Made by a program: the position numbers and the translations under genes
Shown here: in pieces, positions 1 to 64,000 of the stretch
Layout: each line of letters opens with the position of its first letter
Numbering within the stretch: the stretch's first letter is position 1
From: a phage
DNA length: 64,000 bases
Strand: one strand, 5' to 3'
Assembly (NCBI GenBank): GCA_019338205.1
Contig: GCA_019338205.1_4761.1
Notes under the pieces: model-generated
Seen by the model: the letters and a program-made list of their open reading frames with translations, nothing else
The model's database searches: none
Told to the model about the DNA's origin: nothing

Positions 1-107
1 TGCACGGAAAACAGTATATTTGGTCATCTTTCTGTAAATCGTATGAGCTTTTAAGCTGGGCGATTGATGTATGGAAAATTGAATATGAAGTAATTACAGA
101 AGAGTGA
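1..107 (+). CDS. 3' end of hypothetical protein (partial, start outside window); C-terminus paralogous to 118..552 product
   Basis: In-frame translation ...QYIWSSFCKSYELLSWAIDVWKIEYEVITEE* resembles C-terminus of next ORF (QYLWSDFCQRYERLSWATRLWCVEYKEITK). Confidence 0.4.
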   Translation, partial: HGKQYIWSSFCKSYELLSWAIDVWKIEYEVITEE

Positions 108-117
108 GGAATACAAA

Positions 118-552
118 ATGAAAAAGTTGATGGCTACATTTCATGACATGCGAGATCTACCAGGTTTAGCACATATCGATTTTCCTGTTACTATGGAAGT
201 GTCGGAATATGACGGTTATCATGATATTCTGTTCATTAAAAATACTGAGTTTATCCGCTTAGGCGCTAAACCTGCTGTGCTATACCCAGAAGGAAACCGG
301 ACAGCGGTCAGAAAAACAAATTCTGTTAAATTGGCATTTAGTTCAGATGTTGACTTGGAACCAGCTTTCGGATATACTCCTGTCGAGATCACAAAATCGA
401 ATACTTCTTTCGTGAAAGTAGGAGAGAAAACGCATATTTCAACTATGCAAGACGGTACACAATATCTATGGTCCGATTTCTGCCAGCGTTATGAGCGTTT
501 ATCATGGGCTACCCGCTTATGGTGTGTTGAGTATAAGGAGATCACAAAATGA
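118..552 (+). CDS. hypothetical early protein
   Basis: 144 aa ORF, GAGG RBS upstream, stop overlaps next start. Confidence 0.6.
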   Translation: MKKLMATFHDMRDLPGLAHIDFPVTMEVSEYDGYHDILFIKNTEFIRLGAKPAVLYPEGNRTAVRKTNSVKLAFSSDVDLEPAFGYTPVEITKSNTSFVKVGEKTHISTMQDGTQYLWSDFCQRYERLSWATRLWCVEYKEITK

Positions 553-803
553 TCACCGGATATATTCCATATTCAACAACAAAACATATTGTCGGATTCG
601 AAGACATAGAAAAGTCTTGCTTTCCTCTCAAGGTTGAAGTAGACTTTATTACAGCGAACGGGTGGGCTTATGTTACCGTAGAAGAAATGAAGCGCGTAGG
701 GTGGGAAAACTGCATACACCTACCGCATCTTATCCTAGATGTTCGCGCTGGTGAAATTGATATTGCTGGAAAGATCTATGGAGACAATGTAAATGAAAAT
801 TGA
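549..803 (+). CDS. hypothetical early protein
   Basis: 84 aa ORF, AAGGAG RBS, overlapping ATGA coupling with upstream gene. Confidence 0.55.
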   Translation: MITGYIPYSTTKHIVGFEDIEKSCFPLKVEVDFITANGWAYVTVEEMKRVGWENCIHLPHLILDVRAGEIDIAGKIYGDNVNEN

Positions 804-990
804 AATTATTGATGATGGTGGATTTTCTTTCATGAATGGCGTTAAACTTCCTATCATCGTGGAAGGTCGTCGTTATGGGCTTGATTATCTTGTAGAAACG
901 CAGGAACTACAAAAAGCTGGCGTGCCAATTAAAGGTTATTTTCCTGAGTATGAATGGTGTTTTCGTGCAAATGAAGCCTGGGCGGTATAA
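793..990 (+). CDS. hypothetical protein, MKIEIID family paralog 1
   Basis: 65 aa; N-terminus MKIEIIDDGGFSFM..LPIIVEGR shared with next gene. Confidence 0.55.
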   Translation: MKIEIIDDGGFSFMNGVKLPIIVEGRRYGLDYLVETQELQKAGVPIKGYFPEYEWCFRANEAWAV

Positions 991-1008
991 CTAATTGAGG
1001 ATTATATT

Positions 1009-1266
1009 ATGAAGATTGAAATTATTGACCGTGCTGGGTATACTTTCATGGAAAAAGTTAAACTTCCTATCATTGTTGAAGGTCGACCCTTATGTCAAGG
1101 ATTCATGATAAAGACCAGAGAACTACGAAATGCGGGTGTTCCTGTTGAATCATGTTTCGGTGATGATTATGAATGGTGTTTCAGTGGTTTTCGTGCACAT
1201 AAAGTAAAAGAAGCACGAAAAGCGTCATGGTTTGCTCGCTTTAATAACTGGTTGAGGAATCTGTGA
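1009..1266 (+). CDS. hypothetical protein, MKIEIID family paralog 2
   Basis: 85 aa; GAGGATTATATTATG initiation region; paralog of 793..990. Confidence 0.6.
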   Translation: MKIEIIDRAGYTFMEKVKLPIIVEGRPLCQGFMIKTRELRNAGVPVESCFGDDYEWCFSGFRAHKVKEARKASWFARFNNWLRNL

Positions 1267-1604
1267 TGTGTGAAATGAAAAAGTATATGATTCTAAGTGA
1301 TTCAGGATACACCTTCTTACAAGGTATTGATAGTGACTCGCGTCCTATTGTATATGGAAAAGAACATCCGACCATTCTTGGGATCATTCTTGTTACGACA
1401 AGATCACTTCGTCGAGTGTCGGAAAGCCCATACCTACAAAACGTAAAGCAAGACCGAGAATGGGCTTTCGAGTTAGGTAAAGATCTTGTTGAGTGGGTAA
1501 ACTGTGAAGACAAGAACCAACGAAATCATGAAAGGAAGATTGCACGAAATGTACATAGAAAAAAACTTGATGAAATCAAAAACAGGATTCTACAATCAAT
1601 GTAA
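1266..1604 (+). CDS. hypothetical protein, distant member of same family
   Basis: GAGGA RBS 7 nt upstream of ATG 1266; SGYTFLQG motif resembles AGYTFMEK. Confidence 0.45.
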   Translation: MCEMKKYMILSDSGYTFLQGIDSDSRPIVYGKEHPTILGIILVTTRSLRRVSESPYLQNVKQDREWAFELGKDLVEWVNCEDKNQRNHERKIARNVHRKKLDEIKNRILQSM

Positions 1605-1824
1605 TAGGGTATTCATCGTCCTTCTGGATTCAGAAAACTATCCAGAACTCTCTAAAACGCGTTTTCCGTGCGTTGTTGAAGCACACAAGGCATATGCACC
1701 AGATAAACAGTTTATCGTTATGGCGAGCGAAATAGAGAGGTTAGGGGCGATCCCTAAACATGATGAATATGTGTTTCGTAAGGCGTTCTCTGTGCCTCAT
1801 TTTGGTGTAGAGTTAATTCACTAA
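1570..1824 (+). CDS. hypothetical protein
   Basis: ORF overlapping previous gene end; start uncertain. Confidence 0.3.
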   Translation: MKSKTGFYNQCNRVFIVLLDSENYPELSKTRFPCVVEAHKAYAPDKQFIVMASEIERLGAIPKHDEYVFRKAFSVPHFGVELIH

Positions 1825-1839
1825 AATCATAAAAAGTTG

Positions 1840-1868
1840 TTGACAGGGGATCGCGTATCCCCTATACT
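1840..1868 (+). promoter_or_regulatory. sigma70-like early promoter with spacer palindrome GGGGATCGCGTATCCCC
   Basis: TTGACA 1840-1845, 17 bp spacer, TATACT 1863-1868. Confidence 0.6.
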
Positions 1869-1911
1869 ACACACATCAAAACGAAACACACTTTTCTTAA
1901 GGAGAATCAAA

Positions 1912-2190
1912 ATGAGCAACCTGTCTTTCGCTAAAGTAGAAATTTCCAAAACTCGCGGTGGCATCAAAATCAAAACTTCCAATATCACTTCCTGCCGTGG
2001 TTGCGTCCGGTTTGCGTTCGACTTGGCAGCGAAGCTGGGTATTAAAACCTTTACCGTTGAGAGCGGATCTAACTGGACCACTCTGATTGTTACTGCCGCT
2101 TGGATCAATGGTGAGTATGTAGAAAAGGCATACTTTGACATTTTCTATGACTACGAAGAAAAATGCTTTTATGCACTGCAAGACATGTAA
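1912..2190 (+). CDS. hypothetical early protein
   Basis: AAGGAGAATCAAAATG RBS; downstream of promoter 1840. Confidence 0.55.
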   Translation: MSNLSFAKVEISKTRGGIKIKTSNITSCRGCVRFAFDLAAKLGIKTFTVESGSNWTTLIVTAAWINGEYVEKAYFDIFYDYEEKCFYALQDM

Positions 2191-2200
2191 GGAGGATAAT

Positions 2201-2509
2201 GTGACAACACAAGATATTGTTAATGTGCTTTATATCTGGACTACTGGTGCAATGATCTCGTATCTAGTATTCTGCTTGTACGCCAGATTCGACAAGGACA
2301 CCAAAGAGGTCGATACAGGAGCATTTTGTATTGCTGCAATCGTATGGCCTATAACGTGGACCGTGGTTGATATTGTTATGTGTTATAAGGGGCTGAAATG
2401 TTTTGGTTTGATGATTGCTGGTAAACCGGAAGCGAAGCCGCGCACGCATAAAGGATTCAGTCCAAAACCAGTCGATGACGGTCGATATAAACCGGAAGAA
2501 GATTTTTAA
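2201..2509 (+). CDS. hypothetical small membrane protein (GTG start)
   Basis: GGAGG RBS then GTG; hydrophobic segments. Confidence 0.35.
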   Translation: MTTQDIVNVLYIWTTGAMISYLVFCLYARFDKDTKEVDTGAFCIAAIVWPITWTVVDIVMCYKGLKCFGLMIAGKPEAKPRTHKGFSPKPVDDGRYKPEEDF

Positions 2510-2516
2510 AAAACTG

Positions 2517-2545
2517 TTGACATGAAAATGCGGTTATCATATAAT
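2517..2545 (+). promoter_or_regulatory. sigma70-like early promoter
   Basis: TTGACA 2517-2522, 17 bp spacer, TATAAT 2540-2545; short GCGGT/ACCGC repeat flanks -10. Confidence 0.55.
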
Positions 2546-2579
2546 GACCGCATCAAATGAACGATGTGAGGATTATATT

Positions 2580-2888
2580 ATGTTTATCTCTTCTGCTACT
2601 CCAGTTAAAGTTTACGGCGAAACTGTGTATCTTCCGGCTGGCTATCGCTATGTTATCGTTGACCGTCACGGTGTAGTGTATGCTTTTAAAGGCCGTCCGG
2701 TTGAGATTGATTCTGAATACGGTACATGGGGATATAAAGCCGCATACATGGATATTCCTGATTTGGGAGTACGTTTAGGAAGATTTGATAATGATGTTAA
2801 ACCATGCTTGATTAAGTATGCATCCTATGGTAAAACTGTTAAACCAAATAGCGTCGGCTGGATTGATGACGGCGTTAACGTGAAATAA
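2580..2888 (+). CDS. hypothetical early protein
   Basis: GAGGATTATATTATG initiation region. Confidence 0.6.
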   Translation: MFISSATPVKVYGETVYLPAGYRYVIVDRHGVVYAFKGRPVEIDSEYGTWGYKAAYMDIPDLGVRLGRFDNDVKPCLIKYASYGKTVKPNSVGWIDDGVNVK

Positions 2889-2902
2889 TGTGAGGTGAAT
2901 TT

Positions 2903-3196
2903 ATGCTGTCTACTCGTAAAATGGTTGTTGGTGTCGCTGAAAATGCTTTAGAAATCGCTGATGAGGCTTTGACCGTCGCTTATGTTCGACGTGAAGAATT
3001 GCTATTGAAACACGCGGATCTATTGGTTGAACGGAAAGAGACTATGAAAGCTGGTAAAAGCACGCTCGCGATTGCCATTAAACTATCTGATAGTGAAGAT
3101 GAGATCGTGGAGATCCACACTAAGATCAAGGAAGTAGAAAAATACTCTGAAATGCTGCGACATAATCTTGATGAATTAGGGGTAAATCATGGCTAA
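2903..3196 (+). CDS. hypothetical protein
   Basis: 97 aa ORF with GAGGTGA RBS. Confidence 0.55.
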   Translation: MLSTRKMVVGVAENALEIADEALTVAYVRREELLLKHADLLVERKETMKAGKSTLAIAIKLSDSEDEIVEIHTKIKEVEKYSEMLRHNLDELGVNHG

Positions 3197-3410
3197 GTTA
3201 CGATCTGGACGAGTTTTAACGCTGGCTGAACTGAAAGAAAAAGGTTTAGACCCTGATTCTGTAGGTATTAGACCTATTAATTACATTCTGTTTCTAGAGG
3301 GTAAACTCTTTACTAATGCTCATCCAGCATTAAATGCACCACATTTTTATAAGTGCAATGACTTTAACGGCTATATCGTTCCAGAATATTTCTTAGAATT
3401 TGATGATTAG
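3189..3410 (+). CDS. hypothetical protein
   Basis: 73 aa ORF, overlapping coupling. Confidence 0.45.
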   Translation: MAKLRSGRVLTLAELKEKGLDPDSVGIRPINYILFLEGKLFTNAHPALNAPHFYKCNDFNGYIVPEYFLEFDD

Positions 3411-3696
3411 TATAAAACACTCACCGACCGGAAAGGGGTCGGTGATCTTCAATGATGATAAACCGTTAATCTTAATTCGAAATGGTGACTGGACATTACA
3501 TTATACCCGTGTTACTATCCATTCACCGCCTAAAGAGATTCAACGGGAATTGGTTAGGATTGCCCTAACCGATAAGCATAAAGAGGCGGTGGGCTATTCT
3601 CTTTTGAAGTTGGGTGTTGACTTTCCTTTCGAGTATACGCTAACATTCAGAGAGCAGTCAGTGAAGCTAACAGAGATTCTATTCTCTGAGATATGA
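3400..3696 (+). CDS. hypothetical protein
   Basis: 98 aa ORF; start uncertain. Confidence 0.4.
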   Translation: MMISIKHSPTGKGSVIFNDDKPLILIRNGDWTLHYTRVTIHSPPKEIQRELVRIALTDKHKEAVGYSLLKLGVDFPFEYTLTFREQSVKLTEILFSEI

Positions 3697-3706
3697 GGAT
3701 TATATA

Positions 3707-4138
3707 ATGGTTTATCCAACTCCTAGTAAGATTTACATTGACGATACTCATTTTCTTGTTGAAATTATGGGTATCAAGTTTAGCGGTAATGTTAAAATTG
3801 TAGAATGGGAATTACACGGTCAACCTGTAACCGATTATGACCATTATATCCCTTTCGGTGGCGATGATAACTTTGTTTCATTTGACCATGAAGGTTACAT
3901 GAACTTTGAGCAAGACGATGTACCTTTGTATCTGGCAATGATGGATATTCCTATTAAAACAGAATATACAGAGGGCGATTGCGATTGTTGCGGATACTAC
4001 AGCGTAACAGATATTAAGCTGCCATCCGGTAAAGAACTTTACAAAGAGGATCATTTCGGAAACTGCAATTTTCCTTGCGGCTGGCAAGAATTTTTCGAAC
4101 TTGTAGAGATTGAGCGAACTTATTTGAGGAAGGGATAA
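3707..4138 (+). CDS. hypothetical Cys-rich protein
   Basis: GAGGATTATATAATG initiation region; CDCCGYY and CNFPCGW motifs. Confidence 0.55.
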   Translation: MVYPTPSKIYIDDTHFLVEIMGIKFSGNVKIVEWELHGQPVTDYDHYIPFGGDDNFVSFDHEGYMNFEQDDVPLYLAMMDIPIKTEYTEGDCDCCGYYSVTDIKLPSGKELYKEDHFGNCNFPCGWQEFFELVEIERTYLRKG

Positions 4139-4950
4139 TGAAGAAAGCATTAGGTTTAATTCCCTATACTGGCAATAAGGAAAAGCTATTGCCAGGTGTT
4201 AGTAAGTATTTCCCTAAGCACTATAACCGCTTTGTTGATGCCTTTTGTGGCGGCTTGAGCGTGTCTCTGTACGTCGAAGGTGATGTGCTAGCTAATGACT
4301 ATGACCATCGTTTAATTGACGCTTACAAGGCCATTGATGCGTGTCCTGATCCGGTTTCTACAATCAAGCGGATTATTTCCGAGAATGGTTTGTCTCGTGA
4401 TGATAAAGATGCTTACATGGCATTCCGTAAGAAGTATAACGAGAATCCAGATCCGCTATCGCTGTTTGTGTTGATTCAGCATAGTTTTAGCAACATTAAC
4501 CGCCATAATCGCAAAGGTGAATTTAATGCTAACTTTGGTCGCCGGACTTTTAACGAAAACGCGGTAGAGCGTGTCCTGAATTTTAAAGAAGAAAACAAAG
4601 ATGGTCGAATCAATTTTACTTCTGGACGATATGACGAGATCGAGATCTTGCCAGGTGATTTCGTTTATTTGGACCCGCCGTACCTTATCACTTCTGCTGA
4701 ATATAATAAGTTCTGGAGTGACGAGGAAGAGATTAAATTCTATCGGTGGGTAGAATCTATTATGGCGCGTGGTTTTCAGTTTGGTATCAGTAATGTCACG
4801 CATCATAAGGGAAATGTAAATGATCATCTTCTTGACTTTATCAAGCGGAATGATTTAAACTGCGTCCTGTTGAATAAGACCTATTGCCTAGACCGTTCAG
4901 GCGGCAAGTCTTCTGATACGCAAGAAGTTTATGTAACTAACGTAGATTGA
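4138..4950 (+). CDS. dam: DNA N6-adenine methyltransferase (Dam)
   Basis: AdoMet motif DAFCGG and catalytic DPPY motif; size 270 aa like T4 Dam. Confidence 0.8.
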   Translation: MKKALGLIPYTGNKEKLLPGVSKYFPKHYNRFVDAFCGGLSVSLYVEGDVLANDYDHRLIDAYKAIDACPDPVSTIKRIISENGLSRDDKDAYMAFRKKYNENPDPLSLFVLIQHSFSNINRHNRKGEFNANFGRRTFNENAVERVLNFKEENKDGRINFTSGRYDEIEILPGDFVYLDPPYLITSAEYNKFWSDEEEIKFYRWVESIMARGFQFGISNVTHHKGNVNDHLLDFIKRNDLNCVLLNKTYCLDRSGGKSSDTQEVYVTNVD

Positions 4951-4958
4951 GGTATAAT

Positions 4959-5240
4959 ATGGTAGAAATTTTTGGTTTTGAAGGTTACAACTGTAAGTAT
5001 TGCCAGAATGCAAAGCGCCTTTGTGAATCGCGTAAGATCCCTTACATCTACATTCCGGTTAATGATGGTGTGGACGAAAACGGTCGCCCTGTAAAGATTG
5101 ATTCTATCATTGCCGATATTCAGGATCGCGCAGGGGTAGAAGTTATTGCCACCATGCCGCAGATTTTCTATGATGGTGATTATATTGGTGGCTTTGATGA
5201 GTTCCGATCCTTTGTAGTCAAAAACAAGATTCATGGTTAA
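4959..5240 (+). CDS. nrdC: NrdC-like thioredoxin/glutaredoxin
   Basis: CKYC redox motif near N-terminus, ~93 aa, position upstream of gene 49. Confidence 0.65.
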   Translation: MVEIFGFEGYNCKYCQNAKRLCESRKIPYIYIPVNDGVDENGRPVKIDSIIADIQDRAGVEVIATMPQIFYDGDYIGGFDEFRSFVVKNKIHG

Positions 5241-5264
5241 ATACCTTCTTTGGAGGGTGAATTT

Positions 5265-5738
5265 ATGTTACTGACTGCTAAGAGTGCTAAAGAGTACAAA
5301 CAAGAACTATTCGAAAAACAGGGGGGCATTTGCCCCCTTTGTCAATTGCCACTTTTTGAGGATATGAGCAAAAACCATCTTGACCACGACCACGATCTAG
5401 ATGGTAAAGGTCAAGGCCGCGTAAGAGGATTGCTTCATTCGTGTTGTAACCGCTTAGAAGGATCGTTGACCGGAGACTTTAAACGGTTTGGTGTTGGTGC
5501 TTTAGGTGCTGACTTCGTTGTTTGGGCTACAAACTATGTTAATTACATCAAAGGAGACTACACCAACAATCATTTACATCCTCAATATGCTGTTGATAAA
5601 GTAAAACGATTTTCACGCTTGACACGCGCGGAGATGGTTGCTATTATGGACGCAGAAGGTTTCGATTACTGCGACGCTGATACACGAGAAGAGATCACGA
5701 AGAAGTATAAGAAACAATTTATACAAAGATTAAGATAG
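5265..5738 (+). CDS. 49: recombination endonuclease VII (gp49)
   Basis: ICPLCQ zinc motif, HLDHDHDL, RGLLHSCCN, FSRLTRAEM closely match my recollection of T4 endo VII. Confidence 0.8.
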   Translation: MLLTAKSAKEYKQELFEKQGGICPLCQLPLFEDMSKNHLDHDHDLDGKGQGRVRGLLHSCCNRLEGSLTGDFKRFGVGALGADFVVWATNYVNYIKGDYTNNHLHPQYAVDKVKRFSRLTRAEMVAIMDAEGFDYCDADTREEITKKYKKQFIQRLR

Positions 5739-5741
5739 TAG

Positions 5742-5770
5742 TTGACAATAAGAAATGGGAGTAGTAAAAT
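5742..5770 (+). promoter_or_regulatory. sigma70-like early promoter with GGGAGTA/TACTCCC inverted repeat across -10
   Basis: TTGACA 5742-5747, 17 bp spacer, TAAAAT 5765-5770. Confidence 0.6.
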
Positions 5771-5801
5771 ACTCCCATCTAATCAAGAAGGAGAATCAAC
5801 A

Positions 5802-6074
5802 ATGCGTAAGATGTTTAAATCCGGTGTGGCCTATGTTTTTAAATCTGAGCAAGCACGTAAAGACTTCCTAGAGGATGACTACGAAGGATTGAAAGATACC
5901 TACGAAGTCATCAAGAATGGGTTTACTGTTCTTAAAGTGTCACCTATTGGTTATGTAAGTGAAATCTCGGTTGATGGGAAAACATATACCGCTAAAGACT
6001 TTGATCCGCGTTGGGAATTTATGCTTCTTCCGTGTGACCGCATTCTGTTTCGTGCTGTTCAATTAGTGAAATGA
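5802..6074 (+). CDS. hypothetical protein, GF(K/T)VL-module family
   Basis: 91 aa; module GFTVLKVSPIGYVSEISVDGKTYTAKDF. Confidence 0.55.
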   Translation: MRKMFKSGVAYVFKSEQARKDFLEDDYEGLKDTYEVIKNGFTVLKVSPIGYVSEISVDGKTYTAKDFDPRWEFMLLPCDRILFRAVQLVK

Positions 6075-6088
6075 TAGAGGATTATATT

Positions 6089-6649
6089 ATGGTACAGAAA
6101 ACATACAAAGTATATTCGGTTAAGTCACCCAATGACGCTGTTTTTGAACGAGGTCGTTACTATACTTTCCGTAGTGCAGAAACAGTCGCAGAATTTATCA
6201 AACGATGTCCGCAACATAATAAGTTCTTGTATGACGTGCTTTGTAACGGCTTTAAAGTTCTCACTGTTGATGCGATGGGGCGTGTGTATCTGGTAGAAAC
6301 TCATGAGTATGAAGGTGCATCTGTTCTGATTGCTGCAAACGAGCGAAAATACTTTAAACGCATCACTAAAAAGCAGTTTGAAGAAATGAAACCAATTAAG
6401 AAAGAAGAATCTCTGGAAGATCTGATTAACTTGTTTGCGAAGTCTTCTTTGGTATCATTGACGCTGGAAGATTTTAGCTTTGATAATCAGCTATACTTTA
6501 AAAATGCCGATGACTTGAAAGATTTTCTGATTGAGAATAAACCTAAGCTAGAAACCTATATCAAAGGTGAGATTAAGCGCATGGAACATCAAGCAAAATA
6601 TAGCGCAGATAAAGTAGCTGAACTGAAAGAGATCCAAAGGTCACTTTAA
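6089..6649 (+). CDS. hypothetical protein, GF(K/T)VL-module family
   Basis: GAGGATTATATTATG; GFKVLTVDAMGRV and ERKYFKRITKK shared with next gene. Confidence 0.6.
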   Translation: MVQKTYKVYSVKSPNDAVFERGRYYTFRSAETVAEFIKRCPQHNKFLYDVLCNGFKVLTVDAMGRVYLVETHEYEGASVLIAANERKYFKRITKKQFEEMKPIKKEESLEDLINLFAKSSLVSLTLEDFSFDNQLYFKNADDLKDFLIENKPKLETYIKGEIKRMEHQAKYSADKVAELKEIQRSL

Positions 6650-6652
6650 CGC

Positions 6653-6681
6653 TTGACATGATGAAACGGGAGTAGTAAGAT
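6653..6681 (+). promoter_or_regulatory. sigma70-like early promoter with GGGAGTA/TACTCCC inverted repeat
   Basis: TTGACA 6653-6658, 17 bp spacer, TAAGAT 6676-6681. Confidence 0.6.
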
Positions 6682-6712
6682 ACTCCCATCTAAACAACGA
6701 GAGGATTATATT

Positions 6713-7891
6713 ATGGCTAAATTCTTTGAAGGGCATTACTACGCATTCCGTGAAGGCGGTAAAGATGAGTTTCTAGACTTTTCTCGCTATTCAATTACTC
6801 TGACCGATACTTCGCGCCGTGGTCATATTCGGGTTGCTGAAATTGTAGAAAAGGGCTTTAAAGTATTAGAAAAAGATGACCACGGTCATGTTGTTACTAT
6901 TGAAGCTGGAGATGTAGTTTATTCCGCTGAGGATATCGTTTATTATTGGGCTACTATGATTATGCACAATGAGCGCAAATACTTTAAACGCATCTCAAAA
7001 GAGGCATACGAAGCGATGAACAAGAAAGAGGATGCAATGCCGACTTACTTTGAAAAAGGTAAATGTTATTCGTTTACCCCGGAAGGTTTGCAAGAATTTA
7101 AGCGATTCTGGGGAGAGCATGATCCAGAGCACAAAGAAGCCATGAAACTTGTTGATTTTGTCGAATATGGCTTTTTAGTTGAAGAAGAATTGCACGGATC
7201 GGCTACCATGATCACCGCGAAAGGTGAAACTGTTAAGGCGGATCGTTTTTGTGACCAATGGAATTGCTTGTTTGACGGTAGCGAATTTGAATACTTCGCG
7301 GAAATCACGCGAGTTGAATATGTCCGTATGCAAGAGCGTGGTCAGAGATTTAAAGTAGGCGAACGATACAAGCCAAATCCACATAATTTGCCTCATTGGT
7401 TTAATACTGAAACCGTATCCAGTCATGTTATTGAAATTATTAAAACGCTGGAACATGGATTTAAGGTAACTAAAGTAGATTCTTTCGGAAGTGTTGACGC
7501 TGTTGAAGTTGATGGTGTAGAATATACTCCTAAATCTTTCGGGCTTTGCTGGTATCACCTGATCAGCAATGATGAACGTTATTACTTTGTTGAACTGCCA
7601 TCTGAACCGGAAGAAGCACTAGAAGATCATGATCATCTGTCTGAACTGGTTAAGCTGTTTGGTGATCTGCCGGATGGTGTAGGGGTGGCGGTAATGGGTG
7701 AAGGTGCTGTTATCCGAAACCTGAAAGACTTTAAAAAGTTCTTGATTGACATGCTGCCTAAACTTGATGATAATCTCGATAAAGATATTCAGAATCGCAA
7801 AGAAATTGTTAAAGATACTGAAAAAGAGATCGAAGAGATTCGAGCAATTCGCCAGAAGGTGAAAGCAGTAAAGAAAAAAGTTAGTTCTTGA
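6713..7891 (+). CDS. hypothetical protein with repeated GF(K/T)V modules
   Basis: 392 aa; internal repeats GFKVLEKDDHGHV, GFKVTKVDSFGSV; ERKYFKRISK motif. Confidence 0.6.
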   Translation: MAKFFEGHYYAFREGGKDEFLDFSRYSITLTDTSRRGHIRVAEIVEKGFKVLEKDDHGHVVTIEAGDVVYSAEDIVYYWATMIMHNERKYFKRISKEAYEAMNKKEDAMPTYFEKGKCYSFTPEGLQEFKRFWGEHDPEHKEAMKLVDFVEYGFLVEEELHGSATMITAKGETVKADRFCDQWNCLFDGSEFEYFAEITRVEYVRMQERGQRFKVGERYKPNPHNLPHWFNTETVSSHVIEIIKTLEHGFKVTKVDSFGSVDAVEVDGVEYTPKSFGLCWYHLISNDERYYFVELPSEPEEALEDHDHLSELVKLFGDLPDGVGVAVMGEGAVIRNLKDFKKFLIDMLPKLDDNLDKDIQNRKEIVKDTEKEIEEIRAIRQKVKAVKKKVSS

Positions 7892-7915
7892 CATGCGAAG
7901 GGAGTATGCTATAAT
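7888..7915 (+). promoter_or_regulatory. sigma70-like early promoter with GGGAGTA/TACTCCC inverted repeat
   Basis: TTGACA 7888-7893, TATAAT 7910-7915. Confidence 0.6.
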
Positions 7916-7945
7916 ACTCCCACTTAACAACGAGAGGATTATATT

Positions 7946-8440
7946 ATGTGGGTACAAGATGTTTGGTATACTGTAACTAAAGAAAACCTTGACGCATTCA
8001 GCGACCAATCTTGCGCTAATAGCTCAATTGCTGATATTCTTGAAGATGTGTTTGGTGGTGTAGATAAAATTCGTTTTAAAGTTGTTGTTAATTCTATGGG
8101 GTGTGTAAAAGACCTATATACCGATGATAAAGACCTTGATCTTAAACTTCATCTTCGTATTGATAATGCAAGTCTAGGTTATTGGTTTGAAGATAACGAG
8201 TATGAATACTTCACACCAGCAATTAAAGTTTTTGCAACTAAACTGGAAGCTGTACTAAATCTCCGACCAATTAATGTTGACGGTTACATTATCAAAAATA
8301 TTCAGGAGTGGGATTCATATCTAGATCAGATTATCCGAAATAGTAAGCAGGAAGCCGCTAATAAGAAGCGACAAGAGATCAAACAACTGAAAGCTGAACT
8401 GGAAGCGGCGGAAAAAGAATTAGCAGAACTGGTAAAATAA
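7946..8440 (+). CDS. hypothetical protein with C-terminal coiled coil
   Basis: GAGGATTATATTATG; 164 aa. Confidence 0.55.
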   Translation: MWVQDVWYTVTKENLDAFSDQSCANSSIADILEDVFGGVDKIRFKVVVNSMGCVKDLYTDDKDLDLKLHLRIDNASLGYWFEDNEYEYFTPAIKVFATKLEAVLNLRPINVDGYIIKNIQEWDSYLDQIIRNSKQEAANKKRQEIKQLKAELEAAEKELAELVK

Positions 8441-8449
8441 CTATCAACG

Positions 8450-8471
8450 AGCGGGAGAAATCCCGCTTTTT
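8450..8471 (+). terminator. intrinsic terminator hairpin AGCGGGAGAAATCCCGCT + T-run
   Basis: stem-loop followed by TTTTT. Confidence 0.55.
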
Positions 8472-8484
8472 CATAGGTGATACA

Positions 8485-10347
8485 ATGGAAAAACTAATCA
8501 AAGACATTACAGAGATCGCAACGGGTAAAGAAAACGAAGTAAGCAAAGAGAACGCGAACAAAGACGCGCGAACATTCCCGACACGTCGAGATCTGATTGC
8601 TGGTGCTGTGTCTAAACAGATTGCTAAAACCGTGTTACCTGAGCACATCTATAAAGCGCATGTAGACGGTGATATTCATTATCATGATATGGATTATGCA
8701 CCCGCTATGCCGTTTACTAACTGCTGTCTTGTTAATCTAAAAGACATGTTAGAGAATGGTTTTAAATTGGGTAGCGCACAAATCGAAAGTCCGAAATCAA
8801 TCGGCGTTGCTTGTGCTGTAACCGCTCAAATTATCGCACAGGTGGCAAGTCATCAATATGGCGGGACCACAATTGCAAATATCGATCAGGTGTTAGCGCC
8901 GTATGTTGAGAAAACATATCATAAACACCTTGCTGATGCCGAAACCTACGGAATCAAAGCTAATACTCTCTATGCACAAGAGAAGACAGAAAAAGAAACG
9001 CTAGACGGATATCAGGCGTTGGAATATGAGATCAACACTTTGTTCTCTACCAACGGTCAAACACCTTTTGTGACTTTAACCTTTGGTATGGGTACTAGCT
9101 GGGAAGAAAAACTGATTCAGAAAGCGATCTTGAAAGTTAGAATTAAAGGTTTAGGTAAAGATGGTATAACTCCGGTGTTTCCTAAGCTGGTGATGTTCTT
9201 AGAAGAAGGATTAAACCTTAAACCGGAAGATCCGAACTACGACATTAAGCAACTTGCATTGGAATGTTCTAGTAAGCGTCTTTACCCTGATTATATCTCT
9301 GCGAAGAATAACCGTAGTATCACCGGATCTAGTGTTCCGGTTAGCCCGATGGGTTGTCGTAGCTTCCTGGGTGTGTGGCATAATGAGAAAGACGAGGAAG
9401 TATTAGACGGACGTAATAACTTAGGTGTTGTGACTCTGAATCTTCCGCGTATTGCCCTTATTGCCTCGCGTCGTGCTGGTAAAGCGTCTGTAATGCGCAG
9501 AATTGAGCTATTCGAACAAGAGCTAGCTAATCGTATGCCTATTTGCTTTGATGCGCTCATGAGTCGCGTAGACGCTTTAAAAGGGGCTAAAGCCAATGTT
9601 GCTCCGGTGCTGTATACAGAAGGTGCATTTTTCCGTATTCATCAAAACGATGAAATTTTGGAAGTGCTGAAAGATGGTCGCGCTAGTATCTCTCTTGGAT
9701 ATATTGGTTTACATGAGGTATTGAGCGTCCTGTTTGGTGTTCATCCGTTTGATTCGGAAGATGCGCAGCGATACGGTAAACATATTCTTAAGATCTTGCG
9801 TCATTATACTGAAAAATGGAAGGATGAAACCGGACTTGGGTTTAGTCTTTACGGTACGCCAGCCGAGAGCCTTTGCTATCGATTTAATCGACTGGATCGA
9901 GAGCAATTTGGTATTGTTAAGGGTGCTACCGATAAAGACTGGTACACTAACTCATTCCACCTTGACGTAGACCGGAAAGTCACACCATTTGAGAAAATCG
10001 ACTTTGAGAAAGATTATCACTGGCTGGCGTCCGGTGGCATGATCTCTTATGTTGAGTTCCCAGACATGAAAAACAACCTGAAAGGTCTTGAAACTGTAGT
10101 AGACTATGCAATGGATAAATTGCACTACTTCGGTGTTAATACTCCTTCTGATGTATGTCATGTATGCGGATCTAATAAGGAAATGAGAGCGACCGAGTCT
10201 GGTTTTGTTTGCCCTGATTGCGGCAATGACAATCTGGAAAAGATGAATGTTATCCGTCGCGTTAGTGGATATCTTGGATCTGTTGATCTGCGTCCATTTA
10301 ACCACGGGAAACATTCCGAGATGGTAAACCGCGTTAAGCACATGTAA
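8485..10347 (+). CDS. nrdD: anaerobic ribonucleoside-triphosphate reductase (NrdD)
   Basis: 620 aa; C-terminal Cys cluster CHVCG..CPDCG and glycyl-radical motif RVSGYLG; uninterrupted (no intron evident). Confidence 0.85.
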   Translation: MEKLIKDITEIATGKENEVSKENANKDARTFPTRRDLIAGAVSKQIAKTVLPEHIYKAHVDGDIHYHDMDYAPAMPFTNCCLVNLKDMLENGFKLGSAQIESPKSIGVACAVTAQIIAQVASHQYGGTTIANIDQVLAPYVEKTYHKHLADAETYGIKANTLYAQEKTEKETLDGYQALEYEINTLFSTNGQTPFVTLTFGMGTSWEEKLIQKAILKVRIKGLGKDGITPVFPKLVMFLEEGLNLKPEDPNYDIKQLALECSSKRLYPDYISAKNNRSITGSSVPVSPMGCRSFLGVWHNEKDEEVLDGRNNLGVVTLNLPRIALIASRRAGKASVMRRIELFEQELANRMPICFDALMSRVDALKGAKANVAPVLYTEGAFFRIHQNDEILEVLKDGRASISLGYIGLHEVLSVLFGVHPFDSEDAQRYGKHILKILRHYTEKWKDETGLGFSLYGTPAESLCYRFNRLDREQFGIVKGATDKDWYTNSFHLDVDRKVTPFEKIDFEKDYHWLASGGMISYVEFPDMKNNLKGLETVVDYAMDKLHYFGVNTPSDVCHVCGSNKEMRATESGFVCPDCGNDNLEKMNVIRRVSGYLGSVDLRPFNHGKHSEMVNRVKHM

Positions 10348-10352
10348 TTTTC

Positions 10353-10384
10353 AGCCGATCCGAAAGGGTCGGCTTTTTCGTTTT
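10353..10384 (+). terminator. intrinsic terminator
   Basis: AGCCGATCCGAAAGGGTCGGCT hairpin + TTTTTCGTTTT. Confidence 0.7.
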
Positions 10385-10390
10385 GGGGTG

Positions 10391-10418
10391 TTGACAACCT
10401 GATTAGCTAATGTATAAT
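10391..10418 (+). promoter_or_regulatory. sigma70-like early promoter
   Basis: TTGACA 10391-10396, TATAAT 10413-10418. Confidence 0.55.
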
Positions 10419-10447
10419 GCTCACATCGAAAACAACGAGAGGACAAC

Positions 10448-10990
10448 ATGATGATGATGTTTTGTGTACTGAGCAAAGAAGTTAAACTTCGTAAACTGGA
10501 AATTGGCGATGGTGTTGTTGTTAAAATGCACGCTAGCACATTGGCTAGTTTTAATTTAAAGGAAAGTTTTTTTATTAGAGGAACGGTGGTTAATATCTGC
10601 TGGAGTCAATGCGAAGGAATCCGTAGCTTTTGCGTAATTGACGATGATAATAACCTGTATGTGATTCGCTATCATAATAATTCTGTATTGGTCTATACCG
10701 ACAATTCACGAGAATTATATACTCTTGAATTTGTTAAGCGTACTGATTGCGACCTATTTGTTCGTGCTTATGAAGAAGATGGCTGTTTTGCGACTGAAAC
10801 AGAAACAAATGAATATGTTCCTATGGAAGTAGGGGCAGAAATTAAACACAAGATCACGGATCGTATTTTTAAGGTTGTGGCGGTTGCTCATACTCAATTT
10901 GTAGCGCAAGCGCCGGATGAAGAATTTATTATCTACAATATTGGTAATGCAAGTTCTCATTTTCATAATGTACTATATCGCGACCTTTGA
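10448..10990 (+). CDS. hypothetical protein
   Basis: 180 aa ORF with GAGAGGA RBS. Confidence 0.55.
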   Translation: MMMMFCVLSKEVKLRKLEIGDGVVVKMHASTLASFNLKESFFIRGTVVNICWSQCEGIRSFCVIDDDNNLYVIRYHNNSVLVYTDNSRELYTLEFVKRTDCDLFVRAYEEDGCFATETETNEYVPMEVGAEIKHKITDRIFKVVAVAHTQFVAQAPDEEFIIYNIGNASSHFHNVLYRDL

Positions 10991-11007
10991 TAATGTGTGA
11001 GGTGAAT

Positions 11008-11529
11008 ATGAAATCATTAAACCGTAAGCGTAAAGCACAACGACACAAAGAACGAGCTAAAAAGATTGCTATTGAACTCTGTGAGCGTGAGGATAGCTAT
11101 TTGTCTACTGGTCGTTTGTATACATTCCATGCATTGATTGATGGTAAGCCAGTGTTGCATAATCATGATTGCTTGGCACTGTTTCACGAGATCGAACCAA
11201 TCCATCGTGAATGTGATGACAACAAAGCAAAAGGTCAATATTTCCTTACGTGTTCGTGTGGTCATGCTGGTTGTGCTGGATATTGGGAACCTGTTACTAT
11301 CCGTGAGAAAAATGATACCATTCAATGGGTCGCCCGTACCCGCGATGGTTATGATAAAGGTGCTGATGGTACTGGCGATAACGTAGTTTACTTTAATCGT
11401 GATTGGTATTATATGGCGCGATGTATGATCCTGTTTTATCTTGACTCGATGCCGTATGAATATTTCAGTTTCCAGAATGGGACCGAACTGACAGGGAAGG
11501 AATGGTCTGAATACATTCGAAAAATTTAA
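11008..11529 (+). CDS. hypothetical Cys/His-rich protein
   Basis: GAGGTGA RBS; basic N-terminus; CSCGHAGCAGYW motif. Confidence 0.55.
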   Translation: MKSLNRKRKAQRHKERAKKIAIELCEREDSYLSTGRLYTFHALIDGKPVLHNHDCLALFHEIEPIHRECDDNKAKGQYFLTCSCGHAGCAGYWEPVTIREKNDTIQWVARTRDGYDKGADGTGDNVVYFNRDWYYMARCMILFYLDSMPYEYFSFQNGTELTGKEWSEYIRKI

Positions 11530-11538
11530 AATAAATGC

Positions 11539-11567
11539 TTGACGGGGATCGCGAGATCCCCTATACT
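11539..11567 (+). promoter_or_regulatory. sigma70-like promoter with spacer palindrome GGGGATCGCGAGATCCCC
   Basis: TTGACG 11539-11544, 17 bp spacer, TATACT 11562-11567. Confidence 0.55.
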
Positions 11568-11609
11568 ATATTCATCAAGACGAGATACAACTTTACAGGA
11601 GAATCAAAT

Positions 11610-11762
11610 ATGTGGACTTTACTGATTTGGGAAACTGAAAACGCACAAGTAGAAATCCGTGAATACGAATACCTAAGCCCAGCTTATCTATTAGCATCTC
11701 GCGGTGGTTACTATAAAGCGCAGATTGTAAACGAGTTCGGGGTGATTGAATATGAGTTCTGA
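11610..11762 (+). CDS. hypothetical small protein
   Basis: 50 aa ORF with GGAGAATCAAATATG RBS, downstream of promoter. Confidence 0.4.
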   Translation: MWTLLIWETENAQVEIREYEYLSPAYLLASRGGYYKAQIVNEFGVIEYEF

Positions 11763-12255
11763 TACATACGGCAAACTACGCTATGCCGATATTAAAGATT
11801 GTGATATGGTTAACGGTGAGGGAGTGAGAGTCTCCCTTTACGTTACCGGATGTTCACACGCATGTGATGGTTGCTTTAATGCTAGCCTACTCAATCCTAA
11901 GAACGGGGAACCATTCACCGATGATACAATGGGATTGATTCTGGATCTGCTTAGACCTGATTTTATTCAGGGGCTAACATTCTTAGGTGGCGATCCACTG
12001 TATAAACGCAATTTAAAGGGTGTACAGCGGATCATCGATGAAGTAAAATCATGGATGCCAAATAAAGATATTTGGCTATGGTCTGGTTATACCCTTGACC
12101 AATTGAATGATGAGCAAAGAAAAATTGTAGAATCAGTTGACATGTTCATTGATGGGCGTTATATTAAAGATATGCCAACGAAGAAGCCGTGGCGGGGGTC
12201 TGACAATCAAGTACAATACAAGATTGTTAATAGTATTCCAGTGAAAATTATTTGA
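11746..12255 (+). CDS. nrdG: anaerobic RNR activating enzyme (NrdG, radical SAM)
   Basis: CxxxCxxC cluster GCSHACDGC; adjacent to nrdD. Confidence 0.8.
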   Translation: MNMSSDTYGKLRYADIKDCDMVNGEGVRVSLYVTGCSHACDGCFNASLLNPKNGEPFTDDTMGLILDLLRPDFIQGLTFLGGDPLYKRNLKGVQRIIDEVKSWMPNKDIWLWSGYTLDQLNDEQRKIVESVDMFIDGRYIKDMPTKKPWRGSDNQVQYKIVNSIPVKII

Positions 12256-12265
12256 GGTGATTATT

Positions 12266-12793
12266 ATGAAATGGGAAGTTGGTAAAACTTACAAGATTGA
12301 ATGCGAAGCGTCGAAAGCCGAACTAACTAAATTTTCGTCGTCTATTAACAGATGTATTGTTGACTTGTTGGCTGGTCGCCCGTTTAGGGTAGAAGACCTT
12401 GACGATGATGGTGATGTTAGAGAAATTACTGTTATTGGTAGTAATTTCGACTCTATGACGTTAAAAGAATCCCCTATTGGCTGTTCCGGCGTGTGGTTTT
12501 GGTCGGGTGAGCGTCGTTTCTTTACCGAAGTTACTATTGAACCTAAGATTCCAGATTCGGAAGAAAAAGAAGAAGACCTAACTTTAGAACGCCTGGGTCT
12601 GCTTATGGAAGCCTACGACATTCAGTTGATCGATAAGATGGGGTTACATAATAGCATTGCCAAAATTACTACCCTAGAAGGTATTAAGAGCGTACTGGAT
12701 GGTATGCCTAGCCGGATCGGTGCTATCCGAGAATACAAACAAACGCGCGACCGTATGATCCAATTAGAATCACGTATCAAAAATGAGAGATGA
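12266..12793 (+). CDS. hypothetical protein, MKWEVGKTY family paralog 1
   Basis: N-terminal MKWEVGKTYKIE; C-terminal helical tail. Confidence 0.55.
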   Translation: MKWEVGKTYKIECEASKAELTKFSSSINRCIVDLLAGRPFRVEDLDDDGDVREITVIGSNFDSMTLKESPIGCSGVWFWSGERRFFTEVTIEPKIPDSEEKEEDLTLERLGLLMEAYDIQLIDKMGLHNSIAKITTLEGIKSVLDGMPSRIGAIREYKQTRDRMIQLESRIKNER

Positions 12794-12797
12794 TATT

Positions 12798-13262
12798 ATG
12801 AAATGGGAAGTTGGTAAAACCTATGCGTGGAAAGATGTAAAAGATGCAAACCAATTTTTTAAATGGTATGATGTTGATTATTTGAAATATCTGAGATTAC
12901 CGTTTAAAGTTGCGTCGGTTGATGCGAAAAAAGGATACGTGCGGTCTGTATATCTTCATGATGGAACTTATATGAGTTCAACCGATGTAGGTCTATCTTG
13001 TTGGTTTCTGGATCATGACCGTAGCAGATTTGAAGAAATTATTATTCCAGAAGAATCTAAATTAATTGATCTTCTCAAGTTGGCGATGGATAATTATAAA
13101 ATCCGCTTTGAATGCAAATCACATGCGGCTATCGGTGCTAACGCATTGCGTCATATCTCCAGTTTTGAAGAGTTGAAAGATTTTCTTGACAAAATGCCGG
13201 AAAGAGTGCAAGCTATACAGGAAGCAGAGAAAGCATTAAACGAACTTGATAAAATCGGTTAA
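12798..13262 (+). CDS. hypothetical protein, MKWEVGKTY family paralog 2
   Basis: N-terminal MKWEVGKTYAWKD. Confidence 0.55.
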   Translation: MKWEVGKTYAWKDVKDANQFFKWYDVDYLKYLRLPFKVASVDAKKGYVRSVYLHDGTYMSSTDVGLSCWFLDHDRSRFEEIIIPEESKLIDLLKLAMDNYKIRFECKSHAAIGANALRHISSFEELKDFLDKMPERVQAIQEAEKALNELDKIG

Positions 13263-13274
13263 GGGGAATATATT

Positions 13275-14099
13275 ATGAAATGGGAAATTGGTAAAACTTA
13301 CACCTGGAAAGACGAAAACGCTAAAACTGAGTTTATTACTAACGGAGAAGGTGTTCTTTCTCCACTTAACAGCGATATTAGTGCAGCTATTGGTGACAAG
13401 CCATTTACCATCATCGAGATCGAGGGTAACGGTTGGATTGATGCAATAGAGCTAGACGGTGTTTATCATACGGCGAAAACTGCTACAGGAAAAGACATTT
13501 GGACTGCAACATATTTCTTTAGTCCATTCGATAGAAAATTCTTTCGTGAAGTTGAAGAAGTTCCCCAGAAATGGGAAGTTGGTAAAACTTATACTTGGAA
13601 AGATGTGAATGCTATGACAGACTTCTGCCATTATGCTGAAAACGCATCTAACCTTAATTATGTTATTGCACGAGCAATAAATTATAGACCTTTTACTGTT
13701 AAAAATGTTCGTCCATGTGGGCAAATTGATGTAATTGAAATTGATGGTAAAGACCATACTCTAATGAGCGCAACCGAAGATAGAGACCATAAAGGAACTA
13801 GCTGGTTTATTGATTCTGATAGAAAATTCTTTCGTGAAGTAGAAGAATTGGAAGTTATAACCACTGATTCTAAGATCGTTGGACAGTTGAAACGTCTGTT
13901 TAGTAGTCGTTACGGCCTGACAATGGTTAAATTTGGCGAAGCAAATGAAGGTAAAACCTTTGAACGTTTCGATGATTTCATTGCGGCACTTGACAAGATG
14001 GATGAAATCATGCAAGATCGCCAGAAGATTAAAGACCTTCAAGAAGACATTAAACGTCGTGAAGTTGAATTTTTGATTGGTAAAGAGCGAGGTTGGTAA
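13275..14099 (+). CDS. hypothetical protein, tandem double MKWE(I/V)GKTY domain
   Basis: MKWEIGKTYTWKD at N-terminus and QKWEVGKTYTWKD internally; repeated DRKFFREVEE. Confidence 0.55.
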   Translation: MKWEIGKTYTWKDENAKTEFITNGEGVLSPLNSDISAAIGDKPFTIIEIEGNGWIDAIELDGVYHTAKTATGKDIWTATYFFSPFDRKFFREVEEVPQKWEVGKTYTWKDVNAMTDFCHYAENASNLNYVIARAINYRPFTVKNVRPCGQIDVIEIDGKDHTLMSATEDRDHKGTSWFIDSDRKFFREVEELEVITTDSKIVGQLKRLFSSRYGLTMVKFGEANEGKTFERFDDFIAALDKMDEIMQDRQKIKDLQEDIKRREVEFLIGKERGW

Positions 14100-14100
14100 T

Positions 14101-14583
14101 ATGTTTGTTGCTGGCGTGACCTATCAGTGGAAAGATAAGAAAACGAGAGAAGATTTTGCAAACTTTAGCGTTGCAAATGATGCAATAGCAGAGTTTATAG
14201 GCGACCGTCCATTTAAAGTTATCGCATTTGATCACCATGCATCGGATGTTGATTATGTTTCTGCGATTGAAATTGATGGCACGGTATACACCTGCTGCAA
14301 TGTTGATGATGTACGGGAATACGCGCACAACTGGTTTTTGCAATCAGAAGAACGTCATTTTAAAGTGGTATCGGCAGAACTGACCACTGATGCAATGTTG
14401 GAACAATTTTTCAACAACTACGAAGTTTCTGTACGTCGATACGGTGAAGAGGAAGTATTTAAAATTGATGACTATAATCAGTTTAAACGAGTATTCGCCA
14501 CTAAGATCCAACGTGATATTGAACGCGAGAAGCGCATTAAGGAACTGGAAGAAGAACTAGAAAGATTAAAGGCTGAGAAATGA
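14101..14583 (+). CDS. hypothetical protein, diverged member of same family
   Basis: VTYQWKDKKTREDF..GDRPFKV..AIEIDGTVYT; coiled-coil C-terminus. Confidence 0.5.
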   Translation: MFVAGVTYQWKDKKTREDFANFSVANDAIAEFIGDRPFKVIAFDHHASDVDYVSAIEIDGTVYTCCNVDDVREYAHNWFLQSEERHFKVVSAELTTDAMLEQFFNNYEVSVRRYGEEEVFKIDDYNQFKRVFATKIQRDIEREKRIKELEEELERLKAEK

Positions 14584-14849
14584 TCGAGATATACGGTATA
14601 CCGAAAGAGGCTTATCATTGTTATGGTTGTATTAGTGCAATGAAGCTACTGGATGATCTGGGTATTCCGTATACACTTAAACCAGTATTCAAGCCGGTCG
14701 GGGTTGACATTATTCCCGACCGTGATATGATTGAAGAACTGGCGGGGAGGCTAAACTCAAAGAGCCTCCGGTTTGTATACCCCCAGATATTCATTGACAA
14801 CGAGCACATTGGAGGCTATAAAGAACTGAGGGCGATTTATGATTATTGA
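14580..14849 (+). CDS. glutaredoxin-like protein (NrdH-like)
   Basis: CYGC active-site motif near N-terminus; ~89 aa. Confidence 0.6.
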   Translation: MIEIYGIPKEAYHCYGCISAMKLLDDLGIPYTLKPVFKPVGVDIIPDRDMIEELAGRLNSKSLRFVYPQIFIDNEHIGGYKELRAIYDY

Positions 14850-14997
14850 GAATTTAGTTTCGGTGTTCATTATTGCTTTATTTGCTATAATGACTTTACC
14901 GTTGAAGAAGTGTAAGCACTGTAACGGAACAGGATTGCGTGGTGATGGGTGTTGCGCTCATTGTCATGGATCTGGTAAAGTAAGTATCATTAAGTAA
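14839..14997 (+). CDS. small membrane-anchored protein with two CxxCxGxG zinc-finger motifs
   Basis: 52 aa; hydrophobic N-terminus then CKHCNGTG and CAHCHGSG. Confidence 0.4.
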   Translation: MIIENLVSVFIIALFAIMTLPLKKCKHCNGTGLRGDGCCAHCHGSGKVSIIK

Positions 14998-15018
14998 TTC
15001 TTGAGTGAGGAATATATT

Positions 15019-15306
15019 ATGTTAGTACACAATGCAATCGCACACATGGTTTATTCTCGATTTGGGCGCATGGAAGAAATCAATATTACCGACGCAGATT
15101 TAGATCTGATGCAAGTCGAAGGCCAGACATATCTGAAAAATAACGGCGTGAATATCGGTAAAGCGCGTGTGCGTGAATTGTTAGTTGAATATATTCTCTC
15201 TGAATTTGGCATTAGTGCTTTCGGTGTGAAAGAGATTGCACCTAAGCGCGAAATTTCTGATAAAATGATCAAGAAATGCCAGAAAGCACGACGTAAGGGT
15301 TTCTAA
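15019..15306 (+). CDS. hypothetical protein, translationally coupled to downstream NTPase
   Basis: GAGGAATATATTATG; stop/start TAATG overlap with next gene. Confidence 0.5.
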   Translation: MLVHNAIAHMVYSRFGRMEEINITDADLDLMQVEGQTYLKNNGVNIGKARVRELLVEYILSEFGISAFGVKEIAPKREISDKMIKKCQKARRKGF

Positions 15307-16775
15307 TGAAGATTGAAACATTAATTGCATTGCCAGCGGCGGGGAAAACTGATGCTATACTTTCCCACGTCCTAGAGACAAAAGAAAAAGCGGTTATTGC
15401 TTCGCCATCTCGTGTTTTAAGTGAACAATCTTACAATAAGTTTAAAAGAATGGGCGGTCGTGCTGTCTTGATTGATAGCACAAGACTAAGAAGCCTTAAG
15501 ACAGTGCAAGCGTCGATAATGCAATCAGTTAAAGACGGTGCTGATGTGATATTCATTACACATACAGCGTTATCTAATATGGAACGTTCAAAAATGTTTG
15601 GTGAATATGCTCTTTACATTGATGAAGTTCCTCAACTGGTTGAATTTAATGAGTATCCGTTTAAGTCTAATCTTGAACTTATCACGAAGCATTGCGAACC
15701 AATCGCCGACGAATCGGAATGCCTACAGAACTTAGTTCTAAAAGACTCTGAGAAGGCCGTTATCAAAGAAAAGATAGAAAGTGCAAAGGATGGTACTGAT
15801 ATGATCGATTCTTCTCTTAGAGGGCTTTATGAGGCGTTATTAGAGAAGAAAATCAACGTTATGGTAAAACATAACGAAGGACACCGGAAGAATGGGTCGA
15901 AAATTGTTTTCTTGAACGATAACAAACACGGTACGTGGGGAGACTTTAAAAAGGTTACGATAGCATGTGCAAATCTCTTTGATACATATAGCGGGAAGTA
16001 TCTACGATACTATGCAAATTGCGATTTTGTTCCGAGTGCGCTAGAATCCAGACTATATTTCAAAGAGTATAAAAATACAGATAGAGTTAATATCATCCTT
16101 ATGACGGACTCTGAACGATGGTCGCGTCACCAGTCAGAAACAAACAATACCTTTGAACGTCTTGTTGATATGGTTAAAAATGAATGTGGCGATGACTTCA
16201 TTTATACCGTGAATCGGGACCGAGAAGCGTGTACAAATGGTATTGGTGAGCGGATACCTTACGGATCTTATGGTCTTAACTCTTACATTCATCATAAAAA
16301 TGTTGCTGTGATGTTCAGCTTTAACCCGCAACGATGGGAGATTGATATTTTAAAAGGTCTTGCTAATAGTTGTGATCTCCCGACAAACGAGTTTTTGAAA
16401 GCGCGTCATGTGTCTGATTATCTGGAACCAGCATTTCAATTATGTTTGCGTTGTAACCTGAGAGACAACGAGAGCAAGGAGAATGTTAATCTATATGTTC
16501 CTGATTTGGCGTTGGTAGATTATCTAAAAACGTTTCTACCTGATGCCAATGTAATAACAGACCGAATGATTCCGCTAGAATGTGGTGAGCGTAAAGGGCG
16601 AAAATCATTTAAAAAGATGTTCGATTTTAACGAGCAAGAGAATGCAAGATTTAACGGATTTAAGTACCGCATGAAGAAAAAGGGAAAAACTCTTGATCCG
16701 TCTGACGGTGAATCTGTAGAGATGGTTAGAGTGTGGATAACTAAGCAAAGAAAGTATAATGGTAATGGGGAATAG
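15306..16775 (+). CDS. P-loop NTPase of unknown function (Walker A/B, helicase-like N-terminal domain)
   Basis: LPAAGKT Walker A, YIDEVPQ Walker B-like; 489 aa, no match to a T4 core gene that I recognise. Confidence 0.55.
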   Translation: MKIETLIALPAAGKTDAILSHVLETKEKAVIASPSRVLSEQSYNKFKRMGGRAVLIDSTRLRSLKTVQASIMQSVKDGADVIFITHTALSNMERSKMFGEYALYIDEVPQLVEFNEYPFKSNLELITKHCEPIADESECLQNLVLKDSEKAVIKEKIESAKDGTDMIDSSLRGLYEALLEKKINVMVKHNEGHRKNGSKIVFLNDNKHGTWGDFKKVTIACANLFDTYSGKYLRYYANCDFVPSALESRLYFKEYKNTDRVNIILMTDSERWSRHQSETNNTFERLVDMVKNECGDDFIYTVNRDREACTNGIGERIPYGSYGLNSYIHHKNVAVMFSFNPQRWEIDILKGLANSCDLPTNEFLKARHVSDYLEPAFQLCLRCNLRDNESKENVNLYVPDLALVDYLKTFLPDANVITDRMIPLECGERKGRKSFKKMFDFNEQENARFNGFKYRMKKKGKTLDPSDGESVEMVRVWITKQRKYNGNGE

Positions 16776-16815
16776 CCCGAAAGGGTTATTTCCTAAATAA
16801 TAGCGAGGGTGCGAA

Positions 16816-17349
16816 GTGTCTGATTATGTAAACAATAAAGAGCTTTACGAAGAAATTTGCCGTTGGAAACAACAAATTGCAGCAGAAGGTCGGCAAGTTC
16901 CAATGAGCGATCAAATCGGCCTAGCAATTATGCAAATCTCTAAAAATCTATCACGTCGTTTTAACTTTTCTGGTTATAGTCAAACATGGCGCGAAGAAAT
17001 GATCGACGACGGAATCGAAGCGGCGGTCAAGGGTTTGATTAATTTTGACGAGACAAAGTATAAAAATCCTCATGCTTACATCACGCAAGCGTGCTTTAAT
17101 GCTTTTGTACAGCGCATTAAAAAAGAGAGAACAGCGACAGCCGCAAAATACAAATATTTTGTGCATCATGTATATGACGAACGCGACGCTGATATGTGCC
17201 AGATTGCTGATGAGGCATTCATACAGGACATTTACGATAAAATCAACAACTACGAGGAATCGGTCAATAAACCGAAAGCGCCAAAGGTTGAAGATGTATT
17301 GACCGAGGAATTGCCTAGCCTGGACCAATTTTATGAGATTGAAAATTAA
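16816..17349 (+). CDS. 55: late-transcription sigma factor gp55
   Basis: [48 protein letters not shown] match T4 gp55 as recalled; GTG start. Confidence 0.85.
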
Positions 17350-17566
17350 CATTTCCCGTTTGCTGGAAGAAGCAGAGTTTGAAACTGACCTTGTGCCGTA
17401 TTTCGCCAAATTATTTTTGAGAGATTGCGGCGTTCCGGTGATTATCGATCCGTGCAATATCAAATCACCGGATCTTGAGGTCTTTACGGGTACAATCTCA
17501 CATAGCTATAATGTATCAGAAGATGAATTTTCTTTAATAATTGATTATATCCCAGAAGGAAAATAA
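17333..17566 (+). CDS. hypothetical protein
   Basis: 77 aa ORF overlapping gp55 stop. Confidence 0.35.
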
Positions 17567-17567
17567 C

Positions 17568-17855
17568 ATGACTTACGATGAACAGCATGACCAGATTGCA
17601 GTGAATGAAGTAGACAAAGTACAAGCAGAACTAGAGGCTAAAGCCGCTAAGAAAGCGGAAAAGATCTTGCGTAAGAACTCGCGAGAGATTGCACGCCTTA
17701 AGCGGTGGGCTGAACAAGCTATCATCGATGATAACCGTGATGCGTATATCTACGCTATCGGAAAGTTACGTGATATCTATAAACAGCCACACACGCCAGA
17801 ACTGCTTTCTGCTATGTGGATTAGTACACGGCAAACGGTATTAAGTATGCTGTAA
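17568..17855 (+). CDS. hypothetical protein
   Basis: 95 aa ORF with AGGAAAATAACATG RBS. Confidence 0.5.
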   Translation: MTYDEQHDQIAVNEVDKVQAELEAKAAKKAEKILRKNSREIARLKRWAEQAIIDDNRDAYIYAIGKLRDIYKQPHTPELLSAMWISTRQTVLSML

Positions 17856-17865
17856 TGGCTTTATA

Positions 17866-17900
17866 AGGGAGACTCCGAAAGGGGTTTCCCTTTTTATTTT
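17866..17900 (+). terminator. probable intrinsic terminator
   Basis: GC-rich imperfect hairpin GGGAGACTCCGAAAGGGGTTTCCC + TTTTTATTTTT. Confidence 0.5.
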
Positions 17901-17945
17901 TCTATGATATAGTGAGAGCATCGAAAACGAAGAGAGGAAGAGACT

Positions 17946-18971
17946 ATGAAAATTTTGCTTTTAGGTGATCTGCATACTGGCATCGGTGGCGATGATCCGT
18001 GGGTGCATGAATATATTTTAGACACGATCAAGAAAGCGGTTGATTATTCTAAAGAAAACGGTATTAAGATATGGATTCAAACAGGGGATTGGTTTGATTG
18101 TCGCAAGGCTATCACACATGAAACCATGAAATTTAACCGTACTAAGGTCATCCCATTACTGGAAGAGGCAGGAATCACCTGTTATATCACGGTCGGGAAT
18201 CATGATATGTTTAAGCGCAATAAGATCCAGCCTAACTCGCCGCGTGAAGTGTTAAGCCAGTATGATTGCATTAAGGTTATTGATAAGCCGGAAACAGTTA
18301 CCTTTGATGGGGTATCATTCGACCTGTTCCCGTGGTTTTGTGATGACAATAAATCCGAGGTTTTAGAGTTTATTCAAAATTCATTCAGCGAATATTGTGT
18401 AGGCCATTGGGAGTTGTCCGGCTACTATTTCTATAAAGGGTTAAAATCCGAAGGTTATAGCGCGGACTTCCTCAAGAAATACCGTGAAGTGTTTTCCGGT
18501 CACTTTCATACTATCAGTGATGGCGGTAACGTAACGTATATAGGTACACCATACACACTAACGGCGGGTGACGAAAACGATCCGCGTGGTTTTTGGGTAT
18601 TCGATACAGATACACACAAAAAGGAGTTTATCCAGAATGACAAAACTTATCATGTGCGTATCACTTACCCGTCAGATGATAAAATCGATGTAGAACGCTT
18701 TAAAGGGCTTAGTGTGCGCCTAATTGCAACGGTCGCTGATAATGGGTTAACTAAGTTAGAAAGCGCGTTAGAGGCCGTTGTACACAAGCTAAAAGTGGTC
18801 CATAAGCTGGAGAGTAGCGCATCACAGGAAACAGGTGTTATTGAAGTTAAAAGCACTATTCAGATGGTCTATGAATATCTGGAAGAACAAAACCTAGAAC
18901 CGGAAGAACTTGCGGCAGTTAAGCGTATCTCTGATGAACTTTTAGCCGAAGTAAATAGCGCAAAAAGTTAG
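17946..18971 (+). CDS. 47: recombination nuclease subunit gp47 (Mre11/SbcD-like)
   Basis: LGDLH, GDWFD, GNHD phosphoesterase motifs; 341 aa. Confidence 0.8.
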   Translation: MKILLLGDLHTGIGGDDPWVHEYILDTIKKAVDYSKENGIKIWIQTGDWFDCRKAITHETMKFNRTKVIPLLEEAGITCYITVGNHDMFKRNKIQPNSPREVLSQYDCIKVIDKPETVTFDGVSFDLFPWFCDDNKSEVLEFIQNSFSEYCVGHWELSGYYFYKGLKSEGYSADFLKKYREVFSGHFHTISDGGNVTYIGTPYTLTAGDENDPRGFWVFDTDTHKKEFIQNDKTYHVRITYPSDDKIDVERFKGLSVRLIATVADNGLTKLESALEAVVHKLKVVHKLESSASQETGVIEVKSTIQMVYEYLEEQNLEPEELAAVKRISDELLAEVNSAKS

Positions 18972-19000
18972 TTGACGCGGGGAGAAATCCCCGTTATACT
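18972..19000 (+). promoter_or_regulatory. sigma70-like promoter with spacer palindrome GCGGGGAGAAATCCCCG
   Basis: TTGACG 18972-18977, 17 bp spacer, TATACT 18995-19000. Confidence 0.55.
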
Positions 19001-19025
19001 CTCTAAAAATTGATGGGAGGTTATT

Positions 19026-19277
19026 ATGATTACTGACACACTGAAAGAATTTAACGCAAGTTTAGAGAAGTTTACTAAGATCCGAGTTTTTGAGGTTGTT
19101 CGGAATGGTCAACATATGCTATCCTTCCGTTCTAATTACGGGATGTGGACACATGATGAAATTCCTTTCGACCGAGACAATATCACTAGACTGGAACTAG
19201 CAACCATCGTATCCCGTAAGGTTGCTGATATTACCCAGAATGTTATTGCTCGTGGGTCTATGGAGTCTGTACGATGA
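19026..19277 (+). CDS. hypothetical protein
   Basis: 83 aa ORF with GGGAGG RBS. Confidence 0.5.
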   Translation: MITDTLKEFNASLEKFTKIRVFEVVRNGQHMLSFRSNYGMWTHDEIPFDRDNITRLELATIVSRKVADITQNVIARGSMESVR

Positions 19278-19591
19278 AAACACTTGCACAAAAAGTAATG
19301 GAATTTAATGCAGCGTTGCCTATGTTTGCTCGCCGTAAGGGGATCTCCGTTGATGTATGGTATTCCAAAGAGCATGAAGAAGTTCGGATGATGCTCGAAA
19401 AGCGACTCACTGACACTACCGTTAAGTGTAAGTTTCGCTCTATTCCTCGCGATGAAATAGAATTTGATGAAAGCTATTACTTTACGCTGCGTCATGTGCT
19501 GAAACAAGCAATGGATGAACTTTTAGAAGACCTGAAACAATATGAGATTGAAGGGGGAACATATTATGAATACGACTATGGTCGCGGCTGA
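19274..19591 (+). CDS. hypothetical protein
   Basis: 105 aa ORF, ATGA overlap coupling. Confidence 0.5.
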   Translation: MKTLAQKVMEFNAALPMFARRKGISVDVWYSKEHEEVRMMLEKRLTDTTVKCKFRSIPRDEIEFDESYYFTLRHVLKQAMDELLEDLKQYEIEGGTYYEYDYGRG

Positions 19592-20138
19592 TCCAGATAA
19601 ATTGGTAATGCAACATTTTATTACGCTGTTGCATAACTACACGATAAAACAATCACATTACAAGAATCCGATTTATGGTTATCTGAAAGCGAATATTTCA
19701 TCTACGTGGGGTCAGCCAGTGGTTAAGCTGTATTATGATGATGGTTATCATCGTTATCTTAAAGTGATACATCCACAAGAATTGATGATCAATATGGATA
19801 TGGGCGTATTTGTAAAAGACAAAGTAGAATCCATTATTAAGAGTGTGGTTGGTGAATATAATCCGATTGTATATGGTGCTTTCGTACAGTGGAAACAATC
19901 CAGCAAGTATTATTTTCCGAATACTCCATTGACGTTAACAGGTTGGATCTCTGTCATGCATAGTGGGGTATTCCTGGAAGCGTCAGAGACAATGTATAAA
20001 GGGTATATTCTCCCACATCGACTGGTGAAGTGTGATTATCGCTTGACTGTAGGTGAATTTCGCGATATTCTGGAACAACAAGCGGAAGACCTGCAAGGTG
20101 AAATTGAAGAATTTTTAGAGGAACATAAACTAAAATGA
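19566..20138 (+). CDS. hypothetical protein
   Basis: 190 aa ORF; GGGGGAA RBS. Confidence 0.5.
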   Translation: MNTTMVAADPDKLVMQHFITLLHNYTIKQSHYKNPIYGYLKANISSTWGQPVVKLYYDDGYHRYLKVIHPQELMINMDMGVFVKDKVESIIKSVVGEYNPIVYGAFVQWKQSSKYYFPNTPLTLTGWISVMHSGVFLEASETMYKGYILPHRLVKCDYRLTVGEFRDILEQQAEDLQGEIEEFLEEHKLK

Positions 20139-20398
20139 TTCTATCGATGACCTACCTTAGACACAGGGTTATAGAAGGTCTTCGCGAATATCTGGCATTG
20201 AATAAAGGGATTTATGTTGATCCCTTTATGACATATGATCCTGCGACACTGGATTATGTGATCATGTTGCCAGATCGCAGAGACACATTAGTTAAAGTGA
20301 AGGCGGCAAGTGTTTACAACATTGATGAAGATGTGTTAGCATTTAATATTATGGAATGTGTGATTGCGGAGTGGATTAATGGCAAAGTTAAATTTTAA
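20135..20398 (+). CDS. hypothetical protein
   Basis: 87 aa ORF, overlap coupling. Confidence 0.45.
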   Translation: MILSMTYLRHRVIEGLREYLALNKGIYVDPFMTYDPATLDYVIMLPDRRDTLVKVKAASVYNIDEDVLAFNIMECVIAEWINGKVKF

Positions 20399-22061
20399 AA
20401 CCTTGCGCTATCAAAATATAATGAGCGTTGGTGCTGAACCTGTAGAGATTCAGCTAGACGGATTCAAAAAGACACTAATCACTGGCGTTAACGGTGCTGG
20501 TAAATCAACAATGATCGAGGCGCTTTGCTTTGTGTTGTTCGGTAAACCGTTTCGTAGTATCAAGAAAGGCCAATTGATTAACAGCGTCAACAAAAAGAAA
20601 CTGTTAGTCGAAGTCTGGTTTGAACTGGACGGGAAAGAGTTTTATATCAAACGTGGTCAAAAGCCGGAAGTATTCGAAGTGCATCGCGACGGTCAAAAGA
20701 TCGACGAGAGCGCAAGCACCAAAGACTTTCAGGAATATTTTGAAGGTATCATAGGCATGAACCTAGCCAGCTTCAAACAGATCGTTGTTTTAGGCACTGC
20801 TGGTTATGTTCCGTTTATGAGTCTTCCGGCAGCGGGTCGCCGTAAACTGGTCGAGGATTTGCTTGATATTGCTACGCTAGGCGAAATGGATAAACTGAAT
20901 AAAGCGTATGTGCGCGAGATTACCCAGAATATCCAAATGCAGGAAATGAAAGCTAATCACGTTCAGCAACAAATCAACACTCATAAAAAGTACATAGAAG
21001 ACGCTAGCAAGGCGAGTGCCGAGAATCTCCAGCGTTTACAGAATATGTATGATAAAGAGGTGGAATCGGCTAAAGCATTTAAAGCCGAAGAAACTCGCTT
21101 GACCGATGAGCTATTGGCTGTTGTTATGCCGGAAGATCCTAGCGCGGCATTGGCTAAAATTAATACGGCTATCGCACAGATTGGTGCGCAGATCCAGAAC
21201 TTTGACCGTGTTATTCATATGCATGAGAAAGGAGGGATCTGTCCTACGTGCACACAACCGATCATTCAGGGTAATGATCAAGCGGTGCGCGAGCAAAAAG
21301 CACAAGCAGAACATAAGCTGTCTCTGATTGACGAGAAGCGCGTAGAATACGCAGAGAAAGCCAATTCTTTCCAGACAGCACAAACTAAGGTCTTGGAAAT
21401 TAAACGCGCTATAGAGTCACAGAGAGCTAATTTAACGGCATCTGTAGGTCGGGCTAAACAGATCCAGAAAGCAATTCAGGAATTACAAAAAGAAAGGGTT
21501 GACAATTCCGAAGAACTTGCTAAACTGGAACACGAACTGGTAGAGATCACTAATGAAAAATCAAAACTAGTTCTTGAAAAATATCACCGTGGATTTGTAA
21601 CAGAAATGTTGAAGGATTCCGGTGTTAAGGCGTCTATCGTCAAGAAATATATTCCATATTTCAATGATCGGATTGCGTATTATCTTGATATCATGGAAGC
21701 GGATTATATCTTTACGCTAGATGAAGAGTTTAACGAAACAATCAAATCACGGGGGCGTGAATCGTTTTCGTATACATCGTTCAGTCAAGGCGAAAAGGCA
21801 CGTATTGACCTTGCGATGCTCTTTACATGGCGTGATGTTGCTGGTAAAGTATCTGGTACTAATATTTCTTTGTTGGTACTCGACGAAATTTATGATGGGG
21901 CTACTGACGTTCAGGGCGTAAAAGCACTTGATTCCATCATTGACAAGTTAGATGATAACGTGTATATTATCAGCCATCGTGACCATAACCCTGATGATTT
22001 TAGCCGTCATCTCAAGATGGTTAAACGTGGGCGATTCACTGAAATGAATGTTAACATTTGA
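20379..22061 (+). CDS. 46: recombination nuclease subunit gp46 (Rad50/SbcC-like ATPase)
   Basis: Walker A GVNGAGKST, long coiled-coil middle, Zn hook-like CPTC, C-terminal LLVLDE Walker B. Confidence 0.8.
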   Translation: MAKLNFKTLRYQNIMSVGAEPVEIQLDGFKKTLITGVNGAGKSTMIEALCFVLFGKPFRSIKKGQLINSVNKKKLLVEVWFELDGKEFYIKRGQKPEVFEVHRDGQKIDESASTKDFQEYFEGIIGMNLASFKQIVVLGTAGYVPFMSLPAAGRRKLVEDLLDIATLGEMDKLNKAYVREITQNIQMQEMKANHVQQQINTHKKYIEDASKASAENLQRLQNMYDKEVESAKAFKAEETRLTDELLAVVMPEDPSAALAKINTAIAQIGAQIQNFDRVIHMHEKGGICPTCTQPIIQGNDQAVREQKAQAEHKLSLIDEKRVEYAEKANSFQTAQTKVLEIKRAIESQRANLTASVGRAKQIQKAIQELQKERVDNSEELAKLEHELVEITNEKSKLVLEKYHRGFVTEMLKDSGVKASIVKKYIPYFNDRIAYYLDIMEADYIFTLDEEFNETIKSRGRESFSYTSFSQGEKARIDLAMLFTWRDVAGKVSGTNISLLVLDEIYDGATDVQGVKALDSIIDKLDDNVYIISHRDHNPDDFSRHLKMVKRGRFTEMNVNI

Positions 22062-22278
22062 CAGAGTAACGCAGCCGGAGTTAGAATTGTATACCTTAAT
22101 CAATCTATATTCCGGTGAAGAATATGTAGTTAGTATGGGGGATATGAAAAACAGCATATACAGCGATGCAGACATAACAAAAATGTTGTCTTGTCGTCAT
22201 CATGAGTTTATGCTGGTCCCCAACTTTGATAAACTCGATTACCCTGATGCTGGGGTTGCAACAAACTTTAGAACGTGA
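22048..22278 (+). CDS. hypothetical protein
   Basis: 76 aa ORF overlapping gp46 stop. Confidence 0.35.
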   Translation: MLTFDRVTQPELELYTLINLYSGEEYVVSMGDMKNSIYSDADITKMLSCRHHEFMLVPNFDKLDYPDAGVATNFRT

Positions 22279-22308
22279 TATACTGATTTTATTTTGGAGA
22301 TTAATATT

Positions 22309-22686
22309 ATGACTACTTCCGCAAACCTGGCTAAAATTACTGTAGCAGACATTCAGAACAAGAAAACCAGTCTCGAATTTGACCGAGCAATGAACAAGAT
22401 CCGTAAAGCGTGGGTACTACAAATGCCGGAAAGCGAGAAAGCTAAAATGAAGGTTATCCCACAGCAAGCACGCTTTGAACTGTACGCGCATATTGATGAT
22501 ATGGTGCAAAAAGAATGGATCGCGGCAATGCGCAAGTATTACGATGATTCAATTGCTAAAGGTGCTAAAACTATTCGAGGTAAAGATATTCTCGAAAAAG
22601 GTTATCAGATTGACACTGATGAACTGCTGATTGAAGCCGCTAGCGTAGTAGTAACTCGTCTGATCGCAATTGCTGATGGGAAGTGA
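22309..22686 (+). CDS. hypothetical protein (RpbA-position)
   Basis: 125 aa ORF between gp46 and gp45, where T4 has rpbA; identity not verified. Confidence 0.45.
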   Translation: MTTSANLAKITVADIQNKKTSLEFDRAMNKIRKAWVLQMPESEKAKMKVIPQQARFELYAHIDDMVQKEWIAAMRKYYDDSIAKGAKTIRGKDILEKGYQIDTDELLIEAASVVVTRLIAIADGK

Positions 22687-22690
22687 TAGA

Positions 22691-23068
22691 ATGAAACGTA
22701 TGAGCTTAAAAGAACAAATGCTATTCATCCTACAAAATAGTAAATTATGTCATATTCCGTTTGACTATATCAAAGATAATGATGTAATGAACTACCGTCA
22801 CAGGATAGAGTGTATTGAGTGGTATTTTGTCCTAGATAAATTTGTTGATGATGTGATTCGTCGTAAACTTGCGTTTGATGTTCGTGGTGATCTGGTATAT
22901 CTCGACGGAAAAAAGACCGCAAAGAATCCTGTTACTGTCTATGCTCTGCAACAATACTTGACAGCTTACATTGGATTGAAGTATACTCACTCATCCGATA
23001 AGGAAGCCGAGAAAAAATTTATCGAAAGAATGCTAAAGATTCAAAATGAGCACGAAGTAAACCCATAA
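22691..23068 (+). CDS. hypothetical protein
   Basis: 125 aa ORF upstream of gp45. Confidence 0.45.
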   Translation: MKRMSLKEQMLFILQNSKLCHIPFDYIKDNDVMNYRHRIECIEWYFVLDKFVDDVIRRKLAFDVRGDLVYLDGKKTAKNPVTVYALQQYLTAYIGLKYTHSSDKEAEKKFIERMLKIQNEHEVNP

Positions 23069-23098
23069 TTAATTGATTAACATGATAAAGGTGATTTG

Positions 23099-23785
23099 AT
23101 GAAACTGACTAAAGAAACCATTGCTACCCTGAAAAACTTTTCCGCTATTAACCCAGGTATCATCCTGAAAAAAGGAAACGTCCTGATCACCAAAAACATG
23201 ACAAACGTTGTATATGGTGAAGCGACTCTGAATCAAGAACTGGAACACGAAATTGGGATCTATGATCTTAACTCTTTCTTGGGTATTCTGAATCTGGTAG
23301 GCGATGAAGCAGATATTACGGTTGATGACCGCACCGGAAACATTCGTGTGTCTAATGATCGTCTGAAAATTAATTATCCTGGTGCTAGTGCTGCCGCCAT
23401 CGTATCACCGAAAGGCCGAGTTACTCCACCTGCAAGCGATGTAGATTACGAACTGAGCAACGACGATCTGAAACAGCTTATGAAAATGAGCAATCAGCTT
23501 AAAGTGGATCGCCTTGAATTTCTTCCGATTGATGGTCGTCTGATGATCAAAGGCTGGGAAGAGATTGACAAAAATAATCCGAATGAGATGTTTTGTCTTG
23601 ATATGGGCGAATATACCGGAACCGCAGACTTCCATTTCTTTATTCGTAAAGATAACATGAAACTGGTTGCTACTGACTTCGGCGATTACAAACTTAGCTT
23701 CACTCGCCGTAAGGCTGTATGGCTGGCAAGTGAAACCGTATCTTATATGATCGCGTGTGACCTTGACTCCAGCTACACCGACTAA
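23099..23785 (+). CDS. 45: sliding clamp gp45
   Basis: N-terminus MKLTKETIATLKNFSAINPGI resembles T4 gp45; 228 aa. Confidence 0.8.
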   Translation: MKLTKETIATLKNFSAINPGIILKKGNVLITKNMTNVVYGEATLNQELEHEIGIYDLNSFLGILNLVGDEADITVDDRTGNIRVSNDRLKINYPGASAAAIVSPKGRVTPPASDVDYELSNDDLKQLMKMSNQLKVDRLEFLPIDGRLMIKGWEEIDKNNPNEMFCLDMGEYTGTADFHFFIRKDNMKLVATDFGDYKLSFTRRKAVWLASETVSYMIACDLDSSYTD

Positions 23786-23796
23786 TATAATGATTG

Positions 23797-23823
23797 TGGG
23801 GAGTGTAAATACTCCCCGTTTTA
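23797..23823 (+). terminator. hairpin GGGGAGTGTAAATACTCCCC, attenuator/terminator-like
   Basis: perfect 7 bp stem followed by GTTTTA; same stem sequence as the promoter-embedded repeats. Confidence 0.4.
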
Positions 23824-23850
23824 ATGATGTAATTTGTGAGAGGTGATTAT

Positions 23851-24825
23851 ATGCTGAGTGTTAATGAAAATGAGTTTCAGTGGGAACAGAAATACCGTCC
23901 GAAATCAATTTCTGAATGTATTCTGCCGGAAGCAGATAAAAAGATCTTCGCGCAGATTGTTAAGCAAGGCCGAATCCCTTCTATGATCCTGCATAGCCCA
24001 TCGCCAGGTACTGGTAAAACAACCGTTGCTAAGGCGCTTTGCGAAGATGTGGGTGTTGATTATCTGTTTGTTAACGGCGCAGATTGTAAGATTGATTTTA
24101 TCCGCGATGAGATTACACGCTTTGCGCAGAGTGTATCACTCGATGAAGAAAAAAGAGAAAAAGGCAAAGTTGTTATTATCGATGAGTATGACCGAGCGGG
24201 GCTAGCTGATGCTCAAAGACACTTGCGTAGTTTCTCTGAGGCATACTCAAACAACGTGACATTCATTATCACAGCAAACGATCTAGAAGGTATTATCCCA
24301 GCGTTACGATCTCGATTTGACCCCATCACGTTTGGATCTCCGACTAAAGATGATCAGCTTCGCATGATGAAAGAAATGATCGTCCGGTGTAAAGCAATTC
24401 TTGATAAAGAAGGTGTACCAGTAGAAGAAATGCGCGTATTAGCGGAATTGGTTAAGCAGAACTTCCCAGACTTCCGGCGCGTAATGAAACTTTTGGACCG
24501 CTACGCTAAACACGGTAAAATTGATGCTGGCGTATTGAGTATGGTTATCGAAAGTAGCAATACCGAAGTAACCGATGTGGTGGAAGCACTTAAAACTAAA
24601 CAGTTTGCTAATGTGCGTAAACTTGCACCACGCTATACCAATACATACGCTCAATTTGTCAAGAAACTTTATAATGAGTTGTATACTCAAGTTAAGCCAG
24701 CTTCTATTATTCGTCTGACCGAGATTATCGGTGAAAATAATCAGATGTTTGCGCACGCGGCTGATAAAGAGATTCACATTGTCTTTTTGTTAATGCAATT
24801 AATGGTTGAATTGGAGTTCGTATAA
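23851..24825 (+). CDS. 44: clamp loader large subunit gp44 (AAA+)
   Basis: EQKYRP, HSPSPGTGKTTVAKALC, IIDEYDR motifs. Confidence 0.85.
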   Translation: MLSVNENEFQWEQKYRPKSISECILPEADKKIFAQIVKQGRIPSMILHSPSPGTGKTTVAKALCEDVGVDYLFVNGADCKIDFIRDEITRFAQSVSLDEEKREKGKVVIIDEYDRAGLADAQRHLRSFSEAYSNNVTFIITANDLEGIIPALRSRFDPITFGSPTKDDQLRMMKEMIVRCKAILDKEGVPVEEMRVLAELVKQNFPDFRRVMKLLDRYAKHGKIDAGVLSMVIESSNTEVTDVVEALKTKQFANVRKLAPRYTNTYAQFVKKLYNELYTQVKPASIIRLTEIIGENNQMFAHAADKEIHIVFLLMQLMVELEFV

Positions 24826-25403
24826 TGTTAGGTCAATTTTTCGGTGAAGATGATACACAATTAAACGAGCATGAAATTGCATGGCGCTCTCGTGATTGGG
24901 AAAAGGTGTCTGAATTAGCGGATACATTCACCGAGAAAACCGACAATGCATTATTTGCTCTGATGGATCATATCACCTTAGATAAACAGCGCGTTAATGT
25001 TGGGAACAATTCTGCATACAATCAGAGATGGATTAATACCGCTCTTTCCCAGCACGCAGATTGTCTATATAGCGCGTATGTGATGAATTTAATCGGTCAT
25101 GGCCTCCCAGATCAAATGCATTTTGATTATCTCTTACAGAGTATTTCTAAGGGGAAACGATACGGTAAATGGGCTAAAATAACAGAAGAATTGGACCAAA
25201 AATTGGTTTTAATGGCAGTGGCGAAAGCATATTGTGTAAATATGGATGACGCCCGGTTTTATCTCGATTTGGCTAATGAAAAGGGATATATGGACAAGTT
25301 ATTGAAGCACATTAAACCGTATGCGACCGATGAACTTTTGGCGGGTGTTACTAAGAATCAGACAGAAAGGAAACGACTTAAAAAGATTATAGAAAGGTGG
25401 TAA
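24825..25403 (+). CDS. 62: clamp loader small subunit gp62
   Basis: 192 aa, ATGA-coupled to gp44, synteny. Confidence 0.65.
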   Translation: MLGQFFGEDDTQLNEHEIAWRSRDWEKVSELADTFTEKTDNALFALMDHITLDKQRVNVGNNSAYNQRWINTALSQHADCLYSAYVMNLIGHGLPDQMHFDYLLQSISKGKRYGKWAKITEELDQKLVLMAVAKAYCVNMDDARFYLDLANEKGYMDKLLKHIKPYATDELLAGVTKNQTERKRLKKIIERW

Positions 25404-25404
25404 A

Positions 25405-25767
25405 ATGATTGAAATTAATTTGATTAGTCCTGAAAACTTCCTTAAAATTAAGGAAACTTTAACCCGCTGCGGCATTGCCAACAATCGTGACAAGACACTG
25501 TATCAGTCTTGTCATATTCTCCAGAAGAAAGGGCGCTATTACATCGTTCATTTCAAGGAGTTGTTGAAATTAGATGGTCGTAGTGTTAAAATGACGTGGG
25601 AAGATGAATTGCGCCGTAATAACATTGCAAAACTTCTTGCGCAGTGGAATCTATGCACCCTGATTGATAGTGATTTTGAAACTACCGAAGTTAATAATTT
25701 CCGTGTACTGTCTTTTAAACAGAAAGAAGAGTGGACGCTGATCGAGAAATATCAGATCGGGCGATAA
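25405..25767 (+). CDS. regA: translational repressor RegA
   Basis: MIEINL.., LYQSCHILQKKGRYYIVHFKE, FRVLSFKQK resemble T4 RegA; synteny between 62 and 43. Confidence 0.8.
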   Translation: MIEINLISPENFLKIKETLTRCGIANNRDKTLYQSCHILQKKGRYYIVHFKELLKLDGRSVKMTWEDELRRNNIAKLLAQWNLCTLIDSDFETTEVNNFRVLSFKQKEEWTLIEKYQIGR

Positions 25768-25788
25768 GATACTGATGGGATAGGGGTA

Positions 25789-25817
25789 TTGACAAACTAA
25801 GTCGATTCCCCTATAAT
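25789..25817 (+). promoter_or_regulatory. sigma70-like promoter upstream of DNA polymerase gene
   Basis: TTGACA 25789-25794, 17 bp spacer, TATAAT 25812-25817; imperfect inverted repeat GGGGTATTGAC/GTCGATTCCCC. Confidence 0.55.
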
Positions 25818-25849
25818 GAGTGTCTTTCGTAAGTGAAGGAGTTTATATT

Positions 25850-28528
25850 ATGTATTTTCTGTCATGTGAGCGAGTAGGTGATAAGATCTACGAGCGTTAT
25901 ATTGATTATGCTGGACAAGAACAAGAGCGTTACGTTGAATATACGCCAACATTATTTCATCATGCCGCGCCTGGTATGGTTACGAATTATAAAGATATCT
26001 ATGGCAAGCCTTGCATTGCTAAAAAATTCCCATCTATGAACGAGGCCAACAAATGGCGTAAAAAGATGGGAGAAATGGGGCAAGAGGCACTAGGGATGGA
26101 TGATTTTATCATCTCCTATCTGTCCGATACATATAAAGGCGAGATTCGATATGACCGAAATAAAATCCGTGTAGCGTGGGTTGATATTGAGGTCACTGCC
26201 CCAGAATTTCCTAAACCAGAAGAAGCGAAATATCCTATCGATGCAATTACGCATTATGATTCCGTACATGATCGTTTCTTTGTATTTGATTTGAAAGGAA
26301 AAAACGGTGAAATCTGGGAAGCAAGCAAGTCTATTCTTCGACCTGATATTGTGGAGCGCGTTGTTTATAACGTTTATGACACAGAAGATGAATTGCTGTT
26401 AGAATACATCCGATTCTTTGAGGAAAACCGACCCGTTGGTTTCACTGGCTGGAACACAGAAACATTCGATATTCCATATATCATTAAGCGTATCAGCAAT
26501 AAGTTTGGAAGTCGAACGGCAAACCGTTTAAGCCCGTGCGGTAAGATTAAATCCCGAATCTCACAGGATGATTTTGGCAACGAGCGTGAAGCATTTACGA
26601 TCATGGGGATCGAAAGCCTTGATTATATTGACCTGTACAAGAAATTTAGCTTTACGACTCAACCAACATATGCGTTAGATTATGTTGCTGAATATGAGAC
26701 AGGAATCGGTAAGGTTGATTATGATGGTCCGTTAAAGAAATTGCGTGATGACAATCATCAACTTTACATCGATTATAACATCGGCGACGTTGATCGTGTG
26801 CTGGCGATTGATAAAAAGCGTGGATTTATCGATCTTGTGTATAGTCTATGTTTCTATGCAAAGATTAAATTTAACCATGTTTATAACCCGATGAAAGTAT
26901 GGGATGCTATCATCTTCGGATCTCTGAAAGCTGAGGGTAAAGTAGTACCGGAAAATAAGATACAGCCTAAGCAGACTTATCCGGGCGCATTCGTAAAAGA
27001 ACCTGTGCCGAATGCTTACCGTTGGATGATGAGCTTTGACTTAACAAGTCTGTACCCATCTATTATTCGACAGGTTAATATTTCTCCTGAAACAATCGCT
27101 GGATCTTTTGATGCTGCACCGATGCACGAGTATATCAATAAAACTGCACCACGTCCGAGTGATGAGTATTCTTGCTCGCCTAACGGATGGATGTATAGAA
27201 AAGATATTCATGGTATCGTACCGATTGAGATTAAAAAGGTATTCGATCAGCGTAAGCAGTACAAAAACATGATGTTGGCATGTGATCGCAATGCTGAACT
27301 ATGTAAAGCGATTCTACACGATGAAAATCATGTTTATGGGGGAACCATTAGCTATAGCGTTGAAGTGCGTCACGACTTTGATGAAGCGTTTAAATCGATG
27401 CTTTCTGAATTAAGTAAAGATGCCTTAGAGAAATTGCTGGAAGAATGTAAAGACGAGTCGATCTTGTGCAATACAAACCAGCTTTCTCGAAAAGTTTTGA
27501 TTAACTCCCTTTATGGTGCGTTGGGGAATCCTAAATTCCGTTTTTATGATCTCCGTAACGCTAGTGCGATCACCTTGTTTGGTCAGCTTGCAATTCAGTG
27601 GATTGAGCGTAAGATTAACGAATACTTAAACGAGCTTTGCGGAACAACCGATTTTGCATATGTTCGTTATTGTGATACTGACTCCGTTTATGTGCTGGTT
27701 AACAATGTTGTTGATAAGGTTGGCGGGGAAGACCGTTTCGACGATACCGAAAAACTTGTTGACTTCCTTGATAATTTCGGTAAACATCGAATGGAACCGA
27801 TTATCGACAAAGGATATCGCGAGTTATGCGAGTACATGAACAACTACGAGCACTTGATGTTTATGGACCGCGAGGCAATTGCTGGTCCTCCGTTGAAATC
27901 TGCGGGTATCGGTGGATTCTGGACTGGTAAAAAGCGTTATGCTCTTAATGTTTGGGATATGGAAGGAACGCGCTTTGCTGAACCTAAGCTAAAAATCATG
28001 GGCTTGGAAACGCAACGTAGCTCTACACCTAAAGCATGTCAGAAATCACTGAAAGAATGTATTCGCCGTATGTTGCAGGAAGGGGAAGAATCGCTACAGA
28101 AATACTACGGTATTTTTGAGCAAGAATTTAGAAAACTTGACTATCTTGAGGTTGCTGCGGTATCATCTGCAAACAACCTACAGAAATACAGCGATTCAAA
28201 CGGGTATCCGATTAAGGGTTGTCCGTATGCGGTTAAGAGTGTATTGTGTTATAATCGTAATGCTCGAAAATTCGGACTAGATCCGATTCGTGAAGGCGAG
28301 AAGGTTATGATTGTACCGCTTAAAGATCGAAATCCGTTTGGAGAAATCTGTTTTGGTTGGTTGTCTGGTACTCGTATTCCTCCAGAAATTGAATCAGAGG
28401 TGTTGAAGTGGTTGGACTGGCCTTTGTTGTTTAATAAGACTTTCGTCAAACCACTGGAGAACATTACCACGGCTGCAAAGCTGCAATATGAAAAGGTGGC
28501 ATCGCTCACGGACCTGTTTGACATTTAA
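25850..28528 (+). CDS. 43: family B DNA polymerase gp43
   Basis: Exo motifs (DIEV, YNIGDVD), polymerase motifs (DLTSLYPSII, YCDTDS); ~892 aa. Confidence 0.9.
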   Translation: MYFLSCERVGDKIYERYIDYAGQEQERYVEYTPTLFHHAAPGMVTNYKDIYGKPCIAKKFPSMNEANKWRKKMGEMGQEALGMDDFIISYLSDTYKGEIRYDRNKIRVAWVDIEVTAPEFPKPEEAKYPIDAITHYDSVHDRFFVFDLKGKNGEIWEASKSILRPDIVERVVYNVYDTEDELLLEYIRFFEENRPVGFTGWNTETFDIPYIIKRISNKFGSRTANRLSPCGKIKSRISQDDFGNEREAFTIMGIESLDYIDLYKKFSFTTQPTYALDYVAEYETGIGKVDYDGPLKKLRDDNHQLYIDYNIGDVDRVLAIDKKRGFIDLVYSLCFYAKIKFNHVYNPMKVWDAIIFGSLKAEGKVVPENKIQPKQTYPGAFVKEPVPNAYRWMMSFDLTSLYPSIIRQVNISPETIAGSFDAAPMHEYINKTAPRPSDEYSCSPNGWMYRKDIHGIVPIEIKKVFDQRKQYKNMMLACDRNAELCKAILHDENHVYGGTISYSVEVRHDFDEAFKSMLSELSKDALEKLLEECKDESILCNTNQLSRKVLINSLYGALGNPKFRFYDLRNASAITLFGQLAIQWIERKINEYLNELCGTTDFAYVRYCDTDSVYVLVNNVVDKVGGEDRFDDTEKLVDFLDNFGKHRMEPIIDKGYRELCEYMNNYEHLMFMDREAIAGPPLKSAGIGGFWTGKKRYALNVWDMEGTRFAEPKLKIMGLETQRSSTPKACQKSLKECIRRMLQEGEESLQKYYGIFEQEFRKLDYLEVAAVSSANNLQKYSDSNGYPIKGCPYAVKSVLCYNRNARKFGLDPIREGEKVMIVPLKDRNPFGEICFGWLSGTRIPPEIESEVLKWLDWPLLFNKTFVKPLENITTAAKLQYEKVASLTDLFDI

Positions 28529-28546
28529 GATAAAGTGTGTATAATG
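28518..28546 (+). promoter_or_regulatory. sigma70-like promoter
   Basis: TTGACA 28518-28523, TATAAT 28540-28545. Confidence 0.55.
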
Positions 28547-28589
28547 GCGGGTGTTGGGTTACGATACCCACCAATGTGAGAAATATATT

Positions 28590-28778
28590 ATGAGAGACAT
28601 TGAAAAGATTAAACGTGAACGTGAGGAAGGCATAGAGCATTTCAAGAAAGTTCACGGAAATCACAGCAACGAAGTATTTGTGACGATCAATGTTGATGCG
28701 ATGAAAAAGTTAATTCAAGAGCACTACAAAGATCGAATAACAATGAAGCAATTAAAGTATTACGGATTAACTGAATAG
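28590..28778 (+). CDS. hypothetical small protein
   Basis: 62 aa ORF, GAGAAATATATTATG. Confidence 0.45.
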   Translation: MRDIEKIKREREEGIEHFKKVHGNHSNEVFVTINVDAMKKLIQEHYKDRITMKQLKYYGLTE

Positions 28779-28789
28779 AGGTATTAATA

Positions 28790-29860
28790 ATGTCTGTACT
28801 GGAAAAACTGAAAAAGAACTCTACCCTGAAAACTACTGCGGTACTGTCTAAATCCAGCTTCTTTAACGAAAAAACAAATACTCGCACTAAGATCCCGATG
28901 CTGAATATTGCGTTTTCAGGTGATCTTAAAAAGGGCTTTCAATCTGGTCTGATTTTCTTTGCTGGTCCGTCTAAGCACTTTAAATCAAACATGGGATTAA
29001 CTTGTGTTAGTGCATACATGAAACAGAATCCTGATGCGGCGTGTTTGTTCTTTGATTCTGAGTTCGGTATTACACCCGCTTATCTTGAATCTATGGGTGT
29101 AGATCCTGATCGCGTGGTGCATGTTCCAATCAAGAACATCGAAGAACTTAAATTTGAAATCATGAACCAGCTTGAGCAAATTACCCGTGAAGATAAAGTG
29201 ATCATCTTTATTGACTCAATCGGTAACTTAGCAAGTAAAAAAGAAGTTGAAGACGCGATTAATGAGAAATCCGCACAGGATATGACGCGAGCGAAAGCAC
29301 TTAAAGGCTTGTTCCGTATGGTTACGCCGTATCTGACTATGAATGATATCCCGTGCATCGCTATTAACCACACTTACGAAACGCAAGAAATGTTTAGTAA
29401 GACCGTTATGTCCGGCGGTACGGGCGCGATGTATTCAGCCAATGAAGTTTTCATTATTGGTCGTCGTCAGCAGAAAGAAGGAACCGAAATTACTGGTTAT
29501 GATTTTATCCTGAATGCGGAAAAATCACGAACCGTTAAAGAAAAATCGAAGTTCCCGATTAGCGTAACATTTAGCGGTGGCATCGATCCTTATTCTGGCT
29601 TGCTGGAATTGGCTGTAGAGTTAGGTTGGGTAGTGAAACCGTCAAACGGCTGGTATTCTCGTTCCATCCTGAATACTGAGACCGGAGAGATGGAAACCGA
29701 AGAACGCAAGTTCCGTGCTAAAGAAACCAATAGCATTGAGTTCTGGAAACCACTTCTGACAAACGATAAGTTTAACGAAGCAATCAACGATCATTATAAG
29801 CTGGGGCAAGTGATCAGCGACGAAGCAGTTGACAAAGAAATCGAAGATATGTTAGCATAA
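28790..29860 (+). CDS. uvsX: recombinase UvsX (RecA-like)
   Basis: FAGPSKHFKSN Walker A, strong resemblance to T4 UvsX over the ATPase core. Confidence 0.9.
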   Translation: MSVLEKLKKNSTLKTTAVLSKSSFFNEKTNTRTKIPMLNIAFSGDLKKGFQSGLIFFAGPSKHFKSNMGLTCVSAYMKQNPDAACLFFDSEFGITPAYLESMGVDPDRVVHVPIKNIEELKFEIMNQLEQITREDKVIIFIDSIGNLASKKEVEDAINEKSAQDMTRAKALKGLFRMVTPYLTMNDIPCIAINHTYETQEMFSKTVMSGGTGAMYSANEVFIIGRRQQKEGTEITGYDFILNAEKSRTVKEKSKFPISVTFSGGIDPYSGLLELAVELGWVVKPSNGWYSRSILNTETGEMETEERKFRAKETNSIEFWKPLLTNDKFNEAINDHYKLGQVISDEAVDKEIEDMLA

Positions 29861-29871
29861 CAATGGTAGTA

Positions 29872-29894
29872 AAGGGGCTACGTGCCCCTTTTTC
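29872..29894 (+). terminator. intrinsic terminator
   Basis: AGGGGCTACGTGCCCCT hairpin + TTTTT. Confidence 0.65.
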
Positions 29895-29915
29895 ATATCT
29901 AGAGAGGATTATATT

Positions 29916-30233
29916 ATGGATAAGAAACCAACAAGTTTAGAAGAAGCACACAGCTTGATTCAAGAAGCAATGAAGACAGTTATTCAGGAATTGATAATTG
30001 TTGATGAAGAGGGAGAACATCATATTGTCTATATTCATAATGTTGAATACGATCCAGACACTAAAGGTATTATGGTCGACTACTCCACGCCGTCAGATCG
30101 TGATGTGGTATATCCACACGTCATTAAGGCGTTAACCGCGCAGATCAAAGAAGCAGAAGAAAAGTTGAAAAAAGAAACTTTCTGGTATAAACTCAAGACC
30201 TTTGTTATGCGTGTAGTTGGGGGCTATGTATGA
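29916..30233 (+). CDS. hypothetical protein (gene 40 position)
   Basis: GAGAGGATTATATTATG; 105 aa between uvsX and 41. Confidence 0.5.
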   Translation: MDKKPTSLEEAHSLIQEAMKTVIQELIIVDEEGEHHIVYIHNVEYDPDTKGIMVDYSTPSDRDVVYPHVIKALTAQIKEAEEKLKKETFWYKLKTFVMRVVGGYV

Positions 30234-31642
30234 TTAAAACTATCTTTTCACAGTTGATTTACAATGGCGCATTCTTTACGAATGTATGGCCTCACCTTAA
30301 AGCGGACTACTTCACCGAAGACGAAGAAAAACTGATTTATAAGCTGATTAAAAAGCACGTAGACGAATATTCCAATATTCCTACGCCAACTGCATTACAG
30401 ATTGCTTTAGACAAGGAGAGAGGCAATCAGACAACATATGAAGGGGCTAAAACTCTTCTTGATTCGCTTGAGAATACACCGGAAGACCTTGATTGGTTAA
30501 TGAAGGAAACCGAAAAATTTATTCGTGACCGCGCTATGTATAATGCAATGTCACGGGCGCTAGAGATTCAGGCGAACGCACAACTACCAAAAGAGAAACA
30601 GAATAAGAAATTGCCGAGTGAGGGTGCTATCCCTGAGATCATGCAGGAAGCACTATCCATTACGTTTGATTCTGATGTAGGTCATGACTGGTTTAATGAC
30701 TTTGAAAAACGATTCTTGCTATATCAGACTAAGGCGAATAAGATCCCGTTTAAGCTGCCGATGTTGAATAAAATCACGAAAGGAGGGGCGGAAAGAAAAA
30801 CGCTAAATGTGTTGCTTGCTGGTGTAAACGTTGGTAAATCGCTTGGCTTGTGTTCTCTTGCTGCGGATTATATGGAATGTGGTTATGATGTATTGTATAT
30901 CTCAATGGAGATGGCAGAGCATGTCGTAGCCAAACGTATCGACGCAAACTTGCTTGACATTACATTAGATGAATTGGATAATGGTAATGTTTCTTTTGCG
31001 GAATATTCCGCACGTATGAAGCGTGTTAAGAATAAGAAGATCGGGGATCGTCCGGTTGGAAAATTGATGATCAAGCAGTATCCGACTGGTGGCGCAAACT
31101 CCAATCACTTTGAGGCGTTAATGAATGAATTGCGACTCAAGAAACAGTTTAAACCTGATGTTGTGATTGTTGACTATCTGGGGATTTGCGCATCGTCTCG
31201 CTTGCGTGTATACTCTGAAAATAGTTACACACTAGTTAAGGCGATTGCGGAAGAACTGCGAGGATTTTTTGTTAAGTGGGATGTTGTTGGTTGGACTGCG
31301 GCACAGACTACCCGCGAGGGTTGGGATGCTTCCGACCTTAACATGAGTGATACCGCTGAATCAGCAGGTCTTCCGGCTACTGCCGACTTTATGTTGGGTG
31401 TTATCGAAACCGAAGACCTGGCTAAAATGGGCGTCCAACTCATGAAGCAGATCAAGTCTCGTTACGGTGATAAGAACTATTATTCACGGTTTAACGTTGG
31501 TGTGAAGAAAGGCAATCAGCGTTGGTATGAAGTACCAAACCAGATCGCAGATCAGGAGAATGCACAAGTTAAACCACAAAGCGCACAGCAAGCCGAGAAA
31601 CGAGAAAAACTCGACGAGCTAGCAAATAACATGACTTTCTAA
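30230..31642 (+). CDS. 41: replicative helicase gp41 (DnaB-like)
   Basis: Walker A GVNVGKSLG, Walker B VVIVDYLG; 470 aa. Confidence 0.85.
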   Translation: MIKTIFSQLIYNGAFFTNVWPHLKADYFTEDEEKLIYKLIKKHVDEYSNIPTPTALQIALDKERGNQTTYEGAKTLLDSLENTPEDLDWLMKETEKFIRDRAMYNAMSRALEIQANAQLPKEKQNKKLPSEGAIPEIMQEALSITFDSDVGHDWFNDFEKRFLLYQTKANKIPFKLPMLNKITKGGAERKTLNVLLAGVNVGKSLGLCSLAADYMECGYDVLYISMEMAEHVVAKRIDANLLDITLDELDNGNVSFAEYSARMKRVKNKKIGDRPVGKLMIKQYPTGGANSNHFEALMNELRLKKQFKPDVVIVDYLGICASSRLRVYSENSYTLVKAIAEELRGFFVKWDVVGWTAAQTTREGWDASDLNMSDTAESAGLPATADFMLGVIETEDLAKMGVQLMKQIKSRYGDKNYYSRFNVGVKKGNQRWYEVPNQIADQENAQVKPQSAQQAEKREKLDELANNMTF

Positions 31643-31692
31643 TAAAATGCGCCCTACGGGGCGCTGGTGAATGATTTGATAGGAGATATAAC

Positions 31693-32328
31693 ATGATCGC
31701 TAATGCTTTACCGCCAAAATGGATCGTAAGTCGCTTTTATACTCTCAAGGAAGGTAACGCACCTGATGGTCGTCCGATCCGAGATCTGTTTCTGGAGATG
31801 ACTACAGCCGAAGCACAGTTTTATAATGATCTGACAGACGATAAGCCATTTCTCGTAAATTCGGTGGACCTTGATGGCAATGTCACATCAATCATCACAC
31901 ATGGTGGGGGAGTGAAAAATATTACTTCTCTGCGTGATCACGGTTGGGAAATTGCTTGTGTATTTCCTGCGGATGTACGCGGATTCTTTGATGAGGTATC
32001 TGATATTAAAGTAAATGCACTGGAACCATATGACGAGATCCCACCACTGAAAGAAGAAAAAGAGTTGACACCGGAAGATGTAGATAGTACACTACACCCC
32101 GACCTATTTAAGAAGATTAGCGGTTTATGGACTGTTACCCTGTATCCAACCGCATTAGGTCTAGAATTGGGTATGCCAACTTATTCTGATATTGATAACT
32201 GGAATAAGAGCATTGATAAAGATGTTGAAAAACAGCGAAATAATGCTAAAATGCAACTTAAAGAGAAACGCAAAGATCTTGAACGACAACTGAAAGAAAC
32301 AAAACATTTGCTTTCTACATTCGCTTGA
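31693..32328 (+). CDS. hypothetical protein
   Basis: 211 aa ORF. Confidence 0.5.
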   Translation: MIANALPPKWIVSRFYTLKEGNAPDGRPIRDLFLEMTTAEAQFYNDLTDDKPFLVNSVDLDGNVTSIITHGGGVKNITSLRDHGWEIACVFPADVRGFFDEVSDIKVNALEPYDEIPPLKEEKELTPEDVDSTLHPDLFKKISGLWTVTLYPTALGLELGMPTYSDIDNWNKSIDKDVEKQRNNAKMQLKEKRKDLERQLKETKHLLSTFA

Positions 32329-32358
32329 TCTATAATGAAACTCTAAGGAGACTATATT

Positions 32359-32736
32359 ATGAAAAATATGATTACGCCGGAAGATGTAGCATTCAAAACC
32401 GCATTCAACGGAGATATTCTTATTTTTATCGACGGTAAACACGCCGGAATGATTGAACCGGAAGGTCGCTGGGGTGTTGCTGAACTATATAACGTGGCGG
32501 GTGTAGAAGGTCATAAAACAGCACTTGTTTTCTTGTCAGATAAAGATCAAATGCGTCGAAAAATTGCTGCGCTCTATAATGAAGCAGTATATTTCTACGA
32601 ACCGTTTCATCGTATTAAAACGATCTCCCGCGTGACTCGAAAAGATGTTAATGCTTGTGTTATCAAGATTGTAGAGAATCAGGATAAACTGACGAAAGAC
32701 CAGATTGTTGACTTACTGAAAGAGATTATTCTATGA
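32359..32736 (+). CDS. hypothetical protein
   Basis: 125 aa ORF, AAGGAG RBS; possible promoter TTGCTT-17-TATAAT at 32308-32336. Confidence 0.5.
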   Translation: MKNMITPEDVAFKTAFNGDILIFIDGKHAGMIEPEGRWGVAELYNVAGVEGHKTALVFLSDKDQMRRKIAALYNEAVYFYEPFHRIKTISRVTRKDVNACVIKIVENQDKLTKDQIVDLLKEIIL

Positions 32737-32908
32737 TTGGATTTAAACAGTTTGTTGAAGAAAATAAACTCAAAGAAGATATGACCGCTGGCGATGCTGG
32801 CGGCAATCCTGAGAAGATCGCAGCAGGTGAAACGAGCGGATCTATTACCAATCGTGGACCTAGTGTAGCGGGTAAAGAAAAACGCAAAAAGGAGAAAGAC
32901 GGTGCTTA
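32732..32908 (+). CDS. hypothetical small protein
   Basis: 58 aa ORF, overlapping coupling. Confidence 0.3.
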
Positions 32909-33059
32909 GTATCATCATGTTTATCGTTGGCTTGCTGTCCGCTATTGTCGGTGTTGTTGTTTTCGGATTATCTGGACACAAAACAAAAACAGAAAAGTTA
33001 TCCGAGATCACAATGTATGTTGGTGTAGTTCTCATTCTGTTGTCGGTGGCGCTTAAATG
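32897..33059 (+). CDS. hypothetical small membrane protein
   Basis: 53 aa, two hydrophobic segments; GTG start. Confidence 0.3.
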
Positions 33060-33260
33060 ATTACGATGAAATGTCTTAAAAGCACATATGCACTTTTTGA
33101 AGCCGGAAAAGAATATGAATTTACAGAACTTGATTCGGTAGGCCGTTTTCGTGTATTCTCTTACACATCGCCAGATGGTAGTGTCTACAAATTTGGCTTA
33201 GATGAAAACGGAGAGAATGAAAATGAAAGTGTAGGAACTTTCATGAAATTTGAGCTATAA
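33057..33260 (+). CDS. hypothetical protein
   Basis: 67 aa ORF. Confidence 0.4.
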   Translation: MITMKCLKSTYALFEAGKEYEFTELDSVGRFRVFSYTSPDGSVYKFGLDENGENENESVGTFMKFEL

Positions 33261-33269
33261 GAGGTTATT

Positions 33270-34298
33270 ATGATTTACTACGCAGATTATGAAATAGCGG
33301 AAAAAGCCATATACGGCGAACGAAATTTTAAACGGTTGCATACTAGCTCATTTACGCTGGTCTGTAGTTGTCCGATCTGCGGTGACTCAAAGAAAAATCA
33401 TACTCAAGCGCGATTCCGTATCTATACCTATAAGGATAGTTTGCGTTGCGGCTGTTTCAACTGTAACTACAATCAGCCATTAGGTGAATTTCTCAAACAG
33501 TATAAGCCGGACCTATTCAGGGAATGGCTTATGGAACGACGGAAGGAACAAGGCGACCACAAGAACACCACGTTCAAGCCACTGAAAAAGGTAGAAAAGC
33601 CGGAGATTAAGAAAGTGCAAACATTGCCTTTCTGCGAGAGATTAGATACTCTTCCGGCTAATCATCCTATAATAAAGTATGTCAGTGATCGCTGTATTCC
33701 TCACGATAAATGGGATCTTCTGTATTTCACGAGAGAATGGCAAAAGGTAGCAAATCACATTAAGGCTGATACTTTCAAGAATCCACAACCTGAACCGCGT
33801 TTAGTGATTCCTATCTTTAACCGCGAGAACAAGATAGAATCCATTCAGGGGCGAGCATTGAGAAAGGATTACGGAAAGACCAAATATATGACGATTAAAA
33901 CTCATGAGTTAGCGAGTAAGGTCTATGGTCTTGAACGCGCCGATCCGAGTAAACCAGTGTATTTCTTAGAAGGTCCGATCGATTCATTGTTTATTGATAA
34001 CGGGTGTGCAATTACTGGCGGTACTTTGGGATTAGATGAAATCCCTTTCCCAGACCAGCGAGTGTTTGTACTTGATGCGGAACCACGGTCTGCCGATACA
34101 ATGCACCGACTGGAAAAGTTTATCAATGCAGGGGAAAAGATTGTATTGTGGGACCGTTGCCCGTGGCATTCTAAAGACGTTAACGCCATGATTCAGGACG
34201 AGGGCGCTACACGCGACCAGATCATGGAATATATCAAAGAGAACACCGTACAAGGTCTGATGGCTAAAATGCGGTTTATGAAATATTGTAAATTTTAA
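33270..34298 (+). CDS. 61: DNA primase gp61
   Basis: N-terminal zinc ribbon CPICGDS..CGCFNC; TOPRIM-like core; 342 aa; adjacent to gp41. Confidence 0.8.
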   Translation: MIYYADYEIAEKAIYGERNFKRLHTSSFTLVCSCPICGDSKKNHTQARFRIYTYKDSLRCGCFNCNYNQPLGEFLKQYKPDLFREWLMERRKEQGDHKNTTFKPLKKVEKPEIKKVQTLPFCERLDTLPANHPIIKYVSDRCIPHDKWDLLYFTREWQKVANHIKADTFKNPQPEPRLVIPIFNRENKIESIQGRALRKDYGKTKYMTIKTHELASKVYGLERADPSKPVYFLEGPIDSLFIDNGCAITGGTLGLDEIPFPDQRVFVLDAEPRSADTMHRLEKFINAGEKIVLWDRCPWHSKDVNAMIQDEGATRDQIMEYIKENTVQGLMAKMRFMKYCKF

Positions 34299-34312
34299 TT
34301 AATGAGGTGAAT

Positions 34313-34831
34313 ATGTCAGAATTTAATTCTTGTGCTGGTCTGGTTAACGAAAAAGATATTAACGCGGCTATCGCCGCATATCATCACGCGATTGCAGAAG
34401 GTAAAGATCCGTTTCAGGTGATGCTAGAAATGCAAACTGGTTTGCAGGTTGCATTATCCGAAAAATTTGATTGGGTCCCAAATCCAACTAAGCTAGAGAC
34501 TTGCGGTGAAATGCTGGATTGGATGCAACGGATGGATGACGCTATCGCAGACGAAACACGAGAGCTTTACACATCGCTGGGTGGAATGTCCAATGGTAAA
34601 GATGCAAGTGCAATCTGGAAAATGTGGAAAAAGAACCACGGAGAAGCGCGAGCGCGTAAATTCTCTGAACTGTCACCGGAAGATCAGCTTGAAGTGAAAT
34701 TTGAATTTGTGGACGCGATCCACTTCATTCTGTCAAAGATGATCCCGCTGGGTATTGACGCTCAAGAACTCTTTATTCTGTACTATCTGAAAAATGCTGA
34801 AAACTTCGCCCGTCAAGAACGCGGCTACTAA
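34313..34831 (+). CDS. MazG-like NTP pyrophosphohydrolase (gene 56 dCTPase family candidate)
   Basis: acidic helix motifs (DDAIADETRE, EVKFEFVDAIHFIL) and size ~172 aa; position beside primase. Confidence 0.45.
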   Translation: MSEFNSCAGLVNEKDINAAIAAYHHAIAEGKDPFQVMLEMQTGLQVALSEKFDWVPNPTKLETCGEMLDWMQRMDDAIADETRELYTSLGGMSNGKDASAIWKMWKKNHGEARARKFSELSPEDQLEVKFEFVDAIHFILSKMIPLGIDAQELFILYYLKNAENFARQERGY

Positions 34832-34838
34832 AAATTAG

Positions 34839-34867
34839 TTGACACTACTCTATAATGGTTTTATTAT
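34839..34867 (+). promoter_or_regulatory. candidate sigma70 promoter
   Basis: TTGACA 34839-34844, 17 bp spacer, TATTAT 34862-34867. Confidence 0.35.
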
Positions 34868-34897
34868 GCCTCCCGTCGAAAGATTGGAGGCTTTTTT
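34868..34897 (+). terminator. terminator-like hairpin that sequesters the downstream Shine-Dalgarno
   Basis: GCCTCC..GGAGGC stem + TTTTTT; GGAGG of 3' arm is the only RBS for ATG 34901. Confidence 0.55.
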
Positions 34898-34900
34898 ATT

Positions 34901-35404
34901 ATGCAATTTACACCAGAAGAACTTAACATCATTGATGAAGTGATGAACTCTAAAGAAAATATCGATATGTCGATCCTTAATGGATTGATCGAAAAGACTG
35001 AGCGGTTAGTGCATCATGAAGCCTTGTATCGCGGTGTGAGCAAAAGAGAAGGCCGTAAGCTGGATACCTTAATTGTTGGTGATTCTTTCGTTGTAGAGCG
35101 TCCTATGAGCTTTACGCCACTGCAATCAACAGCAGAGGACTTTGCAACCGATGTTTATGCAACAGGAAAGATTATTGCAATAAAACCTACCAAGCCTTGC
35201 ATGAATTATTACGAACATGCTATTGACCGAGTGGTGTCTAAAGAGTATGACAATCCGACTACTCGACTGTCTTTGTATGCTATGTTGGCAGATGAGCGCG
35301 AGTGCATATACAAGACAGGGACGACCATGATCCTTGATGAGATCGAGGAAGTTTACGCGTGTAATGGCGATCTGATAGAGATTTACAAATTTTCTTTAAT
35401 TTAA
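34901..35404 (+). CDS. candidate ADP-ribosyltransferase (ModA/ModB-like)
   Basis: R-S-ExE-like arrangement (LYRG, STAED, ADEREC) and synteny upstream of dda; weak. Confidence 0.3.
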   Translation: MQFTPEELNIIDEVMNSKENIDMSILNGLIEKTERLVHHEALYRGVSKREGRKLDTLIVGDSFVVERPMSFTPLQSTAEDFATDVYATGKIIAIKPTKPCMNYYEHAIDRVVSKEYDNPTTRLSLYAMLADERECIYKTGTTMILDEIEEVYACNGDLIEIYKFSLI

Positions 35405-35407
35405 GTG

Positions 35408-35436
35408 TTGACAGCACAAACCAGATAGACAATAAT
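35408..35436 (+). promoter_or_regulatory. sigma70-like promoter
   Basis: TTGACA 35408-35413, A/T-rich -10 region, C/A-rich leader. Confidence 0.4.
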
Positions 35437-35465
35437 ACACCCATACCAACTAAGGAGAATCAATT

Positions 35466-36221
35466 ATGAAACTGTTTGCTTTTAAATCTAACGAAGAATT
35501 GGCGCTGGTTGTTTTCCGTCTGAACTCTATCATGGCTGGCGCTTCACGTCGCAACAAAGACTTCTCTATGAGCTTAGTCACTGTGCGTAACATTTACCGT
35601 CAGACTCATTGCGCATATTCAGGTGAAGCGTTCGGTGAAGGTGATGATGGACTCTCCTTAGAGCGCATTGATTGCAATCTAGGATATGTTGATGGCAATG
35701 TAATTCCGGTTAAACTGAAATACAATTCTTTCCGTGGCAATCACACTATCGAATCTCTTAAAGAGATCCAGGAACTAGGAACTAACGGTAAACTTTCTGA
35801 TGATGAAATTGCCCTACGTGCGAAGTACATCGAGTGGATCGAACTTAACGAGAATCGCATCAAAAATCAGGAAATAGCAATCGAAGAAAAGAAGTTAGCA
35901 ATCGAGCGCCACAAAAAGCACAACGAACCGGAGAAAGCAGAGGCAGCCGAGCGAGCGATTAAAAATACTCTCTTCCGTATGGAAGAACGTTATCAGAAAA
36001 TTACAGATCTCAAGCAAGCCCTTAGCGAAATCAACAAGAAAGAAGAAAAACTTAAGGCTATTGCAAACAATACCGAAGTCGTGCTAAAATATACCAGCGT
36101 TTTGATTGAATCTCTTTCTAAGTATGAGAACTTAACGCCAGCACAAAAAGAACGCGTGAAATACGGGCTTCCGATTGATGCGTCGTGGATTGAATTGATG
36201 AAAGCGAAGGTAGGTTTATAA
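35466..36221 (+). CDS. hypothetical protein with coiled-coil C-terminal half (Srd-position)
   Basis: 251 aa; AAGGAG RBS; synteny only. Confidence 0.5.
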   Translation: MKLFAFKSNEELALVVFRLNSIMAGASRRNKDFSMSLVTVRNIYRQTHCAYSGEAFGEGDDGLSLERIDCNLGYVDGNVIPVKLKYNSFRGNHTIESLKEIQELGTNGKLSDDEIALRAKYIEWIELNENRIKNQEIAIEEKKLAIERHKKHNEPEKAEAAERAIKNTLFRMEERYQKITDLKQALSEINKKEEKLKAIANNTEVVLKYTSVLIESLSKYENLTPAQKERVKYGLPIDASWIELMKAKVGL

Positions 36222-36535
36222 TGCATGTATTTGCTGTATGTTATCGTGATAAAGACGGATTCTTTCAATACTCAGTGGACGCGAAGGGTCGCGTCCTAAC
36301 TTGCGAAACACATGATGCTGCGTTAGCGTCAATGTGTGATCAGATAGATTATTGTGAGAGTCTATTGGCAGGTGAACCGAAATACAAGGTTGTACCTAAA
36401 CGAAAATTTGGCATAATCCGGTCTTCTGAAATTGTTCGGGATGGTATCGAATATAAAATTCCTGAATATGAAAAAGAACGGGTACGGCGAGAACTCAATA
36501 CTATCTGTGTTCGCAAGGTGAGGATTTTAGGATAA
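36221..36535 (+). CDS. hypothetical protein
   Basis: 104 aa, ATGA coupling. Confidence 0.5.
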   Translation: MHVFAVCYRDKDGFFQYSVDAKGRVLTCETHDAALASMCDQIDYCESLLAGEPKYKVVPKRKFGIIRSSEIVRDGIEYKIPEYEKERVRRELNTICVRKVRILG

Positions 36536-37926
36536 TGAGCAGAGTATTAACTTTCGATATGTTAACAGACGGACAAAAACATGCTTTTGATGTTCTAATG
36601 AAACGCATTGAACAAAAGAAGCATACAACTGTCCGTGGTGCGGCGGGTACTGGTAAAACCGCAATGATGAAATTCATTGTTCAGGAAATGGTCCGTCGTG
36701 GTGTAACTGGTGTGGTTTTGGCAACGCCTACCCACCAGGCTAAAAAAGTTTTGAGTAAAGCGGTAGGTCGTCAAGCATTTACTTTACATGCACTACTGCG
36801 ACTAAACCCGACCAACTATGAAGATACTCAAGTATTTGAGCAAAAAGATACTCCTAAGCTAGATGATGTTCAGATCATCATTGTTGATGAAGCGAGTATG
36901 GTCGATAAGAAACTATTTGATATTCTCATGAAGAGTATCAACGGTCGAATTGTTATTATTGCCGTGGGTGATCTGTACCAGTTACGACCAGTTGATCCGA
37001 GCGGTGCAACGTCGATCTCTCCTTTCTTCACCGATGAAAGGTTTCAGAATGTAGAACTTACAGAGATTAAACGATCTAATGCGCCAATAATTGATGTGGC
37101 GACCGCTGTCCGTAATGGTAAATGGGTATTCGAAAAGCAGTGCGGTAACGAGGGTGTATTCCATAGCTCAACTCTGCCGGAGTTTATGAAGCATTATTTC
37201 GAAACCGTTAAAACGCCGGAAGACCTTCTAGAAAACCGTATTCTGGCCTACACTAACAAGAGCGTCGAAAAACTCAATGAAATTGTACGTAAGCGCGTTT
37301 ATAACACCGATGAACCAGTGATTGTAGATGAAATTCTGGTTACTCAGGAACCATTGATCGAATATCTGCGAGATGAACGCGGGAAGAAGATTCCCAATGT
37401 TATTTTTAACAATGGTGAGATGATCCGAGTTAAAGAGGTCATCCCGCGTGAATTTACATTACGTTGCACGGGGGTAGATCCGCAACCAGTTTTAGGCTAT
37501 ACTCTGAAAGTGGAAAGCGTCGATGATGACGAAGACAAAGAAATCCTAAATCAGAAAGTTGGTTTAGATGCAGTCGGAATCACTACAGATAAACCGGATT
37601 TAGTAGAAATCAACATTCTGACAGAACAACGCCAGAAGAACATTTTCTCTATCTATCTGAATACGGTCGCCGGACAATATCGCGAAATGAAGAAAGAGAA
37701 TCCAAAATTTAAACCAGATTGGGATTCCTTCTGGACGATGAAACGTATGTTCTTGAATGTAAAAGCATTACCAGCTTGCACCATTCATAAGTCACAAGGG
37801 ATCAGCGTAGACCGCGTGTTCCTGTATACTCCTTGCATGTGTACAGACAATGTTGACTTTGAATTGGCAATGCAGTTATTATATGTGGGTGTTACCCGTG
37901 CGCGGTATCGAGTAGACTATATTTGA
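36535..37926 (+). CDS. dda: SF1 DNA helicase Dda
   Basis: Walker A GAAGTGKT, IIVDEASM Walker B, C-terminal VGVTRAR; 463 aa. Confidence 0.85.
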   Translation: MSRVLTFDMLTDGQKHAFDVLMKRIEQKKHTTVRGAAGTGKTAMMKFIVQEMVRRGVTGVVLATPTHQAKKVLSKAVGRQAFTLHALLRLNPTNYEDTQVFEQKDTPKLDDVQIIIVDEASMVDKKLFDILMKSINGRIVIIAVGDLYQLRPVDPSGATSISPFFTDERFQNVELTEIKRSNAPIIDVATAVRNGKWVFEKQCGNEGVFHSSTLPEFMKHYFETVKTPEDLLENRILAYTNKSVEKLNEIVRKRVYNTDEPVIVDEILVTQEPLIEYLRDERGKKIPNVIFNNGEMIRVKEVIPREFTLRCTGVDPQPVLGYTLKVESVDDDEDKEILNQKVGLDAVGITTDKPDLVEINILTEQRQKNIFSIYLNTVAGQYREMKKENPKFKPDWDSFWTMKRMFLNVKALPACTIHKSQGISVDRVFLYTPCMCTDNVDFELAMQLLYVGVTRARYRVDYI

Positions 37927-37936
37927 GGAAATTATT

Positions 37937-38104
37937 ATGATTATGCGAAGTATCCCAGAATTTGACGAAGTGACGGTACGCCGTCACAATGGAACTGTTA
38001 CCATGTGTTTTAGTTGGGGTCATTATGGATGGAACGTATCCGGCGACAGTGAAGCTGAATGTATCAATAAAATGATCGAATATTTCACTAAGCGAGGGTT
38101 TTGA
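37937..38104 (+). CDS. hypothetical small protein ending ..KRGF
   Basis: 55 aa ORF; C-terminal segment duplicated in next ORF. Confidence 0.3.
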   Translation: MIMRSIPEFDEVTVRRHNGTVTMCFSWGHYGWNVSGDSEAECINKMIEYFTKRGF

Positions 38105-38105
38105 T

Positions 38106-38283
38106 ATGGCTAATGAAGCCAGAAGAACGAAGAGTTTAGATACGCGGTGTAAGCCAAAAATGACAAACGAACAGTTACAGGATTTTTTGGCTGTAGCTCT
38201 TAATTCGTCAAAAAAATCTCGTGACTACCAAGCTGTATGTATCAATAAAATACCAGAACATTTCATTAAGCGAGGGTTTTGAT
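38106..38283 (+). CDS. hypothetical small protein ending ..KRGF
   Basis: 58 aa ORF; shares 3' ~45 bp repeat with previous ORF. Confidence 0.3.
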
Positions 38284-38526
38284 ATGGTTGTTATTAATGA
38301 TATGGCTAATGTAATACATCTACAATCAATTGTCGCGTGGAACCGTCAAAAGATTCATTGTGACTATGCACAACATGTAATTAATTTTAACAACAAAGTA
38401 CGCGCATACATGGCAACGGACCGACTGTTAACCGATAATTACGGTAACGGGATTATTGATTGTAGCGGTTTCATTCTGGATAAAAACGATCTGGAGTTGT
38501 TCCGGCATATCGCGGAGGATATTTAA
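38284..38526 (+). CDS. hypothetical protein
   Basis: 80 aa ORF. Confidence 0.4.
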   Translation: MVVINDMANVIHLQSIVAWNRQKIHCDYAQHVINFNNKVRAYMATDRLLTDNYGNGIIDCSGFILDKNDLELFRHIAEDI

Positions 38527-38527
38527 A

Positions 38528-39196
38528 ATGCTTCCAGTGGATTTAATGATTGACTTTGAAAGTTTAGGTTATCCGCCTGATGGGGCGGTTATCAATATGG
38601 CGGCAATCGGATTTAAAGAAGATCCGCACAATCCACCTACATTTAAAGAACTGATTGACAATTCCTTTCTGGTAAAATTTGATATTCCTTCCCAGAAAGG
38701 TGTAAGGGTGTTTGATCATGGTGTGGTTGAATGGTGGAAGAATACCGCCTCAGAAGGCATGAGAAAGCAATTAATCACAAATGGTACGGAAGTATCAACT
38801 AAAGAAGGTTTAGCGCGTTTTAACGCATTCTGTGAAGCCGTAGGAGTAGATCCGGTTAAATCCGTATTGTGGTCACGCGGTAATGCGTTTGATATTCCGT
38901 TACTAGTTGATATGATCCGCCGTGCACACAATACACGAGAGACGTTCAGCCTTGAGCCTGTGCGATTCTGGAATATCCGAGATGTTCGCACCGCCATTGA
39001 GCGTACATTGATGCATCGCGGGATGTGTGAGTGTCCGTTACCAATGGGTACGCTAGATGGTTTTATCGCACATGATGCAATTCATGATTGCGCTCGCGAT
39101 ATTCTTATGCTAATCTATGCACAACGTTATGCTATGGGTCTGGAAGACCTACCAGAAAATCCAGATCCAAATTCAGTTAAGAAACAAAGGGGATAA
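38528..39196 (+). CDS. dexA: exonuclease A (DexA, DnaQ-like 3'-5' exonuclease)
   Basis: Exo I DFES, Exo III HDAIHD motifs; adjacent to dda as in T4. Confidence 0.65.
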   Translation: MLPVDLMIDFESLGYPPDGAVINMAAIGFKEDPHNPPTFKELIDNSFLVKFDIPSQKGVRVFDHGVVEWWKNTASEGMRKQLITNGTEVSTKEGLARFNAFCEAVGVDPVKSVLWSRGNAFDIPLLVDMIRRAHNTRETFSLEPVRFWNIRDVRTAIERTLMHRGMCECPLPMGTLDGFIAHDAIHDCARDILMLIYAQRYAMGLEDLPENPDPNSVKKQRG

Positions 39197-39197
39197 T

Positions 39198-39371
39198 ATG
39201 CCATTATACGATTATTCTTGTGAAGAACACGGTCAATTTCAGAAAATCCGCAAAATTTCCGAGCGTGAAAAGGCAGAATGCCCTGAATGTGGTAAAGAAT
39301 GCAAACAGGGATTAACTGCCCCGCGCGGGATTAATGGCGGGTACTATGATAAAAATGTGCGCGTGTCATGA
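39198..39371 (+). CDS. FmdB-type zinc-ribbon protein
   Basis: MPLYDYSCEEHGQF...CPECGK pattern. Confidence 0.5.
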   Translation: MPLYDYSCEEHGQFQKIRKISEREKAECPECGKECKQGLTAPRGINGGYYDKNVRVS

Positions 39372-39470
39372 GTCATATACTTGACAATCACTCAATTTTT
39401 AATATGATTGTTGCAGCCGTCTTTGTGGCGGTTGCAGTAAGTTATGGTTATGTTATGAAGAGGTTTAATA

Positions 39471-41294
39471 ATGAGTGAGTTCCGCATTTTATCGGATCGT
39501 GAACATGTTCTTAAGCGTGCAGGAATGTACATAGGATCAACAACTTACGAAGAACATCAACGTTTCCTGTTCGGTAAATGGACAAAAATTTCATATGTTC
39601 CTGGACTGGTTAAAATCATTGATGAGATCATCGACAACTCTGTAGACGAGGCGATTCGCACTAATTTTGAATTTGCCAATGTGATTAGCGTCGATATCCA
39701 AAACAATATTGTTACGGTAACAGACAATGGTCGCGGTATTCCTCAACATATGGTTACTACCCCAGAGGGCACGCAGATTCCGCAACCTGTAGCCGCATGG
39801 ACACGAACAAAAGCAGGGTCTAACTTTGATGATACCAATCGATTAACGCAAGGGATGAACGGTGTGGGGTCGTCGTTGTCAAATTTCTTTAGCGATTGGT
39901 TTACTGGTGTGACCTGTGACGGCGAAACAGAAATGACCGTTCAATGTACAAACGGTGCTGAAAATATCACATGGTCATCGAAACCATCAAAATTGAAGGG
40001 AACAAAGGTTACATTTTGCCCAGACTTCGACCACTTCGAAGGTTATATGATGGACAACTCTGTTTTAGATATTGTTCATGATCGTCTGCAATCATTGAGC
40101 GTAATATTTCCTAAGATCACGTTTAAGTTTAATGGTAAACGTATTGTTAGTAAGTTCAAGGATTATGCTAAACTATACAATGATGATCCGTTTGTCATTG
40201 AAGATAAAAACTTTTCACTTGCCCTAGTTCCGGCGGTCGAGGGAGAAGGTTTTAAATCAGTATCCTTTGCTAACGGTCTGTTTACCAAAAACGGGGGAAC
40301 ACACGTTGATTATGTGACAGATGATCTTTGTGAAGAGATTGTAAAACGAATCAAGAAAGAATATAAGGTTGATGTTACTAAAGCTGCGGTTAAATCTGGA
40401 TTGACCTGTATTCTTATTGTTCGTGAATTGCCTAACCTTCGTTTTGATTCACAGACAAAAGAACGCTTGACTAACCCGACTGGTGATATCAAGCGTCATA
40501 TTGATCTTGATTTTAAAAAGCTGGCTAAAGTCATTGCTAAGAAAGAAAACATTATCATGCCTATTATTGCTGTAGTCCTGGCACGCAAAGAGGCAGCAGA
40601 TAAAGCGGCAGCGACTAAAGCAGCAAAGGCAGCAAAACGGGCTAAGGTAGCAAAACACGTTAAAGCTAACCTTATTGGAACTGACGCAGAAACTACCCTG
40701 TTTTTGACGGAAGGTGATTCCGCGATCAACTATCTGATCTCTGTACGTGATCAAGATTTACATGGCGGTTTCCCGTTGCGAGGTAAAACTCTTACAACGT
40801 GGGAACAACCGGAGGCAAAGATCGTTAAGAACGCCGAAATTTTTAACATCATGGCGATCACTGGCTTGCAATTTGGTGTTGATGCATTGGAAGTTATGCA
40901 ATACAAAAATATTGCGATTATGACCGACGCTGATACTGACGGGATCGGGTCTATTAAACCTAGTCTGATCTCTTTCTTTGCACGTTGGCCTGAATTGTTC
41001 GAAGATGGACGAATCCGGTTTATCAAAACACCTATTATCATTGCTGAACCAAAGAAAGGTGGTGATGTTCGATGGTATTATGACCTAGAAGATTTCGAGA
41101 ACGACCGAGATAATATCAAAGGTTACAACATTCGATATATCAAAGGTTTAGCATCGCTCACAGAATCAGACTATCATCGCGTGATCAACGATCCTGTCAT
41201 GGAGATCATCACGTTACCGGAAAACTATAAAGAGCTATTCGATTTGCTCTATAGTGAAGATGCAGATCAGCGCAAAATTTGGATGCAATCATAA
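39471..41294 (+). CDS. 39: DNA topoisomerase II large subunit gp39 (GyrB-like, uninterrupted)
   Basis: GHKL ATPase motifs (VTDNGRGIP, GMNGVGSS), TOPRIM LTEGDSA, DADTDG; 607 aa single ORF. Confidence 0.85.
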   Translation: MSEFRILSDREHVLKRAGMYIGSTTYEEHQRFLFGKWTKISYVPGLVKIIDEIIDNSVDEAIRTNFEFANVISVDIQNNIVTVTDNGRGIPQHMVTTPEGTQIPQPVAAWTRTKAGSNFDDTNRLTQGMNGVGSSLSNFFSDWFTGVTCDGETEMTVQCTNGAENITWSSKPSKLKGTKVTFCPDFDHFEGYMMDNSVLDIVHDRLQSLSVIFPKITFKFNGKRIVSKFKDYAKLYNDDPFVIEDKNFSLALVPAVEGEGFKSVSFANGLFTKNGGTHVDYVTDDLCEEIVKRIKKEYKVDVTKAAVKSGLTCILIVRELPNLRFDSQTKERLTNPTGDIKRHIDLDFKKLAKVIAKKENIIMPIIAVVLARKEAADKAAATKAAKAAKRAKVAKHVKANLIGTDAETTLFLTEGDSAINYLISVRDQDLHGGFPLRGKTLTTWEQPEAKIVKNAEIFNIMAITGLQFGVDALEVMQYKNIAIMTDADTDGIGSIKPSLISFFARWPELFEDGRIRFIKTPIIIAEPKKGGDVRWYYDLEDFENDRDNIKGYNIRYIKGLASLTESDYHRVINDPVMEIITLPENYKELFDLLYSEDADQRKIWMQS

Positions 41295-41297
41295 CAC

Positions 41298-41325
41298 TTG
41301 ACATACAAGGGAGATTCTCTATAAT
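41298..41325 (+). promoter_or_regulatory. sigma70-like promoter inside a terminator-like hairpin
   Basis: TTGACA 41298-41303, TATAAT 41320-41325; flanked by AAGGGAGA/TCTCCCTT + TTTTC. Confidence 0.5.
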
Positions 41326-41359
41326 GGGAGTCTCCCTTTTCTTTTATGAGGATTTAATA

Positions 41360-41659
41360 ATGAGCAAAAAGAATAACATGATGATGAGTATGGCAAAGTT
41401 CATGGAAGCAGACCTGATCAAAAATACAGTACAGCATGAACGCCAGCGCGAAGCCGCAGTGATTGCAGAACAAGGTTTTCAGGTTATTCACAATCCACCT
41501 AAAGATACGATTAAATCGAAATACAGAGACGATCTGAAAGACCATGAAGTACGGGAACTGGTTAATGATCTGCATGACATTGCCATCAAATATCATGGTT
41601 ATCAGTGCTTACGAGAACTGATCGCAGAGCGAGTAATGGATGCATTGAAAAAAGATTAA
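41360..41659 (+). CDS. hypothetical protein
   Basis: 99 aa ORF. Confidence 0.5.
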   Translation: MSKKNNMMMSMAKFMEADLIKNTVQHERQREAAVIAEQGFQVIHNPPKDTIKSKYRDDLKDHEVRELVNDLHDIAIKYHGYQCLRELIAERVMDALKKD

Positions 41660-41666
41660 AAATCTG

Positions 41667-41695
41667 TTGACACTGGACCGGGGATATATCATAAT
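41667..41695 (+). promoter_or_regulatory. sigma70-like promoter with GGGGATAT/ATGTCCCC inverted repeat around -10
   Basis: TTGACA 41667-41672. Confidence 0.5.
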
Positions 41696-41725
41696 GTCCC
41701 CATCGAAAACAAAAGGTTGACTTAT

Positions 41726-41920
41726 ATGAAACCGTTTAAGAATGAAGAAACTCAAAAATTTTGTGAAAAAATTGCAGAAATCTACTTGACAGGGGAGAAG
41801 GAAAAAGCTAATATTATGTTCAATAAGTCAGTTTCCATGATGAAAGTAGCACGCTGGGAACTGATCGCAATGCAAGACCAAATTCGTTATCTAGTAACAA
41901 AGGAGAATCAAAATGCGTAA
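41726..41920 (+). CDS. hypothetical protein
   Basis: 64 aa ORF. Confidence 0.4.
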   Translation: MKPFKNEETQKFCEKIAEIYLTGEKEKANIMFNKSVSMMKVARWELIAMQDQIRYLVTKENQNA

Positions 41921-42107
41921 CCATTACATCGAACTGGCAAGCCGTAAAGTTTCAGACCTGAAAGGCGTAATTGCTTACTATGAAGAAGTCCTGAAAAACA
42001 AAATTGCTGATTGGGAACGTAAAGAATACAGCAAGTGCTTAGAGAAAAGCCGCGCTGAACTGGTTGACGCAGAAGCCCATCTGCAATGGGTGATTGAAAA
42101 TGTATAA
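41913..42107 (+). CDS. hypothetical protein
   Basis: 64 aa ORF with GGAGAATCAAAATG. Confidence 0.45.
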   Translation: MRNHYIELASRKVSDLKGVIAYYEEVLKNKIADWERKEYSKCLEKSRAELVDAEAHLQWVIENV

Positions 42108-42117
42108 GGAGTAGAAA

Positions 42118-42375
42118 ATGAGTCGAAGTTTTGATTTTCTGATCGCCAAGTGTCATCGAGAAAAGAAATCGATGGACCTGTTTATGGAGTGTTTGAGGTA
42201 TGAATATGCGCATCTTCGTAAACACAAAATTGACCCGCAGGTTTCCTACGAAAACATCAAGAAATATGCGAAAGAAGTGATTGACAACGATTGCACCGTG
42301 ACATATAATGCGTTTATTGATTTATGGGCTTGGGATGTAATCTACGCAGAGATGGACAAAGAAGATTTTAATTAA
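42118..42375 (+). CDS. hypothetical protein
   Basis: 85 aa ORF with AGGAG RBS. Confidence 0.45.
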   Translation: MSRSFDFLIAKCHREKKSMDLFMECLRYEYAHLRKHKIDPQVSYENIKKYAKEVIDNDCTVTYNAFIDLWAWDVIYAEMDKEDFN

Positions 42376-42389
42376 GTGAGGATCATATT

Positions 42390-44498
42390 ATGAAAATGCA
42401 TATTGATAATGAAGAAGTATTTGGCAGTGACTTGAGCGGTGCGGTTGATTTTTCACTGAAAGCAAGTAGCAAGGCTTTTATGGTGCTTTCTAAGAACACT
42501 TATCAATATTGTGAGCGTGCTTGCGTCCGTGAGTATTCGTGCAATGCTACCGACACTCACAAAGAAGCCGGAACCTTAGATCGTCCGTTTGATATTCATT
42601 TACCGACTGCAATCGAACCGTATTTTTCTGTGCGTGATTATGGTACGGGTATTCCGTCTAAGAAAGAATTAGAACAACTGTTTACGGTTTACTTTGAATC
42701 AACAAAAGACCAGACTAATGATTATATCGGATCTTTTGGTTTAGGTGCGAAGTCTGCTTATAGCTATACTGACAACTTTACAATCGTAAACTACTACAAT
42801 GGTCGCGCTTATGGCTTTACTGCATTTGTGCAAAACTCTATGCCGAAAATGGTGCAGATTTTCGACGAACCGACCTATGAAGACAACGGTCTGAAAATCA
42901 CTATTCCGGTGAAAGAAAAAGACATTCAGACATGGCATCGAGAAGCACAATTTGTACTTCGTCATTTTGGGGAACACAAACCTAATATCAATGCAATCGA
43001 AATTAATTATTTCCCTAGCTTTGATAATTATTATGTTTGCAATGGGCGTGATAACGATTCCTATGTAGTATATGCAATCATGGGTAAGATCCAGTATCCG
43101 ATCCCGTATGAATATGTTCGCGGAACATGGTTAGAAGCTGTAAACCGCCAGCACCAGACCATTTACATTAATTTTGAGTTGGGTGATCTGGACCTGATGC
43201 CATCGCGTGAAGAAGTTCACTTGTCAATTGAGACTAAAGCGAACATCGAAAAACGCATTGCAGAAATCAATGAAATGATGTTGGAAAAGGTTAAAGAAAA
43301 GATCGCCAACATTAAAACAGAGCGTAAACTTGCTCAATTTATGAGCGAGTATTCATCGACGCAACGCAATATTATTAGCAAGATGGGTAAGATCGGACAA
43401 TGGGACGATCCGGTAGCAATCTATAATAAGTTTGTGAATGCGGGTAAAGATTCGCCTAATGACGTAGAAGGTCAGGTGTATACTCTGTATCGTACTCGTC
43501 ACACAATCAGTAAATTGCGCCCTGCTTTCGTTAGCAGTCAATACAACATTACGCATTTTGTATGGATGCATAAAGAAGATATTATGTGTCTTATTGATGA
43601 TACCGATAAACCGAAACTGCGTGCACTGACTCTTAACGGCATGGTCCAGGAATACGGCATCAATAAAAAGGTACTTGTGTTCCGTCAGCGCAACGAAAAA
43701 CATATGGAGACTTTCGAGTACATCAAACAGTATTATGATGATTCTGAAATGACCGTGATTAAAGTGTCTGAGGCCGATGATCTGCGTGCTAAAGCAGTTA
43801 AACCGGAGAAGACCGAGCGTACACAACGTGAAGCGACTCCTAAGCTGCCTAACGTGTATATTATGGAAAAGATTGGTGACAGTTGGCATAAAACCAGCCA
43901 TCACATGAAAGCGGCAGAGATTCGCGAGTTATCAGGCTTGCACATGTTCCGCGTGGGTGATGCATTCGAAAGCCGTAGCCGTCAATCGATCTATAATGAA
44001 AATACATTACACACGGCGCTTGACTACTTCGGGGTAACAAAGTATATTATTACACGTAACGAGACACAAAAATATCTCGTTGACGAACAATTGGAATGTG
44101 CGCTAGAATTTGTTCGCGGTAAGCTGGCTGGTCTGGCTAAGAAGGTTAAGACCAATCATCTGGGGTATGGCGAATATCTGGGTGTGATCACTATGTTGTT
44201 TCATGACGATGAATTAGAACGCTGTATTCCAGAATTTATTGACAGACTGTACGGTCGTCATTATAATAAAGAGGTTTCCAAGTTACTCCTTCGTACTCGT
44301 TGGATTATGGACGAAGAAACTAAAAAGATCTGTGATGAAAAATTCACGGCAGCAAACGAACGAATTAAAGCAGTTTGTGCGAAGTTTAAAGAGAATAGCC
44401 CGTTACTGTATGATATTGTAGATAACTGGTATCGTATTCTGCATAACGACAAACGCGCACAAGACTTTATGAAACTGGTTAAGAATGTTAAATTTTAA
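42390..44498 (+). CDS. rIIA: rIIA protein (GHKL-type ATPase domain)
   Basis: Bergerat-fold motifs DYGTGIP and GSFGLGAKSAYSY; 702 aa; synteny 39-rIIA-rIIB-52. Confidence 0.75.
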   Translation: MKMHIDNEEVFGSDLSGAVDFSLKASSKAFMVLSKNTYQYCERACVREYSCNATDTHKEAGTLDRPFDIHLPTAIEPYFSVRDYGTGIPSKKELEQLFTVYFESTKDQTNDYIGSFGLGAKSAYSYTDNFTIVNYYNGRAYGFTAFVQNSMPKMVQIFDEPTYEDNGLKITIPVKEKDIQTWHREAQFVLRHFGEHKPNINAIEINYFPSFDNYYVCNGRDNDSYVVYAIMGKIQYPIPYEYVRGTWLEAVNRQHQTIYINFELGDLDLMPSREEVHLSIETKANIEKRIAEINEMMLEKVKEKIANIKTERKLAQFMSEYSSTQRNIISKMGKIGQWDDPVAIYNKFVNAGKDSPNDVEGQVYTLYRTRHTISKLRPAFVSSQYNITHFVWMHKEDIMCLIDDTDKPKLRALTLNGMVQEYGINKKVLVFRQRNEKHMETFEYIKQYYDDSEMTVIKVSEADDLRAKAVKPEKTERTQREATPKLPNVYIMEKIGDSWHKTSHHMKAAEIRELSGLHMFRVGDAFESRSRQSIYNENTLHTALDYFGVTKYIITRNETQKYLVDEQLECALEFVRGKLAGLAKKVKTNHLGYGEYLGVITMLFHDDELERCIPEFIDRLYGRHYNKEVSKLLLRTRWIMDEETKKICDEKFTAANERIKAVCAKFKENSPLLYDIVDNWYRILHNDKRAQDFMKLVKNVKF

Positions 44499-44509
44499 GA
44501 GGTGATATT

Positions 44510-44641
44510 ATGACTAAACTGACCGCTATCCAGAAAGAAACCATCCGTAAACAATACGCTCGCGGCTTGACTAAAGGCGAACTGGCACGAATCTATAATG
44601 TATCAGACCGCACAATCCGCAAGGTTGTCGAAGCAAAATAA
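44510..44641 (+). CDS. small helix-turn-helix protein
   Basis: 43 aa; GLTKGELARIYNVSDRTIRKV HTH-like; GAGGTGA RBS. Confidence 0.4.
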   Translation: MTKLTAIQKETIRKQYARGLTKGELARIYNVSDRTIRKVVEAK

Positions 44642-44642
44642 T

Positions 44643-44653
44643 TCTGGTATAAT
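44643..44653 (+). promoter_or_regulatory. candidate extended -10 promoter (TGgTATAAT) for rIIB
   Basis: TGGTATAAT followed by leader hairpin GGGCG..CGCCC. Confidence 0.35.
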
Positions 44654-44703
44654 GATGTGAATCGGGCGGCGATAGTCGCCCAACTAATAGAGGAATGAAT
44701 ACT

Positions 44704-45696
44704 ATGACTAAAGCAAAAATCACCGTCTCTGACCGTAACGTTCAATGCCTGGATTCTGAAAAACAAATCAAACTGGCTAAACAGTGGGGCGAAGGTAAGT
44801 TTACTACCCGCGAAGCACTTGCGGCAGCATTTGGGGTATCTCGTCGTACTGCCTCCCGTGTATTACTGATTCAGAAAGACGCAGTAGCGGAAGGTCGCAA
44901 GGCACTAGAAAAACGTAAAGCACGCCGTAAAACCAGTAAAGGAAAAGGCGGTGAACGCGCAAAAAAGCCCGTGACTACTTCCTCAAAAATCGTAGCAATA
45001 GCCTCAACTAAGTTTATTACTATTACATGTGGTGACATTGTTTATACTGCTGATCCGTCGCATGTTAACTTTAATGAAGCACTGGAAGCGATTAAACATA
45101 ATGATTTCATCAAAGCTATTACGCTGATTGACATTAAGAAAGCGGTTGAAGTATATTATCACGGCGCTTTCCGTATCGAAAATGGTATTGTGTATTATCA
45201 TAATATTGTTCTTGATAATAATCTGACTCGTCGAGTTGTGGAGTCGATTAAAGAGAATAAGCCATATACGCACTATCTGAACTTCTTTGAGAAGTGCAAG
45301 AAAAACCCTAGCCGTAAGGCCGTAGATCGTCTATTTGACTTCTTAGAGCACAACGACATTGAGATCGTGGAAGATGGTTGTTTCTATGCATGGAAACGTG
45401 TTGATGTTGATTATAAAGATTTCTTTACGCATACGTTTGATAATAGCCCAGGTCGCACGGTTAAAATGAAGCGTAAAGACGTGGACCCAGATGATGATCG
45501 CACTTGCTCTAATGGCCTCCACGTTGCAGCGAAACACTATATTCCGCACTATGGCGGTGGACGAGGCCGAATCATTAAATGTAAAGTTGATCCGCGTCAC
45601 GTTGTAAGTATCCCGAAAGATTATGCGAATGCCAAAATGCGCTGTCATCGTTACTATGTGGTTGAAGATGTAACCGAAGGTTTTAGCCATTACTAA
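44704..45696 (+). CDS. rIIB: rIIB protein
   Basis: size and position downstream of rIIA; N-terminal HTH-like segment. Confidence 0.6.
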   Translation: MTKAKITVSDRNVQCLDSEKQIKLAKQWGEGKFTTREALAAAFGVSRRTASRVLLIQKDAVAEGRKALEKRKARRKTSKGKGGERAKKPVTTSSKIVAIASTKFITITCGDIVYTADPSHVNFNEALEAIKHNDFIKAITLIDIKKAVEVYYHGAFRIENGIVYYHNIVLDNNLTRRVVESIKENKPYTHYLNFFEKCKKNPSRKAVDRLFDFLEHNDIEIVEDGCFYAWKRVDVDYKDFFTHTFDNSPGRTVKMKRKDVDPDDDRTCSNGLHVAAKHYIPHYGGGRGRIIKCKVDPRHVVSIPKDYANAKMRCHRYYVVEDVTEGFSHY

Positions 45697-45710
45697 CAGA
45701 GGAATTAATT

Positions 45711-46028
45711 ATGGTTGATATGAAAGTTACTTGCGAAAGTGCACATGTTGAAGTAGAACAGGTAGCATATCCATCTCGACGCGTTACGGTGACTTTAGAC
45801 GATGTGGATCTGGCTAATAATGTTACCGTTGAAGATATCGTTAATGAGTATGATCATAGCGAACTGCTAGATGCAATCCCTGAACATGTTGTTATTCAGC
45901 ACGTAGTAAGCAATAATGATCCATCGACTTTCATTAAAGAATATGGCGCTGATGAAATGCTCGATGAAATTGGTGAAAAGATTGTTATTGCATGGCTTGA
46001 AAACAACGGCTATACTGTAGAACAATAA
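45711..46028 (+). CDS. hypothetical acidic protein
   Basis: 105 aa ORF. Confidence 0.5.
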   Translation: MVDMKVTCESAHVEVEQVAYPSRRVTVTLDDVDLANNVTVEDIVNEYDHSELLDAIPEHVVIQHVVSNNDPSTFIKEYGADEMLDEIGEKIVIAWLENNGYTVEQ

Positions 46029-46035
46029 TAAACAT

Positions 46036-46060
46036 AGGCCGCGCAAAGCGGCCTTTCTTA
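46036..46060 (+). terminator. intrinsic terminator
   Basis: AGGCCGCGCAAAGCGGCCT hairpin + TTCTT. Confidence 0.5.
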
Positions 46061-46073
46061 GAGGGAATACATT

Positions 46074-46367
46074 ATGACGGTCACGATTATTACCAAATAC
46101 GACGACGAAAATGTGATTTACGGTGATGTGGTTGTTGTTCACGGTCGTAGCATGAAAGTTACTGGTAATTGTAAAGATGGTGCTATTATTTGCGGTGAAT
46201 TGGTGAGAACCGTCAATCCTATCACCGACGAACAAAAGCGAGTCATTATCAGAAAACTTAAAGACAGTGGATATTGTAACGTTGTGGTGATTCAGGAAAA
46301 ATTTGAAGTAGGCCACTTATACACAAATCAGAAAACAATTCCGGTATCAATGGTTAAAGGCGGTTAA
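46074..46367 (+). CDS. hypothetical protein
   Basis: 97 aa ORF. Confidence 0.5.
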   Translation: MTVTIITKYDDENVIYGDVVVVHGRSMKVTGNCKDGAIICGELVRTVNPITDEQKRVIIRKLKDSGYCNVVVIQEKFEVGHLYTNQKTIPVSMVKGG

Positions 46368-46369
46368 TA

Positions 46370-46732
46370 ATGCTAGGTCATTCTAAAATAGAAGATTGCT
46401 CATTCAGAGCAATGAAAGATGATTTTTCGGTCCTGTACGCGTCTATCCGAGAGTTGTTTGTAGATTTTAAGCAATTCAGAGAATACAAAGGCGTTAAGAT
46501 GCGGGAGTGGGTATTCTGGCCTTTCTATATCATTACTCTGTTTTCTATGGTATTTTGTTTTGTCGGGATCACTATCGCTAGCTTTGTTACTTGCGTTTTC
46601 TTGATTATCCGGTGTATCATGTTTGCTTTGATTGCTGCCCCGTTTATTGTGTCAATCCTTCCGTTAAAATGGCTATTGGATTGGGCTGATAAATCTGATA
46701 AAGTAAAGAATGTGATTTGTAAGCGTGTATGA
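46370..46732 (+). CDS. hypothetical membrane protein
   Basis: 120 aa with two long hydrophobic segments. Confidence 0.5.
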   Translation: MLGHSKIEDCSFRAMKDDFSVLYASIRELFVDFKQFREYKGVKMREWVFWPFYIITLFSMVFCFVGITIASFVTCVFLIIRCIMFALIAAPFIVSILPLKWLLDWADKSDKVKNVICKRV

Positions 46733-46739
46733 GGTGAAG

Positions 46740-48086
46740 ATGAATAAATCAGTTACTTACCGCAGCCTTGAAAGCATTGTACATAATGAAGCTAAGGAAT
46801 ATGCGATCTATTCCGCCGAGGAACGCGGTATTCCTCAATTAGTAGATGGTCTTAAACCAGTGCAACGCTTTGTTATGGAATGCGCTTTGCAAAAGAGTAA
46901 AGGCGACCGTAAGAAATTCCGTAAGATGGCAGATATTGGATCTGGTGTTGCTGAGTTGGGTTATCACCACGGGGAAACTAATGCCGTAGAAGCCGGATCA
47001 CTCATGGCGAATACATGGAGCAATAATACTCCACTGCTTGACGGTCAAGGTAACTTCGGATCGCGTTTAGTCCAGAAAGCGGGTGCGGCACGTTATATTT
47101 TTGCTCGTGTGCATGAAAACTTCTTTAAAATCTATAAAGATATGAATTGCGCACCTAAGCACGAAGATCTGGAACACATCCCGCCAGCGTTCTACTTGCC
47201 AGTTGTGCCAATGGTATTGGCTAATGGTATTAGTGGTATTGCTACAGGGTATAAAACTGACATTTTACCGCATTCACTGGAAAGCCTCATTGAATGCACA
47301 GAGCTAGCACTTGCCGGAAAACTGGATAAAGAACCTAGTGTTCAATTCCCGAAATTCACGGGTAAAGTTATCCCGCGAGATGATCGCGATGGTGTGATTC
47401 TTGAGGGTACATATGAACTAAACGGCAAGACTAAGCTGACAATATCAGAAGTTCCTTATAAGTTCGACCGTGAAGAATATGTAGCGGTACTGGATGCACT
47501 GGAAGAAAAAGATCTGATTGTATCGTATAATGACCGTTGCTCTAAGGATGGATTCAGATTTGAAGTAACACTGAAACGCGATTATTTCAAAAGCGAAGAT
47601 GAATCCGCTCGACATGAGCAAATCATGAAGGATTTTAAACTAACACAGTTAGTAGCCCAGAATATCGTAGTGGTTAATGAACGTGGTTTAGTAGAAGTAT
47701 TCGAGAAAGCGAGCGATCTGATCCGTCGATTCGTCGAAATCCGATTAGGGTATGTCGATAAGCGCATTGAATTGATGCAAGCGGAAACGCTGGAAGCATA
47801 CAATTATGCAATGGCTAAAGCCGAATTTATCGATCGCGTAATTAAGGGCGAAATCGAGCTACAGGGAAAGAAAAAGGCCGAGGTAATGCAATCCATCAAT
47901 GGACATGAAAAACTGCGTCCATACGCCGATAAGCTAGTTTCTATGCCATTGTATAGCGTTACTCAAGAAGAGTATGATCGACTGGTCAAAGATGCCGAGA
48001 AACATCATAGTGAATATGAGTATTGGACAAAGACGACCGCAATGAAGGAATATAAGAAAGATCTTAAAGAACTTAAGAAGGGTTGA
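46740..48086 (+). CDS. 52: DNA topoisomerase II medium subunit gp52 (GyrA-like)
   Basis: GLKPVQRFV, GYHHGE, LLDGQGNFGS, YIFARV motifs; active-site Tyr region. Confidence 0.85.
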   Translation: MNKSVTYRSLESIVHNEAKEYAIYSAEERGIPQLVDGLKPVQRFVMECALQKSKGDRKKFRKMADIGSGVAELGYHHGETNAVEAGSLMANTWSNNTPLLDGQGNFGSRLVQKAGAARYIFARVHENFFKIYKDMNCAPKHEDLEHIPPAFYLPVVPMVLANGISGIATGYKTDILPHSLESLIECTELALAGKLDKEPSVQFPKFTGKVIPRDDRDGVILEGTYELNGKTKLTISEVPYKFDREEYVAVLDALEEKDLIVSYNDRCSKDGFRFEVTLKRDYFKSEDESARHEQIMKDFKLTQLVAQNIVVVNERGLVEVFEKASDLIRRFVEIRLGYVDKRIELMQAETLEAYNYAMAKAEFIDRVIKGEIELQGKKKAEVMQSINGHEKLRPYADKLVSMPLYSVTQEEYDRLVKDAEKHHSEYEYWTKTTAMKEYKKDLKELKKG

Positions 48087-48292
48087 TTATGAAAGAATAT
48101 CCAGAAGGCGGTTATGTGGCTTTCGTGTACAACAATAAAAAGATTGTGCCAATGGTCGTTGAGACTATGGAAGAAGCCAACCGGATCACTATTGAATCTC
48201 TGAATAAGTTAGCAGAGATAACAAACACACCAGAACACAGAGCAACGATAGACTATTTGATGAAAGAATTTTTGGAGGGAAAGTATGACTGA
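48083..48292 (+). CDS. hypothetical protein
   Basis: 69 aa ORF coupled to gp52. Confidence 0.45.
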   Translation: MIMKEYPEGGYVAFVYNNKKIVPMVVETMEEANRITIESLNKLAEITNTPEHRATIDYLMKEFLEGKYD

Positions 48293-48680
48293 ACGACGCA
48301 TTACTTCAAATGGTTTGGGTACTCATCATGCCTGGATGGTTGACCCAGACAAAAATCCTTATAAACTTTACGATACAACGATTAAACCGTGGAATAATGG
48401 CGTATGGAAAACACCACCCACAACAGCACCTATTATGACTGATCCGCAACCGATTAGCCCTATGGCGGAACCAGTACAGATTAAGCCGTTACCTTACCAG
48501 ATAACAACGAATAGCATCGCCAACAAACAAGAAAATGATATTGATATGATCTACGAGATGATTAAACTTTGGCGTGATGTTTATCTGGGCGTTCTCTGCA
48601 ACACAGATAAAAGTGCACATGCGGCAGCGGTACTGGCATCTCATGCGGTAGACGAAGCCAAAAAGAAATTTAGTAAGTAA
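48285..48680 (+). CDS. hypothetical protein
   Basis: 131 aa ORF. Confidence 0.5.
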   Translation: MTERRITSNGLGTHHAWMVDPDKNPYKLYDTTIKPWNNGVWKTPPTTAPIMTDPQPISPMAEPVQIKPLPYQITTNSIANKQENDIDMIYEMIKLWRDVYLGVLCNTDKSAHAAAVLASHAVDEAKKKFSK

Positions 48681-48690
48681 CTGATTATTA

Positions 48691-48721
48691 AGCCGATCCT
48701 TGTGGTCGGCTTTTTTATTTT
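48691..48721 (+). terminator. intrinsic terminator
   Basis: AGCCGATCCTTGTGGTCGGCT hairpin + TTTTTTATTTT. Confidence 0.75.
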
Positions 48722-48730
48722 AAAAAGTTG

Positions 48731-48759
48731 TTGACTTCACGAATCCAGCCTCGCATAAT
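48731..48759 (+). promoter_or_regulatory. sigma70-like promoter
   Basis: TTGACT 48731-48736, 17 bp spacer, CATAAT. Confidence 0.5.
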
Positions 48760-48790
48760 ACACACATACCAAACAAAAGGAGAATCAAAG

Positions 48791-49063
48791 ATGAGCAACG
48801 AAAACAGCAAAGTGTTAGCAATTGCAAATAAAGTAGGTTACTGGAAATGCTGGGATGATATGGAGAAATTAGGCGGTCGCTATCTCGATAACTTAGAGTT
48901 GCATTATTGCCAAGCGCGTAATGCAGAAGTTGCGGGAGTAGCAATCGAAGATATTCCGTCTAAGGTCTTCGGATTCTCTAAAGATGATACTTTAGAATAT
49001 GTTTTCAAGGCTGTTATGGATCAAGCATGGGAAGACGCAGAGACACGCGCTCTTGATTGGTGA
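48791..49063 (+). CDS. hypothetical protein
   Basis: 90 aa; AAGGAGAATCAAAGATG. Confidence 0.5.
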   Translation: MSNENSKVLAIANKVGYWKCWDDMEKLGGRYLDNLELHYCQARNAEVAGVAIEDIPSKVFGFSKDDTLEYVFKAVMDQAWEDAETRALDW

Positions 49064-49067
49064 TAAT

Positions 49068-49229
49068 ATGAACTGGTATAAAATTTGGAAAAATCAGGTG
49101 GAGGCTTATCTAGGGTATAAGCCCACCGACGAAGAATTACTTGAAGCAATGTACGAAGACGGACTAAATCCGAAAGTAGCCGCGCAAGAATACGCGGAAT
49201 GGGTGAAGGTCGAAAATAATTTAAAATAG
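49068..49229 (+). CDS. hypothetical small protein
   Basis: 53 aa ORF. Confidence 0.35.
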   Translation: MNWYKIWKNQVEAYLGYKPTDEELLEAMYEDGLNPKVAAQEYAEWVKVENNLK

Positions 49230-49232
49230 TTG

Positions 49233-49261
49233 TTGACGTAAAGAAACGGGAGTAGTAATAT
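49233..49261 (+). promoter_or_regulatory. sigma70-like promoter with GGGAGTA/TACTCCC inverted repeat
   Basis: TTGACG 49233-49238, 17 bp spacer, TAATAT 49256-49261. Confidence 0.55.
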
Positions 49262-49293
49262 ACTCCCATACCAAACGAAAGAAGGAGAATCAC

Positions 49294-49506
49294 ATGAAAT
49301 CTAGTGAGCAAGTAGTGACTGAATTTATGAGCTACGAAGGAAACCGCATCTTTGGACGTTCTCAAGTTCGCGAGATCGTAGAAGAAGTTGCGGGAGAGTT
49401 TGCGGAATCTGGTCACGTTATCACGCAAGAACGTAAAGAAGAAGCAGTAAGCCAGATCATGGCTATGCAGAAAATGCGTATTAATGCACGAGCGGGTAAA
49501 AATTAA
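49294..49506 (+). CDS. hypothetical protein
   Basis: 70 aa; AAGGAGAATCACATG. Confidence 0.5.
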   Translation: MKSSEQVVTEFMSYEGNRIFGRSQVREIVEEVAGEFAESGHVITQERKEEAVSQIMAMQKMRINARAGKN

Positions 49507-49516
49507 AAAATAGTTG

Positions 49517-49545
49517 TTGACAGGGGATCGGCGATCCCCTATACT
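49517..49545 (+). promoter_or_regulatory. sigma70-like promoter with spacer palindrome GGGGATCGGCGATCCCC
   Basis: TTGACA 49517-49522, 17 bp spacer, TATACT 49540-49545. Confidence 0.6.
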
Positions 49546-49576
49546 AAACTCATCAAGACAACGAAGGAGAATCAAA

Positions 49577-49732
49577 ATGAAACATACTCACAAATTAATG
49601 GTTAAATTTTAAGGCGCTAAAGGATATGAACGTTACGGTGTATTCTTCTCTGAGGATGATGCATGGAATGCTGGTCTGGCAACGTTCGCCGAGCACAACA
49701 ACATTGAAGACTTTACTGTAGAAGAAATTTAA
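49577..49732 (+). pseudogene. small ORF interrupted by an in-frame TAA (candidate pseudogene or readthrough)
   Basis: Promoter + AAGGAGAATCAAAATG, 11 codons, TAA at 49610-49612, then 39 in-frame sense codons to TAA 49730-49732. Confidence 0.35.
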
Positions 49733-49739
49733 AAAGTAG

Positions 49740-49768
49740 TTGACACCGGATTAAGGGAGTAGTAAGAT
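49740..49768 (+). promoter_or_regulatory. sigma70-like promoter with GGGAGTA/TACTCCC inverted repeat
   Basis: TTGACA 49740-49745, 17 bp spacer, TAAGAT 49763-49768. Confidence 0.6.
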
Positions 49769-49802
49769 ACTCCCATCAAGACAAAACACTGAGGAATATA
49801 TT

Positions 49803-50561
49803 ATGAAAAACATTATCGCTGCTATCGTTCTTTCTGCTACTGCTTTCGGTGCTAACGCTGCGTCCTTTGATTGCGCTAAAGCTACTACCAAATCAGAGAA
49901 GTTTATTTGTGCTAATGAGTCTATCTCCGCACTGGACTCTAAACTTCATGAAGTGTATGTTAAGGCTGTTAAGATTGATCCGTCTCTGAAACAAGAGCAA
50001 CGAAACTGGAATAAAACTGTTCGTGATACAATGATCAATATCGGGCAGATTCAGCCACTGGAGGCTGTATACAACGCTCAAATCCAAAACTTGATGAATG
50101 TATTACCTAAAGAAGAAACCGCGTCAGAAAGCGATTCAGAGACTTCTGCGAAGGTTGAAGAAGAACAACCGAAACAGGAAGCAAAAGTGGTAGAAGAACC
50201 GAAGGTCGAAACTTTTACCTATCAATGCACTGTTCGCTATGAGTGGAGTATTAAAGATGGAATTTCTACCAAAATTAAAGAAGCGCCACTGTATGCCAAA
50301 TATGGAAATCAACCAGGAGATCTTAAAGTAACCATTAAAAATGGGAAGATGGTTGATTTTGTATACATTGATGAATACAACGTACACAAAGCAAACGTAC
50401 AAGAAACCGTTATGACTAAAGGCGGGTTTTATAAGAATGTTGGCAAGAAAGATCTATATGAATACTCCGTTTTCGAACCAAACGACGGAACTATTCGATT
50501 TGAAAAACGTCATCCTACATTCGGTGGAGCAATTGATGTAGATCAATACGTTTGCAAGTAA
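49803..50561 (+). CDS. secreted protein with LprI-like architecture (DUF1311-like N-domain + MliC-like C-domain)
   Basis: Signal peptide MKNIIAAIVLSATAFGANA; FDCAKATTKSEKFIC..LDSKLHEVY..QRNWNKTVRD; acidic linker; C-domain with two Cys. Confidence 0.55.
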   Translation: MKNIIAAIVLSATAFGANAASFDCAKATTKSEKFICANESISALDSKLHEVYVKAVKIDPSLKQEQRNWNKTVRDTMINIGQIQPLEAVYNAQIQNLMNVLPKEETASESDSETSAKVEEEQPKQEAKVVEEPKVETFTYQCTVRYEWSIKDGISTKIKEAPLYAKYGNQPGDLKVTIKNGKMVDFVYIDEYNVHKANVQETVMTKGGFYKNVGKKDLYEYSVFEPNDGTIRFEKRHPTFGGAIDVDQYVCK

Positions 50562-50572
50562 GAGGTTAAATT

Positions 50573-50860
50573 ATGCAATTCAATAACATGAAGATTACAA
50601 AAGATTGGTGGAAGGCGATGCAAGATACTCCAGAAACCAAATTGAATGAGACCACAACAACAATACAAGTTGATTACGAAGATCCGAAAGACATATACAG
50701 AGAGATTTTAATCAGAGAGCTTATAAAAGCTGGAAACTATCAAACACCAGATGGCCTTATTGACATGATGGTTAAAGGTCTGTATAGTGGTAAAAATCCA
50801 GATATTTTACCGTGGTACGAGGGATATTTTAAAACATATCGTGACCACAACCGAAAATAA
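50573..50860 (+). CDS. hypothetical protein
   Basis: 95 aa ORF. Confidence 0.5.
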   Translation: MQFNNMKITKDWWKAMQDTPETKLNETTTTIQVDYEDPKDIYREILIRELIKAGNYQTPDGLIDMMVKGLYSGKNPDILPWYEGYFKTYRDHNRK

Positions 50861-50883
50861 GTTGTTGACGTGAGGATTATATT

Positions 50884-51075
50884 ATGGTAATTTTTAATCG
50901 TGATGGTATCATAGTTCGGCAACATCCATTCCTTGAATACTATCAGGTTGAACAATGGGGATATGGGGATTGCTCGCGCTCATACGGTCAAAGCTGGGGA
51001 TACCGTACAGTTTTTGAATCAACTAATATTGACAAAATACGACAGAAAGTTTTAGAACTTCTGAACGATAAGTGA
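50884..51075 (+). CDS. hypothetical protein
   Basis: 63 aa; GAGGATTATATTATG. Confidence 0.45.
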   Translation: MVIFNRDGIIVRQHPFLEYYQVEQWGYGDCSRSYGQSWGYRTVFESTNIDKIRQKVLELLNDK

Positions 51076-51085
51076 GGATTGCATC

Positions 51086-51454
51086 ATGGAAATTCAAAAC
51101 AATTACGAAAAATGTGTTATTATCAATGATCTGCAACGTCAATTGCATCATTACGAAACCGATTATAAAACATCAACAAAAACCGGAAAGTTGAAAGTGT
51201 GGGAAGTCTGGTATAACCGAAACTATCTGGGAAGCATCCACAAACTTGATCGCAGTGATGTTTATACAATGCATGTAGGCGCTTGTGGTGAATCGGATGT
51301 AGCATCTAATTTCATGGAAGCACTTGCATTCTATGTAGAATATCTGGTAGACTATATCGAGTTGGAAGAGGAAGTGGTAGAATTGCTTCCTCCACCGGAA
51401 GAAGCGCCGGAAGCAACGATCCTGAAAGCATTAAAGAAAATCTTTGTTAAGTGA
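51086..51454 (+). CDS. hypothetical protein
   Basis: 122 aa ORF. Confidence 0.5.
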   Translation: MEIQNNYEKCVIINDLQRQLHHYETDYKTSTKTGKLKVWEVWYNRNYLGSIHKLDRSDVYTMHVGACGESDVASNFMEALAFYVEYLVDYIELEEEVVELLPPPEEAPEATILKALKKIFVK

Positions 51455-51462
51455 GGTGAACT

Positions 51463-51795
51463 ATGAAAAATGTACTGATTGTGTGGGAACTGATTCCAGA
51501 AACTACTGAATTATACATGGTACAGGTTGATAATAAAGAATTTGAAATTCTGAAACGCGTCAACTGCAAATATATTAACATTGATGACATAACCCCAGAA
51601 ATGGACTATGTAAACTATGCTCTCATGCAGCCTAGTTGGATTATGGATGAAACTAAAGCAGACGCCGAATCGCTGGGTGTACCGGAAGAAGTATTAGCGA
51701 AATGGCATCAATTCAAAGTTGAAATAAAGGAGGGCGAACCGTTTATTCCTAGCGGTATGATCGATGCGGTGATCGTAACAGGTTTTCATCTGTAA
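51463..51795 (+). CDS. hypothetical protein
   Basis: 110 aa ORF. Confidence 0.5.
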   Translation: MKNVLIVWELIPETTELYMVQVDNKEFEILKRVNCKYINIDDITPEMDYVNYALMQPSWIMDETKADAESLGVPEEVLAKWHQFKVEIKEGEPFIPSGMIDAVIVTGFHL

Positions 51796-51807
51796 GGAGA
51801 TTATACA

Positions 51808-52140
51808 ATGTTTAACTATGACAAATATGAATCATGGAAAGCGACCGAATTGAAAGAGGCAGCGCGGTTAATCACACCGCGTCTTTATCCGGTGCTGTTT
51901 AGCGCCGATAAAGTAACAAGGGAAGTCAACGAGGCGCTATCGGTTTTAGGCTATCTGATCGATAAAGTAGAGAAAACATCGGTATTCACAAATAGCGTAG
52001 AATATACACGGTATCGAGTGTTTTTAGATTCCTTGCTCGTTGTCATTAAGGCACTAAATGATCATAACTACACCATGAACATGACGAAAATAATCGACGA
52101 AGCAAGAATTATGACAGAGAATATTTTCGGTAAATTTTGA
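51808..52140 (+). CDS. hypothetical protein, paralog of 52249..52578
   Basis: C-terminal ..ARIMTENIFGKF vs ..ARKLAENVYGKF. Confidence 0.5.
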   Translation: MFNYDKYESWKATELKEAARLITPRLYPVLFSADKVTREVNEALSVLGYLIDKVEKTSVFTNSVEYTRYRVFLDSLLVVIKALNDHNYTMNMTKIIDEARIMTENIFGKF

Positions 52141-52142
52141 TT

Positions 52143-52265
52143 ATGAAAGATGATGAATCATTGAAAATTGCACTGGTTATGTTATTACACTGTATAGAAT
52201 TAGCAAACCACGAAAAAATGTTGAAACAACAGCGTGAAATTATGAGAGGTGATTATGATCGAGTT
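52143..52265 (+). CDS. hypothetical small protein
   Basis: 40 aa ORF filling intergenic gap; weak. Confidence 0.2.
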
Positions 52266-52578
52266 TGAAATTGACAACTTTCACGAAAAAGCAGAAGACA
52301 TAACCAAAATTTTGATTAGTCGAGGTGCATATAATACTAAAGATATTATAAAAGAAGTTAATGTAGCGATGGACGCGATCCGAAATGAATTTAAACATAT
52401 TTCAGAGATTGGAGAAAATGGTCATCTTGAAGATGTTGAGCTGGTAGCACTGCGACGCTATTACTTCTTTGTTGATTGCATCATTGATCTAGCTAAAAAT
52501 TATAGTCATTACATGAAAGATATTGTAAAAGATGCACGTAAGCTGGCAGAGAATGTTTACGGGAAGTTTCCAGAATGA
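52249..52578 (+). CDS. hypothetical protein, paralog of 51808..52140
   Basis: 109 aa; GAGAGGTGATTATG. Confidence 0.5.
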   Translation: MIMIEFEIDNFHEKAEDITKILISRGAYNTKDIIKEVNVAMDAIRNEFKHISEIGENGHLEDVELVALRRYYFFVDCIIDLAKNYSHYMKDIVKDARKLAENVYGKFPE

Positions 52579-52823
52579 AATTAGAACAAGCGATTGTATA
52601 CTTTGAGATGGGCTATGATATTGCTCGTGTAGAGTGGGAAGATGGTGATTTTGTCCGATTGATTGATCTTCCAGAAACAGCTATTGCACTGGTCAAAGTA
52701 GAAAACGGCATACAACGCAATTACGCGTTTTCTGACGAAGACAAACAAGCCGATGACTGGTACGCTACATGTTTTCATCATACAGCGTCAAAATGCGATT
52801 CAGGCGCGTCTATGCGTCAATAA
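52575..52823 (+). CDS. hypothetical protein
   Basis: 82 aa ORF, last plus-strand gene before convergent terminator. Confidence 0.45.
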   Translation: MKLEQAIVYFEMGYDIARVEWEDGDFVRLIDLPETAIALVKVENGIQRNYAFSDEDKQADDWYATCFHHTASKCDSGASMRQ

Positions 52824-52858
52824 AAAAGAAGGGGAGGCCGAAAGGCTTCCCCTTTAAG
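52822..52858. terminator. bidirectional intrinsic terminator between convergent early (plus) and late (minus) units
   Basis: AAAAAAGAAGGGGAGGCCGAAAGGCTTCCCCTTTAAGTT: GC stem flanked by A-run and T-run. Confidence 0.75.
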
Positions 52859-53515
52859 TTATCTAATCCTTCCGAGGATTCTGGCAGATTGATTGCAAAG
52901 AGTATCTAAATTCTCAATGTCAATATCCGGTTTATTCTTCCATGCAATGGAGATACTACCAGAATAGACATTGTCGAGATTGAATATAGGACAAGAATAC
53001 ATAACCCCTATATCGATACTCTCTAATTTCTTTTCTCTTGATGGAATATACTGGAAATCTTTATCGGTAAAATAGGATTTACCTAAAAGATGCCTACGAT
53101 ATTCTTCACTCGTTTTATTGATAGGGAATCCGCCTAAATTCTTTTCGTCGATCGTATGAGGTAGCTTTCCTTCATATGCCACCAAATCAACAAAATAGTT
53201 TAGGTTTTTCGGACGAAAACTAAAAACAGCAGAAAAATCGGCATCAGCCGACACATGAACTATCTGTAACTGCTCCTGTGCTGCATTATCAAAATTGCGG
53301 TCTTTCTCTACCTGGAGAACGTGAGCATAAGTCTCATAACGAGTCTCTTTATAAAGCGCAAATAACTCGTTTTTACTATAAACGACAAATGCTAATATAG
53401 ACAACACGACGGCAGCAAAAACACGAAGTACGAGCAACTCCGTGCTTTTAGTTGTGAAAATAGCGCGCAGGACATTTGAGATAGCAAAGTCTTTCCCTTT
53501 TTCAGAAACTTGCAT
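52859..53515 (-). CDS. t: holin T
   Basis: 218 aa; QLQIVHVSADADFSAVFSFRPKNLNYFVDLVAYEGKLP, YSCPIFNLDNVYSG, ARILGR match T4 holin t as recalled. Confidence 0.85.
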   Translation of the reverse strand: MQVSEKGKDFAISNVLRAIFTTKSTELLVLRVFAAVVLSILAFVVYSKNELFALYKETRYETYAHVLQVEKDRNFDNAAQEQLQIVHVSADADFSAVFSFRPKNLNYFVDLVAYEGKLPHTIDEKNLGGFPINKTSEEYRRHLLGKSYFTDKDFQYIPSREKKLESIDIGVMYSCPIFNLDNVYSGSISIAWKNKPDIDIENLDTLCNQSARILGRIR

Positions 53516-53548
53516 ATAATGCCCTAAGATAACTATGACAGTGTACTC

Positions 53549-53788
53549 TTATTTAGGTACTTGACTATCACTAGGTTTATCTTGCTCGTTGCTATCTTCT
53601 GACTGATCTTTATTAAACTCCTTATAAAGTTCTTCCACAAAACGATCATCAATTGGCGTATTGGTATAAGCCGCAAGACGACGAGCGCAATAGAAGAAAA
53701 TTTTAGTGAGCATCTTTTCACTAATTAACTTTGACAATAGTTTCATTCCGAAATTAGACAAAGCACCAATGACGATATTATAGACCAT
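53549..53788 (-). CDS. hypothetical small protein upstream of holin
   Basis: 79 aa; AAGGAG RBS; amphipathic N-terminus, acidic C-terminus. Confidence 0.5.
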   Translation of the reverse strand: MVYNIVIGALSNFGMKLLSKLISEKMLTKIFFYCARRLAAYTNTPIDDRFVEELYKEFNKDQSEDSNEQDKPSDSQVPK

Positions 53789-53841
53789 AGCCGTTTCTCC
53801 TTAGTAGTTCCCTTCCCTGGGAGTTTTCCTTAATTCTTTTT

Positions 53842-54144
53842 TTAACGGTTGCTCAAGCGTCTATAACGAAGATGGGAAATACCCCTGTTTGTAGTTACCG
53901 TGATCGTTACTCCCTGCGGCACAATACAAGAATGGATCTGTCCCCAATCATGACCCTTATGACTTCCAGACACACAGAAGCCATGCAAAAGCAATTCTGA
54001 GTCACCACCGCCACCACCAGAAGAACTAGCACCAAATGAAACCGTACCGAAAGCGTCGGCTGTCCAACCGTTAGGAATATCAAACCATCCCTGATTCGCT
54101 TTACCGGCTTTATTGTCTAAAACTCCATACACCCAATATCCCAT
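53842..54144 (-). CDS. glycine-rich small protein, tandem paralog C
   Basis: MGYWV..GWFDIPNGW..GGGGG; AGGAG RBS; TAATG coupling to upstream paralog. Confidence 0.6.
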   Translation of the reverse strand: MGYWVYGVLDNKAGKANQGWFDIPNGWTADAFGTVSFGASSSGGGGGDSELLLHGFCVSGSHKGHDWGQIHSCIVPQGVTITVTTNRGISHLRYRRLSNR

Positions 54145-54449
54145 TAATGCATTCTCCTAAATTGGAAGTGGTTTAAACTTCCTTTACCAATACTAAAACT
54201 GACAGTAGCGCCAGCACCAACTAAAGAACTTGCTCCCCAACTTCCTGCATTACCAGCGTGATGACCTGATTCGAGAGTACCGTTTACATATAATTCTGCG
54301 TCCAGGTCACCACCGCCACCAACGGCTTCGGCATGAACAGACACAATACCGCATGAATCAGCCACCCAACCATTAGGGATACCAAACCACCCACCATTAG
54401 CATAAATGCTAATAGCATTAGCCATTCTTCCCGCAACCCATCCAGCCAT
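54144..54449 (-). CDS. glycine-rich small protein, tandem paralog B
   Basis: MAGWV..GWFGIPNGW..GGGG; GGAG RBS. Confidence 0.6.
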   Translation of the reverse strand: MAGWVAGRMANAISIYANGGWFGIPNGWVADSCGIVSVHAEAVGGGGDLDAELYVNGTLESGHHAGNAGSWGASSLVGAGATVSFSIGKGSLNHFQFRRMH

Positions 54450-54451
54450 AA

Positions 54452-54748
54452 TTAAAACTCCATAAATTTAAAGTATTCAATACCACCGCCACCACCATGA
54501 CCAAAGGTGACAGTACATCCAGCAGGAACAAACGCATTAACCGTAAATCCCCAATCCCCACCACCACGACGACGCGCGGCGACCACACCGTCAACGGAAA
54601 TATGAATATCACCCCAAACATCACGAGCGGTATGCCGCAAAACGGCAACACCAGCACGACCGGGGACATATCCATTAGGAATGTCAAATACATGCCATTT
54701 TACAGCATCGATTTTAGTTCCTTGTTCATTACTTACCCAATAGCCCAT
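54452..54748 (-). CDS. glycine-rich small protein, tandem paralog A
   Basis: MGYWV..FDIPNGY..GGG..GGGGG; AAGGA RBS after hairpin. Confidence 0.6.
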   Translation of the reverse strand: MGYWVSNEQGTKIDAVKWHVFDIPNGYVPGRAGVAVLRHTARDVWGDIHISVDGVVAARRRGGGDWGFTVNAFVPAGCTVTFGHGGGGGIEYFKFMEF

Positions 54749-54786
54749 TTAAAATCCTTAGCGGGGATTTCTCCCCGCTATTTAAA

Positions 54787-57700
54787 TTAACCAAATAATT
54801 TTGCTTCAATTGCAGCAAGACGATCATGAAGAATTTTATTTTCTTCTTTCAGACGGTTATTTTCTTCTTTAAGAAGTGCGATTTCTTCGGTGTGTTCGTT
54901 GATTGCCGCAGTATTTAAACCAATTACACCGTTATAGTTCAAACGAAGTAGAGCTTCGCCATCAGGGTCACCTTCAACTAATTCTGGTAAAATAGCTTGA
55001 ACTTCTTGAGCAATTAAACCGGCGTTAGGTTCCCATTTCTGATTGCCTTCTTCATCTAGGCCTCGCTTCTGCATATAAGTGTAACCATTAATTTTGGAAA
55101 GCCTCTCAGAAGCATTTTCAAATTTAACAAGGTCTTTTTTAACACGAATATCAGAACGAACATAAACATCGCGGACATATGTGGAATAGGAATCGCTTTG
55201 TTGGATTAAATGACCAAAAGAAATAATAGCTCTTCCGTGTTCAGTCCACAGAGCACCAGTGGTATCCCAAAGACCTTCATGGAGATGGTAAGCGGACGAC
55301 CATGAAGCAATATGCATTCCATTTGCAACCATATTGATTCGGCCGTCACCACCATGAACTAATCCAGTATCATTATCACCAATAACAACACATGCGCCTG
55401 TCCATACAGGGTCACCTCCACCAGCTGATACTCTTACTCCAGCTTTAACCATGTCAGGAACGTACATGTTTCCATTATGGTGGAATTCGAAGACAGCTTG
55501 CGGATCAGAACCATTTTCCTGGTTACCTACACGAATAATACCTTGTGCCCAGTTATTAGGAATGCGTCGCATACCAAAATCAACGCCAGAAAAATATCCT
55601 TCGTTAGTAATACCAGATTTTCCTTTAATAATAGGGTAATAGCAGTCATTACCGACATAACCAAAATCCACAAATATAGGAGCTTCTTGACGCCATTGAT
55701 TTCCCCAATCGCCGGCCTGGTGTGCGATCCATTGTGTACCGTTTATATGAAGGCGGTCTCTATTAAAATTAAATGTTCCTTGTCCTTGAGGAGAAAGCGA
55801 TATTTCGCCGTTATTTGTTATGTATACAGCGCCTTGTGTAATGTAACTGTAAAAGCCTAGACCATTGTCACCACCGCCTTTGCCTATATACCAGTTACCT
55901 GTACCGTCTATGTCACCACGAATATGCAAAGAATTACTAGCAGTTGTTGATAATACAATAGAATCACCCGGACGTTTAATAATCAATCTACCTTCGGATT
56001 CAACTTCACCAAAAAATTTAGTCTTAATTGCACCAGTCGCTAAAGTACGTTCAGTGGAAAAATGAACGCCTTTGCTATCTTCTAACTGGATGATGTTATC
56101 ACGAGCATTATTACTATCACCCCAATGGTTAAATTTAAAATAATCTCGTGATCCTAAACGTCCGGCGTCAAAAATCATCAAGCCTTTCATGTTAATATCA
56201 CCACCAAAAAATGCGGTGAGAGAATCACATTTTAATTTTAAAACGTTAGCACGACTAGTACCACCTAAAGAAACATCACCAGTGCTAAATTCATAACTGA
56301 AAGGTCTATTTGTATTAAAGTTTCCATCTTTATCATTTTCGTCGGTGGAAAGAATATAAAGACGCGAGCTATCAGCACGGAAAATTGTACCAAAATTTCC
56401 GCCATACATACGGAAAGCATTAGCTGGGCGGAATTTAACTTCTGCGTTAAAAGTTGTAGTTGATTTAAACGTGGTTGCAGCACCGAAGTTAACTGCACCA
56501 TTAAAATCTTGTTGAGCTGTCCATGTATGGCGACCATCTTCAAGAACAACACGACGAACTCTGCAACTTCTATTTCCCGGATTACCAGCAACACGAACGA
56601 CAAAATAACGGTAGTTATTTTGTGTCACAGTACCGCGCCAAACCTGAACAGTACGCCCTGTGCTAGTGTGTTCGCTAGGACCGACGGAAAACAGAATCAA
56701 GTTTTCATCAATCGTGCCCCAATCCATATTTTCTGGCATGTTCTTTATTTTGTTCAAAGGAACGCTAAACATACTACCGGGGACAAAATCAAAAGTTTGC
56801 CAATCTAACTCTGTTAATTTAGATTTAACACCACCCATACCCAAAGTAATTGGCATAGAATAGGACGTATATACTTCGTACCAATTGCCCCAGATGTTAT
56901 TTGTCATCGCACGTTCAAACACGCGAGATCGCGTAGTTTCACCCGTTCCTGCGGTAGTGAAACGTTGGAAAATAGCGCCGCCGGAAGCACGCTGTTTAAC
57001 CTCAAGCAATCCGGTCATCTCAACCGGAACACCTTCTGCAACTGGACGGTTAATAACGGCATCAGTGCCTAAAATATTATATAAGCCAGGAGAACGAAAA
57101 TTATTAAGATCCCCGTCATAAAATGTGCTGGGAGTAACCATGCCTACTTGTTGCCACGGTCCCCAATTCGGAGCTTCTGGATCCCATGCACCAGCAAGAC
57201 AACGAACATATACAACACCCATTCGGGTAGTATAACGTTGCGTGCGAGAATAGTTACCACCTTCATAAATTTCTAAAAGACCTTGCGCGAGACCACCTTC
57301 TTCTGGGTAATTTCGAGAAAATGATGCAATGGAACTTGAACTATTTCGCCATAACCCAAAATGAGAAGCATCACCTAAAGTATTCAAGTCTAGTGTAGTT
57401 GATAGTGGACGTGTGCCAGTTTGAATATTGCGCCACGGACCCCATGGACCATCTACGCCATTCCATTTCGCGGACAAAGAACGGATATAAACGTTACCAG
57501 ACCGAACCGTATAACGCTGAGTGCCAGCAAATTGACCAGCCACAAATACTTCTAATACACCTACAGCATTCTCTTCTGGGAATTTATTTGCTGGCTGCGC
57601 ATTTGTTGAAGTTGATTTAGACCAAACGCCAGTAAATTTACCAGTAGGTCCATAATTATCTAAATTTGCATCAGATGGCAACTCACCGCGAAAGTGTCCC

Positions 57701-57849
57701 AAAGTAATTACATTATTGCTGTCATCTTTTGTATATAGTTCTCGATCCGCTAGGTTAATAGCAAGTTCACCCGGAGTTAGAATATTCGCATCCGGCTTGC
57801 GACCTGCCGTACTTGTTCTTTTAAATTGGATTCTCTGTAAATCTGCCAT
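54787..57849 (-). CDS. 37: long tail fibre distal subunit gp37 with C-terminal intramolecular chaperone-like domain
   Basis: N-terminus MADLQRIQFKRTSTAG..GELAINL like T4 gp37; C-terminus SDIRVKKDL..GYTYMQK..GLIAQEV..coiled coil resembles peptidase S74-type chaperone domains. Confidence 0.8.
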   Translation of the reverse strand: MADLQRIQFKRTSTAGRKPDANILTPGELAINLADRELYTKDDSNNVITLGHFRGELPSDANLDNYGPTGKFTGVWSKSTSTNAQPANKFPEENAVGVLEVFVAGQFAGTQRYTVRSGNVYIRSLSAKWNGVDGPWGPWRNIQTGTRPLSTTLDLNTLGDASHFGLWRNSSSSIASFSRNYPEEGGLAQGLLEIYEGGNYSRTQRYTTRMGVVYVRCLAGAWDPEAPNWGPWQQVGMVTPSTFYDGDLNNFRSPGLYNILGTDAVINRPVAEGVPVEMTGLLEVKQRASGGAIFQRFTTAGTGETTRSRVFERAMTNNIWGNWYEVYTSYSMPITLGMGGVKSKLTELDWQTFDFVPGSMFSVPLNKIKNMPENMDWGTIDENLILFSVGPSEHTSTGRTVQVWRGTVTQNNYRYFVVRVAGNPGNRSCRVRRVVLEDGRHTWTAQQDFNGAVNFGAATTFKSTTTFNAEVKFRPANAFRMYGGNFGTIFRADSSRLYILSTDENDKDGNFNTNRPFSYEFSTGDVSLGGTSRANVLKLKCDSLTAFFGGDINMKGLMIFDAGRLGSRDYFKFNHWGDSNNARDNIIQLEDSKGVHFSTERTLATGAIKTKFFGEVESEGRLIIKRPGDSIVLSTTASNSLHIRGDIDGTGNWYIGKGGGDNGLGFYSYITQGAVYITNNGEISLSPQGQGTFNFNRDRLHINGTQWIAHQAGDWGNQWRQEAPIFVDFGYVGNDCYYPIIKGKSGITNEGYFSGVDFGMRRIPNNWAQGIIRVGNQENGSDPQAVFEFHHNGNMYVPDMVKAGVRVSAGGGDPVWTGACVVIGDNDTGLVHGGDGRINMVANGMHIASWSSAYHLHEGLWDTTGALWTEHGRAIISFGHLIQQSDSYSTYVRDVYVRSDIRVKKDLVKFENASERLSKINGYTYMQKRGLDEEGNQKWEPNAGLIAQEVQAILPELVEGDPDGEALLRLNYNGVIGLNTAAINEHTEEIALLKEENNRLKEENKILHDRLAAIEAKLFG

Positions 57850-57916
57850 TTTATAAAATCCTTAACGGTTGTTAGAATAATATTATTTAGAAAAGCGGGG
57901 ATTATCCCCGCTAGAA

Positions 57917-59407
57917 TTAGAAAGTACCAAAATCAATTACCGCATTAAGCGGAACCGCGCCAACTTCGGCAGGGGTAGGTTTGTGTCCTTCGTGGTATAA
58001 TTCAAATGTATCGGTGTCCTGAGTATTGTTGCGTGATTTAACGAAAATAATTTTAGAATCATGTGTGATGCCTAGTTTCTCGTGCGCTTTAATATCACTA
58101 ACACGATGAATCATTGCTGTGCCATCTAAGCTATTAAGTCCAGCGTAGCAATTATCACCATTATAGTTAGCTTTTGCGGTACGAACGCCGTTTGCAGCGG
58201 GAACTGTCAAAGCACCTCTCATGGTATCGCCAGTAACATTAACATAGCGAGCATCAGCCAATTTACGGTTATCTACATAGTTCCATGCAGTCCATGATTC
58301 ATTAGAACAAGAACGCCAGCACATCGGATGATCAATAGATTCAGGATAGTATACCTGAACAATTCGACGAGTACCGACCGCATCTTCTGGGCGATATACC
58401 ATCAAAACGCCGTTATAATAGCTATCAGACGGTTTATTAGTACCTGATCCAGCATTTTCCACACGATAGATACCGCGATTAATAAGAGTGTTCCAATCAA
58501 CGTTTCCAATGATTGTTGGATTTGCTACCATTGATTTTTTCTCAAAGTAGCTCAAACGAACCAATTCATTAGGACCAGCAGGATCGTTTGTCGCCAACAT
58601 TCTAGGCGCTTGCAAGTTACCTTCCATAATATCACCAGCACGTTTAACCTGTGCATCATTGGTGACATTGCCTAGCCCAACATCGGCTTTAGTTGGTTTA
58701 TTGTTGGTGTGATAAAAACGACCTTCTCTGCCATTAACAAAAATGGTAGGCTCATCTTTACTTCGGAAGACCAACGTATCAAGAACGTTACCATAATAGA
58801 TCTTAGTCGCATCAAAATTAATTAAATCACGTTCCCTTGCAATTAATTTCGAATCAACCGATAGTTTAACAGTGACAGTGTTTAAATTATATGTTCCTGT
58901 GAGAGTATCACCGCGACGAGACACCAAATCTAAATCATTATTCGTTGGTTTATTAACAGGGCTATAGACGCGTTGACCTGTGTCTTTAATGGTTGTCCCT
59001 TCGATAGTCCCTTTAGACTTAAATTCGCCCGTTGTGGTGTCAATATACGCCATAATAACGCCATCACGGGCATTAACAAAGCCGATTGACTTCCATGAAT
59101 GCAAACCCCAGCTTACGCCGTCAAAATTAGCAGCGTCGCTCTGACCTTTAAAGATACCATTCTTTTTGGTTTCTCCAGCCGATGCGCTACCTACGCTTAA
59201 ACCTTCCTCGAAATGAACTTGCTTTTGAAATGTGCCACCTTCGGATGCACTAACAGCATCAAAATCGGTAGCCGAAGGTCTATCAAAAGCGGTATAGATT
59301 TTATGACCTTTGTAGAAAAGCTGATCCCCCGCTGGCTGGATCGTCAAGTTTCCTTGCGTCCAAATGGGAGATCCACCTACAGTAGATCCATATTTCAAAT
59401 CTGCCAT
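57917..59407 (-). CDS. 36: long tail fibre subunit gp36 (extended, 496 aa)
   Basis: N-terminus MADLKYGSTVGGSPIWTQGN..PAGD like T4 gp36; synteny. Confidence 0.7.
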   Translation of the reverse strand: MADLKYGSTVGGSPIWTQGNLTIQPAGDQLFYKGHKIYTAFDRPSATDFDAVSASEGGTFQKQVHFEEGLSVGSASAGETKKNGIFKGQSDAANFDGVSWGLHSWKSIGFVNARDGVIMAYIDTTTGEFKSKGTIEGTTIKDTGQRVYSPVNKPTNNDLDLVSRRGDTLTGTYNLNTVTVKLSVDSKLIARERDLINFDATKIYYGNVLDTLVFRSKDEPTIFVNGREGRFYHTNNKPTKADVGLGNVTNDAQVKRAGDIMEGNLQAPRMLATNDPAGPNELVRLSYFEKKSMVANPTIIGNVDWNTLINRGIYRVENAGSGTNKPSDSYYNGVLMVYRPEDAVGTRRIVQVYYPESIDHPMCWRSCSNESWTAWNYVDNRKLADARYVNVTGDTMRGALTVPAANGVRTAKANYNGDNCYAGLNSLDGTAMIHRVSDIKAHEKLGITHDSKIIFVKSRNNTQDTDTFELYHEGHKPTPAEVGAVPLNAVIDFGTF

Positions 59408-59440
59408 AAAGTAACCTCAAAAATTAGTTATAGTTCCGAG

Positions 59441-59448
59441 TATTTATA
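59441..59448 (-). promoter_or_regulatory. T4-type late promoter TATAAATA upstream of gene 36
   Basis: reverse complement of plus TATTTATA; 33 nt upstream of gp36 ATG; gp55 is present in window. Confidence 0.55.
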
Positions 59449-59567
59449 GAATGTTAACAAAATATCGCTTCGCGACGTGCCGTAGGCACTGACTAATTTT
59501 TAACCGAAACAAACTTTTCTATATTCTAAAGATCTTTCTTCGTTTTGGTTACATTTTAACCAACTGT

Positions 59568-59599
59568 ATAAAAATAAAGCCGACCACATGGATCGGCTT
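59568..59599 (-). terminator. intrinsic terminator after gene 35
   Basis: minus strand AGCCGATCCATGTGGTCGGCT + TTTATTTTTAT. Confidence 0.7.
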
Positions 59600-59609
59600 G
59601 TTAAAAATG

Positions 59610-60749
59610 TTAATCAACATCGAACTCTTTAAAGTTGTTGGATGTGATGTGTTTATTATCTCTAGGAAGTTTAAGAAGACTCATTACAGGGTTAGTAAAA
59701 TCACCGTTATCCTGAATATGAGTTGTTCTAACACCATTAACACCAAATGAAGTAGGACCAGTAGTTTTGACGACTCCACTGATCGGCGTTATTAGTATGT
59801 TTCTAATTTTAACAATACCTTCATTTGAGTTGGTTGGATATCTGATACAACCAGTTACTACACTATCGACACCTTCCGGCACGGTATAGACGGCTTCAAA
59901 CTTTTCCCATTGGTCTTTTTTGCTGGCATTGTATCGAACACCAGTTTTATATTGTCCATCGGTGAAGTAGTTGTGATAGAAACGCGCTGTTACGTTGGCT
60001 GCGGCTGCGGCACTATCACGGAACAATTCAAATGATAATGATAGTTTGTCACCTGCCTTTATGTTAAAATATTCAAGTGGTGCGCTGATCTCATCATGAG
60101 GCCATTGTATTAGCTCGAAATGTTCGGCATCTTCACTAACATACTCAACCGGATAATCTAAAAATCGTTGTGGTGTTCCTGTTATAGCAAGATCATCTAT
60201 AGTATCATAGACTTTCTCAATTTGTATAGATGAATCTTGTCCTTCCCCGTGGGTCGCTTGCATCCCTTCGCACACAATTTTACCCATTTTAGTAGAATAA
60301 ATTGCTGCATAGGATACACGAGGCATTTGCTGTAGCAAAATGTGATTCGGGAATGATACAGATCCCATCTTAGAAAATACAACATCACTTATCGGATCTG
60401 CAAACAATTCTCCATGCGTTGCCATCGCAATGATATAGTCACCTTTCAGCAAAGAAAGATAATCACGCATTGCCAAAACAGCACCGCGACCATAGAATAC
60501 CTTTTCTTCGTGTAGTTGTCCAGTTGGAGTAAGAACTTTAAAATTTAGGCCATTTTCATAGCCAGTGCCAACGATCTCCACTCCATTAAATCTAATCCTT
60601 GCTGGTTTGGTAGAATCCGCATTAGATCCGCGAACTTCCAGCTTATACATCACAGAGTTATTTTCTGAAATGCTGGTAAATGTCGCAGAGTCTTCGTCGA
60701 AATGCGCAAACCTAATTCCAGTGTTGCGTAATTCTATATCTTGTGTCAT
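59610..60749 (-). CDS. 35: long tail fibre hinge subunit gp35
   Basis: 379 aa; position between gp34 and gp36. Confidence 0.6.
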   Translation of the reverse strand: MTQDIELRNTGIRFAHFDEDSATFTSISENNSVMYKLEVRGSNADSTKPARIRFNGVEIVGTGYENGLNFKVLTPTGQLHEEKVFYGRGAVLAMRDYLSLLKGDYIIAMATHGELFADPISDVVFSKMGSVSFPNHILLQQMPRVSYAAIYSTKMGKIVCEGMQATHGEGQDSSIQIEKVYDTIDDLAITGTPQRFLDYPVEYVSEDAEHFELIQWPHDEISAPLEYFNIKAGDKLSLSFELFRDSAAAAANVTARFYHNYFTDGQYKTGVRYNASKKDQWEKFEAVYTVPEGVDSVVTGCIRYPTNSNEGIVKIRNILITPISGVVKTTGPTSFGVNGVRTTHIQDNGDFTNPVMSLLKLPRDNKHITSNNFKEFDVD

Positions 60750-60783
60750 AATAACCCCATAGGGGGACTTTCGCCCCCTTTAA

Positions 60784-63700
60784 TTAGTCTTCCCAGATAA
60801 AGTCTACGGTACGAGTCAGATTATTGGCGATGATTTTAACATTACCAACTTTGATCCAATCACGAACCGTCATAGAGTTCATTAAACCACCTTCTGCAAC
60901 TACTGCCCCGATTTCCTGAGCGGTAGGCTTATTCTGTTTGGTGTAAATTTCACCCCATGCGGTCCATTGACCACCAGTACCGGAACGGATATAATGTTTA
61001 TGAGTACCATCGGGGGACCAAAGCTGGGTAAGCCCGTCCGCGTCAGTACCCCATTGCATCAGAGTACCGTTTTTCTTCTCTGGATAAGTTTCTTTGATGT
61101 TCTGGGTAGAAACGCGCATATTCCAGAAACCGATGTTACCAATTGCTGGTGCAGTAGTAGCGATCGCTTCATGCTTAACTGATACAATAGACGCATTATC
61201 CATAATCAATTTACCAGTCATTGTATCACCAGCATTCTTAACAAACTGACGATTAAGAACTTCGTCTGCGTTTCCTGCGTGGACGATCTGATATTTCTGT
61301 CCGGCAATCTCTGTAGTAAGCGTCTGATAACCTGCTTTGATGTTAACACTTCCACCGTGACCGATATTCAGCATACCATCTGGGGAACGAGTCATTGCCG
61401 GATTAGACTGGTCAACAATGTATAAACCGCCTTGTTTCGCATACAGGTTGCGACCTGCAATAAAGTCTCTATATGCTGTCGCGTCGCCATTGTGTTTCAT
61501 AGCAAAGGCGTAATGCTCAACGACTCCACCATCATTGATTTTACCGAAAGCGATAGCATCACTATCAACAACTTGCGCTGTTCCAGTACCACCAACGATA
61601 ATAGACCATGAGTTTTTCATGCCTTCCGATGCGGTTGTGCCATGCAGAGTAATTCCGGTGTGTCCGTCAACTCCACGCTCACCCAACACCAGATGACCAT
61701 TACTCGGATCATCAGTAGAGTTCTTAGTCACAGACAGAGTTTCAAAGGAACCAGATTTTAAACAATCTAAATCGCCCTTCACGTTAACGTTTTTATTAAA
61801 CGTGTAATTGCTCTCAATGGTCTGGTCAATGTCTCTACGCGCCCATTTAGCGGCCTCTACGTCACCCAATTTCAAACTATTCTGAGCGGTTGCCATCTTA
61901 GGTAAGAAATTAGCAAGTGCGTAGTTTAATCCTTTAGGGGTAACAGCAATTCCGTCATGCTGGTAGTTTCCTAGTTCTTGAGTAGAACCTTGCAGATTGT
62001 CACCAACAAAACAGTTTTCCTGAGTAGCAACTTTCAAGAAACCACGACGAGCTTCGGTTGCTTTCCATGTATCCTCTGTCTGAACAACATATTTGAAGTT
62101 CTTCGGAGAAATTGCTACATTAGCCAGTGTACCAGCCACGGTTTCGGCTTGAGTACCAACGCGGATAATACCTTCTTTACCTTCGGTGGCCTTTTTGCCT
62201 TGCAGCTTTTTAGGAGTGATGATTGTAGTATCATCTTGACCAACATCCGTAAGCTGAGTAGTAGCAACTTTAGCGACACCTTTTGTGTCTTCGGTTGCAT
62301 CAAGACCTCTGATCATGATACCTTGCCACAAGTCACCAGTAAGGTTAAGCCCCTGAGTCGGGTCTACTTTCAAACGCTGTGCATTCTCAAAGAAGGTTTT
62401 AATCTTCAATGGGGTAGAAATGCGAGCATCGTCACGACCTGCGTCAAACTCTTCTTGAGTTGCAATTTCTGCTAAACCATGTAAAGTTTCCGTTGCGCGG
62501 CGAGTATGCAGCTTTTTAGGCGTGATGATATGGTTATCACTTTGACCTAAGTTTGTTTCTTCCTGAGTTGCAATTTCAGCGATACCAGTACGCGATTCGG
62601 TAGCAGTACGTTTCGTTAGCGTGCGAGTCGTGATTAGTAAAGCATCTTGCGGGGTTGATTCTGTAGCCCCTTGCACTTCCGCGTCAGTTGCCAGATACCC
62701 AACACCACGGGAAGTTTCGGTCGCCTTAACTTCGTTGATGTTTTGCGGAGTAACGATTTTAGCGTGGTCATTGATGTTATAGATCCCTGTACCAGCTTCA
62801 CCCCTTAGAGCGGCAGCATTACCGCCTACCTGAACAATTTCAGCGATACCAGCAAGATCCTCTGACGCTCGACGCTCTTCTAACTTCTTAGGAGTGATTG
62901 CGCGGGTATCGTCTAAACCTTCGTTGGTTTCATGTTGAGTTGCAATTTCCATCACACCACGACGGTCTTCGGTAGCAACACAGTCATTTAACTTTTTAGG
63001 TGTAACGATAACATCATCCAGGAAGCTGGAACCAGTATCTTGATGCGTTTCCGCTTGAGTTGCAATGCGAGCAATACCGCGTCGAGTTTCGTTGGCTGTT
63101 TTATTAGCCAGAACCTTTGGAGTCACCGCAACTTCGTCGCTAGGATTCTCTTCATGGTTTTTATTCGTTTCAGTCTGGGTAGCCAGTGCAATTACACCAA
63201 CACGATCTTTACGAGTCGGATCTACTCGTTCTACAATCGGGTGAGCATGTGCCACCAACCAGTATTTCTTACCATCATCACCTTCTGAATAAGAGAACTC
63301 CAGATAAGGTACATAATCATTTGCAGCGTTGAAAGACAATTCAGATACTCCCGTCCATGTATCGGTCCCATTGAATGGGTACTCGCTACGCTTAGGAAAC
63401 TGAACCGTGTTTTTCTGCATAAGGATTTTTGTATCCTCTTCTGAGGTAATGATTCGGCAAGTCTGGTTTCCGCGCATATACTGCATAGAAACTTGAATAC
63501 GATCACCCGGCTCGACATTGGTCGGTAAAGTCAAGGTAACATCACGATCACCAAATACTGCAACATAGCTATTAGGGGATAAGCGAGTATCACTAATGAT
63601 AGGATTCAAGCGAACAGACTGATCACCATCCCACAAACGCCATAAGTTTTCCGGTTTGTCAAATATGAATACACCATGACCGCTACGCTTACCAACAATT

Positions 63701-64000
63701 TCTTTTACCCCGAAAGTACCGATCGATTGTTCTTGCGCACCTTCATGCACTTTTACCGTAACATGGTTGGTTGCAGTCAATCCGTCAAGATCGGTAGTCT
63801 GGATCATATCACCGTTATTAGCAAACTTAGGAAGCATCAAAACAATGTTACCCAAAGAACTACGGCGGAATACCTGATCACCGTTTTGCATCTGGATCGG
63901 GTCGATAGATGGTTGTGCATATACCCCGCGTGGCTCCGTTCCCGTCTGGTAAACGTGCCAGCGATTGCGAACAAAAATGAAGTAGTTCATTGCATAAGGG
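60784..64000 (-). CDS. 34: long tail fibre proximal subunit gp34 (5' end beyond window)
   Basis: FPKRSEYP, repeated TPKKL..ATE.RRG..IATQ units, C-terminus RDWIKVGNVKII like T4 gp34; ORF open to window edge. Confidence 0.85.
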   Translation of the reverse strand, partial: PYAMNYFIFVRNRWHVYQTGTEPRGVYAQPSIDPIQMQNGDQVFRRSSLGNIVLMLPKFANNGDMIQTTDLDGLTATNHVTVKVHEGAQEQSIGTFGVKEIVGKRSGHGVFIFDKPENLWRLWDGDQSVRLNPIISDTRLSPNSYVAVFGDRDVTLTLPTNVEPGDRIQVSMQYMRGNQTCRIITSEEDTKILMQKNTVQFPKRSEYPFNGTDTWTGVSELSFNAANDYVPYLEFSYSEGDDGKKYWLVAHAHPIVERVDPTRKDRVGVIALATQTETNKNHEENPSDEVAVTPKVLANKTANETRRGIARIATQAETHQDTGSSFLDDVIVTPKKLNDCVATEDRRGVMEIATQHETNEGLDDTRAITPKKLEERRASEDLAGIAEIVQVGGNAAALRGEAGTGIYNINDHAKIVTPQNINEVKATETSRGVGYLATDAEVQGATESTPQDALLITTRTLTKRTATESRTGIAEIATQEETNLGQSDNHIITPKKLHTRRATETLHGLAEIATQEEFDAGRDDARISTPLKIKTFFENAQRLKVDPTQGLNLTGDLWQGIMIRGLDATEDTKGVAKVATTQLTDVGQDDTTIITPKKLQGKKATEGKEGIIRVGTQAETVAGTLANVAISPKNFKYVVQTEDTWKATEARRGFLKVATQENCFVGDNLQGSTQELGNYQHDGIAVTPKGLNYALANFLPKMATAQNSLKLGDVEAAKWARRDIDQTIESNYTFNKNVNVKGDLDCLKSGSFETLSVTKNSTDDPSNGHLVLGERGVDGHTGITLHGTTASEGMKNSWSIIVGGTGTAQVVDSDAIAFGKINDGGVVEHYAFAMKHNGDATAYRDFIAGRNLYAKQGGLYIVDQSNPAMTRSPDGMLNIGHGGSVNIKAGYQTLTTEIAGQKYQIVHAGNADEVLNRQFVKNAGDTMTGKLIMDNASIVSVKHEAIATTAPAIGNIGFWNMRVSTQNIKETYPEKKNGTLMQWGTDADGLTQLWSPDGTHKHYIRSGTGGQWTAWGEIYTKQNKPTAQEIGAVVAEGGLMNSMTVRDWIKVGNVKIIANNLTRTVDFIWED

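Follow-up and report, generated by a model that had tools for sequence, protein, structure and literature searches.

Spacer hairpins of four early promoters in a Krischvirus genome correspond to published PeSL cassettes

Four promoters with a palindromic spacer in the window (the whole 64,000-nucleotide stretch of phage DNA analyzed, contig GCA_019338205.1_4761.1) were best explained as PeSL (promoter-early stem-loop) cassettes, each combining an early promoter, a hairpin in read-through RNA, and patches of homology for recombination. The probability of this explanation was put at about 85%. The element is one already described as the PeSL, and the only new part of the earlier note was its coupling of spacer GATC sites to Dam methylation. 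The anatomy of the sites, their non-random layout, their identity with published PeSLs, the retention of stem arms beside variable loops, and the indel and flank breakpoints at the cassettes were all read directly from the sequences. The window was 96-97% identical over tens of kb to approximately 60 Krischvirus genomes, including RB49, phi1, JSE, ECD7, and kaaroe; it is a Krischvirus, i.e., an RB49/phi1/JSE-like T4-type coliphage.

Anatomy and non-random layout of the four sites

Direct reading of the window gave four near-consensus sigma-70 promoters on the + strand, which agreed letter for letter with the stretches quoted in the earlier note: TTGACA-GGGGATCGCGTATCCCC-TATACT at site 1 (1840-1868), TTGACG-GGGATCGCGAGATCCCC-TATACT at site 2 (11539-11567), TTGACG-CGGGGAGAAATCCCCGT-TATACT at site 3 (18972-19000), and TTGACA-GGGGATCGGCGATCCCC-TATACT at site 4 (49517-49545). 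In all four, the 17-bp spacer was occupied by a GC-rich hairpin of 6-8 bp.

Cassette 1 (1825..1914, +) lay in the phi1 ORF071/070 intergenic region. The upstream stop codon ended at 1824 and was followed by an AT-rich UP region, the -35 box (1840-1845), the -10 box (1863-1868), a Shine-Dalgarno sequence (SD) at approximately 1900, and an ATG at 1912 on the same strand. Its hairpin, A-GGGGAT-CGCGT-ATCCCC-T (1845..1863, +), had a 7 bp stem, a 5-nt loop, and a single GATC at 1849-1852. Cassette 2 (11530..11612, +) corresponded to phi1 ORF054/053, with the -35 box at 11539-11544, the -10 box at 11562-11567, and the ATG at 11610; the hairpin GGGGATC-GCGA-GATCCCC (11544..11561, +) had a 7 bp stem, a GNRA tetraloop, and GATC at 11547 and 11555. 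Cassette 3 (18972..19028, +) was found at gene 47/ORF038, where the stop codon of gene 47 adjoined the -35 hexamer (18972-18977); the -10 box followed at 18995-19000 and the ATG at 19026. The site 3 hairpin, CGGGGA-GAAA-TCCCCG (18978..18993, +), had a stem of 6 bp (7 with a G.U pair), a GNRA tetraloop, and no GATC. Cassette 4 (49507..49579, +) lay in the phi1 ORF264/263 region upstream of ORF263, with the -35 box at 49517-49522, the -10 box at 49540-49545, and the ATG at 49577; its hairpin, A-GGGGATC-GGC-GATCCCC-T (49522..49540, +), had an 8 bp stem, a 3-nt loop, and GATC at 49526 and 49533. Site 1 thus carried one GATC, sites 2 and 4 carried two each, and site 3 carried none, which bore out the earlier statement that GATC is present at three of the sites.

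The earlier note had placed the palindrome entirely in the interval from the -35 to the -10 box. The palindrome does sit in the spacer; the "entirely" did not hold, as every stem reached one base into the -35 hexamer (its last) and, at sites 1 and 4, also one base into the -10 hexamer (its first). The upstream genes' stop codons ended 0-15 nt 5' of the -35 box, hairpins began 5-20 nt past the stop codon, and A+T content was 64-80% over the 25 nt upstream. Past the -10 box came an AGGAG/GGAGG SD and then an ATG at a distance of 25-43 nt. The ORFs downstream of sites 1-4 were 92, 50, 83, and 11 aa long, the 11-aa ORF being truncated, and their phi1 counterparts were annotated as hypothetical ORFs. 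The ORFan downstream of site 4 (49577-49612, on to approximately 49730; homologous to the 51-aa phi1 ORF263) had a GAA-to-TAA nonsense change at codon 12 that left an 11-aa ORF in an otherwise intact reading frame.

A conserved ribosome-binding region, AGGAGAATCAA(A)ATG, was found at 1900-1911, 11597-11609, and 49565-49576 of the window and in most phi1 PeSLs, and it includes GGAG. GGAG is the motif cut by T4 RegB. A regB gene was annotated in phi1, and early PeSL transcripts may therefore be RegB targets.

Other arrangements of stem and promoter also occurred in the window. Stems overlapped the -10 box at 2517, 5742, 7888, 41298, 41667, and elsewhere; the -35 box was enclosed by stems at 14704 and 25789; and at 10353/10391 a terminator lay directly upstream of the promoter.

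The promoter layout with a palindromic spacer is distinct and far beyond chance. TTGAC-N18-TATACT occurred five times in the window, always on the + strand, against 0.04 expected, and GGGGATC-N0-6-GATCCCC occurred twice against 0 expected. The hairpins formed by the spacers of the four sites had stems of 7-8 bp and energies of -9.3 to -13.7 kcal/mol; equally stable folds arose in at most 6 of 2000 shuffles of the same bases. By these tests the promoter class proposed in the earlier note was non-random. When 19-mers were drawn at random from the phi1 genome, which was put together from four fetched loci, 0.56% had a perfect stem of at least 6 bp; 11-12 in-spacer hairpins were found among 78 strong phi1 promoters, against 0.43 expected. 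Altogether 78 of 84 strong phi1 promoters were on one (early) strand, the strand of all four sites. A hairpin scan across the entire window did not find a further in-spacer hairpin, and an Rfam scan of the entire window matched no family.

As a control, 58 IMG/VR matches to gttgTTGACA-N17/18-ATA(A/C)T-acac were collected with any spacer. Folds below -8 kcal/mol were those of four Krischvirus class-A promoters and L034 (5/58), and the idea that phage promoters at consensus have such a hairpin as a rule was rejected. Since promoters with the same flanks and any spacer rarely fold, the hairpin is a specific feature. A MAFFT alignment of 19 distinct in-spacer hairpin promoters, which were chosen for their hairpins, left sites 2 and 3 one column out of register; enrichment against random 19-mers was used in place of a formal pair count on this alignment.

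Conservation and published counterparts

Orthologues in seven genomes had invariant stem arms and variable loops. The 5' arm GGGGATC was invariant among all orthologues examined, while site 1 loops were CGCGT, CACGT, GGC, or GCC and site 4 loops were GGC, GCC, or GGT. The site 2 hairpin was identical in 7/7 genomes and its promoter region in 6/7 (the phi1 -35 box was TTGACT). The site 3 hairpin was 100% conserved in five genomes, in two of which the downstream ORF was only approximately 80% identical. The phi1 in-spacer hairpins formed three stem families, namely: GGGGATC..GATCCCC (eight copies); GGGGAG-GATAA-CTCCCC (two copies); and CGGGGA-GAAA-TCCCCG (two copies). Every 4-nt loop was a GNRA loop in the sense orientation (GCGA, GGGA, GAAA).

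In scans of IMG/VR, the sole requirement on the spacer was GGGG-N9/10-CCCC between consensus hexamers. The inner spacers of other lineages were also self-complementary and differed in sequence, for example GGGGAGAGATTCTCCCC, GGGGGCATAATGCCCCC, GGGGGACAAGTTGTCCCCC, GGGGCGGCCCGCCGCCCC, and GGGGATGAACAATCCCC. Their sources were an S-PM2-like cyanomyovirus, the jumbo Serratia phage BF, and phages of approximately 40 kb with Ralstonia-phage-like terminases. The three stem families and the complementary-but-different stems elsewhere suggest that structure, rather than a particular sequence, is what matters.

Five non-T4-like IMG/VR contigs (L008, L009, L012, L017, L022) had a common cassette: TTGAC(N), a palindromic spacer, TATACT, ttccacactaacaa..ctaggggaaa, and ATG. 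Their terminase was approximately 70% identical to that of Ralstonia-phage-like genomes of approximately 40 kb. The spacers of these contigs differed by compensatory changes (GGGGGCATAATGCCCCC, GGGGGACAAGTTGTCCCCC, GGGGGGCATATTGCCCCC), and both the upstream and the downstream genes were swapped between contigs. PeSLs were described in T4-like phages; the cassette of these contigs resembles a linker of PeSL type beyond that group. Four other entries, from jumbo and large phages (L089, which is the 357 kb Serratia phage BF, and L085, L086, and L094) contained TTGACA-GGGGAT(G..)ATCCCC-TATAAT promoters followed by "ccatcgac/ccatcaac" and an SD. This stretch resembles the initial transcribed sequence of Krischvirus PeSLs, and GATC was found in none of these promoters.

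PeSLs were described by Arbiol et al. (2010; Genome Biol Evol 2:140; PMC2839356), at approximately 52 per genome in RB49 and phi1. Their cassette combines an AT-rich region and a consensus sigma-70 promoter with a polyG/polyC stem-loop, and it has an SD and an ATG at its 3' end; the place of the stem with respect to the promoter takes five different forms (PMC2839356). The hairpin was assigned a terminator or attenuator role at the RNA level and, in addition, a role in recombination (PMC2839356). The RB49/phi1 stem was later summarized as "GN-loop-CN" (Comeau et al., 2014; PMC4122927). Nolan et al. (2006) cite 5'-end mapping that confirmed early promoters of RB49.

The PeSL features readable from sequence were found at the window sites, namely: genus and strand; promoter and AT-rich region; stem-loop; SD, ATG, and ORF; and association with indels. 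RB49 PeSL211/210 reads aaaaaagttg-TTGACA-GGGGATCACGTATCCCC-TATACT-acacacatcaaaacgaaacac, and one loop base was its sole difference from window site 1 over the stretch that begins with the -35 hexamer and extends into the start of the transcribed region. The spacer of RB49 PeSL206/205 is GGGGATCGGTGATCCCC; both functionally tested RB49 PeSLs (211/210 and 206/205) have GGGGATC-type spacers.

Proposed working of the cassette

The promoter and terminator activities of PeSLs are taken from the literature, where the examples are RB49 members of the GGGGATC family. According to the article text, the RB49 PeSL206/205 promoter gave approximately 13,000 Miller units, i.e., it was very strong, and most clones acquired down-mutations in the -35 or -10 box (PMC2839356). 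The same text states that the RB49 PeSL211/210 stem-loop, placed between a strong promoter and lacZ, cut expression about as much as rrnB T1, in a terminator assay of a single construct presented in a supplementary figure (PMC2839356).

The proposed order of the cassette is an upstream stop codon, an AT-rich UP region, TTGACA, a G(n)-loop-C(n) hairpin, TATA(A/C)T, ACACACATCAAnAC, AGGAGAATCAA, and the ATG of a small ORFan. The initial transcribed sequence ACACACATCAAnAC was conserved among the cassettes. On DNA, the cassette would act as a very strong early promoter for host sigma-70 that drives the downstream gene. The hairpin lies upstream of the start site of its own promoter, and it is therefore transcribed only in read-through RNA from the upstream gene. 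In that RNA it may serve as a terminator, an attenuator, or a 3'-end hairpin that insulates adjacent early transcription units. Within a consensus promoter, the spacer alone is free of sequence constraint; this would account for the placement of the hairpin there, and such a placement would hold the intergenic region to approximately 70-90 bp. The conserved cassettes would double as patches of homology for recombination and gene conversion, by which ORFans may be shuffled. GATC would be a signature inherited by one hairpin sub-family (GGGGATC..GATCCCC) and not part of the functional core.

Intrinsic terminators were called on a GC-rich hairpin followed by at least 5 U in 8 nt. The hairpin part was present at the four sites, and a U tract directly past the hairpin was absent at 4/4; the next 8 nt held 3-4 U, the tails being UAUACUAC, UAUACUAU, UUAUACUC, and UAUACUAA. 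The terminator scan of the window flagged 0/4 sites, yet it detected true terminators at 10353 and 17865. Without a canonical U tract, efficient intrinsic termination is not predicted from the sequence. The word "terminator" depends on the reporter assay in the literature, and it is safer to speak of an attenuator or 3'-end hairpin. Canonical terminators made of a GAAA-loop hairpin and a U tract were present at 8450, 10353, and 17865 of the window, and these, together with the GNRA loops in the sense orientation, hint at selection on RNA in the direction of transcription. We infer that what is selected in vivo is termination or attenuation.

Free-standing hairpins with nearly the stem and loop of site 3 were found at 8450-8467, 54759-54780 (- strand), and 57894-57912. 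They included AGCGGGA-GAAA-TCCCGCT followed by TTTT and, on the minus strand, TAGCGGGGA-GAAA-TCCCCGCTA. Their near-identity indicates that the site 3 hairpin belongs to a terminator-type family reused across the genome. A strand-specific RNA folding signature was not found among 43 hairpin-bearing phi1 promoter regions (21 sense versus 22 antisense; Wilcoxon p = 0.37). The flanks contribute noise in this comparison, and the stems themselves are perfect Watson-Crick palindromes.

Breakpoints between relatives fell at the cassettes. A 282-bp phi1-specific segment (ORF263.1) had its end exactly at the site 4 -35 hexamer; site 2 had a replaced or swapped upstream flank in phage SSG23 / L081; and site 1 in some relatives had the site 4 spacer or a one-base variant of it. 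From these alignments the cassettes appear to be recombination joints.

If the PeSL explanation is right, there is nothing new to explain and the sites are textbook PeSL cassettes, which are thought to insulate early transcription units in T4-type phages and to drive modular ORFan shuffling there. For annotation, early promoters and likely recombination joints would be marked by the four sites and by the hairpins that overlap a -10 box (2517, 5742, 7888, 41298, 41667, and elsewhere).

GATC sites, alternative explanations, and known systems

The earlier note had proposed that a spacer GATC couples promoter strength to methylation by the phage's own Dam. The ORF at 4138-4950 (+) was indeed a full-length homologue of T4 Dam (PDB 1yfj, E 1.6e-64; PF02086), as that note had stated. 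The dam gene would give the proposal a context, and it need not imply action on the cassettes. Two further DNA methyltransferases besides dam were annotated (phi1 ORF143 at 76 kb and ORF189 at 117 kb; RB49p189). A 2026 paper reported modified cytosines in some Krischvirus isolates and their absence in a relative more than 99% identical (PMC13390438). A text search of PMC2839356 for GATC, dam, and methyl returned zero occurrences.

On this proposal, host or phage Dam would set the strength of the promoter by methylating the GATC sites of its spacer. Injected DNA, being fully methylated, would for instance be active, and replicated DNA in its hemimethylated state would be less active or sequestered by SeqA. 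GATC was present in eight of approximately 12 phi1 in-spacer hairpins, and the constancy of the GGGGATC arm among orthologues is compatible with the proposal. The comparison of spacer GATC with the genome background that the earlier note had suggested went against it in the window: three of 33 strong promoters had a spacer GATC against approximately 2.6 expected, and the 358 GATC sites of the window (observed/expected 1.03) were neither avoided nor enriched. In phi1, 15 of 78 promoter spacers had GATC against 6.3 expected, with sites clustered at spacer positions 4-5 (12 sites) and 11-12. GGGG (14 versus 1.8 expected) and CCCC (13 versus 1.1) were enriched far more than GATC in the same spacers. 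GATC is self-complementary, so that its presence in one arm of a stem brings with it a second copy in the opposite arm, and the three window sites with GATC are paralogous copies of one cassette, which makes them one observation and not three.

Six of the phi1 GATC sites at positions 4-5 belonged to PeSLs without an in-spacer hairpin, which could be counted in favor of Dam coupling. These were the early-strand phi1 PeSLs at 120301, 2833, 119522, 58391, 47351, and 132291, of the form TTGACA-nn(G)GATC...TATAG-CATAAT. Their spacers aligned with class-A spacers as decayed or rearranged copies (e.g., CCAGATCACGCCTATAG versus GGGGATCACGTATCCCCTATA), and independent selection for GATC at positions 4-5 was not preferred for them. 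All 30 "core" PeSLs have homologous flanks in common. Given this likeness and the homologous flanks, shared descent is the simpler explanation of the clustering, and the GATC in phi1 spacers probably descends from class-A spacers. Treating the spacer types as independent would make the positional clustering in phi1 formally significant, but their independence is improbable.

GATC was also dispensable for the layout of the cassette. It was missing from four of the approximately 12 phi1 in-spacer hairpins (GGGGAG..CTCCCC and CGGGGA-GAAA-TCCCCG) and from all analogous elements found outside Krischvirus (the cyanomyovirus, Serratia phage BF, and other contigs), including those with GGGGATG..ATCCCC stems. 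Among close relatives it was gained and lost: the 3' arm of site 1 had TATC, phi1 118817 had GGGGTC, and window 41667 had GGACC where phi1 has GGATC. It was found at spacer positions 3-7 and 11-15 only and did not overlap the -35 or -10 hexamers. To our knowledge, known Dam effects require either overlap with a hexamer or a methylation-sensitive binding protein. The sequence mark of a Dam-regulated promoter, a GATC in a hexamer or regulator site that is conserved as GATC, was not found here. With GATC at background, dispensable, and never in a hexamer, Dam-set promoter strength is very unlikely, and coupling through GATC appears not to be supported beyond the sub-family signature.

A narrower version concerns the Krischvirus GGGGATC sub-family, in which the two spacer GATC sites are 7-8 bp apart and positionally conserved. 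This pair might have been co-opted, either to be read by Dam, SeqA, or MutH and tune early-promoter use on parental (fully methylated) versus replicated (hemimethylated) DNA, or to stimulate PeSL recombination through nicking by MutH. We consider such a co-option a long shot.

Also improbable is that the palindrome is a site on double-stranded DNA, an operator or recombination site, for a dimeric phage protein such as an early-promoter shut-off factor or a recombination helper. GGGG/CCCC arms are present in nearly all PeSL stems, and RB49-type phages are without MotA and middle promoters, which leaves early-promoter shut-off to explain. Arbiol et al. raised a specific DNA-binding protein, speculating that it recognizes GGGG...CCCC and acts in recombination (PMC2839356). 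The dimeric regulator suggested in the earlier note nevertheless fits poorly. Inverted half-sites with a fixed sequence and a fixed centre-to-centre distance, as expected of a dimeric operator, were not found: the G4 and C4 blocks of the four sites were 6, 9, 9, and 10 nt apart, and the inner bases of the arms differed (ATC, AG, A). GNRA loops would be irrelevant to the binding of duplex DNA. The same kind of stem occurs at five promoter-relative positions and overlaps the -10 box at window 5755, 7900, and 41298; an RNA hairpin fits this range of positions better than an operator of fixed geometry.

Least likely of all is a role as DNA structure, with cruciforms or folded single strands at forks cut by endonuclease VII (gp49) or gp46/47 to make recombination hot spots, as stems of 6-8 bp with loops of 3-5 nt would be too short for stable cruciform extrusion. 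PeSLs do coincide with indels, flank swaps, and spacer conversion, gp49 and an SbcCD-like gp46/47 are encoded in the window, and PeSL stem-loops block sequencing polymerases on single-stranded templates (PMC2839356), but 50-90 bp of shared sequence explains PeSL recombination equally well. According to Arbiol et al., less than 50 bp of homology is enough for recombination in T4 (PMC2839356).

The PeSL explanation was set beside four known systems. Promoters sensitive to Dam methylation include the IS10 transposase promoter pIN, finP/traJ, pap, and agn43. As in the window, GATC lies within the promoter region and a Dam enzyme is present. In those systems the GATC overlaps the -10 or -35 box or is part of an Lrp, OxyR, or Fur site, whereas the window GATC is in the spacer; the window cassette has no known partner protein, and GATC is dispensable for its architecture. 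Intrinsic terminators share with the window hairpins a GC-rich stem, often a GNRA loop, and a position few nt past a stop codon. They have a U tract, and the window hairpins instead have the -10 hexamer, UAUACU, after the stem.

The PeSLs/PmSLs of T4/PST and KVP40/nt-1 (PMC4122927) are likewise linkers of promoter and stem-loop; they are found in T4-like phages, within hyperplastic regions, and are implicated in modular shuffling. Unlike the window elements, their stems are just upstream of the promoter and AT-richer (A3-4G3..C3T3-4; AGNA..TCNT), and their promoters are off consensus. The closest counterpart was the in-spacer subclass of the RB49/phi1 PeSLs. These elements share with the window sites the same genus, an upstream stop codon in an AT-rich region, a promoter close to perfect (TTGACA-N17-TATAAT/TATACT) whose spacer holds a G(n)-loop-C(n) hairpin, conservation of the SD and ATG, a downstream ORFan, and an association with indels. 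Between the in-spacer PeSLs of RB49/phi1 and the window sites there was no structural difference.

Follow-up and report, generated by a model that had tools for sequence, protein, structure and literature searches.

Five promoters with a stem-loop over the -10 element in an RB49-like phage genome are most probably PeSLs

Introduction

At position 5742 of the 64,000-nucleotide stretch of phage DNA analyzed here (the window), a predicted promoter carries its -10 element within a perfect inverted repeat, and the same arrangement recurs at four further sites. Why should a promoter and a hairpin be fused in this way, and is the fusion peculiar to this genome? Genome comparison showed that many deposited Krischvirus genomes match the window along its length at 96-98% identity, and that the window holds no content that is unique with respect to these deposited relatives. 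Judged from this comparison, the window is from an RB49-like T4-type coliphage of the genus Krischvirus.

In this phage group, promoter-early stem-loop elements (PeSLs) have been described that combine a sigma-70-like early promoter, an AT-rich upstream region and a stem-loop of a G-run and a C-run, with a Shine-Dalgarno sequence and a start codon directly downstream (Arbiol et al. 2010, PMC2839356). About 100 are known, 52 in Phi1 and 51 in RB49, and they fall into five subclasses by stem position, the commonest having the stem between -35 and -10 or overlapping -10 (PMC2839356). PeSLs lie preferentially in hyperplastic regions and upstream of ORFans, they bound insertions, deletions and replacements between closely related phages, and mini-circle formation has been described for them (PMC2839356). 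Promoter activity in vivo has been published for PeSL206/205 and PeSL193/192, and termination for the stem of PeSL211/210 (PMC2839356). An earlier note on the window, made from the letters alone, had likened the five sites to these elements. Here we examine how far the likeness goes and what the stem might do.

Results

Layout of the five elements

The heptamer GGGAGTA occurs 16 times on the two strands of the window, compared with 3.3 expected occurrences (standard deviation 1.8, maximum 8 in 100 shuffles). Ten of these 16 occurrences pair up into five perfect GGGAGTA-N6-TACTCCC palindromes at 5757-5776, 6668-6687, 7900-7921, 49248-49267 and 49755-49774. A -35 hexamer TTGAC(A/G) precedes each palindrome by 6-9 nt, and the -10 hexamer, of the form TAnnnT, is formed by loop sequence and ends on the T that opens the 3' arm. 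Spacers measure 16-17 bp and 9-12 of the 12 consensus hexamer positions are matched. All five sites are intergenic with an ATG 31-35 nt downstream. Their stems pair perfectly over 7-9 bp around the GGGAGTA/TACTCCC core, and the RNA hairpins fold with -11.9 to -13.8 kcal/mol (z = -3.4 to -4.4 compared with shuffled sequences). The first element, 5742-5778, reads TTGACA ATAAGAAAT GGGAGTA GTAAAA TACTCCC AT. The five elements, read as PeSLs of the -10-straddling subclass, are:

5742-5778, + strand: -35 TTGACA at 5742-5747; stem ATGGGAGTA (5755-5763) / TACTCCCAT (5770-5778); -10 TAAAAT at 5765-5770; predicted +1 at A5777; ATG at 5802.
6653-6687, + strand: -35 at 6653-6658; stem 6668-6674 / 6681-6687; -10 TAAGAT at 6676-6681; ATG at 6713, opening an Frd.2-like gene of 392 aa.
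7888-7921, + strand: -35 TTGACA; 16-bp spacer; TG-extended TATAAT; 8-bp stem GGGAGTAT/ATACTCCC at 7900-7907 / 7914-7921; ATG at 7946.
49233-49267, + strand: -35 TTGACG; stem 49248-49254 / 49261-49267; -10 TAATAT; ATG at 49294.
49740-49774, + strand: -35 TTGACA; stem 49755-49761 / 49768-49774; -10 TAAGAT; ATG at 49803, opening an LprI/DUF1311-like gene.

The inverted repeats that the earlier note had placed at or around the -10 are thus confirmed, with the -10 in the loop. The shared TTGACA holds for four promoters and fails at 49233, and the uniform 17-bp spacer breaks down at 7888. At the latter site the TGA stop codon of the gene at 6713-7891 lies inside the -35 hexamer (7888-7893), so that coding and regulatory sequence overlap.

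Upstream of the elements at 5742, 7888, 49233 and 49740, 20-25 nt are rich in A and T (for example AAATTTAAAAAGTAG); the tract is weaker at 6653 (CACTTTAACGC). Altogether the copies have about 50-70 bp in common, comprising the AT-rich tract, the -35, the stem with the -10, a CAT start motif and a leader, the leader with its Shine-Dalgarno sequence being one of two types. Seven nt after the -10, promoters with and without a hairpin show a conserved C-rich stretch at -3 to -1 and then CAT, in line with the RB49 early-promoter logo, which reportedly matches 5'-end mapping (PMC1524935). The 3' arm, made up of the T of the -10 and ACTCCC, ends at about -1, just before the CAT.

The first element follows the gp49 (EndoVII) gene, whose stop codon lies 3 nt before its -35. 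Further upstream, GEC-3S has, between dam and nrdC, a gene for an HNH homing endonuclease (2203-2958, compared with window 4138-5240) that the window lacks; this indel seems unconnected with PeSLs.

Orthologs in the RB49 group

All five sites have counterparts, base for base in alignment, in intergenic regions of RB49, Phi1, JSE, ECD7 and other phages, and in the alignments with RB49, Phi1 and JSE each site shows 0-6 differences per ~110 nt. An identical GGGAGTA-GTAAGA-TACTCCC element lies between ORF205 and ORF204 of Phi1; the Phi1 206/205 and 212/210 intergenic regions hold spacer-class elements. In the GEC-3S record the orthologs of the five sites are annotated as promoters. At the five sites we find what characterizes a PeSL: the promoter, the AT-rich tract, the stem, the intergenic position, the ORFan context, the coincidence with indel boundaries and orthology to RB49-group elements.

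Taken together, we put the probability at about 0.88 that the five sites are PeSLs of an RB49-like T4-type coliphage, of the subclass with the stem overlapping the -10, and that they are explained as promoter, read-through hairpin and recombination linker in one. The resemblance proposed in the earlier note is therefore orthology to RB49, Phi1 and JSE sites that match the published definition (PMC2839356). The finding is real, was correctly read and has been known for this phage group since 2010.

To survey the motif more widely, IMG/VR was scanned for GGGAGTA-N6-TACTCCC. At least 120 stretches matched, nearly all of them by chance as only 14 bases are specified, so the scan is uninformative on the wider distribution; among the matches listed, only L053, L064 and L102 were Krischvirus-like contigs. 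Within the literature library searched, neither transcriptomics of Krischvirus phages nor newer PeSL work came up, the one hit being an unrelated cyanophage paper.

Composite elements elsewhere in the window

Further elements combine a promoter with a hairpin, several of them with other stems or with the stem in another position:

1840-1868, + strand: spacer-class PeSL; stem AGGGGAT / ATCCCCT wholly between -35 and -10.
2517-2553, + strand: -10-straddling PeSL with the unrelated stem ATGCGGTTAT / ATGACCGCAT; TATAAT in the loop.
11539-11567, + strand: spacer-class PeSL; TTGACG; GGGGATC gcga GATCCCC; TATACT.
23798-23817, + strand: terminator-like hairpin GGGGAGT gtaaat ACTCCCC followed by GTTTT, between gp45 and the gene at 23851.
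25781-25817, + strand: PeSL upstream of gene 43 (DNA polymerase); TAGGGG / CCCCTA straddles the -35 (25781-25813).
41298-41346, + strand: composite of promoter and intrinsic-terminator-like PeSL; -35 at 41298-41303; 13-bp stem at 41307-41338 with two G.U pairs and a loop that is exactly TATAAT; TTCTTTT after the stem; -21.3 kcal/mol.
41667-41701, + strand: -10-straddling PeSL with another stem, GGGGATAT / ATGTCCCC, containing one G.T wobble.
49517-49545, + strand: spacer-class PeSL, AGGGGATC ggc GATCCCCT; start of a 208-bp cassette (49517-49724).

Those at 1840, 2517, 11539, 25781-25813, 41667 and 49517 were absent from the list that we started from. At 41298 the hairpin followed by a T-run had been recognized correctly. 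The hairpin after gp45, which had been taken for a free copy of the same stem, turned out to be a related one that is shifted by one base; it begins shortly after gp45, whose stop is at 23785, leaving 12 nt between them. The element before gene 43 is in line with the report that g43 is bordered by PeSLs (PMC2839356).

In total, 12 hairpins in the window overlap a promoter. Sixteen perfect hairpins are both GC-rich and intergenic: eight of them overlap a consensus promoter, one more (23798) comes shortly after such a promoter, and the majority of the remaining ones have T-runs behind them and resemble ordinary terminators. The whole window gave no match to any Rfam covariance model at gathering thresholds.

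A few neighboring arrangements deserve mention in their own right. What may be called an 'uncompacted' form of the same logic is seen at 10353-10418 and 48690-48759. There an ordinary terminator, made of a hairpin and a T-run, stands 17-19 nt ahead of a consensus promoter that has no hairpin but shares its CAT start and leader types with the PeSLs. At 34839-34900 a consensus promoter (TTGACA-17-TATTAT) has GCCTCC...GGAGGC and TTTTTT in its own leader, with the likely Shine-Dalgarno GGAGG within the 3' arm and the ATG at 34901; by its sequence this may be an attenuator within the leader or else a member of the PeSL subclass with the 'stem downstream of -10'. The hairpin at 8450 has a T-run, yet the terminator scan did not call it.

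Exchange between cassettes in related genomes

With about 50-70 bp in common, the copies provide dispersed direct repeats for the efficient homologous recombination system of the phage. Comparison of related genomes shows unequal exchange between copies, by which cassettes of a promoter plus ORF are deleted, inserted or swapped, and indicates gene conversion that homogenizes the copies.

The clearest case is KFS-EC, which lacks exactly window 5742-6652, so that gp49 is followed directly by the 392-aa gene. Its single PeSL is a chimera with the spacer of the 5742 type and the loop and leader of the 6653 type, which places the crossover inside the shared GGGAGTAGTAA. Similarly, 48788-49267 is missing from ECD7 and from the IMG/VR contig L102, the crossover having taken place in the leader GGAGAATCA that the copies share. 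A third crossover, in the AT-rich/-35 part, accounts for the absence of the 208-bp cassette 49517-49724 from MIZ4, GEC-3S and Sf20; the right end of this loss is at the 49740 element. Insertions adjoin the elements as well: GEC-3S, W115 and MIZ4 carry an insert of ~510 bp at 49211-49219, next to the PeSL at 49233, and Phi1 has the ORFan 263.1, a gene reported to be unique to this phage (PMC2839356), inserted at 49496-49516. The observation that would have told against PeSLs, namely repeats missing from the shuffled gene boundaries of relatives, was thus not made; several cassette-sized indels end inside the elements.

The three mapped crossovers are spread over three separate parts of the cassette, a pattern better explained by general homologous recombination between short repeats than by a stem-specific recombinase, which was raised as a speculation in the 2010 paper (PMC2839356). 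Such exchanges are occasional: across 5600-8000, all but one (KFS-EC) of 59 relatives are collinear through all three PeSLs, which implies that the copies are mostly stable.

In Brandy (L130; 2146 and 3057) the 39-nt PeSL cores at the 5742 and 6653 sites are identical, compared with about 6 differing positions between these copies, 911 bp apart, in other phages including the window. Read from sequence, this indicates gene conversion between the copies. In Brandy, JK32, Makalu_001 and FL20 homology stops 22 nt into the gene after the PeSL at 7888 (window 7968 onward), a pattern that suggests an allele replacement with its left edge just after this cassette.

The genes downstream do not themselves explain the elements. 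Most are annotated as hypothetical in all relatives, and Pfam returned a hit above cut-off for one of six, the LprI-like gene at 49803, with sub-threshold hits otherwise. Genes 5802-6074, 6071-6649 and 6713-7891 form a related group, to which genes at 12266-14583 also belong; this is the Frd.2 family, labeled 'goF mRNA metabolism modulator' in RefSeq. The clusters of paralogous genes that the earlier note placed downstream of the promoters are accordingly confirmed only at 5742 and 6653, in one of the two loci; for the genes after 7888, 49233 and 49740 no paralogs were found in the window. The two clusters at 5802-7891 and 12266-14583 comprise seven genes of one diverged paralogous family (28-35% identity), and two BLAST segments per pair reveal internal repeats in some of its members. 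Another set of three tandem paralogous genes of ~100 aa (31-42% identity) lies on the - strand at 53842-54748, just upstream of the long tail-fibre genes.

The stem and the transcript

Each element is predicted to hold a near-consensus sigma-70 promoter that would be read early by unmodified host RNA polymerase and would drive one to three small, mostly uncharacterized genes. Transcription probably starts at the A that directly follows TACTCCC. With its 3' arm ending at -1, the stem would be absent from the mRNA of the cassette itself; only sense RNA arriving by read-through from upstream could form the hairpin. In such RNA the hairpin most likely serves to attenuate, pause or bound the upstream transcript, which leaves the cassette insulated; the position is read from the sequence and the effect on the RNA is predicted.

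Could the hairpins instead be canonical Rho-independent terminators that belong to the upstream genes and only happen to overlap the promoter that follows? The GC-rich, stable stems would fit this, the 5742 ortholog is annotated as an ARNOLD terminator in the G37-3 record, and the 41298 element with its 13-bp stem and T-run is a terminator in form. Moreover, lacZ expression was lowered by a spacer-class PeSL stem to a similar extent as by rrnB T1 (PMC2839356). At the five sites, however, the + strand continues after the hairpin with ATCTAATC, ATCTAAAC, ACTTAACA, ATACCAAA and ATCAAGAC, none of which contains a U-tract, and the terminator scan made no + strand call there, whereas it called typical terminators nearby at 10353 and 48690. 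U-tracts are present at 41298 and, weakly, at 23798. Lacking the U-tract, canonical intrinsic termination is not supported for the five sites, and we consider this account improbable. The proposal of the earlier note that the hairpins terminate transcripts accordingly finds no backing in the sequence of the GGGAGTA sites.

The published terminator assay was done on the stem-loop of PeSL211/210 (PMC2839356). Phi1 is without ORF211, and its region upstream of ORF210, taken here to be the assayed PeSL211/210, has the spacer-class GGGGATCGGTGATCCCC and not a -10-straddling stem. By sequence, the assay thus appears to have used another, spacer-class stem and not one of the GGGAGTA subclass. Given this and the missing U-tract, attenuation or 3'-end definition by the -10-straddling stems is something that we infer.

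Two other proposals for the hairpin were rejected. A terminator on the minus strand fails as a general explanation, since only two of the five sites were flagged by the scan and all neighboring genes are on the + strand. A cruciform as target of EndoVII, encoded by gp49 just upstream of 5742, is disfavored as a 7-bp arm is short for extrusion and G.T wobbles occur on one strand only. On the - strand, a T-rich run after the hairpins 5753-5780 and 49246-49269 is the complement of the A-rich promoter spacer.

What the stem is recognized as, single strand or duplex, can be approached through its variants, which were tabulated by script from stem classes that lie in different registers relative to the promoter. 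The -10-straddling layout occurs with unrelated or compensated stems, namely GGGAGTA, GGGTGTAT/ATACACCC, GGGGATAT/ATATCCCC, ATGCGGTTAT and the 13-bp stem, and GGGAGTAT/ATACTCCC compared with GGGTGTAT/ATACACCC differs on both sides of the stem. All variants that arise by a single transition (~5-7 events) give a G.T wobble on the + strand and none an A.C mismatch; the variants are TGCTCCC in Phi1, ECD7 and GEC-3S, ATGCTCCC in L064, TACTCTC in Phi1 and the window stems at 2517, 41667 and 41298. The excess of G.U wobbles on the + strand fits a role in sense RNA, and the varied self-complementary stems with their one-strand wobbles favor, suggestively only, single-strand pairing over duplex recognition. 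Pairing is not an absolute constraint, as transversions break the stem in two orthologs, ECD7 at the 6653 site and GEC-3S at the 49233 site.

These variants bear on the idea that the palindrome serves as an operator or recognition site in the DNA, bound over the -10 by a dimeric phage or host protein that shuts off a subset of early promoters or starts targeted recombination. Its appeal lies in the 7-bp arms, identical in the five window copies and in one copy in the Phi1 HPR and nearly invariant among orthologs while spacers and loops vary, and in their position over the -10, which is typical for repressor operators; a DNA-binding protein that is specific for the stem was considered speculatively by Arbiol et al. 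(PMC2839356). Yet other stems occupy the same position with complementarity kept and sequence changed, including the two-sided change, and the one-strand wobbles matter for a single strand and not for recognition of a duplex. The three mapped crossovers point to no fixed site in the stem, and no candidate recombinase or repressor was identified. An operator is therefore highly unlikely.

We think it equally far-fetched that the hairpin is functionless, the five copies being recent duplicates of one palindrome-bearing promoter that gene conversion keeps alike. The copies do share spacer, loop and leader, far beyond the stem, gene conversion was seen in Brandy and disrupted stems are tolerated in the two orthologs just named. 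This would leave unexplained why promoters of other sequence have stems at the same or neighboring positions, as do the 12 promoter-overlapping hairpins of the window and half of its intergenic GC-rich perfect hairpins, and why substitutions that keep the pairing outnumber those that break it.

Returning to the PeSL reading, with its hairpin in read-through RNA, one extension can be formulated. The U-tract-less stems that straddle the -10 and end at -1 might act by a non-canonical, strand-specific RNA mechanism that is coupled base for base to re-initiation; they may, for example, define or protect the 3' ends of upstream early transcripts or serve as a processing site. Such a mechanism would be distinct from the terminator activity of the spacer-class stems, and at present we regard it as doubtful.

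Discussion

PeSLs are a worked example of how accessory genes are shuffled in large lytic phages, in that one repeated regulatory cassette would serve as promoter, insulator and recombination linker at once. Their confirmation in the window adds conceptually nothing new. The newer Krischvirus genomes, with an exact cassette deletion that leaves a chimera, with gene conversion and with crossovers spread over the cassette, support the published model.

Between the PeSLs of Phi1 and RB49 and the elements of the window we found no essential differences. The phages are of the same genus, orthologous positions are 91-98% identical, and both sets share the promoter, the AT-rich tract, the stem over the -10, the Shine-Dalgarno sequence with ATG, the hyperplastic location and the association with indels. 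What goes beyond the 2010 paper are the examples from the later genomes KFS-EC, ECD7, MIZ4, Sf20 and Brandy, and the crossovers in three parts of the cassette.

More distant systems resemble PeSLs in part. The PeSL-like elements of T4/PST and KVP40/nt-1 (PMC4122927) and the elements of the T-even internal-protein locus (Repoila et al. 1994, as cited in PMC2839356) are likewise composites of promoter and terminator that flank variable genes, and like PeSLs they are proposed points of exchange. They have T4-type early promoters and weaker, AT-richer stems, and are not homologues of the RB49-group elements (PMC2839356). Intrinsic terminators, too, form a GC-rich stem-loop where the sense transcript reaches the end of a gene, as do the hairpins with T-runs at 41298 and 23798, whereas the five GGGAGTA hairpins have no U-tract and contain a promoter. 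Finally, the 'morons' of lambdoid phages (Hendrix et al. 2000, discussed in PMC2839356) are likewise single genes with their own promoter and terminator between resident genes. Their regulatory sequences do not recur as linkers and are not considered to bring about the mobility, whereas in the RB49 group the repeated promoter/stem-loop is itself the substrate of exchange.

Follow-up and report, generated by a model that had tools for sequence, protein, structure and literature searches.

In T4-like phages, GoF and Frd.2, along with MotB.1, constitute an abundant and widespread protein family, which was defined together with its barrel by Kim et al. (2025). The mutant GoF(D25Y) was found to stabilise gene 41 mRNA post-transcriptionally and to lengthen the half-life of a gene 41 5'UTR reporter RNA; wild-type GoF and MotB.1 have little effect on that reporter (Kim et al. 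2025). GoF pull-downs recovered GoF only, and frd.2 scored as a fitness gene in a CRISPRi-ART screen. A second relevant system is that of the promoter-early stem-loop (PeSL) cassettes (Arbiol et al. 2010). In RB49 and Phi1, PeSLs sit upstream of ORFans in hyperplastic regions and combine a sigma-70 consensus with a G/C-rich stem-loop over the -10 box, followed by a conserved leader and a Shine-Dalgarno sequence. Both promoter and terminator activity have been shown experimentally for some of them (Arbiol et al. 2010), and ORFans of this kind are known to be shuffled through PeSLs and to occur as mini-circles.

The whole stretch of DNA analysed here, a window of 64,000 nt, derives from a Krischvirus, that is, an RB49/Phi1-like T4-type coliphage. 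Profile comparisons assign its genes 5802, 6089, 6713 and 7946 (named after their first nucleotide) to the already described GoF/Frd.2/MotB.1 family of early proteins, and the family is not new. Our additions are modest: the family has expanded in this one genus to nine members in three places, some of them carry two or three barrels in tandem ahead of a long C-terminal helix, and module number differs among close relatives. Otherwise the locus is ordinary, with a known family, known promoters and a known hyperplastic region.

Organisation of the island between gene 49 and nrdD

In T4, gene 49 (endonuclease VII) directly adjoins nrdD, whereas genes 5802, 6089, 6713 and 7946 form an island inserted between them here. 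The island is kept in all 59 Krischvirus records, and 57 records match it at 93-97.6% identity, each covering the whole query. An earlier note, made from the letters of this DNA, had named four genes in 5802-8440. All four exist as plus-strand open reading frames, and the proposed starts agree with the Shine-Dalgarno sequences and with the lengths of the PHROG profiles.

5802..6074, + strand: gene 5802, 90 aa, a single GoF-type barrel module without C-terminal tail; equivalent to Phi1 ORF060, phrog_16115
6089..6649, + strand: gene 6089, 186 aa, one module (about aa 17-100), then a linker and a small element; the long C-terminal helix spans aa 140-185
6713..7891, + strand: gene 6713, 392 aa, three tandem modules and a tail (aa 305-392)
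6713-7012, 7037-7333 and 7337-7624, + strand: the three modules of gene 6713 (aa 1-100, 109-207 and 209-304)
7946..8440, + strand: gene 7946, 164 aa, one divergent module (aa 1-94) and a tail; phrog_15067

Gene 6713 is annotated as frd.2 in Phi1, RB49 and JSE, and its RefSeq name is "goF mRNA metabolism modulator". Its orthologs were found only in the 59 Krischvirus records, all with at least 90% identity.

Each of the four genes had been credited with its own stem-loop promoter. This holds for genes 5802, 6713 and 7946, the stem-loop promoters being PeSL cassettes of the published type, and fails for gene 6089, upstream of which no cassette occurs.

5742..5778, + strand: PeSL cassette 1, -35 box TTGACA (5742-5747), 17-nt spacer, -10 box TAAAAT (5765-5770); fold z = -3.3
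5755-5778, + strand: stem-loop of cassette 1, AUGGGAGUA/UACUCCCAU, enclosing the -10 box
6653..6687, + strand: PeSL cassette 2, -35 box TTGACA (6653-6658), -10 box TAAGAT (6676-6681), stem-loop GGGAGUA/UACUCCC (6668-6687); z = -3.1
7888..7921, + strand: PeSL cassette 3, perfect TTGACA, 16-nt spacer, TATAAT (7910-7915); z = -3.8
7900-7921, + strand: stem-loop of cassette 3, GGGAGUAU/AUACUCCC, enclosing TATAAT
8449..8472, + strand: intrinsic-terminator-like hairpin, GAGCGGGA gaaa UCCCGCUU followed by a T run; -17 kcal/mol, z = -5.0

The three cassettes match 10-12 of 12 sigma-70 promoter positions, their hairpins reach z = -3.1 to -3.8, and the cassette pattern was not found in shuffled sequence. 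From this arrangement, cassette 1 is predicted to drive genes 5802 and 6089, cassette 2 gene 6713, and cassette 3 gene 7946. Gene 6089, which lacks its own promoter, begins only 14 nt beyond the stop codon of gene 5802 and must be co-transcribed with the latter; it does have the common GAGGATTATATTATG ribosome-binding region. Cassette 2 probably also attenuates read-through from upstream, and the hairpin at 8449..8472 is the predicted end of the island before nrdD. An Rfam scan of the whole window returned nothing at gathering scores.

A repeated module of the GoF/Frd.2/MotB.1 family

A module of about 60 aa shared by the four genes had been described from the letters alone. The module is real, and its length is about 90 aa: it extends from an N-terminal F/W-x-x-G-x-x-Y strand to a (D/E)R-x-(F/Y)-F-x-x-(V/I) strand, with Y10, F49 and F91 invariant in a 14-sequence alignment. 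The earlier count of at least three copies in the 392-aa protein is likewise upheld, as three copies emerge from leave-one-out HMMs and hhalign as well as from an independent PHROG profile and the AlphaFold2 (AF2) model. An HMM built without the protein's own modules recognised three domains (independent E-values of 9.5e-8, 7.6e-4 and 3.9e-11), and hhalign among the three segments gave P = 1.6e-5, 4.5e-7 and 1.9e-3, compared with 0.33 for a module against the tail. The profile phrog_622 matches the protein in three stretches, and the AF2 model shows an identical pattern of strands and helices three times over, with moderate confidence (pLDDT 68). The repeats, for which the earlier note had made support by profile methods decisive, are thus significant in HMM, hhalign and PHROG tests. 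A beta-rich module repeated within and between genes is borne out by these profiles and by a high-confidence barrel model; pairwise BLAST similarities between the paralogs are weak.

In the AF2 model of gene 6089, the module is a five-stranded beta-barrel with pLDDT >90 (strands at residues 24-27, 55-60, 66-70, 77-81 and 89-92), followed by a linker and a helical tail. The module is thus modelled with high confidence as a small SH3/FeoA-like barrel whose first two strands are separated by a helical insert, and structural superposition of the module model agreed with an SH3-like small beta-barrel of FeoA-like topology. When N-terminal helix, five bent strands, Sm/Hfq neighbours and ring were considered together, the module did not qualify as an Sm/LSm (Hfq-like) fold. 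The AF2 predictions do display the architecture of the GoF/Frd.2/MotB.1 family, namely an N-terminal bent five-stranded antiparallel beta-sheet or barrel, a linker and a variable C-terminal domain. Among viral models, a Foldseek search retrieved a GoF protein along with many that are uncharacterised, chiefly from T4-like phages, and profile searches of PDB sequences found no relatives of the module.

A C-terminal coiled coil had been attributed to all four genes. Gene 5802, however, has no C-terminal extension, and the tails of genes 6089 and 6713 are predicted in monomer models as single long helices; in the AF2 model of gene 6713, the final helix covers aa 337-391, about 55 residues. The tail of gene 7946 ends in the K/E-rich helix QEAANKKRQEIKQLKAELEAAEKELAELVK. 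In a crude heptad test, seven of its eight a/d positions were hydrophobic, a value equalled in 4 of 300 shuffles; the test was convincing for gene 7946 only.

Sequence profiles equate the module with the domain at the N-terminus of T4 GoF and Frd.2, with MotB.1 as a more remote relative. The profile phrog_622, which holds both T4 GoF (E = 5e-38) and Frd.2 (E = 4e-46), matches genes 5802 (1.3e-6), 6089 (2.1e-5), 6713 (1.1e-20) and 7946 (0.01), the last being the weakest member. A module profile built from the window only, searched against 1.84 billion proteins, recovered a GoF representative 65% identical to T4 GoF (E = 1.7e-6) and a Frd.2 relative (E = 2.8e-4), and the module family was found across many T4-like genera. 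Five very long proteins among the representative matches (Big_2, ankyrin, YadA and other repeat proteins) aligned over short stretches only and were discarded as spurious. In the opposite direction, an HMM built from T4 GoF and Frd.2 only, itself weak, ranked family members in exactly the top 8 places among 634 six-frame ORFs of the window. A comparison of seven of the proteins with Pfam and NCBIfam yielded sub-threshold noise only (RecT, LYR, HALZ and others).

The suggestion that these genes form one superfamily with the MKWEVGKTY genes beyond nrdD is confirmed by reciprocal profile matches and by PHROG cross-matches. A seed from the 5802-8440 cluster finds three MKWEVGKTY genes (E = 1.6e-11 to 2.8e-4), and a seed from the latter finds all four genes of the former (E = 1.1e-8 to 2.4e-3), gene 7946 being matched at E = 0.0024 with its whole cluster excluded from the seed. 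HMMs of the leave-one-out and cross-cluster kind reach significance whichever cluster supplies the seed, phrog_622 matches all seven genes of both clusters, and phrog_5347 matches the 392-aa protein at E = 1.3e-14. Two further members, genes 14101 and 31693, were absent from the list of the earlier note. Outside the seed, gene 14101 was detected at E = 4e-14 (phrog_5347 E = 1e-54) and gene 31693 at E = 6e-9.

12266-12793, + strand: gene 12266, second cluster after nrdG, one module and a tail of the same kind
12798-13262, + strand: gene 12798, second cluster after nrdG, one module and a tail of the same kind
13275-14099, + strand: gene 13275, second cluster after nrdG, two modules and a tail of the same kind
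14101..14583, + strand: gene 14101, 160 aa, one module and a tail; equivalent to Phi1 ORF048
31693..32328, + strand: gene 31693, 211 aa, one module and a tail, just downstream of gene 41; equivalent to Phi1 ORF021

The window therefore holds nine genes with 12-13 modules: four genes at 5802-8440, four beyond nrdG and one beside gene 41. A scan of the Phi1 genome found the same nine genes and no others. Eight of the nine continue beyond their one to three modules with an acidic linker, then a small element that is poorly modelled, and finally a long C-terminal helix rich in K and E. Tail homology between the clusters is weak by small HMMs (gene 6713 only, E = 0.0014) and is backed instead by PHROG alignments spanning both module and tail. 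Genes 5802, 7946, 12266, 12798, 13275, 14101 and 31693, which are "hypothetical" in the Phi1 RefSeq record, hence share a family with two genes labelled "goF mRNA metabolism modulator", a label that overstates what is known. Gene 31693, which lies between genes 41 and 61, was also considered as a homolog of T4 gp61.2, the ToxN inhibitor TifA; this was rejected on a BLASTP E-value of 6.7 and membership in different PHROGs.

Module number, recombination and selection

The 392-aa protein and its neighbour had been reported to share a near-identical 24-bp DNA stretch. We confirmed a single mismatch between 6341-6364 and 6971-6994, with 0 such matches expected in shuffles.

6341..6364, + strand: copy 1 of the 24-bp stretch (family D5), in gene 6089; encodes (N)ERKYFKRI, which is the module's last strand
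6971..6994, + strand: copy 2, in gene 6713, where its module 1 ends

Both genes encode NERKYFKRI, with identical codons at seven of nine positions against 4.3 expected from codon usage (P = 0.067). As codon identity, given the shared peptide, reaches only P of about 0.07, the DNA identity mostly reflects peptide conservation and codon bias, and the patch was not retained as a mark of recent gene conversion. A DRKFFREVEE patch in gene 13275 was somewhat stronger in the same codon test (P = 0.006).

Module number varies among relatives of the two-module gene 13275: P0009 has only module 2, P0010 and P0011 have only module 1, and the junctions of all three fall in DNA repeats at module edges. Short conserved DNA patches at these edges probably allow modules to be gained or lost by homologous recombination, which would explain both the multi-module proteins and the one-module variants of related phages. 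About 13 of some 87 family representatives have at least two modules. A tblastn search with the metagenomic three-module relative P0248 gave no match in the phage collection. The genes are under purifying selection, with dN/dS versus Phi1 of 0.04-0.36 across genes (0.04 for gene 5802). Gene 14101 is only 68% identical to its Phi1 counterpart, compared with 95-98% for its neighbours.

Possible roles and comparison with known systems

The best explanation of the whole, which we regard as reasonably probable, is that these are early, non-enzymatic, multivalent binding proteins that act in mRNA fate via a protein partner. Judging from the sigma-70 promoters within stem-loops, they would be expressed early; they are further envisaged as abundant binders of the host-takeover phase. 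Each barrel may represent one ligand-binding unit, and the tandem modules, together with a probable pairing of the C-terminal helices, would make the modelled proteins multivalent. mRNA fate (decay, termination or translation) is the likeliest field by analogy with GoF(D25Y), the only functional handle on the family. A protein of the mRNA machinery is favoured over direct binding of RNA because the majority of modules are acidic and because GoF has no effect on RNA in its wild-type form, a preference drawn from net charge and this negative result only.

Direct RNA binding would be expected if the modules were LSm/Hfq-like RNA chaperones, as Kim et al. (2025) suggested for GoF, which bind phage or host RNA and block its decay, the tandems mimicking a multi-subunit Sm ring. 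The longer half-life of the reporter RNA with GoF(D25Y) and the structural proximity of Hfq to GoF's N-terminal domain (Kim et al. 2025) are consistent with this, as are the slightly basic modules of genes 5802 and 6089 and a K or R at the position equivalent to G84 (suppressor G84R) in 6 of the 12 window modules. However, wild-type GoF and MotB.1 barely affect the reporter, and 10 of the 12 modules have a pI <7 (nine of those <=5.3). Sm proteins typically begin with a helix, which is missing from the model; its helical insert comes after strand 1. With AlphaFold3, Kim et al. (2025) obtained neither a ring nor a dimer of good confidence. The position equivalent to D25 varies freely across the family, being T, P, T, D, R, Q, F, W, G, N, F and M in the window modules. 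We thus consider this reading unlikely. The same positions bear on a bolder proposal, namely that the wild-type multivalent proteins of Krischvirus natively act as the GoF D25Y and G84R mutants do, by shielding phage mRNAs or blocking a host RNA-decay or termination factor. It is put forward on account of the K/R residues in half of the window modules and of three aromatic residues at the D25-equivalent, and is very improbable in our view; if true, it would give the GoF/Frd.2/MotB.1 family its first wild-type function. Modules with an aromatic residue at the D25-equivalent or K/R at the G84-equivalent occur in genes 12266, 12798, 13275 and 14101. A related idea, that D25Y and G84R are returns to the family consensus, was set aside as a weak lead, the D25-equivalent being highly variable and the G84-equivalent being K/R in only about one third of the representatives.

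A role outside mRNA metabolism would follow if these were fast-turnover counter-defence or host-range genes, with every barrel acting on its own host target, an immunity or stress protein, as decoy or inhibitor, and with an arms race behind the expansion. Their location in hyperplastic, PeSL-rich regions holding non-essential ORFans would suit such a role, as would the lineage-specific expansion to nine genes with none at the T4 goF or frd.2 loci, the mosaic divergence of gene 14101, the polymorphic module number, and the structural resemblance of the module to protein-binding barrels of Tudor and SH3 type, for example CarD and the C-terminal domain of UvrD. Set against this, dN/dS is well below 1, with no whole-gene sign of positive selection, the island is present in every Krischvirus record rather than patchy, and no member is tied to any defence system in the literature found, where "GoF" is drowned by gain-of-function papers; the idea is accordingly quite unlikely. 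Finally, the repeats could be non-functional, with the genes as selfish ORFan cargo that recombination at PeSLs moves around, and the module as a product of composition or chance. The documented shuffling and mini-circles and the weak BLAST similarity between paralogs point that way, but the profile tests are significant in both whole-database and leave-one-out form, the module folds confidently in the model, selection is purifying and the family is kept across many T4-like genera, so that this explanation is scarcely credible.

The diversity of the Krischvirus family provides experimenters with natural variants, whose phenotypes may be stronger or more tractable than that of T4 GoF. Among these variants, multivalency, charge (some acidic, some basic) and the residues found at both GoF suppressor positions all vary.

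With regard to the known systems, T4 GoF (ComC-alpha, 141 aa, "mRNA metabolism modulator") has the same N-terminal barrel of about 90 aa as the window modules and scores 45 bits over residues 2-91 with the window-only profile. GoF and the window genes also have in common an acidic linker and a short C-terminal element, and both are presumed early accessory genes. In contrast to the tailed window proteins, GoF has one module and no long C-terminal helix; its identity to the window modules is only about 15-25%, and its suppressor positions D25 and G84 are not conserved in them. T4 goF is flanked by 39.2 and cef; Krischvirus has no gene at this locus, its 39.2 adjoining dexA. T4 Frd.2 (128 aa; Pfam PF03197, FRD2) belongs to the same superfamily as the window genes, but scores only 18 bits with the window-only profile; conversely, no window protein matched Pfam FRD2 (gathering threshold 29 bits) at E <=1, whereas T4 Frd.2 scores 133 bits. 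The 392-aa "frd.2" has three modules and lies beside nrdD, whereas T4 frd.2 lies between frd and gene 32, and it is thus no positional ortholog. T4 MotB.1, which Kim et al. (2025) assign to this structural family, branches off furthest, with weak profile links (phrog_622 E = 0.0013, module HMM E = 0.008) and an alignment covering only the first half of the module. Among other small barrels, the FeoA and DtxR-IdeR C-terminal SH3-like domains, together with KOW, Tudor and CarD, are among the closest known systems to the module. The cassettes of the window, for their part, do not differ from the PeSLs of RB49 and Phi1 and are ordinary members of that class.

The GoF/Frd.2-type module in both gene clusters

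All four open reading frames of the island (genes 5802, 6089, 6713 and 7946, named by start coordinate; 6713 encodes the 392-aa protein) were recovered as the earlier note had given them. Its proposal of a module common to the four was clearly borne out by profile methods, pairwise BLAST between paralogs being weak, and only the length had to be revised, to ~90 aa rather than ~60 aa. An HMM built solely from T4 GoF and T4 Frd.2 placed eight genes at the top of the 634 six-frame ORFs of the window, namely the four island genes, the three MKWEVGKTY genes (12266, 12798 and the two-module 13275) and 14101. The HMM of the 12 window modules also found two genes absent from its seeds, 14101-14583 (E = 4e-14) and 31693-32328 (E = 6e-9).

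The proposed triple repeat of the 392-aa protein persisted when its own modules were excluded from the HMM (three domains; independent E = 9.5e-8, 7.6e-4 and 3.9e-11). Profile-profile comparison of its three segments (hhalign, ortholog profiles) gave P = 1.6e-5, 4.5e-7 and 1.9e-3, with P = 0.33 for the control of module versus tail, and the independent PHROG profile phrog_622 matched the protein in three stretches. Either cluster, used as HMM seed, recovered the other, and the profile of the MKWEVGKTY family, phrog_5347, matched the 392-aa protein (E = 1.3e-14); the earlier observation and its interpretation as one superfamily are correct. In contrast, the C-terminal tail ascribed to all four genes is not general, as gene 5802 has no C-terminal extension. 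The reported 24-bp near-identical stretch is present (6341-6364 and 6971-6994) and codes for the module's final strand, NERKYFKRI, with seven of nine codons identical, marginally above the codon-bias expectation for an identical peptide (P = 0.067).

The AlphaFold2 model of the gene 6089 product (35-sequence alignment; mean pLDDT 80, above 90 over the module) comprises strand 1, two helices, strands 2-4, a short helix and strand 5, followed by a helix, a low-confidence stretch and a 46-residue terminal helix. The element order of the module is repeated three times in the model of the 392-aa protein (pLDDT 68), which ends in a 55-residue helix. Invariant residues of the module alignment are Y10, F49 and F91. 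Profile searches of PDB sequences returned no solved structure related by sequence. Foldseek against viral models matched a GoF protein and many uncharacterised proteins, several of which (225-311 aa) are likely multi-module; a few came from other large myoviruses and most from T4-like phages of Aeromonas, Acinetobacter, Serratia, Citrobacter, Proteus, Pectobacterium, Cronobacter, Erwinia, Edwardsiella and Morganella.

With regard to family identity, phrog_622 includes T4 GoF (141 aa, E = 5e-38) and T4 Frd.2 (128 aa, E = 4e-46). The window-only 12-module profile found 92 matches (E <= 1e-3) among 1.84 billion representative proteins, including a GoF representative with 65% identity to the T4 protein (E = 1.7e-6) and an Frd.2 relative (E = 2.8e-4). 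Five were rejected as spurious, being very long repeat proteins matched over short stretches only (two Big_2, one ankyrin, one YadA and one without a recognised repeat family). At least two modules occur in ~13 of the ~87 family representatives. The N-terminal domain of the family is a five-stranded barrel whose closest solved structures are FeoA/IdeR-type SH3-like domains (Kim et al. 2025). RefSeq labels Phi1 ORF059 and ORF058 'goF mRNA metabolism modulator', and 'frd.2' is the name given to the 392-aa gene in RB49, Phi1 and JSE.

Island, promoters and genomic distribution

The region 5700-8500 is matched at full length by 57 phage records (93-97.6% identity), all of the RB49/Phi1 group (Krischvirus, Straboviridae). 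The annotated Phi1 genome reads dam, nrdC, 49 (endonuclease VII), ORF060, ORF059, 'frd.2' (ORF058), ORF057, nrdD, two ORFs, nrdG, ORF051-048 and nrdH, ORF060-057 being the counterparts of the four island genes. Since gene 49 directly adjoins nrdD in T4, the island is lineage-specific. Each gene had been credited with its own stem-loop promoter, which holds for 5802, 6713 and 7946; gene 6089 has none because it lies just 14 nt from the stop of 5802.

Regulatory features of the island
5742-5778, + strand: PeSL (promoter-early stem-loop) cassette 1, TTGACA, -10 TAAAAT
6653-6687, + strand: PeSL cassette 2, TTGACA, -10 TAAGAT
7888-7921, + strand: PeSL cassette 3, TTGACA, -10 TATAAT
8449-8472, + strand: terminator-like hairpin closing the island

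These are the PeSL cassettes known from RB49 and Phi1, with a spacer of 16-17 nt and the -10 hexamer embedded in a GGGAGUA/UACUCCC hairpin. Downstream of cassettes 2 and 3 lies AACAACGAGAGGATTATATTATG, a conserved stretch of leader plus ribosome-binding region (shared DNA patch family D3); the leader of cassette 1 differs, and gene 6089 has just the GAGGATTATATTATG part. Promoter and terminator activities were demonstrated experimentally for other PeSLs of RB49/Phi1, and PeSLs mark ORFan-rich hyperplastic regions in both phages (Arbiol et al. 2010). Further PeSL-type cassettes with the GGGAGTA...TACTCCC hairpin lie at 49233-49267 and 49740-49774, and a degenerate copy with the common AACAACGAGAGGA leader at ~10413-10453, upstream of gene 10448. 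At ~52000-54000 the GC skew changes sign (~+0.15 to ~-0.2), which fits a passage from + strand early/middle genes to genes of the other strand (compare the Phi1 map near gene 34/rnh).

Run over the whole Phi1 genome, the module HMM returned the nine family genes and no others. No member was found at the T4 goF position, where 39.2 adjoins dexA, or at the T4 frd.2 position between frd and gene 32, which holds an ORF239 and an endonuclease (NC_009821 5129-5972 and 138433-141875; loci L005 and L007). The 'frd.2' of RB49/Phi1 is therefore not the positional ortholog of T4 frd.2, a fitness gene in a CRISPRi-ART screen. The first 50 kb of T4 yielded GoF and, weakly, MotB.1. The 392-aa architecture occurred only in 59 Krischvirus records of the phage collection (>=90% identity). 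The lone member 31693-32328 (Phi1 ORF021; 'Dc2' in phage ECD7) is unrelated to T4 gp61.2. It lies immediately downstream of gene 41, whose mRNA T4 GoF(D25Y) affects, which may be coincidence. A small tandem paralog pair, 793-990 and 1009-1266 (possibly also 549-803 and 1263-1604), starting MKIEIID(D/R)(G/A)G(F/Y)(S/T)FM..VKLPIIVEGR, was unrelated to the GoF-type module in the HMM scan.

Variation in module number

Divergence from Phi1 is mosaic (dS 0.05-1.19). The 14101-14583 protein is 68% identical to its Phi1 counterpart (dS ~1.2) and its neighbours 95-98%, which looks like allelic replacement or a mosaic patch within the cluster. Module edges carry DNA repeats: ATGAAATGGGAAGTTGGTAAAAC at the first strand (four copies), GATAGAAAATTCTTTCGTGAAGT at the last strand (two copies) and the NERKYFKRI patch.

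Edge repeats of gene 13275 (13275-14099), sites of one-module-allele junctions
13270-13338 / 13561-13629, + strand: edge-repeat pair
13530-13559 / 13818-13847, + strand: edge-repeat pair

Among the relatives of gene 13275 compared (P0009-P0012, P0014, P0019, P0033, P0080 and P0083), P0009 retains only module 2, with the MKWEIGKTYTWKD start kept, and P0010 and P0011 only module 1; the one-module forms P0010, P0014 and P0080 come from contigs of 46-170 kb. Given that the one-module junctions fall exactly within the module-edge repeats, recombination at short homologies probably alters module number.

Possible function and relation to known systems

Architecture, family membership, predicted fold, purifying selection and promoter anatomy are established here. 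Beyond these, we infer that the island genes would be expressed early, each barrel serving as a non-enzymatic binding unit, with multivalency provided by tandem modules and a tail helix that probably self-pairs. By analogy with GoF(D25Y), the proteins might act on mRNA fate. GoF/Frd.2/MotB.1 members are early and non-essential, GoF being abundant (Kim et al. 2025). The GoF suppressor positions D25 and G84 fall on variable sites of the 12 window modules. The D25 equivalent is F, W and F in 12266, 12798 and 14101, respectively, and six of the 12 modules carry K or R at the G84 equivalent; 'mutant-like' residue types are already present in some natural members.

Hfq is also a structural neighbour of the N-terminal domain (Kim et al. 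2025), and a direct LSm-like RNA chaperone has been weighed, which we consider unlikely. Of the 12 modules, ten are acidic, and only mutant GoF(D25Y) stabilised the leader RNA of gene 41, an effect absent with wild-type GoF and MotB.1 (Kim et al. 2025); the acidity and the inactivity of wild-type GoF point weakly to a protein partner rather than to direct binding of RNA. A family of counter-defence decoys seems somewhat less probable still than the chaperone. That the genes are non-functional cargo is highly improbable and contradicted by the data; all members are under purifying selection relative to Phi1 (dN/dS 0.04-0.36).

Both the family and its promoters have been described before; what is new is how far the family has expanded in Krischvirus, the architecture of tandem modules with a long helix, two extra members (14101 and 31693) and the polymorphism in module number. 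Krischvirus carries nine genes with 13 modules, whereas three single-module genes have been described in T4 (Kim et al. 2025).
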